Source: Chiloscyllium plagiosum (Eukaryota). From it: a stretch of DNA of 64,000 nucleotides. Made by a program: the position numbers and the translations under genes. Positions 1 to 64,000 of the stretch are shown piece after piece (position 1 is the first letter of the stretch; every line of letters begins with the position of its first letter). The notes under the pieces are model-generated. The model saw only the letters and a program-made list of their open reading frames with translations, was not told the origin of the DNA and did not search any database. The stretch is taken from positions 11,044,911 to 11,108,910 of the forward strand of contig NC_057754.1 of NCBI RefSeq assembly GCF_004010195.1, read 5' to 3'.

Positions 1-13919: not shown

Positions 13920-14300
13920 TTAGGAGCAGAAAGACCATTCAGTCCATCAACTCTGCTTGACTATTCAATGGGCTTATGTCTGATCTGTCAAGACTCAACT
14001 GCATTTTCTTACCTTTTTTGAGAACTCTTGGAACTCTTACTAATGAAAACCTATCCATCTTAGTCTTGAATATACTTAATGACCCAGCCTTGATACCTTC
14101 TGCTGTGAAGAATTACACAGATTCACAACCTCTGAGAGAATAAATTCCACCTCATCTCTGTCTTAAATGTGAAACTTTGTGAGATTATATCCTGTCAACT
14201 TAAACTATCTTGGATCAGGAACCCACTTTTCCACATCCAACTTATCAAATTTGCGAATACCTACATGCTTCAACAGAATAGACTTTTGTTTCTGTTGTGC
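13920..14300 (-). mobile_element. CR1 3' tail fragment
   Basis: Reverse complement of the CR1 3' end, the same type as the 1866-2200 region. Confidence 0.65.
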
Positions 14301-14464
14301 AATGGCTGGCTGTTGAAGATGATGGCTTTTGGGGCTGCCTTCCATTTGTTTTCATCTCTGATAATGAACTCTCACCGATTCTGAGAGATCTCCTCTCTTT
14401 GCTGGTGTTAAAGTCAGGAATTCTTGTTCATTTTAAGAGTTTGTACAGAAACAATTCCTCCTCA

Positions 14465-14536
14465 TTCCCTGATCAGGAATCATACCCATGAAACAGCAGG
14501 GAGTGCACCAAATCATAACCATCAGACCACCAAGGA
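14465..14536 (-). pseudogene. tRNA-Glu(CTC)-derived pseudogene, full 72-nt length
   Basis: Minus strand TCCTTGGTGGTCTGATGGTTATGATTTGGTGCACTCCCTGCTG...GGGTATGATTCCTGATCAGGGAA has tRNA-Glu ends and many CpG-type transitions. Confidence 0.75.
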
Positions 14537-14749
14537 ATGCATCAGGATGCTCACAACATTTCTTAATGACACAGTTCTTGGCATTTTTTTCATTTAAGTT
14601 ATGAAATGATTGCGAATCACTGAGTTTTAAACAGCATGGAAAGAGATCTTTTAAACCTTCATATCAATGCTGGTCATCAAGTAACCATTGCTTCTAAACC
14701 CTGTATCTAGCACTTGACTTGTAGCCTTGTCTGCTCTGATGTTTGAAGA

Positions 14750-16640
14750 GTCATAGAGTCCGACAGCATGGAGACAGGCCCTCTGGCCCAAGCTGATCCA
14801 TATCAACCAAATTGTCCATCCACTCTAATCCAATTTCCCTGCACTTGGCCTAGATCCTTCTTAACTTTTCCTATCTGTGTATTTGTCCAAATGCCTTTTA
14901 CCTGTTAATGTACCCTCCTCAATCACTTCCATTGACAGCTCATTCCATGTGCGTACCACCCTCTGTGCTAAAAACATTACCTCTCAGGTTCCCTTTTATT
15001 CTTTCTCTCTAAATGATGCCTTCTAGTCCTCGATTCCCCAACCCTGGGAAAAAGAGAGTTGCTTCATTCACCCTGTCCATGCCTCTCATGATTTTGCACA
15101 CTTCTGTATTCTTCCCTCTGTCTACTATGTTCTAAAGAAAAAGGTCCTAGCTTGTCCAACCTCTCCCTATTACTCAAACCATTGAGTCCTGGCAACATCC
15201 TTATAAATTTCTTCTGCACTCTTTCCAGTTTAATATATTCTTCCTAAGAGCAAAGTGATCAAAATTGAGCACAATACTCCAAATGCACCCTCATCAACGT
15301 CCTGTATAACTGCAATATAACTTCCCAAACTCTATACTCAATGCCCTGGCTGGTGAAGACCAGTGTGCCAGGCCCTCTGGCCCAAGCTGATCCATATCAA
15401 CCAAATTGTCCATCCACTCTAATCCAATTTCCCTGCACTTGGCCTAGATCCTTCTTAACTTTTCCTATCTGTGTATTTGTCCAAATGCCTTTTAAATGCT
15501 GTTAATGTACCCTCCTGAATCACTTCCATTGACAGCTCATTCCATGAGCATACCACCCTCTGTGTTAAAAACATTGCCTCTCAGGTTCCCTTTTATTCTT
15601 TCTCTCTAAATGATGCCTTCTAGTCCTCAATTCCCCAACCCTGTCCATGCCTCTCATGATTTTGCACACTTCTGTATTCTTTCCTCTGTCTACTATGTTC
15701 TAAAGAAAAAGGTCCTAGCTTGTCCAACCTCTCCCTATTACTCAAACCATTGAGTCCTGGCAACATCCTTATAAATTTCTTCTGCACTCTTTCCAGTTTA
15801 ATATATTCTTCCTAAGAGCAAAGTGATCAAAATTGAGCACAATACTCCAAATGCACCCTCATCAACGTCCTGTATAACTGCAATATAACTTCCCAAACTC
15901 TATACTCAATGCCCTGGCTGGTGAAGACCAGTGTGCCAAAAGCATTCTTCACTGTTCTGTCTATCTGTGACTCCACTTTCAGAGGACAATACACCTGAAC
16001 TCCAAGGTCCCTGTACACTCCTTAAGTCACTACCATTCACCATGATTTGACTTTTCAAAATGGAAGACCTCACATTTATCTGTATTAAACTCTATTTGCC
16101 ATTTCTCAACACACTTCCCCAGCTGATCAAGGTCCTGCTGCAATTTCTGATAACTTGCCTCACTGTCCACGATACCACTTATTTCAGTGTCATCTGCAAA
16201 CTTACCAACCATGCCTTGTACAGTCTCAACCAAATCATTGATATAGATAACTACCAGCAATGGGCCCAACACTGACTCCTGAGTCACTCCACTACTCCCA
16301 GGCCTCTGGTCTGACAAGCATCCTTCCACTATTACCCTCTTCTTCCTACCATCAAGCCAATTGTGTATGCAATTTGCTAGCTCCCCATGGATTCCAAGCG
16401 ATCTAAGCTCCCAGGGCAGTCTTCCATGTAGAACCTTATCATAGGCCTGACTGAAATCTACATAGACTATGTCTACTACCCTGCTCTCACCAACCTCCCT
16501 GGTCACTCCATTAAAGAACTCTAACAAATTTTGTGAGGCACAATCTCCCATGCACAAAGCCTTGTTGACTCCTCATCAAACCGTCTTTCCAAATGTATAA
16601 ATATCTTACCTCAGAATTTTCTCAAGTAACTTGCTCATCT
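14750..16640 (-). mobile_element. CR1 3' half (RT) containing a ~0.58 kb tandem duplication
   Basis: ORF 16030-16557 has DIVYVDFSQAYDKV, SVLGPLLVVIYINDL and KFADDT. 14777-15370 is repeated at 15371-15938. Confidence 0.9.
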
Positions 16641-16804
16641 AAATAGTTCGTCAATATCTTGAGGTTTTTAGTAGAACACCAACAGTTCTTTCAGCCCATG
16701 ACAGTAAACATTGCCATTTGCTGGAACATGGAACCCACATTTTCTTTCTTAAAGACAGTTCTGAAAGCCAGGAATCTTTCTTTGAGCTGTTTCCTACATT
16801 TTCT

Positions 16805-16970
16805 GATGACGCCAACAGTGTGGCTTGAATTCCCTAACTGGCTGAGGTTACCATGAGTGACTCTCCTTCGCAGCGTCTCTGCTCATCAAATGTGTGGTAT
16901 CCCACAGGCTAAACCACCATGAACCATTTCTGTCTGATGAGAATCCAGTATGAGTTTGGAGACTTTATCT
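16805..16970 (+). mobile_element. Old SINE-like repeat (second copy at ~44875-44996, minus strand)
   Basis: Shared blocks GCCAACAGTGTGG..GAGGTTAC..TGTGGT..CAGG(C/G)TAAACCACCA occur in both copies. Confidence 0.5.
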
Positions 16971-17471
16971 TTTAATAAGTGGCTCAATGTCAGACTTTGT
17001 TACATAACATCCCTGGGGAGTGAAAGGGACTTTTAATTCTTCATTCAATGGTATTCTTATACCACTTGTCTTTGTAGGAGATAATAGAAAGATTGCTGTT
17101 ACATACTGAAAGAAATAAATTCAAAACAACAGTGGCCAATTTGCCCAGTATTCCCAATGCTGGTCAATGCCCATCTGCAGCAGTGATGATCTCTGGGCAT
17201 GCGCAGTATTTTACCCACCTGCAGATCGCTTGGCTCATATGCTGTGGGAGAAATCCGAGTGGCCTTTTTTTTCTCTTCTCCACAAAAGGTCTCTTTTGCG
17301 GAGGAGGAGTGGTGAGGCAATGGACAGGGCGGTTGAATGTAGAAGCTTTTTATAAACACTTTGTGGGTGGGGCAGACCCCGAATAAATAAACTATTTGCT
17401 CCTGTTTCACAAAATGGGACAACAGTAAGCCTCCTCTTGGCATATAACGGCTGCCATCGTTGTAGGTAGAC

Positions 17472-18135
17472 AAGCAGAACGCTGGAAGAACACAGCAAGC
17501 CAGGCAACAGCAGGTGGAGAAGTCGACATTTCAGGGGTGGGGATAGGTGAAGACAGGTAGAGGTTGGTCAATGGGAGGAATGAATTGGATTGGTGGCTTA
17601 GAGGAATGGGAGGGAGGGGGAAGGACTGGGAAGGGAGATTACTTGAAATTGGAGAGTTGAGTCCTCAGGGCTGTATGCTGCCCAGGCAAAAGATGAGGTG
17701 CTGCTCCTCCAATTTGCAGAGGATTCGTTGTGGAAATGGGAAGGGGAATTTAAATGGGTGGTAACTGAGATGTCCGGGCGGTCCCTGTGGGCCCAGCTGA
17801 GATGCTCAGGAAAACATTCCCTTAGTTTGCATTTGGTCTCTCCGATGTAGTGAAGACCACATTGGGAGCACCAGATAAGGTAATCTCAGGTGGAGGAGCG
17901 GAAGGTGAACCTCTGTGACACCTGGAAGGACTGTTTGGGGCCATGAATAGAGGTGAGGGGGATGGTGTACTGGCAGGTTTTGCATCTTTTCCGGTTGCAG
18001 GGTAAGGTACTTGGAGGTTTGGGTGCAGTTGGTGGGGACACTGGCACAAACCAAGGATTGGCGAAGCTCCTTGCGGAAAGTAGGGAGGGGTGGAGAGGGG
18101 AAGAGGTCCTTGGCGATAGGATCCAAACTGCTCAT
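17472..18135 (-). mobile_element. Penelope-like element 3' fragment (GIY-YIG endonuclease and terminus)
   Basis: Minus strand encodes CGLHYIGETKCKLRECFPEHL...TTHLNSPSH. The terminus resembles other PLE ends in the window (cccctgaaatgtcgacttctcc). Confidence 0.8.
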
Positions 18136-18619
18136 ACGAAGGGTACACATGATTTTTGTATCCTGAAGGCACTCAGAATAAGACAGACTTGATGCAACAC
18201 AGTTTTAATGAAAAGCTGACTTGTATTATTCTTATCCCAAATAAGTCACTGAACCCGTGGTGTTTACAAACATCATCAAAAACAGGTCCAGAAAACATAG
18301 TTTGAAAATAAACAACAGTATCAAAATCCAACACTGAAAGTTCCGACAAAGCTCTTTGCTGTTTAAGCAGTCCTGATGAACCACAAAAATACTTGACAAA
18401 CAATATGCAGGTGGACAGTCCATATCCAGTGTAAAAATACTGATGTACAGAAACATTGTGATCACTTTCAAAACTTACCATAAAAGATACACAACTGTAT
18501 CAACATTTCATTGACAATGTCAGCACCTTAAAGAAAACAGGGTTTAATAATATCAATACAAACAGCCCGATGACCGAGGTTCATTCCTTTGTGTAAGTAA
18601 AAGCAAAACCCTACACCTG

Positions 18620-19610
18620 TGATTCTTTGTGAATTCGCTGGTGTGTTTGCAAACTGCATATCCTTTCACACAAACAGAGCAAGTATACAGCACCCGCCCA
18701 ATGTTATTTCACTGGTGTGTTAACAGTTTGGATGACCGAGTGGATCCCTTCCCACATACAGAACAAGTGAACTATCTCTCCCCAGAGTAAACATGATGAA
18801 GTATCAACAGGTGAATTGACTGTGGGAATGTTTCTCCCTAGTGTCAACTTGCTGGTGACTCCACAGGTGGGATGATTGGGTAAATCTCTTCCCACAATCG
18901 GAGCAGATGAATGGTTTTTCTCCAGTGGGAACCCGCTCCTGTATCTGCAGACGGGAAGACCGACTGAATCCCTTCCCTCACTGGGACCAAGTGAAAGGTC
19001 TCTCCCCAGTGTGAAGTCGCTGGTGAGTCCACAGGTTGGATGACTGAGTAAATCCCATCCCAAATTCTGAACAGCTGATTGGTTTCTCTCCAGTGTGAAT
19101 TTGTTGGCGTTTCAGGAGTCTGGATGACAGAATGTATCCTTTCCCACATTCAAAGCAGGTGAATGGCTTCTCCCCAGTGTGAACTCGCTGATGTATCCAC
19201 AGGTCGGATGATGAAGTGAATCCCTTCTCACAGTTGGAGCAAGTGAATGGTTTCTCCCCTCTGTGACTGTGTTGGTGTAGCCATAAGCTGGATGACCGAC
19301 TGAATTTCATCCCACACTCTGAGCAAGTGAATGGCTTCTACCCAGTGTGAACCCGCTAATGTAACAACAGGTTCAATGACTGAGTGAATCCTATCCCACA
19401 GATGGGGGTAGGTGAATGGTTTCTCTCCAGTGTGACTGCAGTGGTGAGTTTCCAGCTGTGATGTGTAAAGAAATCTCTTCCCACTGTCCCTACATTGCCA
19501 CAGTCGCTCCCCATAGCGATTGCACTGGTGTTTGGACATTTCAGATGAATCTTCACAGATGATATATGTTCCTCTCCAGTGCGAATGATGCTTTTGCCTT
19601 CAATGTTCAA
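18620..19610 (-). pseudogene. C2H2 zinc-finger gene, frameshifted pseudogene (roughly 10 decayed fingers)
   Basis: Fingers such as [27 protein letters not shown] are spread across several frames. N-terminus MNIEGKSIIRTGE. Confidence 0.88.
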
Positions 19611-19984
19611 AATCCTGAAATAATTAGGTTATTACAAACAAAATGACTGTCAGACCTTGATACGGTTTTGTTTGAAATCTCTCATTGCAAAACAATTCAA
19701 ACAGAAAACAAATGTATTAGGATTAATCAGAAGAACGCAGGTTGTAAAACTGAGAAAAATTAATTTGGTCACTCGTGGAGATGGCACTTAGGAAAACTGC
19801 TGGGTGATCTTTAAAACTGTACTGGTTCCTAACAGTCCTTCAGAGAAGGGAACCAGTTAATTTTGTGCAAAACTACAGTAAGAGATAGAGGTGGGAGAAT
19901 CAGGCATGGAGAAAAGGCATTTTATAGATCTACAACTAATCTTGACCTTGAATTCTCCCCATATTCTTCAATCCCTTCACAGGG

Positions 19985-21025
19985 CTAAGGACAAGTTCAT
20001 AGCTTGTGGAAAGTGGAGCTTTAGGTAGATCGGGTGTTGAAGAAAGCATTTGGCACACTTGCCTTTATCGGTCAGTGCATTAATCAATTAATGTGTCTGG
20101 ATTTGATCCACACTTTGTTTAGAGTTTGCACATTTGCCCTCTGTCTGCACGGGTTTCCTCCAGGTGCTGTGGCTTCTTCCCACAGTCCAAAGATGTGCAG
20201 GTTAGATGGATTAGCCAAATGAAATGCAGGGTTAAAGGCATGGTGTGGGATGCTCTTTGGATGCATGGTGTGCACCTGTGGACTGAATAGCCTGCTTCCA
20301 TTCAGCAGGGATTCTATGATTGAGTACAGGAGTTGGGAGGTCATGTTGCGGCTATATCGGACATTGGTGAGGCCAATTTTCAAATACTGTGTTCAATTCT
20401 AGTCTCCTTGATTTCGAAAAGATGTTAACAGAGTAGGTTTTAAACACTTAATCGAAAGTTCCTGGGAAGTGATGCTGAACAAAGAGACCCTGGAGTGCAG
20501 GTTCATAGTTCCTCAAAAGTGGAGTCGCAGGTAGACAGAATAGTGAAGAAGGCATTTGGTACGTGAGCTGTTATTGGTCAGCGCATTTATTAAAGGAGCT
20601 GGATGCACATGTTGCAGCTGTAAATGTCATTGATTAAGCCACTTTTGGAGTACTGCATTCAATTCTGGTCTCCCTGCTATAGGAAAGCTATTAGAAAACT
20701 TGAACCAGTTCAGAAAAGATCTACAAGGATGTTGTCAGGGTTGGAGGGTTTGAACTACGGTTGAGGCTGAATAATAGGCTGGGGGTATTTTCCCAAGAAC
20801 ATTGGAGGAGGAGAGATGGCCTTACGTAAGTCTTTAAAAACGGATAGCGTGAATAGTCAAGGTATTTTTCCCAGGCTAGGGTAGTACAAACTAGAGAGGA
20901 TCAGTTTAACGTGATAAGGGAAAGTTTTAAAAGGGACTTAAAGTGCATGTTTAGAATGAGCTGGTCAGCATGGACGGGTTGAACTAAAAGGTCTGTTTCT
21001 CTCCTGTACATCTCTATGACTCTAT
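19985..21025 (+). mobile_element. CR1 3' fragments with an embedded partial V-SINE (~20118-20320)
   Basis: KKAFGTLAFIGQCI occurs twice, together with V-SINE core sequence and a CR1 tail ending ...ctctatgactctatg. Confidence 0.8.
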
Positions 21026-21049
21026 GTTGTTAAACTTGAAAGATTTCAT

Positions 21050-21800
21050 GAAAACATAGAAAATAGGTGCAAGAGTAAGCTATTTGGCCCTTCGATCCTG
21101 CACCACCATTCAATCCAAATAATGGGTGATTATGCAATCTCAGTATCTCTTTCCTGCCCTCTCCCCAAACCTCGATCTCTTTAGCTGCAAGGGCCATGTT
21201 TAATTCCCTTTTGAATATATCCAATTAATTGGCCTCAACGGCTTCCTGTGGGAGAGAATTACACAGGTTCACAACTCTGAAAAAACTCTTCCTCATCGGC
21301 TTACCCCTTAGTCTTAGACTGTGACCCCTTGTTCTGGGCTTGCTAACATCGGGAACATTCTTCCTGCATCGAGCTAATTCAATCTTATCATGATTTTATA
21401 TATTTCTATGAGATAGTCCCTCATTCTTCTACATTCCAGCGAATACAAGCCCAGTCAATCCAGTCTTTCCTCATGTCAGTCCTGTAATCCCAGAAATCAG
21501 TCTGGTGAACTTTCGCTGGATTTCCTCAATAGCAAAAATGTCCTTCCTCAGACTAAGAGATTAAAACTGCACATAATACCCAAGATGTGGCCTCACCAAG
21601 GACCTGCATAACTGCAGCAAGACATCCGTCCTCCAATACTCAAATTGTCCCGCGATGAAGGAGAGCATGCTATTAGGTTTCCTTACTGCCTACTACACCT
21701 GCATCCCAACCTTCAGCAACTGTTCCACCATGACACCCAGGTCTTATTACACCCTAGCCTTTCCTAATCTGTCACCATTCAGATAATAAAATGTCTTCCT
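21050..21800 (-). mobile_element. CR1 3' fragment
   Basis: DIFKRELNMALAAKEI and a CR1 3' UTR on the minus strand. Confidence 0.8.
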
Positions 21801-21804
21801 GTTT

Positions 21805-22410
21805 CAGAAAAGATTTAAAAGGGGATATTCCTAGGATTGCAGAGTTTGAGCTGAAGGGAAAGGCTGAAGAGGCTGGAAACTCAGAGGCTGAGGGGTTACC
21901 TTCTGAAGGAGCATGAATATGGTGAATAGCCAAGGTCTTTCTCCCCGCAGGGCGAGGGAGTTCAAAACTAGAGGGGATAGACTTAGCGTGAGAGGGGAAA
22001 AGATTTAAAAGGGATGGGAGAGGTAATCTCTTCACTCAGAGGTCGGTGCATGTATGAAACTAGCTGCCAGAGTTGCTGGTGAATGTAGCACAATTACAAC
22101 ATTTAACTGGCATTTGGAAGGGTCCATGAATAGGAAATGTTGAGAGTGATATGGGCCAAATACTCACAAATGGGTCAAGATCAGTTTAGGGTATCTCGTC
22201 AATATGGATGAGTTGGTGCTGTATAACTCTATGACGCTTAAGCAAAATGGTGGAAATCTGAAATAATCTGAAACAATTAATAAGTTTATAAAATAATGAG
22301 AGGTATAAATAGAGTTGATGGTAGTTCTCTTGTCCCTAAGATGCAAATTTCAATACCGGGGAGGATCTTAAGAGGCAATTTTTTTGCACAGAGGGTGGTT
22401 TGTGTGTGGA
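21805..22410 (+). mobile_element. CR1 3' fragments
   Basis: GNFFAQRVVCVW-type motifs and CR1 tail. Confidence 0.72.
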
Positions 22411-22419
22411 AGTTCAACA

Positions 22420-22770
22420 GGGAGCTGTGTGGAAACTCTCTCACTCTCTCTTTCTGCCTCTCAACTTCAACCTGTAAGCATGTGTTCCAATTATACTGGT
22501 TTTTAAAGGAAATTTGCTTACTGAGGCTGTTGTGTATATTCGGAACAGACTAGTTGGATAAGCTGAGTTCTGCAGGGGGTCCTTATTCTGTTCTTTGCAT
22601 TTCATTGTGTAATTTAGTGAATAAATTTTTGTCTGTTTTAAAATCTAGTAGTCAACCTAGCTAACTTATTCCGGGTAATTTTCACTGTACGCTTACTGAA
22701 ACAAATTGCAAAATTATGGTCTGAGCTGCCTGTTTAAGAATGATCTGAGTGGTCTGAGTAGTCCATAACA
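22420..22770 (+). mobile_element. Probable 3' half of an LTR (solo-LTR fragment)
   Basis: AATAAA near 22620 and a terminal ...gtccataaca, flanked on both sides by CR1 sequence. Confidence 0.4.
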
Positions 22771-22771
22771 C

Positions 22772-23690
22772 TCACCAACTGATCAAGCAAAAGCCCCCAA
22801 GTGGAGATTTGTCCCAGCTCTGCCCGGGGGCAACCGGTCAGGCTTGTACAGGTCCCAACTAACCCAGAAATGGTTCCAATGCCTGATGAGTCTAAATCCT
22901 TCCCTGGTACACCAATTCTCCAACCACATATTCAGCTGATCTCTCGGATTATTCCTGCTCATGCTAGGATGTGGCATTGGGAGCAAGTCTGACGTTATTA
23001 CATTTGAGGACTTACATTTTCATGGGTTGTCTACCCTCCTATATTCAGCTTTCAGGTCCTCATCTCTTTGTTTATCTGCCTGCCTGTTTGGCCTCCAGCT
23101 CCAGAAGATCCTGCAGCTGCTCCATGATATTGTGGATCCTGACACTAGGAAGGTAACACACCATCCTAGATTCATGCCTGCGGCCACATAAGTGCCTGTT
23201 TGTACCTCTGACTATTAAATTTCCTATCATTGTTGCCCTGGCAGTCTCATTCCTCCCCTTCTGTGTAGAAGAGCTATCTGTGGTGTCATGAACCTAACTG
23301 TTGCTGATTTCCCCGAGAAGCCACTCCACTCACACCCCCTCCCCCCACAATCCCAAAAGAATCCAAAGTAGTATATCTGTTTGAGAAGGGGATGATGACT
23401 GGGGATTCCTGCACTCCCTCAGCTTTTTATTTCACTTTACCCTTTCTGCCTGAGTAATCCTCACGTGCGGTGAGACCAACTCACTAAATGTGCTGACCTC
23501 AACAATCTCAGGTTCGCAGATGCTCCACAGCGGGTCTGCCCACAGCTCCAAAAAGTAGTTCCTCAGTAGCTGCAGATGGATACCCATAGCCATCAAGCAC
23601 ACTGGAAGCAGCCCTTATTTCCCAAATTGTGCAAGAACAGCACATGACAGGTCTGAGATCTCCTGTCAAGACCTCTCTCTAGATTCAGCT
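22772..23690 (-). mobile_element. CR1 ORF1 (SGNH esterase-like) fragment
   Basis: QLNMWLENWCTREGFRLIRHW..WDLYKPD, homologous to ORF1 of the 7-11 kb element. Confidence 0.8.
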
Positions 23691-24679
23691 AGTTACTTCT
23701 GTTAAGAGAATTTAAATGAGCTAGTGATCTTCCTTAATTTCAAACACTTCCAGTATAATCAAAAGCACCTCCCTTTCAGTTGATATATTATACTTTCAAA
23801 ACTGTAGGAAAATACTCTATTGGTATCACTTACAAATTAGCAGCTCCAATTGTGACCATGTGAGTTTCTGAACTGCCTGAACAGAGATTGAACACCATAC
23901 TCAATCTTTCAGCTTCATCATCTTCCTGTCTCATTTGTCTATTTTCACCCAACCCCAAAGCACTCTATTGAGTCAAGCAGAAATCGTAGTGCAGCCTTGT
24001 CATTTAATTGTCTGCTCATACCTGCACTGATCTCAGCTACCTGCACTGTTCCATGAGAGCTCAGGGACCAGCATCTTATCTTTCAATTCAGCTCTTTATA
24101 ACCTCCAAGCTCAACAGACAGAGGTCAGGATCTGGAATGTTCCACCTGAAAAGGTGGTGGAATTCAAGTCCGTAGAAAATTTAAAAGGAAATTTTCAGGT
24201 CGTTCAGAACGAGGAGCTTATAGGCTAAATCAGGAAGTGGGTGATTGTGACTAAACATGACTGTGCTTTCAAAGAGATGAGGTGTAAGTTGGATAACTCC
24301 GTGCTCCCTCTCAGGACATCTTTCTCAGCAAACTGAGCACATACCCCAAGGGTGACCTAATCACCAACATAAAGGTCTTGCTGCTTTCCGATTTACAAAC
24401 ATATCAGAGATATTTTCCCGCAGTCACAACAGACAAATCTTTTTTTCCATCCAGAGTTAAATGGCAATGATGTTTAGATCAGTATTCAGATCCTGATGGC
24501 TATGCTGACTATTAGAACTTGCTTGGAGATCGCGGTCTCAATTATTCTCAAGCAATACCCTGTAAAACGATTTCACTAAAAGAAAAATCACTGTCTGTCC
24601 AGTATAGAAATCTAGAAAAGACAAAACATTTCTTTTGGCTTCAGTTTGCTGTGTGCAGTAAGGACTCCTCTTCAAATCG

Positions 24680-25170
24680 CCCCGCCTCCACCACGGAAGA
24701 AGCATGCGCGTTCCTGTCCATTGTCCTCAACAAAGATGGCGGCGGCAACCTGCTTTCTCTACACGCCTGGGGCCCGCAGCTGTTTTCACGTTTTATTGCG
24801 GGACAGAGAGTTTCTCATTCGGGAGCAGCGGCCCTCACCGAATCATCAGAAAACCTCGCAGTCCAGACTGACTCCATATGTCTCCCGACTTCTCCGGTTT
24901 CGCTCTACCTTTCCCGTATCCTCTTGCACTCACTCCGGTCACCACTCACACAGCACAACGCCAGCGGAATTGATTGTCACGTGTTGTCACGCTCGCCCCC
25001 CCCATTCACTCCCATTGGTTGAAGGACCAGCCACAGCCGCCAAGCCCGCCCACTCTGCCGTCAATCAGCGGGGCCCCATCTCTGGGATGAAGTACATCTT
25101 TCACTGTGACGCGGGCAATATCACAGAGCACAGGGGCTGGTGGCTATTGGGGCTGCACATTCTCCCTCCG
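24680..25170 (-). promoter_or_regulatory. CpG-rich promoter/first-exon region, paralogous to the 36.5 kb ZNF promoter
   Basis: High CpG density. YY1 core AAGATGGCGGC at 24733-24743, GCATGCGC near 24702, CCAAT boxes, GCCGTCAATCA at 25057-25067, and a minus-strand GTGAGT donor at 24944-24949. Confidence 0.65.
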
Positions 25171-27823
25171 GCGATGCTGCAAATCTGTCCCCACTCCCCT
25201 GCCATTTGTCAATACTACTCCAAATCTTTCCTTCAAAGGTTAAATTCCAAAGTTCTTTTGAGAAAAAAAACTGTTGAATCTGCATCCAATTGCCGTTCAG
25301 ACTGTTCCAGATGCTCAGATGTTGCTGAATGAAATAATCTTCACCCTGCATTATTTGCCATTTACTTAAAAGTGGTGACCAAAAATTGCGCCATTTTGTC
25401 ATTTTGTGAAAATTAAGTATCCTCGAAACAAATCTGCATCTCATGTAAATGTTAGATTCACCTTCTCAACTCCAACGCGAAATAAGCTGCTACCTCTCCA
25501 CAAAACAGAAACCCATCTTAATTTTAATTAAATTGAAGGAATGTGGACTTTGCTGTCCAGACCAGTATTTATTGGCTATCTACTTATTGGTGGTGAAATG
25601 CCTTCTTCAACTAATGTAGTCCATGTACTGTTGATGCATCAATGCTGTTTGGAAGATAATCTGCAGTCTCTTACATGGTTTGTGGAAAGAACCTTGACCT
25701 GGATCCACTGCACACATATCTTCTCATTCGGCTTTGTTCTAATGAATTTTTTTCTTCTGCTTCCTCATGGGTAAGTGAAGTTGAAGCTGAGTTAGAATCT
25801 CAAACTGCAGCTTCAGAGCAGACAGGACACTCTGAGAAACATTTCATTCTGCAATGAGTTGTTATAATCTGGAATGCAGTGTCTGAAGCTTTGGTTCAGT
25901 AACAGGAACTTTCAAGATAAAATTGAAAGGCTGATGTGGAAATCGCAGTGGAGTGGGCAGAGTTAGAAACTCACACAAGTCACATCACTGTACATATGAA
26001 GTTGCCATGACAACACTGTCCATTCACTCATTGGAAATTAAAGTAAAATCTAAGGTAATTGGAAAGTGAAGGAATGGAGGCATGAGGAGAAAGTGAATGT
26101 TAAATTCTGGAATATGCTGCCTGAGAGGATGGTGGAGGCGGATTCAATCAAGATATTCAAGAGGAAATTGGCTTATTATCTGAAAAGGAAAAAGTTGGGG
26201 GAATGTTACTCAGTCAATTTCTCAGGCAGCTACCCAGTGTTACAGGGAGAAGCTGAGGGATTAAGGCTTGGTGAAATGATGATTCAAATATCAGCACCAT
26301 TTCCCACCTCACCCACTCATTCTCTAGTCATTATTGCTATCACAGTAAGGACATGGTAAAATGGAGGTTGGTGCTTGTTCAGCACTTCCCTGCAGCTGCC
26401 ACTGTGCAGTTTCTGTTTTGCAGCCTCTGAGCTGAATGGCCTGAAATGGTACCAGTCCTTACTTGGCCTGTTTGGACCCACCACATTCTGGAAAGTTCCT
26501 GGATGGGGTCTGGTGAAAACCATTGCTCACCTGAACTGAGGTTTGTGTCTCTTACTTGTGACCTGGACCAGTCGAGTCCGATTGCTAGGCTTCAAGTCTG
26601 AGACCTTCACCCGCTGCTCTCTGCTGCTGCTGATCCTGACCTCAGGCATTTTCTTGTTTCTAATCACCATTTCCTTGGTGTAGTCACAACCTGCCTCTGG
26701 GTATGAGTATCACTACCAGCTTCTGAGTGCTTGGGACAGACTAGATTGGCTACAATACCATTTAAAAACTAGCACCATTGTTCACTATAAACCAAAAGCA
26801 TCTGGATGGTCCGATCCTGTATTGTTATGACCTTTTTTTGTTTAAATGTTTATTTATTTATTCTATTTTCTTCACAATAAAATAGGGCATACTTAGAAAG
26901 ATGATAGAGGACATTCTTTATCTGGAGATTGTGAGTGTACCTGAGGTTATCAGGCTCCTGTGAACTCCTCCGTCAGTTATTTTAACGTAGACTTTAAACA
27001 GTTTCTTTCAAAAAGGTCTATTTTAAGAGTTCGCACCAGCCTTAAAGTGGCGGTTACTCTGTAATGGCTCCAGTCAATTTCAAACTGGAAGTTTAAACCT
27101 ATTATTTTACTTTCAGTTAGGAACAGATCACAGTTTGACACCAGTCTCTGATTTGACAGCACATTTCCAGCATTCACTGATGTTCCCCCTGACTCTGAAC
27201 ATAATTATAAAGGAGCTTCTGTTCTGTGTCTAGGGGTTAGAACCATTGGAAAGTGCAGCTGGGAAACATTTCTTAGCGCACTTCAAGAGAAGAGAAATGA
27301 GAAGGATCAAAGTGCTATTCATTCCTTTCAGGATAGGACTGTATCCAGGCTGAAGTTCTGTTCCTGCAAAAGATCCATTCCCAGATTATCCTTTTTGAGC
27401 TCCAGCAAGTGATGTTAAACACTCGGATGGAAAAGAAAAATGCACAGCAATGTCATAGAGATTTGAAACATGGAAGTAGACCCTTCGGTCCAACTCATCT
27501 ATGCTGACCAAATATCCTAAATTAATCTAGTCCAATTTGCCAGCATTTGGCCCATATCCCTCTAACCGCTTCCTAAACACTCCTGCATCTGCAGTCTTCA
27601 CTTTCTCCATGGTAACAATGGTATCACCAAATTCACCTCAAAGTCCCACACTGTACTGACCTGTTTGATTCTACATTCTGAATGAACAGAAATTGTCTCC
27701 ATTTAACTACTGAACATTGAGATGCCTGAAGTCAGTATCTTTAGTCCAGCTACAAACTCCACTCTGATGCCACTTCCTGATCGTCATCTGAGGCTGAGTA
27801 CTCTGCAAAATCATACAAACGTA

Positions 27824-28105
27824 GGGCAACGTGGTGGCTTAGTTGTTCGCACTACAGCCTCACATTGCTAGGGACTTGGGTTCAATTCCAGCCTTGGGTG
27901 ACTGTCTGTGTGGAGTTTGCATGTTCTCCCCATGTCTGCTGGGTTTCCTCCCAAAATCCAAAGATGTGCAGGTCAGGTGGATTGGCATGAAAAATTGCAC
28001 ATGGTGTTAAGTGCATTAGTCAGAGAGAATGGGTCTGGGTGGGTTACTGTTTGGAAGGTTAGTGTGGACTTGTTGGGCCAAATGGTCTGTTTGGGTAATC
28101 TAATC
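27824..28105 (+). mobile_element. HE1/V-SINE
   Basis: tRNA-like head with GGTTCAATTCC, V-domain and taatctaatc tail. Confidence 0.88.
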
Positions 28106-28840
28106 ATGTACCCATCAGATGCCTTTTAAATGGTGTATTTGTACCAGTCTCCACCACTTCCTCTGCCAGCTCATTCCATACTCTCCATGAAAAAGTTGCC
28201 CCTGAGGTCTCTCTTAAATCTTTCCCCTCTGATCCTAAACCTATGCTGTCCCCCTCAATCCCAGTGAAATGACCTTGGCTACTCAGACTATCCATGTCCC
28301 TCATTATGTCATAAAACTCTATAAGGTCACCCCTTAGCCGCCAATGCTCCAGGGAAAATAGCCCCAGCTTATTCAGCTGGGTGGCAACACCCTTGGAAAT
28401 CTTTTCTGAACCCTTTCAAGTTTCACAACATCCTTCCTACAGGAGGGAAATCACAATTAAATTCACAATTCCAAAAGTGGCCTAACCAATGTCCTGTCCT
28501 CCTGTGACAGGGCCTCCCAACTCCTATACTTAATGCACAAACCAATAAAGGCAAGCGTATCAAACACCTTCACTATCCTATCTACCTGTGACTCCACCTT
28601 CAAGGAACTATGAATCTGTACTCCAATGTTTCTTTGTTCAGGAACACTCCTCAGAAACTTACCATTACATGTATAAGTCCTGCTCTGATTTGCCTTTCTA
28701 AAATGCAGCACCTCACAGTTATCTAAATTAAACTCCATCTGCCACTTCTCAACCCCTTGGCCCATCTGATGAAAGTCCCATTGTACTCTGAATTAACCTT
28801 CTTCACTGTCCACTCCACTTCCAATTCTGGTGTCATCTCT
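28106..28840 (-). mobile_element. CR1 3' fragment
   Basis: EKWQMEFNLDNCEVLHF and RTLVRPLLE. Confidence 0.85.
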
Positions 28841-28974
28841 GTTCGTGTAAAGCTGAATTATTAACTATGTATTCAAAATATCAGCTTCCAGCCTAGACAC
28901 AAGGATTGTTGATATCAATAGAAGCAAAACATCACTATCAAAATGTCATTCAGTCTTGCAGAATCCAACCCTTG

Positions 28975-29340
28975 CAGTCACTGTTGAACTCACAAGTGTC
29001 TCAATCAGTGAGATGACTGAGTGACTAGGTCCAACACGCGAAGCAGCTGAACAGCTTCTCATCAGTGTCAATGGGTTTGTAGGACAGCAAGTCTATTTTA
29101 CTTTTAAATCTCTGATCACAGAATATTGAAAATTTTTCTTATCAAAATGAGCAAGTTGTTGTGTAACTAGATGGATGACTGATTTGAACCTTTTGTTCTC
29201 TCCCTGGTGTTAATTTGCTGGTGGACTGTGAGTTTGCATGATCCTCTAAAGCCAGTCCCACAGTGAGAGCTGACTGGTCTCGTCAGTGTTAACATTCAGC
29301 TCCAGAACTGTCACACCACATCCTGCAATCAGACATTTAA
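28975..29340 (-). pseudogene. Heavily decayed C2H2 ZNF remnant (C-terminal fingers)
   Basis: cagtcactgttgaactcac..gtgagatgactgagtga mirrors the stop/last-finger region of the intact ZNF at 34452-34500, and an 84-nt-like periodicity remains. Confidence 0.55.
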
Positions 29341-29644
29341 TGGCTAATCTGTCAATGAGCAAAGGTAATGTGTCCACAGATTCCTGATCAATATGTGAAT
29401 CAGGGGTTATGGGGATAAGGCAGAAAGTGATGTTAAACATGATCCAAATCAGCCATGATGTCTTTTGATGGTGGAAGACTTGATGGGCTGAATGGCCTAC
29501 TCTTGCTCATATGCCTGATATCCTTTAGGCATCACCCCAGTCCAAGCCTTGTCATGACATAGACTGCTTTCAGCAGCAATCCATTTTCACCTCCTAAAAG
29601 TCTCCATGATCAGCATTTCTTTCTCCCTGTCATACTATCATAAA

Positions 29645-30095
29645 GGCATAGAGATGTACAGCATGGAGACAGACCCTTTGATCCAACTCATCCATGCCAA
29701 CCAAATACCTCAACCCAATCTAGTTGGCATCCCAAACCCGGCCCATATCCCTCCAAACTCTTCCCATTCATATACCCATTCAGATGCATTTTAAATGTTG
29801 CAATCATACGAGCCTCCACCACTTGCTCTGCCAGTTCATTCCATACACATACCACCCTCTGCATGAAAACATTGCCCCTTAGATCTCTTTTATATCTTTC
29901 CCCTCTCACCTGAAACCTATGCCCTCTAGTTCTGGACTCCCCCATCCCAGGGAAGAGACTTTGTCTATTTATCCTATCCATGCCCCTCATGATTTTATAA
30001 ACATCTACAAGGTCACCACCTCAGCCTCCAACGCTCCAGGGAAAACAGCCCCAGCCTATTCAACCTCTCCCTATAGCTCAAATTCTCTAACTCCG
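29645..30095 (-). mobile_element. CR1 3' end
   Basis: RTRGHRFQVRGERYKRDLRGNVFMQRVV. Confidence 0.88.
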
Positions 30096-30129
30096 GAGCA
30101 GTGGGGTTGGAGGGTGTGGGTGTCCCAGA

Positions 30130-30425
30130 GAACATCTGCCTCATAGTTGAACACTTCAACTCCCCCTCCCACTCCATCAAGGACATGCAGGCCCTGGGCC
30201 TCCTCCACCACCAAACCATTACCACCCAACACCTGGAGGAAGAACACCTCATATTCTGCCTTGGGACCCTACAATAACAGGGGATAAATGTGGATTTCAC
30301 TAGCTTCCTCACTTCCCTTCGCCCCACATTATCCCAATCCCAAGCCTCCAACTTGGTACCACCCTTTCAACCTGTCCATCACTCCCCTCTCTGACCTATC
30401 ACCATCTCCCTCACCTTCATCCACC
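30130..30425 (+). mobile_element. Penelope-like GIY-YIG C-terminal fragment
   Basis: VEHFNSPSHSIKDMQALGLLHHQTITTQHLEEEHLIFCLGTL, homologous to 45200-45380. Confidence 0.8.
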
Positions 30426-31800
30426 TGATCTTTGAGGAGCCCTATTCTCTCCCTAGTTATCCTTTTGTCCTTAATGTATTTGTAAGCACCCTCTGGATTC
30501 TCCTTAATTCTTTTTGCCAAAGGTTTCTCATGTCCTCTTTTTGCTGTCCTGATTTCCCTCTTAAGTATACTCCTACTGCCTTTATACTGTTCTGAGGAGT
30601 CACTATCTGTTTTGCCTATACCTGACATAGGCTTCCTTCTTTTTCTTAACAAAACACTCAATTTCTTTAGTCATCCAGCATTCCTTATACCTACCAGCCT
30701 TTCCTTTCACCCTAACTGGAATATACTGTCTCTGGACCCTTGTTATCTAATTTCTGAAGGCTTCCCTTTTTCCAGCCGTCCCTTTACCTGCGAACATCTG
30801 CCCCAATCGGCTTTTGAAAGTTCTTGCCTAATACGTCAAAATTAGCCTTCCTCCAATTTAGAACTTCAACTTTAAGATCTGGTGCATCATTTTCCATCAC
30901 CATTTTAAAACTAATAGAATTATGGTTGCTGGCTCTTAAAGTGCTCCCCCACTGACACCTCAGTCACCTTCTCTGCTTTATTTCCCATGAGTAGGTCATG
31001 TTTTGCACCATCTCTAGTCGGTTCATCCACATATTGAATCAGAAAATTTTCTTGTGCACACTTAAATTCCTCTCCATCTAAACCCTTAACACTATAGCAG
31101 TCCCAGTCTTTGTTTGGAAAGTTAAAATCCACTTCCATAACCACTATTATTCTTACAGATAACTGAGATCTCCTTACAAATCTGTTTCTCAATTTCCCTC
31201 TGACTATTAGGAGGTCTGTAATACAATCCCAATAAGGTGATCATACTTTTCTTATTTCTCAGTTCAACCCAAATAACTTCCGTGGATATATTTCTGGGAA
31301 TATCCTCCCTCAGCACAGCTGTAAAGCTATCCCTTATCAAAAATGTCATTCCCCTTCCTCTCTTGCCTCACTTTATGTCCTTCCTGGAATATTTGTATCC
31401 TGGAACATTAAGCTTCCAGTGCTGTCCATCCCGGAGCCATGTTTCTGTAATTGCTATGATATCCCAGTCTTATGTTCTTAACCATGCCCTGAGTTAATCT
31501 GCCTTCCCTGCTCAGCCTCTTGCATTGTAATAAATGAAGTTTAATTTATTTTAATCATTCCTACCTTGTTCTCTGCTTTGTCCCTGCCTGCCCTGACTGT
31601 TTGACTGGCTTCTTTTCTCAACTGTACCAGTCTCAGCTTGATTACTTTCCTCACTATCTCTCACCCCCCTCACCTTAATAGTTTAAATCTTCCTGAGCAG
31701 CTCTCGCAAATCTCCCTACCAGTATATTAGTCCCCTTCCAATTCAGGTGCAATCTGTCCTTCTGTACAGTTCACTTCTACCCCAGAAGAGATTCCAATGA
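30426..31800 (-). mobile_element. CR1 ORF2 5' part (APE endonuclease) and ORF1 end
   Basis: IWVELRNKK..LGLYYRPPNSQ, DFNFPNKDW and LAKRIKENP. Confidence 0.88.
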
Positions 31801-33188
31801 TCTCTGTCCCTTTTTTCCCCCTTACATTTGTTCTCCCTGCCTATCACTCACTTTTTCTCTGCTTATTTTTTGAAACACTTCCTGTAATGGTGAACTCTTC
31901 ATCCCAACAAGTCCTTATTTCCCTGTTGGATTTATGAAGAACTACCTTGTGATCATGGCTCTTCATTTAAGATCTTACCCTCAAGTAGAAATATTACCTC
32001 CAGCTCTACAATGTCCTAAATGGTAAACTGGGTATAAAAATGAACCGCACAAGATCCAAGCACAAGTCTCAACTTACATCTGAAATTGACTAGATGGCAG
32101 GAACCGATGACTGATGATCACTGGGTTTTTGTTTCTGTGACAGGATGTAGACTCCAGTGAGGTTCCACTGGGCTCAATCCTTGGTTCTTCGTTCCTGAAG
32201 TATCACTTGATGGAGAGATGGGGCTCAGGGTCATGTTTAATCTGGGGGTGGAGGGGGGAAGTGGGGTGATGAAGTCAGGGCTTTTTGGAGGGGGAAAGAG
32301 TGAAGTGCGAAGGGGGGGGGGGTCTAACGTGCCTCCTGCGGCCCACGGAGGGCCTAGACCCAGGCCCCCCCCCCCAACAAGAGCAAACGTCCTCTCAGCA
32401 GCTAACCTGTCAGGTCCCATCAGTATTTTATGTTTTTATGAGATCACCACTCATTTTTCTAAACTCCAATGAAGCCACACCCAAATCTTTCCTCATGATA
32501 ATCCTTTCATCCCAGGCACTGGCCTTCTGAACCTTCTTTGAATTGTTCCCAATGCAAGTACAGCCCTCCTTAAGGACGGAGATTGTTGTATGAACTGGTG
32601 GTAATCAATTTCAGAACACATTTTGGGGGATATTATTCAGAACCTTTTTGGGGGATGCAAAACATAGGGGTGGGACACCAAGATGTAGGAGTTTGTAAAA
32701 TTGAAGGGGGCCCACACAAAGTGAGGTGGGGGGAAACCAATGTTAAGGGGTGTGCAAAAAGTTGGTGGGGACAAGATTTGGAGAGGGTGCAACATAGTGG
32801 GACTGCAAAATTTTGTGGAGACAAAACCTGGATGTAGAGGATGGGGGGAGCAGTAGAAAGACTGTATTATTTTGGAGGTGTATAACTTAGAGGGCTGCAA
32901 AACAAGATGAAGGGCATGTGGCCAAGTGGGAAAATACAAAAAATGAAAAAAAGTGGGAAAGAACAGAGACAAGGACAGAAAAAGGTAGAGTGAAATACAA
33001 AAATAAAGTAAGAGAGACAGGTAAGAGGTAAGAGGCACAGAGGGGGAGAAAGACAGATGGTGGGGGGGGGATGGAAAGAGGGAAAAAGTCAGAAAAATGA
33101 ACAGGAGTGAAGGAAAATCATGAAGACACTGAGGGGATACTCGCCATTCCAGCAGTGCCCAGCTTTCTCAATGGTTTCTCACACACCC

Positions 33189-33270
33189 TCTCTACCATGA
33201 GGGACAGATCCTGCTCCTGGAGTTTGCTTTCTCTACCATGAGGGACAGATCCTGCTCCTGGAGTTTGCTT
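33189..33270. repeat. Perfect 41-bp tandem duplication
   Basis: TCTCTACCATGAGGGACAGATCCTGCTCCTGGAGTTTGCTT occurs twice in tandem. Confidence 0.95.
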
Positions 33271-33946
33271 CAGCCTAACGGTTAGGGGAGGGTGGGAGGT
33301 GGTTACAGGCTCAAAACTGGCATTGGGATTCCAACAGTACCCACGCTCCTCCTCACACAACCAGACAGAAACCCTCTGATATTTACCTCCTGTTGTCCAC
33401 ATGGCAAAAGGAACTATGGTTGCTAGGGCCTACTTTAAATGCTTTAAAGTCTATCACTCAAAGCCCCCTTACTGCCCAAATCCCAGCTCATCCAGTCAGC
33501 TCCCTCTACCTGGAGGACACCAAGGGACATCTCAGAGATTAGAGGGGAGAGCGGGGGGTTGAGGGAAAAAGCAGCAACTCAACTGTTTCAGGACAAATTA
33601 CTACAGATGCTAGAAATTACAGCGGGTCAGGCAGCATCGTGGAAAGACAGCAAGCTAACATTTCAAGTTTAGATGGCTCTGAAGAGTCACCTAGACTCAA
33701 AATGTTAACTTGCTCTCTCCATGGATGTTGTCTGACCAAGCGTTTGTTGTTTTCAGCTCAATAGTTTAGTCCAGACCGTCTCCATCTGTGCTTTCCCTAC
33801 AACCTCCTCCTCCCCCGCTTTACTTCAAGCACTCTGGCCCCAGACTTAAAATTCCACAGAGACAAAGCTGCAGTTTCAAACCAGCAGCCGCCATAACAGG
33901 TTCAATTAGACAACCAGGACGCAGGCTTCTGTAACCAATGAACACA

Positions 33947-33952
33947 TTTATT
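33947..33952 (-). terminator. Candidate polyadenylation signal (AATAAA) of ZNF paralog A
   Basis: About 500 nt downstream of the stop codon, and conserved at the homologous position in paralog B (59077-59082). Confidence 0.55.
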
Positions 33953-34454
33953 CCATAAGGAACAGGGATTACACAGATTTATTGCACAAATCAGAATTTA
34001 CTGTACAAATGAACTTGGGTTTATTAAACAGATTGACCCTGACAATATACTGAGGGACACTATCTCTATCTGTATGTGTTTGACTGTGCCTGCCTGTGTA
34101 TTTGTGTCTTTGCCTGTGTTTCCATGTATGTGTGTTTATGAATTTGTTTTTTTTCTGTGTATCAGTATGTGGGGACCCAGCTCTGCCTGCAATGCGACAC
34201 ACTTCAAATGTAGAAATTAAAAATGTGACGAATCAAAGTCACAGTTTCTCTGTGCCTCTGGTGTTTAAAGTGATACAATGCCACCCGCTGCTGGCCTGCC
34301 CATGATACATCACAACACCGCATATTTCTCTATTCCATTGCATTTTTTTCCTGGTCCTCAGGGGATGGAGGAATCCTCCATCACATCAAATCATTCCTCC
34401 CTGCGGCTGGATCAAAGTTTTTAACAACAGCAGCAACAGATGCCTGCCCTGCGG

Positions 34455-35156
34455 TCACTTGTGAACTCGCTGGTGTCTTAGAAGGTGGGATGACTGAGTA
34501 AATGCTTTCCCACAGATGGAGCAGGCATACAGCTTCTCACCAGTGTGTATTCGCTGGTGTTTCAGAAGGCTGTTTGAATGGACAAATCGTTTCCCACACT
34601 CAGAGCAGAGAAATGGCCTCTCCCCAGTGTGAATGCGTTGATGTGTCAGCACGTCACATCTGTGTTTAAAGCTCTTCTCACAGTGCGAACATTTGAAAGG
34701 TCTCTCATCAGTGTGAACCAGTTGGTGCGCCCTGAGGTTGGATAACTGAGAGAATGCTTTGCCACACTCCGCGCAGGGGAATGGCCTCTCCCCAGTGTGA
34801 ACTCGCTGGTGTTTCATTAGGCAGGACGAGTCACTGAATCCCTTCCCACATTCTGGGCAGATGAACGGCCTCTCCCCAGTGTGAACTTGCTGGTGTCGGA
34901 GTAGGTTGGCTGATTGAGTGAATCCCTTCCCACACACAGAGCAGGGGAATGGTTTTTCTCCAGCATGAACTCGTTGGTGTCTCCACAGGTTGGATGAGTC
35001 ACTGAATCCCTTCCCACACTTGGGGCAAATGAACGGCCTCTCCCCAGTGTGAGTGCGTCGATGAGTTTCCAGCAGGGATGGGCGTTTGAATCCTTTCCCA
35101 CAGTCCACACATTTCCATGGTTTCTTTGTCGTGCAGATGTCTTCACATTTCTCCAT
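34455..35156 (-). CDS. C2H2 zinc-finger protein, 8 fingers, no KRAB/SCAN/BTB domain (paralog A)
   Basis: Intact 233-aa ORF with 8 CxxC...HxxxH units and TGE(R/K)PF linkers. Upstream acceptor ttttacAG at 35520-35521. Confidence 0.9.
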   Translation of the reverse strand: MEKCEDICTTKKPWKCVDCGKGFKRPSLLETHRRTHTGERPFICPKCGKGFSDSSNLWRHQRVHAGEKPFPCSVCGKGFTQSANLLRHQQVHTGERPFICPECGKGFSDSSCLMKHQRVHTGERPFPCAECGKAFSQLSNLRAHQLVHTDERPFKCSHCEKSFKHRCDVLTHQRIHTGERPFLCSECGKRFVHSNSLLKHQRIHTGEKLYACSICGKAFTQSSHLLRHQRVHK

Positions 35157-36471
35157 ATCAGATCATCAGCTGACTCCTTGCCCATACACAGGACAGGGAT
35201 ACAGTTTCTCCCCAGTGAGTGGCGTAGTGTTAGTCAGTCTGTGTAACTAGTTCAAGACCTGTCCAGTCAGTTCACCAGGAACACTTTCCCTCAGGCTGTG
35301 TAACTGGCAAGAGCTCTCTCCACAGTCAGTTCACTTGTACAGTCACCTGCATGGATGTGTCTTGCTGCATTTCCAGTTACACTGACTCTTAAAATCTTTT
35401 CCCAAAGACAGTAGACAAATGTTGCAAATCCAATTGTTTTCAAGTCCTGATGAATTGATTCACTCTCTAAACTGGACAGGCTTTGGAATTCTTGCTAATA
35501 AATGCACCTCTGTGATTCTCTGTAAAACAAGTTTAAGAATCAGGAAAAGGAGAGTATGAGAGATAGAACTGTTTAAGACAGTACAAGAGATTGTGAAATG
35601 GAATTCATTGAATCTGGTAATTTGTGAAAAACACTCAAATAGTGACCTTGAAAAATTCTTGGATTGTCATAAAAATTCAATTGGTTCACGAATGCCCTTC
35701 AGGGAAGGGGACCTACTGCCTGTCCCTGAGCCTCTACAGTACTCAGCCCTCAATGGGAGGAGATTCTTAAGGACACAATTTCCTCCCTCTACATCACAGG
35801 TATAACTGATTGATCGTCTCTCCAAGAAGGTCAAGACCAGCATATATGGTGAACTCCGCTCCCAGACACACACCACCCTTTGTTGCTGTTTCTTTACGGC
35901 TGTTACCTAACAATCCTGTAACTCCTCACCGACAGCATCGTGGGAGAGCTGTCACAGCAGGATAGCAGTGAATGCTGGCCTCTTTAGCGTTGCTCAAGTC
36001 CCAGTAATAACGTTGGAGGTAAATTATATTAGAACTGCTCTTGAGAAACATCGCTTCTTAAAAGAAATCCCTGAACTTGGAACAGACACCTTCAGTTAAG
36101 TTACTAAATTTAGGAATACTTCTTGTGACAGCCTCCCATTAGAAGTTACTGGAGCCACTTAAACCCAGCAGCCTCTCGCTACAACAATCCCTACAACAGA
36201 CACAGGAATGTGCAACAGGGGGAAATCTGCAGGAAAGCAAAATTACTACAACTCAGGCAGTATCTCCAGAGAGAGAAAATATTAATTGAACTTACTGACC
36301 TTCTGTCTTCAATAATCAGCCTCTCCTCAGTCTAGGAGAAACAGACGTTCCTTTTGATTTGAGCTTGCTGAAAGTAAATCCCTTCACTCTAACTCTGTGC
36401 AAAAGGAGTTTCCTAGGGCTCGGTACTAAGCTGGGCACAGACAACTTCCACCAGATTGTCCCTGAACTCAC

Positions 36472-36700
36472 CCAATCCCTCCTTCCCTCCTTCCGTCCGT
36501 CTCCTACTCTCAACCCACGACCTCCAGTACCTACAATGCGCATGCTCTTTAGACAACCCGGCCCTGCCCTTCGTTCACTCTGATTGGCTCGGAGATCAGC
36601 CAATCCCAAAGGCCATCTTGTGCTTCCTACCTTTCTACTGGTCAAGACGTGCCGTCAATCATCCCAGGGGTTGAAGCATGCGCAGACTGGGCATGATGTT
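36472..36700 (-). promoter_or_regulatory. Promoter/non-coding first exon of ZNF paralog A (possibly bidirectional)
   Basis: NRF1-type TGCGCATGC (~36537) and GCATGCGCA (~36677), opposed CCAAT boxes, YY1-like CAAGATGGCC on the minus strand at 36611-36620, GCCGTCAATCA at 36651-36661, and a minus-strand GTGAGT donor at 36466-36471. Confidence 0.65.
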
Positions 36701-36892
36701 TAGCGATCAAAGTGCGTTCCCAGTTGTACAAATTTGTGAGAAGAAGCGGAATTATTCCAGAACTCAGCTGTATTTCAGTTCAGGAAGGAAGTAAAGACTC
36801 TTTTTTCAATAGTATGTAGTCATCCCTGAGCAGGCCTGTATTTATTTTCTAGTTATATTTTTTTAACCCCCACACTACCGCCTAACTGCGGT

Positions 36893-37550
36893 AGAATCAT
36901 AGAGTCATAGAGATGTACAGCACAGAAACAGACCCTTTGGTTCAACCCGTCCATGCCGACCAGATATCCCAACCCAATCCAGTCCCACTGCCAGCACTTG
37001 GCCCTTATCCTTCCAAACCCTTCCTATTCACATACTCATCCAAATGCCTTTTAAATGTCTTGGTGAGGTGCTCATTAATTAACCTGCAACACATTATCAA
37101 TGGAGATGAACAACCGCCAAACCTCAAACAGATCATTGTTCGTAGCAAACTGCCCGAGAATGCAACTTTAAAAAAAAAAGGTTTTGTGATTTACACATGA
37201 AAGAAGTGAAACTATCACTGTATTCTAACAGATGAAAGGCTTAACAGACAATCAATTCTTCAATGTATAATTTCAGTTACATCACACTGCAAATTTTTGC
37301 TATAAATTCTGTGTTACGATCGAGCCCTCCACAATCACCTGATGAAGGAGCGTCGCTCCGAAAGCTAGTGTGCTTCCAATTAAACCTGTTGGACTATAAC
37401 CTGGTGTTGTGTGATTTTTAACTTTGTACACCCAGATCCAACACCGGCATCTCCGAATCATGACTTTTAAATCTTGCAATTGTACCAGCCTCCACCACAT
37501 CCTCTGGCAGCTCATTCCATACACGTACCATCCTCTGCGTGAAAAAGTTA
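36893..37550 (-). mobile_element. CR1 3' tail split by a plus-strand Penelope-like insertion (~37060-37463)
   Basis: The CR1 tail resumes after 37464. The insert encodes QPPNLKQIIVRSKLP (PLE-like) and a terminus homologous to 57990-58195. Confidence 0.75.
37336..37370 (+). ncRNA. Minimal type I hammerhead ribozyme motif in a PLE terminus
   Basis: cac-CTGATGA-a-GGAGC(gtc)GCTCC-GAAA-gCTA-gtg: the complete catalytic core, a 5-bp stem II, a palindromic AGCT stem III/loop, a CUA triplet and a 3-bp stem I. Confidence 0.7.
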
Positions 37551-38329
37551 TATTCCCCAGCACCCATGTTGTGTGTGTGCAGGTGTGAGACACAGTGAAA
37601 GACAGTAGATGTACAAATCTCTATTCAATTTCCACCACCTGGAAGAAAGGAAACACCAGGGTGGCCAGTGACAAGCAGTGCCCTTCTCAGAGAGCATTGC
37701 TGCTTGATCAAACAGTGAAGGGGAGGGCAGGGACTAAATCAAAATAGAATTGGAGGGAGAAATAATACACTCCATTCCCTGCCATGCCCGCCTTTCAGGC
37801 CTGTATTTATTGTGCACCCCTCCTTGTCCAAAGGACAGTGAAGAGTCGATCACATTGTTGAAGGTGTGGAGTCAATGTAGGCCAGACCAGGGAAGGGTAG
37901 CTGATTTCCCTACTCCTATAGTACAGCGTGAGCAAAGTAGAATTTGAACACATCTCCCCAGAAGAATAGGCTGTGGTAATGGACGACTAAACCAGTTACA
38001 TTGAGACAAAGTCATCACCTCCAGGGGATAGGAATTTCCAGCTTTGGTGAACTAGATTCTCAACCTCTTTTTGGCCACGGCCCCCTAGGAGCTCTTCACA
38101 GTTTCCAGGGCCCTCCTTTCAAACAAGATACAACACAAACAGATAGACAGAAAATTATTTCACAGTTTTCAGTCTGTGGCCCCCTTCAGGTGTGTCAGGG
38201 CCCCTAAGGGGGCCATATAGCCGCTGTTGAGAATGACTGGGGTCGCAATGATCCAGAGAAACTGGTATTATCTGTTCAGAGTTTCCATCCTGAACTGACA
38301 GGAAAGACTTCTGTAAACCAGATGTTAGG

Positions 38330-38945
38330 GAGCAGTTTTCCATGTGAAAAGAAATATAACCATCCATAAGTCTATATATGGATGATACTTGCACTGATTA
38401 TTAATCCTGGACAAACACGAGGACACTTGCACCATGAAGAAATCATGGAAATGTGGAAACTGTGGGAAGAGATTTAATTTCCCATCCCAGCCGGAAATTC
38501 ATCAACACAGTCACACTGGAGAGAGGCTGTTTACCTGCTGTACATGTGGGAACAGATTTAGTGTTTTCCAGCCTCCAGAACCACCTGCTTGATCATACTG
38601 AGGAAAAGCCATTAAGCTACAGTTCCTGTGGAAATAGTTTCAGGCAATCAGTGAATCTCACTGTACAACAACGAGTTCTCAATGGGAAGAGGCTGTTGTC
38701 TGTCCTGTGTGTAGGAAAGGATCTGCTTGGATTTCAAACTTGCTAGAAATTGTTTATCTGCTCTGAATGTGGCAAGGGATTCGCATAGTCCCAAAACTGT
38801 TGATATAGCAACACATTCAAACTAGCGATAGTGTGGAAAAGGATTCACTCAGTTTATTCACCTGCTTTCACATAGTGAATGTACACTAGGAAGAGACCAT
38901 TCACCTGCTCCAAATGTGGTAATTAATGCATTCAATTTTCCCAAC
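38330..38945 (+). pseudogene. C2H2 ZNF pseudogene, plus strand
   Basis: DKHEDTCTMKKSWKCGNCGKRF and HTEEKPLSYSSCGNSFRQSVNLTVQQRV, with frameshifts and stops. Confidence 0.8.
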
Positions 38946-39260
38946 TGCTCAGCTCTTCCAGCAACACCAGCATCTATCCAATAATCTGGAAAATTGCCAG
39001 GGTATGTCCTATACAGAAATAGCAGGACAAATCAAACTCACCCATTAATCGCCCTATCAATATGCTCTCGATCATAAGAAAAATGATGGAAGGTGTCATC
39101 AACAGTGCTATTGAGTAGCACCTGTAACCTGCTCAGTGATGCCCAGTTTGATCTTATTCCAGTCTTGGTTCAAACATGGACAAGAGCTGAATTCCAGATT
39201 TGATTTGAGAGTGACAGCCCTTGACATCAAGATGATATTCAAGTGTGGCTTCAAAGAGCT
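38946..39260 (+). mobile_element. L2/CR1-clade LINE RT fragment
   Basis: WKIARVCPIQK..DKSNSPINRPINMLSIIRKMMEGVIN. Confidence 0.7.
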
Positions 39261-39600
39261 TTAATTAGATTCCTGTCTGTAACTCACTCCCAGGTATCTG
39301 TTACTATGTAAATAACTACACTGAAACCATAAATTAGATTCCAGTCTGTAACTCACTCCCGGTTATGTATTACTCAAGATATAGAAATCTCCCTGAATTC
39401 CTTGATTAGATTCCAGTCAGATTTCTGGTATCTGTTAATCTATATATAAAAACCCCCTGAAACCCTCAATTGTATTACAGTCTGTAACTCCTTCCCTCCT
39501 GTTACTCTGTATATAAACCCCCCGCCCCACCCCTTGATTAGATTGCAGTTTCTAACTGACGTCTAGGTATGTGTCAATCCCTACATAAACCACCCTGACC
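39261..39600. repeat. Degenerate ~68-bp minisatellite, ~5 copies
   Basis: Units begin ATTAGATTCCAGTCTGTAACT-like at ~39264, 39333, 39405, 39469 and 39537. Confidence 0.8.
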
Positions 39601-40400
39601 ATCCTGATCCTTATATGACAAGTTTTTCATCCTTGCGATCAATCTTGTAAACCTGGACCCTGTCCAACATCAGCACATCTTTCCTTCGATGTGGGGTCTG
39701 AACTGGTCACAGCAATCCAAATGTAGTCTGACATTTGTAGCCTCAACAGTACATCTCTGCTCTTGTTTAAGAGCTCTCTTGATATGAATGCTTACATTTG
39801 CTTTACTCAACCTGCATGTTAACCTTAAGAGAATCCTGAATTAGAACTCCCAAGTCCCTTTGCAGTTCAGATTCTGAAGCCTTTCCTTATACAGAAAATA
39901 CACTATGCCTTGACTCTTCCAATCAAAATGCATGACCTCACACTTTTGAACACTTTATTCTACCTACTACTTCTTTGACCACTCTCTCAGCCAGCCCAAA
40001 TAAGTATGCTGCGTTCCCAATTTCTCTGAAGACTTGTACCATCACCTATCATTGTGTCAACTCCAACCATGCCCTCAATTCCTTTGTCCAGATTATTAAT
40101 ATAGAACATGACTATTTGCGCTCCACTAGTCACTGGCTGTCTTCTGAAAAAAATACCCTTTATCCCAACTCTCTGCTTTCTGTCAGTCAGGCTAACACTA
40201 TTGACTCTTACCTTATTTCACAGCTTCACATACGACACCTTGTCAAATGCCTTCTGGAAATCCAAACAGATCACATCCACTGGCTCAGTTTTATCTAACT
40301 TGCTCATTACCTCCTCAAAGAATTCTAACAGATTTGTCAGACATGATTCCCCTTGATGATGCCGTGCTGACTCTTCCAAGTACTCCATGATCACATCCTT
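39600..40400 (-). mobile_element. CR1 RT fragment, deleted
   Basis: Reverse complement of the GESCLTNLLEFFEEV..DVICLDFQKAFDKV region. Confidence 0.78.
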
Positions 40401-40499
40401 ACAATGTGTTTAACTCAAATCTGATTTTTTGACTGTTATTCAAAATATTAAAACTTTGCTTTCAGGCCTGAAGATGATGAACAGCATAGTCCAATTGCT

Positions 40500-41870
40500 G
40501 TTGATATCTGTGAACTCTGTGCTGTCTCAGCAGGGTCGATCAGTGAGTGAATTCCTTCTCCCACACGGAGCAGGTGAATGGTCTGTCCCCCAGTGTGATC
40601 TCTCTGCTGACTCAGCAGGGTTGGTAAGTGAGCTAACTGTTTTTCTCACATGGAGCAGGGGAATGTTTTCTCCCCAGTGTGAACTTGCTGGTGAGTTGAG
40701 ATGATCACCTGAATCCATCCCCAAATAAAAGCACCTGAAAGGTCTTTCATCGTGTGAACATGTTGACAGAACATTAGTTCCACAGAACTTCAATAGTACT
40801 TTCCACACACTAGACATTTGAAAGTTCTCTCCTCAATGTGAATATGTTGATGATAAAACTGTCCCCAGGAACTTGTATAGTGATTCCTAGTCTGAACATT
40901 TAAAAAGTCTCTCCTCAGTGTGACCACATTCATGGTGACTTCAGTTCCACAGAATTCCTGAAACACTTCCCACAATATGAACATTTGAAAGGTCTGTCCT
41001 CACTATGAACATGTTGATGACAAGTCAGTCCCCAGGAGTTTGTATAGCACTTCTCCCAGTCTGGGCATTTAAAAGATCTCTCTGCAGTGTGAACTTACTG
41101 GTGTCTCAGCCGTTTGGACGAATGAGTGAATGTCTTCCCACACTCAGAGCTGCTGAACAGTCTCTTCCCAGTGTAAATCTGCTGGTGCTTCATGATGTCA
41201 GATGATCACCTGAACCCAGTCCCACAGAGAGAGCATCTGATGTCCCACCAACTTGCTCACATTAATGAGAGACCTTTGAAATGCTCAGCCTGTGAGAAAT
41301 GCTACAAAATCTCCAGATACCTGTCTTCAGAGTGAACACATTGGCTAAGCATTTCAAAGATCTCTCATTAATGTGAGGAAGTTGGTGGGACATCAGGTCC
41401 CTGGGAGTTTTATAACCCATCCCACTGTTGGGCACTTCAAGGCACGTTGATGGGACATCGGGTCCCCAGATATTGTATAATATTTTCCACAGTTTAGATA
41501 TTTAAAAGATATCTCATTAGTATGAACATCAAGTTCCCAGAGGTTTTATAAGATTCTCCACAGTGTTGACATTTAAATGGTCTCTCCTTAGCTTAAACGA
41601 GGTAATGTTGCAGCAGGTTAGATGACTGAGTGAACCCCTTCTCATAAACTGAGCAGGTGAATGGCCTGTTACCTGTGTGACAGCATCGATGAGTTTCCAG
41701 CTCAGAAGGGGAAATGAATTCCTCCCCACAATCCCCACATTTCCACAGTTTCTCCCAAGTGTGACAGCATTTGTGGTTTGTGAGCTTTGATGATTGTCTA
41801 AAGCCTTGCCCATGCACTCAATACGTGTGCGGTTTCTCTCCACTGTGAATGCGGCTTGTTCATTCCATGT
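40500..41870 (-). pseudogene. C2H2 ZNF pseudogene (>10 decayed fingers) with an internal inverted duplication
   Basis: [37 protein letters not shown] and HIEERTFKCLVCGK, with many frameshifts. Confidence 0.85.
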
Positions 41871-42099
41871 TCAATATTAGATCATGTTCCTGATGTGATC
41901 AAATGGGCAAATCCATCAGATCATGGTGTGATGGTTGGTTTGGAAATCTTCCCCTTTTTTCTGTGAAACTGATGTCAAACAAAAGAAAGAGTGAGAGAGA
42001 ATCTCTCACAAGACTCTGGCTTCTTTGTGAAGATAATGACTGAAGGATAGGGTTTTAGACACCTACAACTTGGTCATAACTTTGACAGAATCTTCCAAA

Positions 42100-42540
42100 C
42101 ACTCAGCCTCCACTACTGAGAAGGAGCAGGGTAGCATCTGGATGTGAACACCATCACCTCCCAGTTCCCTCCAGGTCACACACTGTCTTGACTTGTCTGA
42201 CATCCAGTCTTGGTGGAGCAGAAACTTCCTCCAGATAAATCCTGGCAAAACTGAGGCCTTTGTCTTCATTCCCCAACACAAACTCCACTGCCTTGCCACT
42301 GACTCCATCCCTCTCCCTGGCAATTGTCTGAGTCTGAACCAAATGTATCAAAACTATGGTGAAGTATTTCACCCCACAATGAATTTTCAAACACATAGCC
42401 CCATCATGATCAAGACTGTCCACTTCCAGCTCAGTAACATCACCTGACTCCTCCTAGTCTCTGCTCATCTGCTGCTGAAACTCTCATCCTTGTTACTCCT
42501 GGACTTAACTATTGAATGCATTCCCAACCAACCTCTCACA
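42100..42540 (+). mobile_element. L2-clade LINE RT C-terminal fragment
   Basis: LSDIQSWWSRNFLQINPGKTEAFVF. Confidence 0.75.
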
Positions 42541-43734
42541 TTCCCCTCTCTGCACTTGTCTGACTTCCTCTGCCTCTGTTAATGGATGTACTTGAGCTCT
42601 GTTTGGTGTTTTATAGTTCCTTCCATTGCCTGTTTCCGAATGAAGTTGTTACCACTGCCCATTCTAACCATGTGCTGCTGCCTTAGCAGCTTTCTCTTCC
42701 CACCCAAGCTCCCACAATGCTGTAAGGGAGCGAGTTACAGGTTGTTCACCCAGTGATGTAATCCTGAGGTCATTCAAAACCCGTGTCAGTATTTGGTCCA
42801 AGTCTGGTTCACCCATCACCCCGTGCTCAAACAGGTAAATTTTCAACTTTGTGTCCTTCTATTCAAATCTCTTGGGAGCCTCCTCTCTACCTAGATCTGT
42901 AATGTTCTCCAGCTTCCAGCCCTCTCAAGGGCAATTAGGGCTGGTCAATAAATACTAATCCAACCTGCGATGCCCACAACCCAAGAAATAATTGTTACAA
43001 ATGTCCTTTGAGATATCTGCATTACCTCTAATTCCAACCTCCTGAGCTTTCTCGATTTTAACTGGCCCACATTTGGTGCCGTCAACCTTCAGCGGCCAAG
43101 GTCATAAACTGTAACCCCTCTTCACTAAACCTCTCCTTCTCTGAACCTCAGTTATGGGCTTTAAAATACACGTTGAAAACTATTTAACCATAAACCATTT
43201 TGTAACTTCTCTAATAGCTAGTTGCTTGACTGGGGTCAGAAGTTGGTCTATAACACTATATTGATATAAACTAATGGTCATTGATTTGAACACAGATCAC
43301 TGTCCCTTCATCATTATTTGGTGAATAGTTCCTTACCTAATGGCATTGTGGGAGCTACGAAGGGAAGATAATTGCCAGCAGAAAATGGTAAGGGGATGAT
43401 CAGCTGTAAAACCTCATTTAAAGAGTCAATGGAAATAACAATAAATTATCTAAGACAGTTACACCCATTCTCGGAGTGAGAGGAAGTTAGACCATGACAG
43501 GGAGTTGATCAAGGACAGTACAGATGAATCAGAGAAATGGATGGAATTTCAGATTCAGATCCAAGTAAAGGGGGTCACCCTAGCCAAACAACCATGTAAA
43601 GTTTGACAGATAACAAAGGACAGTACTAGAAGCTGAACTGTGTAGGTTAATAGTTAAAAGTATTGAAATAATTACATTCTTTTCAACTTTATAATCAAAC
43701 GCTGGAGTCTGCAGCTTGAAAGAAGTCAGAAGCA

Positions 43735-44490
43735 CTGTGGTCCTAGGCACCAGTGATATAGGTAAGAACTGTTATGATCCTACAAGCAGAATTTATAGAG
43801 TTATGAGCCAAGTTAAAAAGTAGGACCTCAAAGGTAGTAATCTCAGGATTGCTACCAGTGCCACATGCTAGTCAGAGTAGGAATGATAGAGTAAGGAGGA
43901 TGAATGTGTGGCTTGAGAGATGGTGCAGGAGGGAGGGGTTCAGATTTTTGGGACATTGTGACCAGTTCTGGGGGAGGTGGGACTGTTACAAATTGGATGG
44001 TCTACACCTGGACTGGACTGGAACCAGTGTCCTTCGGGGTGCTTTTACTAATGCTGTTGGGGAGGGTTTAAACTTATGTGGTGGGGGATGGGAACCAAAT
44101 GAGGAGGTTAGTGGACAGTAAGGAGTTAGTGACTAAAGCCTGTAAAGAACTAGGTAATTAAGTCAGCATGACTAAGGGGAAGAGTAGGCAGGGAGCAGAT
44201 GATGAACGCAAAGGAACTGATGGTCTGACATACATTTGTTTTACTGCAAGAAGTATAGTAGGTAAGGCAGATGAACTTAGTGCCTGGATTAGTACGTGGG
44301 AGTATGATCTTCTTGCTATTACTGAGACTTGGTTGAGGGAAGGGCATGATTGGCAACTAAATATCCCAGGATATAGATACTTCAGGCGGAATAGAGAGGG
44401 AGGTAAAAGACGTGGAAGAACTGTATTACTGGTCAAAGAAGATATCAGTGTACTGAAGGAGGGCACTATGGAAGACTCGAGCAGTTATTG
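43735..44490 (+). mobile_element. CR1 ORF1 end and ORF2 start
   Basis: MNVWLERWCRREGFRFL..DGLHL and ARSIVGKADEL..AITETWL. Confidence 0.88.
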
Positions 44491-44663
44491 TTAATCACTG
44501 AGCCACCATGCTGGGTTATGTGGCTACCATTGTAGATTTTCAATTTATTTGTTATTATGGTGCATAGTCTTTATATTTATCTACTACACGCATAACTAAC
44601 ATGTATATTGCATGTAAGAGAATAAAGCGTCCCTTGTGTTCCCCAGGGATATAATATCACAAA

Positions 44664-44795
44664 CGATTCCTGATGAAGGGCTTATACCCGAAACACCGAA
44701 TCTCCTGCTCCTCAGATGCTGCCTGACTTGTTGTGCTTTTTCAGTGCCACACTTTGACTCTGATCTCCAGCATCTGCAGTACTCATTTGTTCCTG
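44664..44795 (+). mobile_element. Short PLE terminal insertion with a 12-bp TSD and a hammerhead motif
   Basis: TAATATCACAAA at 44652-44663 and 44796-44807. Motif reads gattc-CTGATGA-aggg..ccc-GAAAC-acc-gaatc. Confidence 0.75.
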
Positions 44796-45179
44796 TAATA
44801 TCACAAAGTCTGACACTGAGCCACACATTAAATGCTAAAGTCGTCATACTCATTCTGGACCTTTATTAAAAAGTGACAACTGGTGGTGGTTTACCCTGAG
44901 GGACACCACATCACAGATAAGCAGAAGGGTTAAAAAGGGATTCCCTTTACTCCTTTAGTAGTAACCTCATGGATTTAATCCCACACTGTTGGCATCATGA
45001 GGAAAACTGGCAAACGGCTCCAAGAAAAAATTTGGCTTTTGGAAGTGTCTTCAAGGAGGAAGATGTAGATTTCCTTTTCCAGAAAACAGCAATTCTTCAT
45101 ATCATTGGTTGAATGAGCTGTTTTTGTTCCATTAACCCTCAAGGAGTGGGATAACTATTTAGATGAGCACTCTAAACAC

Positions 45180-45885
45180 AACACCCGCACCAATCAACCA
45201 CACTGCTCCGTGGCTCAACATTTCAACTCCCTCTCCCACTCTGCCGAGGACATGGAGGTCCTGGGCCTCCTTCACCACCGCTCCCTCACCACCAGATGCC
45301 TGGAGGAAGAACGCCTCATCTTCTGCCTCGGAACACTTCAACCCCAGGGCATCAATGTGGACTTCAACAGTTTCCTCATTTCCCCTTCCACCACCTCACC
45401 CTAGTTCCAAACTTCCAGCTCAGCACTGTCCCCATGACTTTAGATTAGATTAGATTAGATTACTTACAGTGTGGAAACAGGCCCTTCGGCCCAACAAGTC
45501 CACACCGACCCGCCAAAGCGCAACTGACCCATACCTCTACATTTACCCCTTCACCTAACACTATGGGCAATTTAGCATGGCTAATTCACCTAACCTGCAC
45601 ATCTTTGGACCGTGGGAGGAAACCGGAGCACCCTGAGGAAACCCACACAGACACGGGGAACAGACACGGGGAGAATGTGCAAACTCCACACAGTCAGTCG
45701 CCTGAGTCAGGAATTGAACCCGGGTTTCTGGCGCTGTGAGGCAGCAGTGCTAACCACCGTGCCGCCGTGTCCGGACTTGTCCGACCTGCCTATCTCCTTT
45801 TCCACCTATCCACTCCACCCTCTCCCCCACCCTCCCGACCTATCACTTTAATCCCCTCCCCCACTCACCTATTGTACTCTATGCT
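45180..45885 (+). mobile_element. Penelope-like 3' fragment (GIY-YIG C-terminus and UTR) with a nested V-SINE
   Basis: VAQHFNSLSHSAEDMEVLGL..LEEERLIFCLGTLQPQGINVDF. Confidence 0.85.
45440..45767 (-). mobile_element. HE1/V-SINE, young copy
   Basis: Complete head, V-domain and (TCTAA)4 tail. Confidence 0.92.
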
Positions 45886-46675
45886 NNNNNNNNNNNNNNN
45901 NNNNNNNNNNNNNNNNNNNNNNNNNNNNNNNNNNNNNNNNNNNNNNNNNNNNNNNNNNNNNNNNNNNNNNNNNNNNNNNNNNNNNNNNNNNNNNNNNNNN
46001 NNNNNNNNNNNNNNNNNNNNNNNNNNNNNNNNNNNNNNNNNNNNNNNNNNNNNNNNNNNNNNNNNNNNNNNNNNNNNNNNNNNNNNNNNNNNNNNNNNNN
46101 NNNNNNNNNNNNNNNNNNNNNNNNNNNNNNNNNNNNNNNNNNNNNNNNNNNNNNNNNNNNNNNNNNNNNNNNNNNNNNNNNNNNNNNNNNNNNNNNNNNN
46201 NNNNNNNNNNNNNNNNNNNNNNNNNNNNNNNNNNNNNNNNNNNNNNNNNNNNNNNNNNNNNNNNNNNNNNNNNNNNNNNNNNNNNNNNNNNNNNNNNNNN
46301 NNNNNNNNNNNNNNNNNNNNNNNNNNNNNNNNNNNNNNNNNNNNNNNNNNNNNNNNNNNNNNNNNNNNNNNNNNNNNNNNNNNNNNNNNNNNNNNNNNNN
46401 NNNNNNNNNNNNNNNNNNNNNNNNNNNNNNNNNNNNNNNNNNNNNNNNNNNNNNNNNNNNNNNNNNNNNNNNNNNNNNNNNNNNNNNNNNNNNNNNNNNN
46501 NNNNNNNNNNNNNNNNNNNNNNNNNNNNNNNNNNNNNNNNNNNNNNNNNNNNNNNNNNNNNNNNNNNNNNNNNNNNNNNNNNNNNNNNNNNNNNNNNNNN
46601 NNNNNNNNNNNNNNNNNNNNNNNNNNNNNNNNNNNNNNNNNNNNNNNNNNNNNNNNNNNNNNNNNNNNNNNNNNN
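45886..46675. other. Assembly gap (N run)
   Basis: 790 consecutive N. Confidence 1.
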
Positions 46676-48360
46676 GACTGGAAGCAGAGCCTAGCAGGAA
46701 AGACAGTAGAGCAAAAATGGCAGGGGTTTGTGGGTATAATTGAGGACACTGTACAGAGGTTCATCCCCAAGAAAAGAAAGATTATCCGGTGAGGGATTAG
46801 ACAGCCATAGCTGACAAAAGAAGTCAGGAAATGTATTAAAGAAAAAGAGAGATCCTATAAAGTGGCCAAGAGCACTGGGAAATCAGAAGATTGGGAAGGC
46901 TACAAAAACAAACAGAGGATAACAAAGAGAGAAATAAAGAAGGAGAGGATCAAATATGGAGGTAGGCTAGCCAGTAATATTAGAAATGATAGTAAAAGTT
47001 TCTTTCAATACATAAGAAACAAACGACAGGCAAAAGTAGACATTGGGCCACTTCAAACTGATGCTGGAAGCCTACTGATGGGAGATAAGGAAATAGCTGG
47101 AGAATGTAATAAGTACTTTGCATCAGTCTTCACAGTGGAAGACATGAGTAATATCCCAACAATTAAAGGGCTGAGTTGAGTATGGTTGCCATTACAAAAG
47201 AGAGAGTGCTAGAAAAGCTAAAAGGTCTTACAATTGACAAATCTCCTTGGCCCTAATGGGCTACATCCTAGAGTTCTGAGGGAGGTGGCTGAGGAAATAG
47301 TGGAGGCATTAGCTGAGATCTTTCAAAAGTCACTGGAGTCAGGGAAATTCCTGGATGATTGGAAGACCGCCATTGTAACCCCATTGTTCAAGAAAGGATC
47401 AAGACAAAAGGTAGAAAATTATAGGCCAATTAGACTAACTTTGGTTGTTGGTAAAATTCTAGAATCCATTGTTAAGGATGAGGTTTCTAAATTCTTGGAA
47501 GAGCAGGGTCGGATTAGAACAAGTCAACATGGATTTAGTAAGGGGAGGTCGTGCCTGACAAACCTGGTAGAATTCTTTGAAGAGGTGACAAGTAGGTTAG
47601 ACCAGGGAAACCAGTGGATGTGGTCTATCTAGACTTCCAAAAGGCCTTTGATAAGGTGCCACACGGGAGACTGCTGAGTAACGTGAGAGCCCATGGTGTT
47701 CGAGGTGAGGTACAGGCATGGATTGAGGATTAGCTGTCTGACAGAAGGCAGAGAGTTGGGATAAGAGGTTCTTTTTCAGAATGGCAGCCGATGACAAGCG
47801 GTGTCCCACAGGGTTCAGTGTTGGGACCGCAGCTGTTCACATTACATATTAATGATCTGGATAAAGGGACTGGGGGCATTCTAGTGAAGTTTGCCGATGA
47901 TACGAAGATAAGATTAGATTAGATTAGATTAGATTAGATTAGATTACTTACAGTGTGGAAACAGTTTAGAAGGTTAAGGGGAGATCTAATAGAAACTTAC
48001 AAGATAATAAATGGCTTGGAAAGGATGGATGCTAAGAAATTGTTTCTGTTAAGCGGGGAGACTAGGACCCGTGAGCACAGCCTTAAAATTAGAAGGGGTC
48101 AATTCAGAACAGAAATGCGGAGACATTTCTTCAGCCAGAGAGTGGTGGGCCTGTGGAATTCATTGCCGTGGAATGCAGTGGAGGCTGGGACGCTAAATGT
48201 CTTCAAGGCAGAGATTGATAAATTCTTGATGTCACAAGGAATTAAGAGCTATGGGGAGAATGCGGGTAAGTGGAGTTGAAATGCCCATCAGTCATGATTA
48301 AATGGCAGAGTGGACTCGATGGGCCAAATGGCCTTACGTCCACTCCTATGTCTTATAATC
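46676..48360 (+). mobile_element. CR1 ORF2 RT region to 3' end, with an internal deletion at ~47910-47962
   Basis: [38 protein letters not shown], then RLRGDLIETYKI...FFSQRVVGLWNSLP. Confidence 0.9.
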
Positions 48361-48799
48361 TGTCTGTGTACAGATCAGGTATTTGTAGGTTTTGCTCCCA
48401 CTTGCCTTGAGAGCAGCTCACAGCTTCTTTATACTTCCAAACTCACCTTTTTAATTGTCCTGAAGCCGAGATGAGGTTTGAATTCCTGATCAGCAGGAAC
48501 AAGAATCCTTTTACTGTCTCACATCATAGTCAATTTCATAGCACTATCAGAGGAGGGGAAGCTGAAATGGTCCTGCAGAGTCCTGCTCATGGGCACCGTT
48601 CAAATTCCCAAACCCACTGACCCAATCACTGCAGCTCCTGGGAATGGAAATAAAACAAACAACAAAACCCAGTCTCAGCTTTGTGAATCTTTAGAAAATC
48701 CTTGGGAATCAGGATCAGAAGAGAATGAATGTTGAACTGCCCAACTGAGGAGAGACAGTCAAAGCAGTTTTCCCTTCTTTCAGAGGGAACTCTGTAAGT

Positions 48800-48871
48800 T
48801 CTTCGGTAATATAGTGGTTAGTGTCCCTGCCTGTCACACGGGAGACGGGAGTTCAATTCCCCGCCGGGGAG
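48800..48871 (+). tRNA. tRNA-Asp(GTC) gene, probably a pseudogene
   Basis: 72 nt with acceptor stem TCTTCGG/CCGGGGA, anticodon loop CTGTCAC, A- and B-boxes and a TTTTT terminator at 48882-48886. One anticodon-stem and two T-stem mismatches. Confidence 0.85.
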
Positions 48872-48888
48872 AATAGCTGTATTTTTGT

Positions 48889-49165
48889 GGGTGGCACAGT
48901 GGTTAGCACTGCTGCCTCACAGCGCCAGAGACCTGGGTGTAGTTCCCGCCTCAGGTGACATTCTCCCCGTGTTTGCGTGGGTTTCCTCCCACAGTCCAAA
49001 AATGTGCAGGTTAGGTGAATTGGCCATGCTAAAGTGCCCCTGGTGTCAGGTGAAAGGATAAATGTAGGGGAATGGGTCTGGGTGGATTGCTATTCGGAGG
49101 GTTGGTGTGGACTTGTTGGGCCGAAGGGCCTGTTTCCACACTGTGAGTAATCTAATCTAATCTAA
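48889..49165 (+). mobile_element. HE1/V-SINE (internally deleted)
   Basis: GGTGGCACAGTGGTTAGCACTGCTGCCTCACAGCGCC head and (TCTAA)3 tail. Confidence 0.92.
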
Positions 49166-49271
49166 AACTGTGATGTTCTCAGGGACATTAACTGATCTGA
49201 GGCATTGAACAGATTCCCACCAGAGCTGCTTTGCTTTTGCTGTTGTCACTGCCAGGAACAATAAATTATAA

Positions 49272-49463
49272 TTCCCTCATTGGGAATCAAACCCAGGCCA
49301 TGGGGATGAAAGCTTATGCTGGAAACGTCGATTCTCCTGCTCCTCGGATGCTGCCTGACTGGCTGTACTTTTCCAACCCCACACTCTTCAACTCTGATCT
49401 CCAGCATCTGCATTCCTCTCTTTCCCCCATGAAATCACCCTGACCTAACTAGACCACCAGGGA
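49272..49463 (-). pseudogene. tRNA-Glu(TTC) gene split by a PLE terminal insertion
   Basis: 5' half TCCCTGGTGGTCTAGTTAGG..GATTTCAT (49429-49463) and 3' half GCTTTCATCCCCATGGCCTGGGTTTGATTCCCAATGAGGGAA (49272-49313), separated by a ~115-nt PLE end. Confidence 0.75.
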
Positions 49464-49704
49464 CGAAGATGAGCATGAATGCATAATTTCTTAATGACAC
49501 AGCTTTTGCCTTATTTTTTAATCATTGGAGATTCATTTCTCCTCCCAAATGATCAAGTCATTGATTTTTTACAGCACGGAAAATTTCCTGCTGTCACTGT
49601 GGCCTTGTGTGTTCTGACATTTCAAATGTTCATCTCAATAATATTTTCCCTGCAATGTTTTAATCTCAAAAGACACAACAAATGAGATTGAAGATATTTT
49701 AAAA

Positions 49705-49920
49705 CTTATTCATTTTGTGGAGTGTTGACATTACTGGCTAGCCTGTATTTATTGCTCGTCCCTAGTTGCCCCTAGAAGATGGTGGTGAGCTACCTTCTTG
49801 AACCGCTGCAATCCACCTGCTGTAGGTCGACTCAGATTGCCATTAGGGAGAGAGTTCCAGGATTTTGACCCAGCAACACTGAAGGAATGGCGATATATTT
49901 CCAAGTCAAAGATACTCAAC
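49705..49920 (-). mobile_element. L2-clade LINE 3' end
   Basis: SFSVAGSKSWNSLPNG..GLQRFKKVAHHHLLG and tail. Confidence 0.7.
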
Positions 49921-50033
49921 AATTTCATACACTGTCCACAGGAAGATTCTCCTGTCTGTGATGGGACCAGCTGTACTGCTTTGAATAACACCACCAAAAG
50001 AACTTGCTCAATTGGTTACTTGCTTCACTGCTA

Positions 50034-50330
<297 letters not shown>

Positions 50331-51419
50331 GAACCTCAAAAAGCAAAAACAGATTTTGAAATTGAACTGAACAAATCTTGTATTTTATGGGGTCAGTATT
50401 CGAAAAAAAAAAGACAATGAAAGCTGCCAGATTGTAATGCCAGTGTCTATCAGGAAATAGAACCTGCCACCAGGATTGGGCCTAGACAAGAGAAGTTGGG
50501 AAATTAGCAAAGAAGGATTCCTACATTTGCACTTCAAAGTGATGTTTGAGAGAACGTGTCACCTCCACAACCTAGCAGTTCCTGCATGCTGCAACAGCAA
50601 CAACATCTGAAATATCACTGCTCTCTACATTTTAAGAATCCCGAACTCTTTACACTCAGTGCCTCAGAGTAACGATCACAGAGACAGAGTGGTTTTTGGA
50701 GCACAAGACATCGTGGGAATGGAATCTACATCAGTGATAAGTGGTTTTGTAAACTAAAGGCCTTAAACTTGTTTTTTTTTCCCTTTGTTTCCACAATGCT
50801 GCATTATCTGTTGAGAAGTTGCAGTTTTTTTCCATTTCACAATTCCAGAAATCATCCTGTTTTGCTTTTGTTTTAATACAAACCAAGTAGAAAAGACAAA
50901 AATGAAAATAAATGATAGGCCAACTGGATAAAAAGGAAGGCTACCCTGTGGTGCATTTATTAGAAAGGAATATAGATAATCAAAAGCAATGTTGAGATTT
51001 AATTTAAATGCAATAAAAATCTGTGGATGCTGGAAATCTAAATTAAAACACAAATTATTGGAGAAACTCAACAGATCCCACAGCATCTGTGAAGAGAAAT
51101 ATTAACTCTCTCTGCTTTCTCTCCACAGATGCTGTCAGACCTGCCAGGTTTCCCCAGCAATTTCTGTTGTGATGATGGCAATCCATTGTTAGAATTAGTG
51201 GCATGATGTATTCATTCTGAAATTAGACAGATTACAACAAAATTCTAGCATTTAAATGGGAATCCTACATTTTCTGATAAATCAGCAGAAGCAACGTAGT
51301 TCAGACATTTCCTGAACTTTCATCTGTTTTAATTTCCGTCCAGTCTCTCACAATGATCTTTGACTATCTTCTCACTTCACTGAAACTACATTTCAGCAGC
51401 TTGATAGGATACTTGGCCC

Positions 51420-51581
51420 AGGGTCTAGATTAGAATGGTGCTGGAAAAGCACAGGAGTTCAGGCATTTTGCCCGAAACGTCGATTTTACTGCTCCTGGGA
51501 TGCTGCCTGAACTGTTGTGCTTTTCCAGCACCACTCTAATCCAGACTCTGGTTTCCACCATCTGCAGTCATTGTTTTTACC
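51420..51581. mobile_element. Fold-back (inverted) PLE terminal insertion with a 15-bp TSD
   Basis: TAGGATACTTGGCCC at 51405-51419 and 51582-51596. About 43-nt inverted arms flank gcccgaaacgtcg. Confidence 0.8.
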
Positions 51582-52204
51582 TAGGATACTTGGCCCCTCA
51601 AACCTGCTTTGATTCCAGCAACTACAATTTTTTTTGTCTCTTCATCAATAAGGTTTGGTCTGATTTGATTGTGGTCTCAGCTTCTGGTCTACTCCCGATA
51701 TTTTTTGACTCTCTTGTCAGTCAAGAGTTTAACTACCTCTGCATTGAATATTTTTAATGACTGCCACTATTACTGTATGGGTGAATGAGTTCCATAGGCG
51801 TATCCTTTGAGCAAAAAACAATTCACGGCTCAGAGGAAACAGAGTAATGATCAATGGATATTCTTCAAGCTAGAGGAAGGTTTGGAGTGGAGTACCCCAA
51901 CATTGGTTTTGGGACCCTTGCTTTTTCAGATATGTATTAATAATCTAGATCATGATGTGCAGGGATAATATCAAACTCTAAATGTTGAAGAATTGTAAGC
52001 TGTGAAGACCAGAGGTACTCTGGGTGACCACTTTGCAGAACATCTCCAGTCCATGTGCAAGCATGAGCCCGGCCTTCCAGTAGCCAGTCATTTTTACACT
52101 GCATCCTGCTGACATGCCCACTTGTCTGCCCTCGGCATGCTGCAATGGGAAACTGATGGGAAACCGTGACTATCAGGCCCCTGTACACACTGCAGGCCAC
52201 CAGT

Positions 52205-53580
52205 GGAAGGCATAACTAAAGTTAGAAGCCATCACAAAACATCCCCAGAAGGTAACTACAAAGCAGATTAATTAGCCAGAAGAGGTGCTCATGTAACAGA
52301 ATTCTGGCAGCCACCCATAGGTGAGTAGGCAGATGTAGTCACTGTCAGTTAGACAAACGTAGAGGGCCTTAGGTAAGCACAATACCTTAATGATTCCTGA
52401 AAACAGATTTTGCAGGAGTTTATCCAGACACCTACACTGAATGGCAACATTTCCAACAAGTATGAAATGGATTAGTTTTAAAAGCAGGAGTCTATATAGT
52501 CCCGACTCAAGACAGTAATCAAATCATGCATCAATACCTGGATGGGCATGGGCACCAGGGAATAGAGGCCACGACCAAATAATTAAAAGAACTGTGTTGG
52601 TGGCCCAAGTTACAAGGATGTAGAACTCAACATAGAGAACTGTCTGGTGTACGCCCGAAACAATCCAGATAGGTACACCCGAAAGGGTGTACCCGAAAGC
52701 ACAACTGTCCAGTGCCAGGGCCCTGGACAAATCTATAAAATGATTACATAGGTCCCCTTCCACCATGTAGGAATGGATTTACTTACATCCTGGTCATTTT
52801 AGACACTTTCATAAAAAGGGTCAAAGCTTTTCCTTTTAGGACAGCTATCACAAAAATGACGGCACAAATCCCAATGCAACAAGTATTTACAAGATGGGGT
52901 CTAGCCCACAGTATCGAGTCACATCAGGGAACCCATTTCACTGGCCAAGTCACTCAGAATGTGACGACTATGCTTGGTACCAAGCAGAAATTCCACATTG
53001 CATACCACACCCAATCCAGCAGAATTGTGGAAAGGATGAACTGCACCCTAAAAAGGATGATGCGAAAGATGGTACAGCAGAATAATTAAACCTGGGACAC
53101 AGTACTTCCGTTTGTCCTCATGAACTCCATCTCCTGATTCCAGGATATACTCGCCATTGCCTGATCACATGCCAACCCATAAAAGGAGTCAACTACCTGT
53201 TCTGCCTCAACCTCACAGAACCTGCCCTCACTGCCCTCACACACAAAAAAAGTGGTCCCGAAGCTCACTGAGAATATCGAGGCCACTCAGCAGCAGCTGT
53301 CAGGTTAGGGACTAAAAGGAAAGTAAGTAAGGCTTACTTTGACAGTAAAGTCAATCCTGTCAGTTACACAATAGGACAGTTGGTAATGTTACAGATATAC
53401 AACCCTAGCTCCTTTCTTTCCCTTAAATATTCAGGTCCACAAACTCTGGTGGATAAGGTAAGCCCCTCAGTATACAAAATTTTACTAGCCACAGGAAAAA
53501 CTGACTGGTACCCTGTAAACCAGCTAAAAGCCAATGGCACAAACACAGCCACTCTCACCACCTTAGTATATGTATGCTAG
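52205..53580 (+). pseudogene. pol: Retroviral pol 3' remnant (RNase H C-terminus and integrase)
   Basis: RNase H: KVRSHHKTSPEGNYKAD*LARRGA. Zn-binding region: GHGHQG..CWWPKL..NCLV. DDE core: DYIGPLPP..YILVILDTF..RWGLAHSIESHQGTHFTG..VERMNCTLK. C-terminal: KYSGPQTLVDKVSPSVYKI. Confidence 0.88.
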
Positions 53581-55515
53581 ATGAGACTGCCCTAGAGTAA
53601 ATGAGAAGACAAGACCCTGACACATCCTCAATCAGACTGCATCCTGGACAAAATCTATACCTTTTCATCACCACCACTGACCATAGCTTCAACGTCGAAG
53701 GGGCCCCAGACAGTTTAATCGACTCGATGGAGGACTCTCTAGCTGGTTGGAAAGACTCACCAGTCACAACACGGACATGTTACACTCTCCCAACAGAATA
53801 GACATGACACGGCTCCCCAATGATCCAGAGATAGGGAAATCGAACATCCCCGACTCGCTATAACTCAGACCCCTAATGACATATCTGCACGTGATAATAC
53901 AAGAAGGCGAGTACTGACTACAGAAACATGATCGACCCAGACTACAAATGGTAATTCTGGGTGTCACCACTGAAGGGAATGACAGGACATGAACATGGGA
54001 ACTGAGGCGGGATGCAATATTTGCCAAGCCATTAAAGACTGAAGATTCACAGCGCACTGATGAGTTTCTGTTGGATGCCTACTTGACAAATGCACTCATT
54101 CAGTAATCCAGGTGATGAAACTGCTCCTGACAGCCAACCAAGGTGAGGTGCAACTGTTTCTGATGGTCCAAACACACAGGCATTTTACGTCTTCCAATCC
54201 TTATAATCTCCAAATTAGATTCTGCCCATGGTTACAACGTCCATCTCATCCTCGTCTTCACATTTCCTTCATATTCATCTTCAAATTGACATTTAACTCA
54301 TTGGTCATGATGACCATCTCATTTCAGTCTTTTCTGACCACCCCATGGTCAGGTCATTTAAAACCACTGTCACCCCTACCACCAGAAACTAGGCCTCTAA
54401 ACCCAACTTAACCTTCCAAATGGGGTTCACGTTATTATTCTCTTTTGTTTTTTAAACAAGAAAGCAGGGGAGGGTTAGGGCATATGCATTACACCTGTTT
54501 GAAACGATTCAGATATTAGTCAAGGATAACAGAAACAACCCTGATCTCTTCCCAGGATAACCATGAACGCGTGGAACACAACCAAGTTATACCTCACCAG
54601 GATCGTCATCATCACAGGGAACAACACACATGAAACACCGAACAGATCAGGATATATGTACCCAGGATACTTATGATTTGGCCCACCAATTTCAGGCAAA
54701 TGTGAGGGTTGTGTGTTATGGGTCCACACCAATAAAAATATAATGTTCAGATGCAACAACCAGCGGGCAATATATATGAAAATAAATGAGAGTTCAGATG
54801 ATTGCTACCTGAGCATAGAAATCATGGGTGATTGATGGGGATTTGTAAACAAAGGATGCCCCGAGATAGGATGCTTAACAAACAGCCCAGAAGAGGGATT
54901 GGAATTTGGGCAGTGATACCCTGGGAAACTCAGAGTGGATGTTTGCTCTGTACGAAATTAGGAATGGCTTAAAACCAGCTGCAGAGGCACCTAACTCATT
55001 TGCCCTGAAGCCATCTCTGGTCCACAAAACGGACTAGTTTTAAAACTACTGGCAAAGATTTATGTTAACATCAACCACGAATTGGTACCTGTGGTGGTGA
55101 ATTTAGCGGGAACCCAATTGTCAGAATGGTGCTCTCCCCAACTGAAAAGACTATACTATTGGGATGAGAGATAGGGACAGACAACTGGAAGACCAAACCT
55201 GGAATGGAGAAACACCATAAAAGGGAAATACTTAATGATTTAGCGACAAAGTATGGGGCAGGGGTATCAATCATTAATGCCTTTGATTTGGCTGATGTGG
55301 ACAATAAATTCAGAGTCCTGACCTGACAACTAAAACAGGCTTTGGACACAATGAGAATAGTCCGCAGGATGTCGAAGGGGAAGTAGTTGGAAATAAAGCT
55401 GGTAGCCTTATGGTAGCTGTGCTAGAAGGACATGCGAAAACAACAAACCAGATGATAAAAGAGAAATTGGAAGACAACAGCAGACAAGCGAATCAGATCC
55501 TATACACCATATATA

Positions 55516-55697
55516 GACATAGAACATTACAGTGCAGTACAGGCCCTCGATGTTGCGCCAACCTTTGGAACCAATCTGAAGCCTATCTATCCCACACTAT
55601 TCCATTTTCATCCCTATGTTTATTCAATGACTATTTAAATGCCCTTAACGTTGGCAAGTCTACCACTGTTGCAGGCAGTGCGCTCCACGCCCCTACA
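55516..55697 (-). mobile_element. CR1 3' tail inserted in env
   Basis: Reverse complement matches the tail of the 7-11 kb CR1 (11170-11365). Confidence 0.88.
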
Positions 55698-56827
55698 TGG
55701 AACGACAGTGGATGATAGAACAGTTAAAAGAAAATCTTGATCAGGTTTGACACGGACAGGTTCCATCCTGGATCAGCAACGAACAGATACAGCATTTTAT
55801 TCAGGGGAAAGAAACACCCCAAATTATCAGACTGCCAACTGAGGCAACTGACCAAAGTCTGGTTCAACGATGACTGTAAAGGAACTCTTGGGAAAGCTTT
55901 AGGGATGATATTAGGACTCCCAATAATCACCGATGACAGAATTGGACTAGGGGTGTTCAAAGTAGAAAACATAGGCACTATTCAGGAGGGCATATGGATA
56001 GGATTTGATGGCACCTTACCGTACACAATGATAACAGGCCCGTATCCAATTTATTTGAATGCCCCATAGAAGCTCGCAATCTGGGCATTGACATAACTCA
56101 GGGTAGCCTACAGAGGAGAAGGAGAATACTGCCTCACAACCCCATTTAGCACATCAACATATCCGAATGGGACAGCCCAATGTCACCAACACCACCTATT
56201 GTATTGGGCCACACATACTTGACAGGATAGGCCTAACTCAGCTGATAAATACACACAAAGGGAGAGAGGGGAATTTAATGCAAGTGAGAAACTTCGGCAA
56301 ACTCTGGGGGAATATCTGGAGAAGTGTGACACTGAGCCCAAACCCTGCCGGCAATGTTACACCTAATTCAGACCCAGTTGACCACAGCATGTAGAACCCG
56401 TAGAACCTTCACCAAAAACCCAGCCTGCAGGAATTCACAAAGGCAGCTTTTGAAAACCCAAAATGTACCATTATACTGTGAGACTCCATGCCGTCACTTT
56501 TGCGTTCAGAATCTCTCTTCCCCTGACTCCTCCCCTGCTTTCCTCTTCCCTCATTCCTTTTTGTTTCTCCATCAATCTATCTTTACTTAAGAGCCCACAT
56601 AAGTCCAAGCAGTGATCTCAGTCATAACAACCAGGAATCAAATCAACTTGTTTGGAGGTAAAGACCTTAGTGTTGCATTGTCAGGTACCCAATGTGGAAC
56701 CATGAGTCTGGGATTTATCAAATAAGCCCAATGTGTGACCTCTAGATTATTTAAATCGAAATATAACAATGCAGCACACTATACTATATATATTAGCAAA
56801 CTGAGCTCAGTTCAATCATTGACACTT

Positions 56828-57118
56828 GGGGGTGCCACGATGGCTCAGTGGTTAGCACTGCTGCCTCACAATGATAGGGACCTGAGTTCAATTCCAACCT
56901 TGGGTGAATGTCTGTGTGGAGTTTGCACATTCTCCCTGTGAGTGTGTAGGTTTCCTCTGGGTGCTCTGGTTTCCTTCCACAGTCCAAATGATGTCCTGGC
57001 CAGATGGGATTAGCCTTGGGAAATGCAGGGTTACAGAGATGGGGTAGTTCTGGGTCGGAGGGCCAGTGTGGACCTGATGGGCCAAAACGCCTGCTTCCGT
57101 ACTGTAGCAATTCTATGA
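56828..57118 (+). mobile_element. HE1/V-SINE inserted in env
   Basis: TGGCTCAGTGGTTAGCACTGCTGCCTCAC head, V-domain and attctatgatt tail. Confidence 0.88.
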
Positions 57119-57648
57119 TTAAAGGTATGACAGCAGATAAATGATGTCAAAGAGCGAATAAAGGAAATTAAATTAAAAACTTGGTGGGAGGATTTCTGGA
57201 TCTGGGCCTCGCACCTACAAATCCATCCCTCGGTCTGTATTGTGTCACATCTGTCTGTGTTGTTAATTCTGGTTACCCTGGTATACCTCATCATCCTCAC
57301 TGTCAATATGAACCTGGAGAGCTCACTCAACTTCTGGTCTCCCTAAGCTTATTGAACATTATATCAACATTGTAAATGTTTTGCTAAGCCTAGTAGATAT
57401 TAGTTATCACCTTGTTTGTGTGAAATGTCCTATCCCATTGTTTATGTAAAATATTCTTCAGTTTAATTATGTTCATTCGATTTTTGTTATGAATTTCTTT
57501 TCGTATTTGCCCATTTCGCCAATGTCTTATTTATTTTAATTTACTTCTTTTGCTTGATCATCATTGGGTATGAATTTTTGATGTTCCATTTAAATATAGT
57601 TTGGTGATGTTTGCTTGATCTTAGGCATTCAGGATCAAGAAGAGGGTC

Positions 57649-58557
57649 TGTGGGCGGACAAGCTGCTCAAAATAATTAATTTATTATGGATTTATAAAGA
57701 TTTCGACAATAACTAAGGCATACTGCGAAAACTGAGGCAAGCCTTGCCCAGAGTGACTGTGCTAATAAACATGTTGCAAAATCCAGACAGGCTGCAGCTA
57801 CCAACAGGTAGTATGTAACTGACCTGGTAGCTGCAGACGACACAATACATATCCAAATTTGGGTTGGAACAGTTGACCAGAATGCGATCGAAATTACTAT
57901 TAGGTCTGAGAACTGAGATTTACATACTAATAAACCAAAGCCTGCAACCCATTCTAAAAAATGAAAGACTTGACAGCAATCTAGGTTTGTTCAATATTTT
58001 GTGTCAGTTGCATGCATGACATTGTGACCTTTTGCTATAAATTCTGTATCTTATAATCCTGCTCCACAGCTACCTGATGAAGGAACAGCGCTCCGAAAGC
58101 GAGTACTTACAAATAATTCTGTTGGAATATAACCTGGTGTTGTGTGATTTTTAAACTTTGTCCACCCCAGTCCAACATCGGCACGTCCACATCAATCTAT
58201 TGGAGGACATTAAAGACCCTCCCAATAGGGCTGAAACAATTACCAAGTACGAGAATTGCCACAACACCACCCTCGGGAGCGGTAACGTGGGATCAACCAC
58301 CAAGTTGCGAAGACACCCCTGAGACTATCTGGAGAAGACCAGATGACTATCATCATGTGGATCAAGGCCAAGATCTTGTGTGGTGGTATATGATCACCCA
58401 GAGTGAAGTAAAGCACAAGATAGATTTGTAGTGTCAATCATTAGTTTATAGTGTATTTTGTTGTGATACAATTAATAGTGTCAAATAAAATGAATATTAC
58501 TGTTCATTATTATTGAGTCGACTCGCAGTTCTTTTGCTGGATATAAGAGTTAAAACA
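57649..58557 (+). mobile_element. Putative 3' LTR of the ERV (with a PLE insertion at ~57990-58195)
   Basis: Purine tract AAGAAGAGGG at 57637-57646 just before TG at 57649, AATAAA at 58484-58489, and a terminal ...AAAACA at 58557. No second LTR is present in the window to confirm the ends. Confidence 0.6.
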
Positions 58558-59760
58558 TACTGTGTGGCAGGCACGACAGAAGGATGGACAATGCTCCTGC
58601 AGTCTGCTTCAGGGAGGGGAGTTTAAAGGATCATAACTAGCATTGAGACTCCAATAGTACCCACACTCATTCTCTCTCACACAGATAGAAACAGTCTAAT
58701 ACTCAACTCCTGCACCATCCACTTGGCAAAGGAACTATGGCTGCCAGTAGCTAGTTTAAATACCCTCAGGTCTGACCCATCATTCAGCTCATCCTATCAG
58801 CTCCTTCGACTTGGGAGTACAACTGCCCATGTTTGCACCACTGAAAGAGGCATTTTTGTGGTATTAGAGAGAGGACATGTGAGAGAAAGCAGCTCAGTAA
58901 TTTAGCCCAGACTGCCTCTGTCTATCCCTCTCCTCCCCCACTTCCTAACTTCACACAAACTGGTCCCAAATTTAAAATCCATAAAGAGACAAAGCTGCAG
59001 TATCAAAACAGCAGCAACTACAATGCAGGTTAATAAAGACAATAGGATACAGGCTTCTGCAACCAATGGATACAGATTTATTTCACAAGGGAACACAGGA
59101 TTTTCACACAGATCAATACAAGGTATGAGTGGGACTGAAAAGAACAAGCTTCCAGGTTTACTTTTAAGTAGTTTGTGAATTCTACAAATCAATCAACTCA
59201 TTTTCCAAATAAGCAGTGATTACACAGATGTGCTCTCACCCCCCCAACCACCACCCACCCAGTGATTTCTTTAACTGAGCTGGAGTTCATTACTTTCAGC
59301 AGAAACAGACCCCAGTGGATATGGTTCAATAATCAATTAAAAAATAAGAAAATAATCAAACTGCTCTGGCACAACTTAATAGCAGGTATGGGACTTGAAA
59401 CCAGAGCTTCTGTTTCAAGGTGAGGGACACTAAAAGGGTGACAAGTCACATCAAAAGAGCAGAGTAAAATACTTGGAACTTTGAACTTCATAAACTAAAT
59501 ATATCGAGCAGAAAAAATAAGGAAAATATGCTGACCTTTTGACAAACTGCCTCTAGGACTCAATTAGAGTCCACTTCTAGCCACTATGCTTTGTGTTTTT
59601 GACAGGTTTAGCTGAAGGAAAGAAATAAGAAATGGTGGCCCAACGTTGATGGAAGCTATAGTTAAGGTTTTAGGAAAGAGATGCAGAGGTGATGTGAGAA
59701 AAACTTTTATTAAGGACAACAACAGCAACAGATGCAGTCACTTCGGAACTCGCTGGTGTT

Positions 59761-60765
59761 TCACCAGGTGAGATGACTGAGGAAGTCCTTTCCTACAGAG
59801 GGTGCAGGTAACAACTTGTCACCAGTATGTAATCGCTGGTGTTTCAGAAGGTTTTTTGAATGGACAAATCGTTTTCCACATTCGGAGCAGTGGAATGGTC
59901 TCTCTCCAGTATGAATGCGTTGGTGTATTAGCACTGCATATCTGCTTTTAAAGCTCTTCACACAGTGCAAACATTTGAAAGGTTTGTCATCACTGTGAAC
60001 CAGTTGGTGTGCCTTGAGTTTGGATAAATGAGAGAATGCCTTCCCACATTCAGAGCAGGGGAATGGTTTCTCCCCAGTGTGAATGCGCTCATGTGTCAGC
60101 AGGTTGGACGAGTCACTGAATCCCTTCCCACATTTAGAGCAAATAATTGGCTTCTCCCCTGAATGAAATCGCAGATGTCTGGACAAATTGGATGACTGAC
60201 TGAATCCCTTCCCACACTCGGGGCAGATAAATGGCCTCTCCCCAGTGTGAGTGCATTCATGTTTCTGAAGGTCAGATGACTGAGTAAATCCCTTCCCACA
60301 AACAGAGCAGGCGTATGGCCTCTCCCCAGTGTGAGTGCGTTCATGTTTATGAAGGTCAGACGACTGAATAAATCCCTTCCCACAAACAGAGCAAGTGTAT
60401 GGCCTCTCTCCAGTGTGAGTGTATTCATGTCGTAGAAGTTCAGATGACTGGGTGAATCGCTTCCCACACACAGAACAAATAAATAGCCGCTCCCCGGTGT
60501 GAACTCGCTGATGTGTCTGCAGGTTGGATGACTCACTGAATCCCTTCCCACATTCAGGGCAGATGAATGGCCTCGCCCCAGTGTGAGTGCGTTCATGTCT
60601 TAGACGGTCTGATGACTGAGCAAATGCCTTCCCACAAACAGAGCAGCTGTATGGCCTTTCCCCTGTATGACTGCGTCGATGGGCTTCCAGCAAGCATGGA
60701 TATCTGAATCCTTTCCCACAGTCTGCACATTTCCATGGTTTCTCCAAAGGACAGGTGTCTGCCAT
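59761..60765 (-). CDS. C2H2 zinc-finger protein, 11 fingers plus a frameshifted 12th, no KRAB domain (paralog B)
   Basis: Intact 334-aa ORF. Acceptor ttttacAG at 61081-61082 is homologous to that of paralog A. The first exon is not identified in the window. Confidence 0.9.
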   Translation of the reverse strand: MADTCPLEKPWKCADCGKGFRYPCLLEAHRRSHTGERPYSCSVCGKAFAQSSDRLRHERTHTGARPFICPECGKGFSESSNLQTHQRVHTGERLFICSVCGKRFTQSSELLRHEYTHTGERPYTCSVCGKGFIQSSDLHKHERTHTGERPYACSVCGKGFTQSSDLQKHECTHTGERPFICPECGKGFSQSSNLSRHLRFHSGEKPIICSKCGKGFSDSSNLLTHERIHTGEKPFPCSECGKAFSHLSKLKAHQLVHSDDKPFKCLHCVKSFKSRYAVLIHQRIHTGERPFHCSECGKRFVHSKNLLKHQRLHTGDKLLPAPSVGKDFLSHLTW

Positions 60766-61678
60766 ATCTCTCTATATGTGAAGATCAGCTGACTTCTCCT
60801 CTCCTGACAGGACAGGGCTACAGTTTCTCCCCACTGACAATCGTGTGATGTTATTCAGTCTGTGTAAATGTTCAAGACCTGTCCACAGTTAGTTCACTGA
60901 AAGACTCACTTGGGTGGATGCGTCTTGGTGCATTTCCAGTCACATCGATGTTTGAAATCTTTTCCCACAAACAGAAAAGATAAACGTTGAAAATCTAATG
61001 GATTTCAAGTCTTGATGAATTGACTCACTCTCTGATCCTGATGGAATGTTTGTTTTGAATTCTTACTGATAAACGTGCCTCTGTAAAACAAATTTAAATC
61101 AGAAAAAGGTGAGTCTGAGAAAGAGAACTGTTTAAAACACGAAAGGAGGTTGTGAAAGGGAGTATATTGAATCTGGTAATTTGTGTGCAAGACACTCCGA
61201 ATCGGTGACCATGAAAAGTTACTGGATTGTCATAAAAACTCAACTAGTGCACAAATGTCCTTCAGGGAAGGGACCCACTTCCTATCCTGGACCTTCACAG
61301 ATTCAGCCCTCAATGGGAAGTGAGACAGTGAGAGCAATGGGATACTTAATGGCACTGCTTCCTCCCTCGACATGTCAGGAATAACTTTGAAAGATTCGCC
61401 CTCGAGGAAGGTCAACAGCAATGTGTATGGAGATCCATGACCTATAAATTGCCCTTCCAGGAATGCACTGTCCTCTTGTGGATACAGGGCAATGTTTCTT
61501 TATAGTAGCTGCCTGAGAATCCTGCAACCCCTCACTGAATAGCAATGTGGGAGAACTGTCACAGCAGTGAATGCTCATGTCCTAGTCATAAAATTAGATA
61601 TAAATTGAATTTGAACTGTTGTTGAGAATCTTCTGGCAAAAATATACTTTATACATAAAAACGGAAGTCTTTATATAT

Positions 61679-62400
61679 TGTTGTGAAGTTTAAGGCATGT
61701 ACTGTACCTTTAAGAGAGAATGACTGCAGGCACCTGTCACATAACTGACTAGCAGTCTCAGAGTGTACTGGAAACTTGAAAATACGTAACATTTGGCTGC
61801 TTTCACAACAGTTTGAATTTAATCAATTTAAGTTATGCCCCAAGATACTTAAAACCCAACTGAATTTGAATTTTACTGTTTTGACAACATCAAATCAATG
61901 AAACAATCCGATGTTTGGGGTACAAAAAAATCAGACACTTTGAAATCCATAGACAACGATCAACTGCTATTGTCAGACTGACTGCCCAAAAAACACTCTT
62001 TATTAAAGGTACCTTTTTCATATGAAACATCTTTGCAGCAGAAGACTGAAGATGACCCAGGGAGATCTTCAAACAGAGGAAGACCGATACTGGACATGAT
62101 AGCCACTATCTGGTTTTGAAAATTACGTTGCGGTAAATTTAATAGGGGTTCTTATTGGATCAGTATTTTGTTAGAGACTGGGAGGTAGATAACAAACCTT
62201 TAAGAGAAAGGAGACTTAGAGTTGTAAATTGTTGTTGTAAATATTCACTTTCAGAGTTAAAGAATACATTGATATATTTTCCTTTAAATAGTGGAATTTG
62301 GGTAATTGTCTGTCACTCATACTTTAGCAGTTTACGAGGGGAGGTGAACTTTTCTGTGTGTTTAGTTTAATTATCAGAAGGGTTCACCGCCGTGTCTACA
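61679..62400 (+). mobile_element. Probable solo LTR
   Basis: TGT...ACA termini with near-matching 4-bp flanks (ATAT / ATAC), no ORF, located where homology to the paralog A intron ends. Confidence 0.5.
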
Positions 62401-62671
62401 ATACCTACACAATATTAAAGCAGTTCAGATCTATACAGTTTTTGCATACACAGAAGAAAACAAACATTGGGGTTTGACGTCTTGTTAGTTACAACTAATC
62501 TAAATGCATTTCTGAATTATGCTGGATACTGGGACTTTTTACATGATTGAGGGAGAAAGTGAGGACTGCAGATGCTGGGGATCTTCAGGAAGGGCTTATG
62601 CCCGAAACGTCAATTCTCCTTCTCCTTTGATGCTGCCTGACCTGCTGCGCTTTTCCAGCAACACAGTTTTA

Positions 62672-62875
62672 TGATTCGGAGGGAACTGACTCCAGAGCAC
62701 AGAACCCTGTGTCACAGAGCTGCTTGGGACGAACCCTGACAAAAACCATTACATCTCTCTCCAGATTTGCTTTGCGATGGCACATCTCCAGGAGATGTGT
62801 CACAGTCTCATTCTCCCTGTAGTCAGTTCGAGGGCAGCGTGTTTTTACATGGCCCACTGACACATAATGACTCTT
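62672..62875 (-). mobile_element. L1/Tx1-like ORF2 C-terminal fragment
   Basis: RCPRTDYRENETVTHLLEMC, resembling a CCHC-type 'ETxxHLxxxC' motif. Confidence 0.55.
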
Positions 62876-63009
62876 CGATAAACCCTGAAAACCACAGCCA
62901 GATATAACAGTGACTGTATTTCCTTTTTGTAAAGCAATCCACCAAGCAGAGGGACCACAGCTGCAGCTGTAAGTCTGTCGGGTTGTTCATTTCCCAACAA
63001 GCATCATTT

Positions 63010-63930
63010 GATGTGTTAAGTGAAATTTACCATTATAACTATCTACCCTCTACACTTATAGTAATCTAAAATACCATACTTATATTTACCAAAATTAAAA
63101 CCATGAAACAATCCTAAAATCTCAAATATTAAAACCTTAAACATCAAGTATAAAACGAAACTTCAAATCTAAGACCCATCTAAAACTATTTACCAAGAGC
63201 AATTAGAAAGCCATTTAAAATTCTTAAAAATCTGTAAATATTAGAAGCTGTCCTCGAGTCAATGACATTGTCAAGGTAGAGGTTTCCTGGGCAAATACGT
63301 TAAATTTCTTCAAATCCCAAATCAGTTTATTATTCGTATCAGTCCATTTGCCCCTTGTTCCCAGAACAAAACTAAGAAAGGAAAATCGCTCACTCTTAGT
63401 TAATTCTTTAACCTGGTCCTGAAGATGTTTATATTTGCTTGATTTTTCATCCCAAATTTTCTCCAAAGAATCATTTTCAAAATGTAAAAGGACACCTACT
63501 ACTATGATTTCTTGTTCTTTTTGAAATATCAGATCCGGTATGATTAGATTCAATTAGATTAGATTTCCTATGGTATGGAAACAGGCCCTTCAGCTCAACC
63601 AGTCCACATCGATCCTCTGAAAAGTAATCTACCCAGACCCAATCCCCTTTGACTAATGCACCTAACACTACGGGCAATTTAGCATGGACAATTCACCTGA
63701 ACTGCACATCTTTGGACTGTGGGAGGAAACTGGAGCACTCGGAGGAAACCCACGCAGACACGGGGAGAATGTGCAAACTCCACATAGTCAGTCGCCTGAG
63801 GCAGGAATTGAACCCAGGTCTCTGGAGCAGTGTTAACCACTGTGCCAACGTGCCGCCCACTATTTGTATCATTTCTGAGATGTATTAGCTGACCGTGGAT
63901 CCAGTAAAACCCATACATCTGACCATAAAA
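63010..63930 (-). mobile_element. R2-type non-LTR retrotransposon 3' fragment (restriction-like endonuclease), split by a V-SINE
   Basis: HLRNDTN-[SINE]-IIPDLIFQKEQEIIVVGV..FENDSLEKIWDEKSSKYKHL..SFVLGTRGKWTDTN, followed by an AT-rich 3' UTR. Confidence 0.72.
63543..63858 (-). mobile_element. HE1/V-SINE
   Basis: Head, V-domain and TCTAA tail on the minus strand. Confidence 0.9.
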
Positions 63931-64000
63931 CAAGCTAAAAACCAAATATCATGAAACCAGTTAAAACCACAGTATAAGACACGAGTTAAAACCAGAATCT

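Follow-up and report, generated by a model that had tools for sequence, protein, structure and literature searches.

Endogenous retroviruses (ERVs) resembling SnRV have been described from cartilaginous fish, both as 'clade Huo' (Xu et al. 2018, PMC6001957) and as CmiERV lineage I of the elephant shark (Han 2015, PMC4422223). Lokiretroviruses, which encode an F-like Env, were found in none of six chondrichthyan genomes, among them that of S. torazame (Wang and Han 2021, PMC7947760); the same authors listed four ways in which env could have arisen and later favoured its separate acquisition by lokiretroviruses and by canonical retroviruses. In birds, ORF3 of Ovex1 is conserved and expressed in the gonads, and was left unassigned in 2009 (Carre-Eusebe et al. 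2009, PMC2717909).

In this study, we analyzed a 64,000-nt stretch of DNA (the window) in which an earlier note had described a retroviral element. Every part of that anatomy was located on the plus strand, in the order RNase H end, integrase, env, polypurine tract (PPT) and a single LTR (Table 1). No gag, protease, reverse transcriptase (RT) or 5' LTR was found in the window; the element is therefore a 3' remnant, and it has accumulated numerous stops and frame changes as well as four later insertions. The reading that we regard as probable is that of an old, dead, 5'-truncated provirus remnant, likely from a shark and likely SnRV/Ovex1-like (class III, 'clade Huo'), with an env predicted to encode an F-type class I fusion protein.

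Table 1. Features of the element, in window coordinates
Feature	Position	Strand	Basis or remark
Retroviral RNase H C-terminal end	52205..52322	+	P0003 47%, E 0.01; local scores; 5' truncation point just upstream
Integrase remnant (H2C2, core, SH3-like C terminus), broken	52409..53502	+	Pfam and protein matches
Pol tail/pol-env interval	53503..54450	+	0 Pfam hits in 3 frames
Likely env N-terminal extension ahead of F core, decayed	54451..55000	+	Position only; no significant Pfam hit
env F2-like first strand	55001..55165	+	Lokiretrovirus env L003 N terminus z 4.6, 0/200 shuffles; Ovex1 77/200
env basic stretch, fusion-peptide-like segment, start of first heptad helix	55207..55345	+	Ovex1 ORF3 basic site z 6.9, 0/200; lokiretrovirus 172/200
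env helical continuation	55350..55514	+	P0170 47%, E 2e-13
High-copy repeat inserted in env	55517..55696
env F1-like core, broken, internal deletions	55706..56415	+	P0167 86%, P0001 45%, P0169 32%
Low-copy non-env insertion	56416..56828		Overlooked by earlier note
High-copy SINE-like insertion in env	56829..57120
env end: second helix, Trp-rich membrane-proximal stretch, TM, short tail	57122..57345	+	P0001 56%; Ovex1 z 6.4
PPT	57637..57646	+	Sequence
3' LTR	57649..58578	+	TG start at 57649, AATAAA at 58484; end 58557 in earlier note, probably ~58578

The env motifs that had been reported were all present: GLVL..KIYVN..VPVVVNL at 55031-55108, a basic stretch at 55210-55224, NLDQV..WISNEQI, MILGLPII..VENIG, a Trp-rich stretch and a TM segment. 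The basic stretch, homologous in position to the basic site of Ovex1 ORF3, is a putative cleavage site. A search of 54400-57400 in all three forward frames, and of four intact relatives (P0001, P0169, P0170 and the P0009 env), found neither a CX6CC nor an ISD-like motif, which agrees with the earlier view that the Env is not of the gamma/beta kind. The SINE that had been marked as an insert is real, but the adjoining insertion had been missed; the ectodomain is therefore shorter than the several hundred residues described, 56416-57120 being inserted DNA. Intact P0001 can be aligned over 55839-56342 and again from 57122, with only 22 residues between, and by eye env extends to about 56415. Two internal stretches of P0001 are missing from the window copy.

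Comparison with shuffled sequences showed that two of six env pieces from the window matched natural lokiretrovirus env and two of six matched avian Ovex1 ORF3 (0 of 200 shuffles in each case), in collinear order; the two lokiretroviral matches were not shared with Ovex1. The piece at 55797-56036 matched lokiretrovirus env with a z of 5.2 (0/200 shuffles), and the match to the Ovex1 TM is possibly partly compositional. Among 171 proteins, a profile of five family relatives recovered P0009 (E 2e-4); the family env profile scored Ovex1 at E 6e-6 and the frames of lokiretrovirus L003 at E 0.13 and 0.89, and hhalign of family against lokiretrovirus env gave weak collinear matches (E 0.02 and 0.056). 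In the Atlas, residues 1330-1810 of Ovex1 ORF3 were assigned to Fusion_gly F0 at 0.93, with 203 shared features and 10/10 best family hits in the same clan, and P0001 lay nearest to Monjiviricetes fusion clusters, with low recognition.

No family sequence (window pieces, P0001, P0167-P0170 and the P0009 env) matched Pfam PF00523; however, the lokiretrovirus env pieces used as a positive control failed as well (0/5), and the negative results are therefore hardly informative. Searched against PDB sequences, P0001 and A2 gave nothing under E 0.5, AlphaFold models were poor (pLDDT of 51 for A2 and 45 for A3), and the Foldseek search that had been proposed for Env gave no hits at E<=0.001; its weak rows, which include F proteins and walleye and foamy Env, were not counted as evidence. 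VIA matches were to generic helices. No Ig-like N-terminal domain was detected in the window, where that region is decayed. The F-like Env of the earlier note is indirectly supported by the matches to lokiretrovirus env and Ovex1 ORF3, but not by a Pfam hit or a confident fold, and the env gene is likely of the paramyxovirus-F type.

Viral-contig scans gave no relatives; one locus, L001, was picked up with no tblastn match, and among eight metagenome loci four were lokiretrovirus-like (L002-L004 and L006) and none belonged to the shark family. A P0001 match at 28.5-28.8 kb was rejected as chance on a LINE remnant, and P0171 was likewise discarded as chance.

Only the tail of the RNase H survives. 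It can be read in frame from 52212 across one internal stop and contains KVRSH..GNYKADxLA, a motif of retroviral type, as had been proposed; its best local scores were 76 with P0003, 52 with lokiretrovirus L004 and, lowest, 26 with Gypsy P0013. The DDE integrase was likewise recognized by Pfam (Integrase_H2C2, E 3e-7; rve, E 2e-6), though it is damaged by stops, frame changes and the substitution of one catalytic position. The nearest protein, P0002, is an intact one from Scyliorhinus torazame (53% identity over 52409-53134 and 50% over 53143-53499), which fits the probable shark host. Identity across the integrase core was 67% with P0002, 52% with P0003, 41-49% with P0004-P0010, 45% with lokiretrovirus L002 and 39% with L004; raw scores overlapped between groups (213 bits for L002, 207 for P0007 and 204 for P0008). 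Spacing from RNase H to integrase is approximately 173 codons in the window, 178-201 in P0003-P0010 and 226 in L004. All of P0003-P0010, the best 8 of 264 long hits, have a dual RNase H, and their RT motif (PQGF, PQGY, AQGF or PPGF), compared by eye with a published alignment, resembles LPQGFH of the SnRV row and not PFGY of the lokiretrovirus rows. The Ovex1 motif WMGPVRV also occurs in P0009 and P0010. Near 54440-54467, a pyrimidine tract with an AG, picked out by eye, could be the env splice acceptor.

The integrase phylogeny that had been suggested as a check placed the window outside both the lokiretrovirus and the Gypsy rows. These trees were built without SnRV, foamy viruses and fish FLERVs and with two to four lokiretrovirus rows, only of kinds resembling teleost lokiretroviruses. 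The window paired with P0002 (99/97), and lokiretroviruses branched as sister to the remaining retroviral rows (93/95 and 94/94). In the free tree the window joined P0003, P0005 and epsilon and gamma rows (90/93, unstarred) and was not sister to the Ovex1-like rows; its nearest rows by tree path were P0003, P0006 and P0007. AU tests rejected a grouping of the window with lokiretroviruses (p-AU 0.0215 with two lokiretrovirus rows; 0.0236 with four and another model) and did not reject one clade of the window with P0003-P0010 (p 0.13), a clade not recovered in the tree. A quick tree of 43 rows also held the window and lokiretroviruses apart, with the supporting node left open. The integrase appears to group outside the lokiretroviruses and likely near the snakehead-retrovirus/Ovex1 group.

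It is unlikely that the element is a true or basal lokiretrovirus of cartilaginous fish missed by an RT-based screen, or a recombinant with a lokiretrovirus env on a different pol. The two env pieces matching L003 and the weak hhalign results agree with such an origin, as does the L002 integrase score, which is as high as those of some class III rows; moreover, P0002 is labelled NYNRIN-like, and the lokiretrovirus integrase is reported to be close to CGIN1, which we take to be NYNRIN. Both AU results (p about 0.02) nevertheless oppose it, and the family env profile ranks Ovex1 above the L003 frames. The lokiretrovirus RNase H motif W[KR]KV[KP]GH was not seen in the window or P0002, nor were the integrase motifs HD.P..GH.G and WSD[LI]Q (the latter present in most lokiretrovirus rows), and the six-genome survey cited above was negative (PMC7947760). 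The lokiretrovirus label is disfavoured on these sequence data, and the extension of the lokiretrovirus range to cartilaginous fish, the headline of the earlier note, is not supported. RT is the lineage-defining gene and is missing from the window, so the placement is not final; the RT of this shark LTR family was not among the sequences found, and Wang and Han warn that integrases are often swapped and their trees hard (PMC7947760).

Less probable still seems an element of clade Tu, either foamy-like or a fish FLERV, where Env is likewise related to F. The best PDB sequence match of P0002 is the prototype foamy virus integrase (E 8e-40), foamy Env shares the F core, and a catshark FLERV-like ERV (ERV-Spuma.0-Sca) has been published, but that integrase scores 140 bits against 226-265 for P0003-P0006 (different runs), neighbours in which, by eye, the FLERV RT motifs NSPIQAV and YIDD are absent. 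The large insert that separates the F2-like strand from the basic site in foamy Env is also missing from the window, and the approximately 300 AT-rich bases between env and LTR leave no room for accessory ORFs. Metazoan errantiviruses commonly have an F-type env, and the Baculo_F and Gypsy env clusters lie next to F0 in the Atlas; an env-bearing Ty3/Gypsy (errantivirus-like) element is nevertheless very improbable and largely refuted, since the integrase falls inside the retroviral clade (100/100), a window-Gypsy grouping is rejected (p-AU 0.018) and the RNase H tail is retroviral. The distinction from Gypsy drawn earlier therefore holds.

At the 3' end, the PPT and the TG start were confirmed, but, judging from contig ends, the LTR probably extends to about 58578 instead of 58557, and a high-copy insert lies inside it at about 57951-58194. 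In runs X1 and X17, 12 contigs each carry a variant letter at 58575, which stands 5 and 8 letters from a contig end. Two related organisms, B and C, have the same insertion, so the locus is present in three organisms; their contigs continue past the LTR into the 3' flank, and the 5' break is spanned by one contig of C. The B and C copies diverge by 2.6-5.7% inside the element and 3.8-3.9% in the 5' flank, and an insertion shared at 3-6% difference indicates that the element is old and dead. A single-cell run (2% of reads) placed next to no reads on pol or env outside the inserted repeats, a weak observation, and an Rfam search gave no hit.

In the live virus, the env precursor was presumably spliced and began with an N-terminal extension, possibly an attachment module; an F2-like part, basic cleavage site, fusion peptide and first heptad helix would have followed, and after them a Cys-rich beta region, the second helix and the TM anchor. 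Membrane fusion would have taken the F-type hairpin route. By its sequence, this copy is without such function now.

Compared with the SnRV-like class III ERVs (PMC6001957, PMC4422223), the SnRV/Ovex1-like element that we favour shares the cartilaginous-fish host, the dual RNase H and SnRV-type RT motifs of its nearest full Pols and a simple pol-env-PPT-LTR end. It differs in that the env of published members is not described as F-type in the available parts of those papers; the long env tail and the 3' ORF of SnRV are both absent here. An F-type env on SnRV-like ERVs of cartilaginous fish was not found in print. Like Ovex1 ORF3 (PMC2717909), the shark Env has an N-terminal extension, neither ISD nor CX6CC, a related integrase alongside and homology at the basic site/fusion peptide, the Cys-rich region and the W-rich/TM end; unlike the dead shark copy, Ovex1 has intact ORFs expressed in gonads, env identity is only about 20%, and the integrases are not sisters. 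With lokiretroviruses (PMC7947760) the element shares a retroviral RNase H and an F-like env with basic site, fusion peptide, coiled coil and TM, two env segments being detectably homologous, whereas its integrase lies outside that group and the signature motifs are absent. Foamy Env (Fernandez et al. 2024, PMC11468914) is likewise a retroviral Env on an F core, but its receptor-binding module sits between the subunits; any extra module of the shark element would be N-terminal to the core.

What remains at the shark locus is a dead fragment. If a non-lokiretroviral shark element carried an F-type env, such envelopes would nevertheless not be peculiar to lokiretroviruses; nor does an F-type env serve as a diagnostic mark of that group, given the F core of foamy Env and the F-type appearance of Ovex1 ORF3. 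Together with foamy Env, an SnRV/Ovex1-like backbone with such an env favours a shared ancestral F-type env, which RT and Env trees make testable, and gives Ovex1 ORF3 a candidate identity. We tentatively suggest, with somewhat more doubt than conviction, that lokiretrovirus Env and avian Ovex1 ORF3 are joined through the shark env in a single F-type lineage, which together with foamy Env extends across lokiretroviruses, spumaviruses and SnRV-like class III elements; in that case the original envelope of retroviruses would have been the F-type fusogen, since replaced in gamma-, beta- and lentiviruses, and Ovex1 ORF3 would be a co-opted F-type fusogen.

The stretch carries the broken 3′ half of an old, dead endogenous retrovirus (ERV), and we consider it fairly probable that this remnant combines a likely F-type envelope, that is, a paramyxovirus-F-like class I fusion protein, with a likely non-lokiretroviral (non-loki) backbone. 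The motifs from which the earlier note recognized an ERV at 52205-58557 are present. Stops and frame changes interrupt every coding part, the observed/expected ratio of CpG ranges from 0.23 to 0.50, and neither a second LTR nor any gag, protease, or RT sequence was found in the 64-kb window. The locus is fixed and decayed; production of virus or Env from it is impossible.

Features of the ERV remnant (window positions)
Feature	Position	Strand	Remarks
ERV remnant	52205-58578	+	retroviral RNase H end, integrase, env-like gene, PPT, and one LTR in order
Integrase (IN)	within 52205-58578	+	Pfam H2C2 and rve
PPT	57637-57646	+	
LTR	start 57649	+	begins with TG; end probably near 58578
LTR insert	about 57951-58194		

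The LTR described previously is present; however, it carries an insert, and its 3′ end probably lies about where contigs of the family stop in two sequencing runs. Similarly, the SINE described within env stands; however, the alignment of P0001, an intact env relative, covers 55839-56342 and resumes at 57122 after only 22 residues, which shows that 56416-57120 is inserted DNA, exceeding that SINE by about 410 bases. The low-copy insertion at 56416-56828 is common to two related organisms, B and C, and had no match in the window or in Pfam. Between IN and env lie approximately 900 bases (53560-54450) whose frames look protein-like but are interrupted; this interval could represent what is left of an accessory ORF or an extended tail of Pol.

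The stretch, or part of it, was contained in 20 of 24 sequencing runs from three organisms. When one DNA run per organism was compared with the locus, contigs from both B and C joined the LTR to the 3′ flank, and the 5′ break was crossed by a single contig from C; differences were 2.6 to 5.7% in the longer element pieces versus 3.8 to 3.9% in the 5′ flank. The element drifts at a rate like that of its flank, and because these contigs join element to flank with such differences, the insertion is older than the split of these organisms. With assumed shark rates of 0.5e-9 (PMC10699275) and 2.2e-10 (PMC4422223), a 4% difference would correspond very roughly to a minimum of 40 to 90 million years. 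The LTR was covered by more contigs than the internal part, a pattern suggestive of solo LTRs, with the tool's caveat that depth is not copy number. The ERV is located inside a ZNF cluster: C2H2 zinc-finger arrays lie on the minus strand at 18650-19500, 34450-35220, 40500-41850, and 59730-60840, and 59761-60771 (minus strand) is an open frame of 336 aa that matches Pfam zf-C2H2. Adjoining the 5′ break, 51800-52200 contains what we take, from motifs, to be LINE-like and Penelope-like fragments, for which Pfam gave no match. A run of N (assembly gap) occupies 45880-46680, about 5.5 kb upstream of the ERV.

The protein nearest to the window IN was P0002 from Scyliorhinus torazame (66%), consistent with a shark as the host. 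A search with its residues 1-370 returned 264 long proteins; the best 8 of these (P0003 to P0010) all contain RT, tether, RNase H, and IN; those with a named source are from turtles and birds. By eye, their RT motifs agree with the snakehead retrovirus (SnRV) row, not the loki rows, in a published alignment. We regard P0009 and P0010 as probable Ovex1 relatives because both bear WMGPVRV, a motif reported for Ovex1 (PMC2717909). Two further Ovex1-like Pol proteins, P0139 and P0140, are filed under Priestia megaterium in NCBI and are likely bird contamination in a bacterial assembly. A metagenome motif scan gave eight loci, four of which (L002, L003, L004, and L006) are loki by match to the published loki rows; these sequences within public assemblies are likely fish host DNA, and L004 apparently has no RT core.

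The IN trees comprised the window IN core (one frame), P0002, eight class III-like, two epsilon-like, three gamma, four Gypsy, and two or four loki rows, using 18 of 123 distinct hits with cluster members left out; group labels of unnamed rows are our own. The window and P0002 formed a clade (99/97) within a retroviral clade (100/100), and grouping the window with Gypsy gave an AU p value of 0.018, which bears out the earlier view of a retrovirus rather than a Gypsy element. The loki identity proposed at the same time fared differently: loki was sister to all remaining retroviral rows (93/95; 94/94 under LG+G4), grouping the window with loki gave AU p values of 0.0215 and 0.0236, and of the 6 chondrichthyan genomes screened by Wang and Han, none yielded loki (PMC7947760). 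The ERV is probably not a loki member. Grouping with P0003 to P0010 gave a p value of 0.13, and the best RNase H tail score was 76 (P0003) versus 52 for loki. Counted against a non-loki, SnRV/Ovex1-like reading are the absence of the shark family RT from the comparison and of SnRV, foamy, and FLERV rows from the IN trees, the unstarred position of the window (nearer P0003/P0005/epsilon/gamma than Ovex1), the overlap of raw IN scores between loki and class III-like rows, and the warning that IN is often replaced (PMC7947760).

Five env relatives were found (P0001 and P0167 to P0170), and those tested contain neither CX6CC nor an ISD-like motif, as had been noted for the window env. A profile of the five picked up the env region of P0009 (E = 2e-4, among 171 proteins). 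Residues 1330-1810 of P0009, an Ovex1-like protein of Willisornis vidua, are the Ovex1 ORF3 region and are homologous to the shark env. Six window env pieces were compared with Ovex1 ORF3 and the broken loki env of L003, with 200 shuffles each. Pieces 55207-55345 (z = 6.9) and 57122-57310 (z = 6.4) matched Ovex1 ORF3, and 55001-55165 (z = 4.6) and 55797-56036 (z = 5.2) matched L003, all with 0/200 shuffles and in collinear order; the remaining pairs were not significant, with one exception at 9/200.

Direct tests of the proposed F-type env failed: Pfam gave no match for env or its relatives, predicted folds were poor, structural searches returned no significant match, and the lead for P0001 in the Atlas was weak and to a different fusion family. 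The cysteine spacings (8, 11, 9, and 22 residues in P0001; 8, 11, 7, and 22 in P0169) resemble the F1 cysteine cluster. The matches to loki env and Ovex1 ORF3 stand, however, and the env is likely F-type, a call that is indirect and reached by two routes. Loki Env has been reported to be similar to PF00523 (E = 2.2e-7). Avian ORF3, left unassigned in the 2009 Ovex1 paper (PMC2717909), looks like an F-type fusion protein by Atlas, where F0 clusters were nearest (0.93, 203 features; uncalibrated for partial proteins). Given the L003 matches on one side and the IN trees on the other, a loki element or a loki-env recombinant appears unlikely. Foamy Env has the F core in common (PMC11468914), so F-likeness is not diagnostic of loki; a foamy-like element, which would share that core, seems more doubtful still.

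SnRV-like ERVs are already known in cartilaginous fish, as CmiERV lineage I (PMC4422223) and clade Huo (PMC6001957), and the catshark ERV of PMC10699275 could bear on the identity of this one. In the open-licence literature, we found no published statement of an F-type env in SnRV/Ovex1-like ERVs and no report of loki in sharks. For the preferred reading, an F-type env on a non-loki backbone, it can be envisioned that the virus entered cells by a cleaved, trimeric F-type fusogen, with Env comprising an N-terminal extension, an F2-like part, a basic stretch as the putative cleavage site, a fusion peptide, a first helix, a Cys-rich beta region, a second helix, a W-rich stretch, and a TM segment. 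After integration in the germ line of an ancestor, the provirus would have lost its 5′ half and gained four insertions. Such a mode of entry would be like that of the loki, foamy, and paramyxovirus F envelopes.
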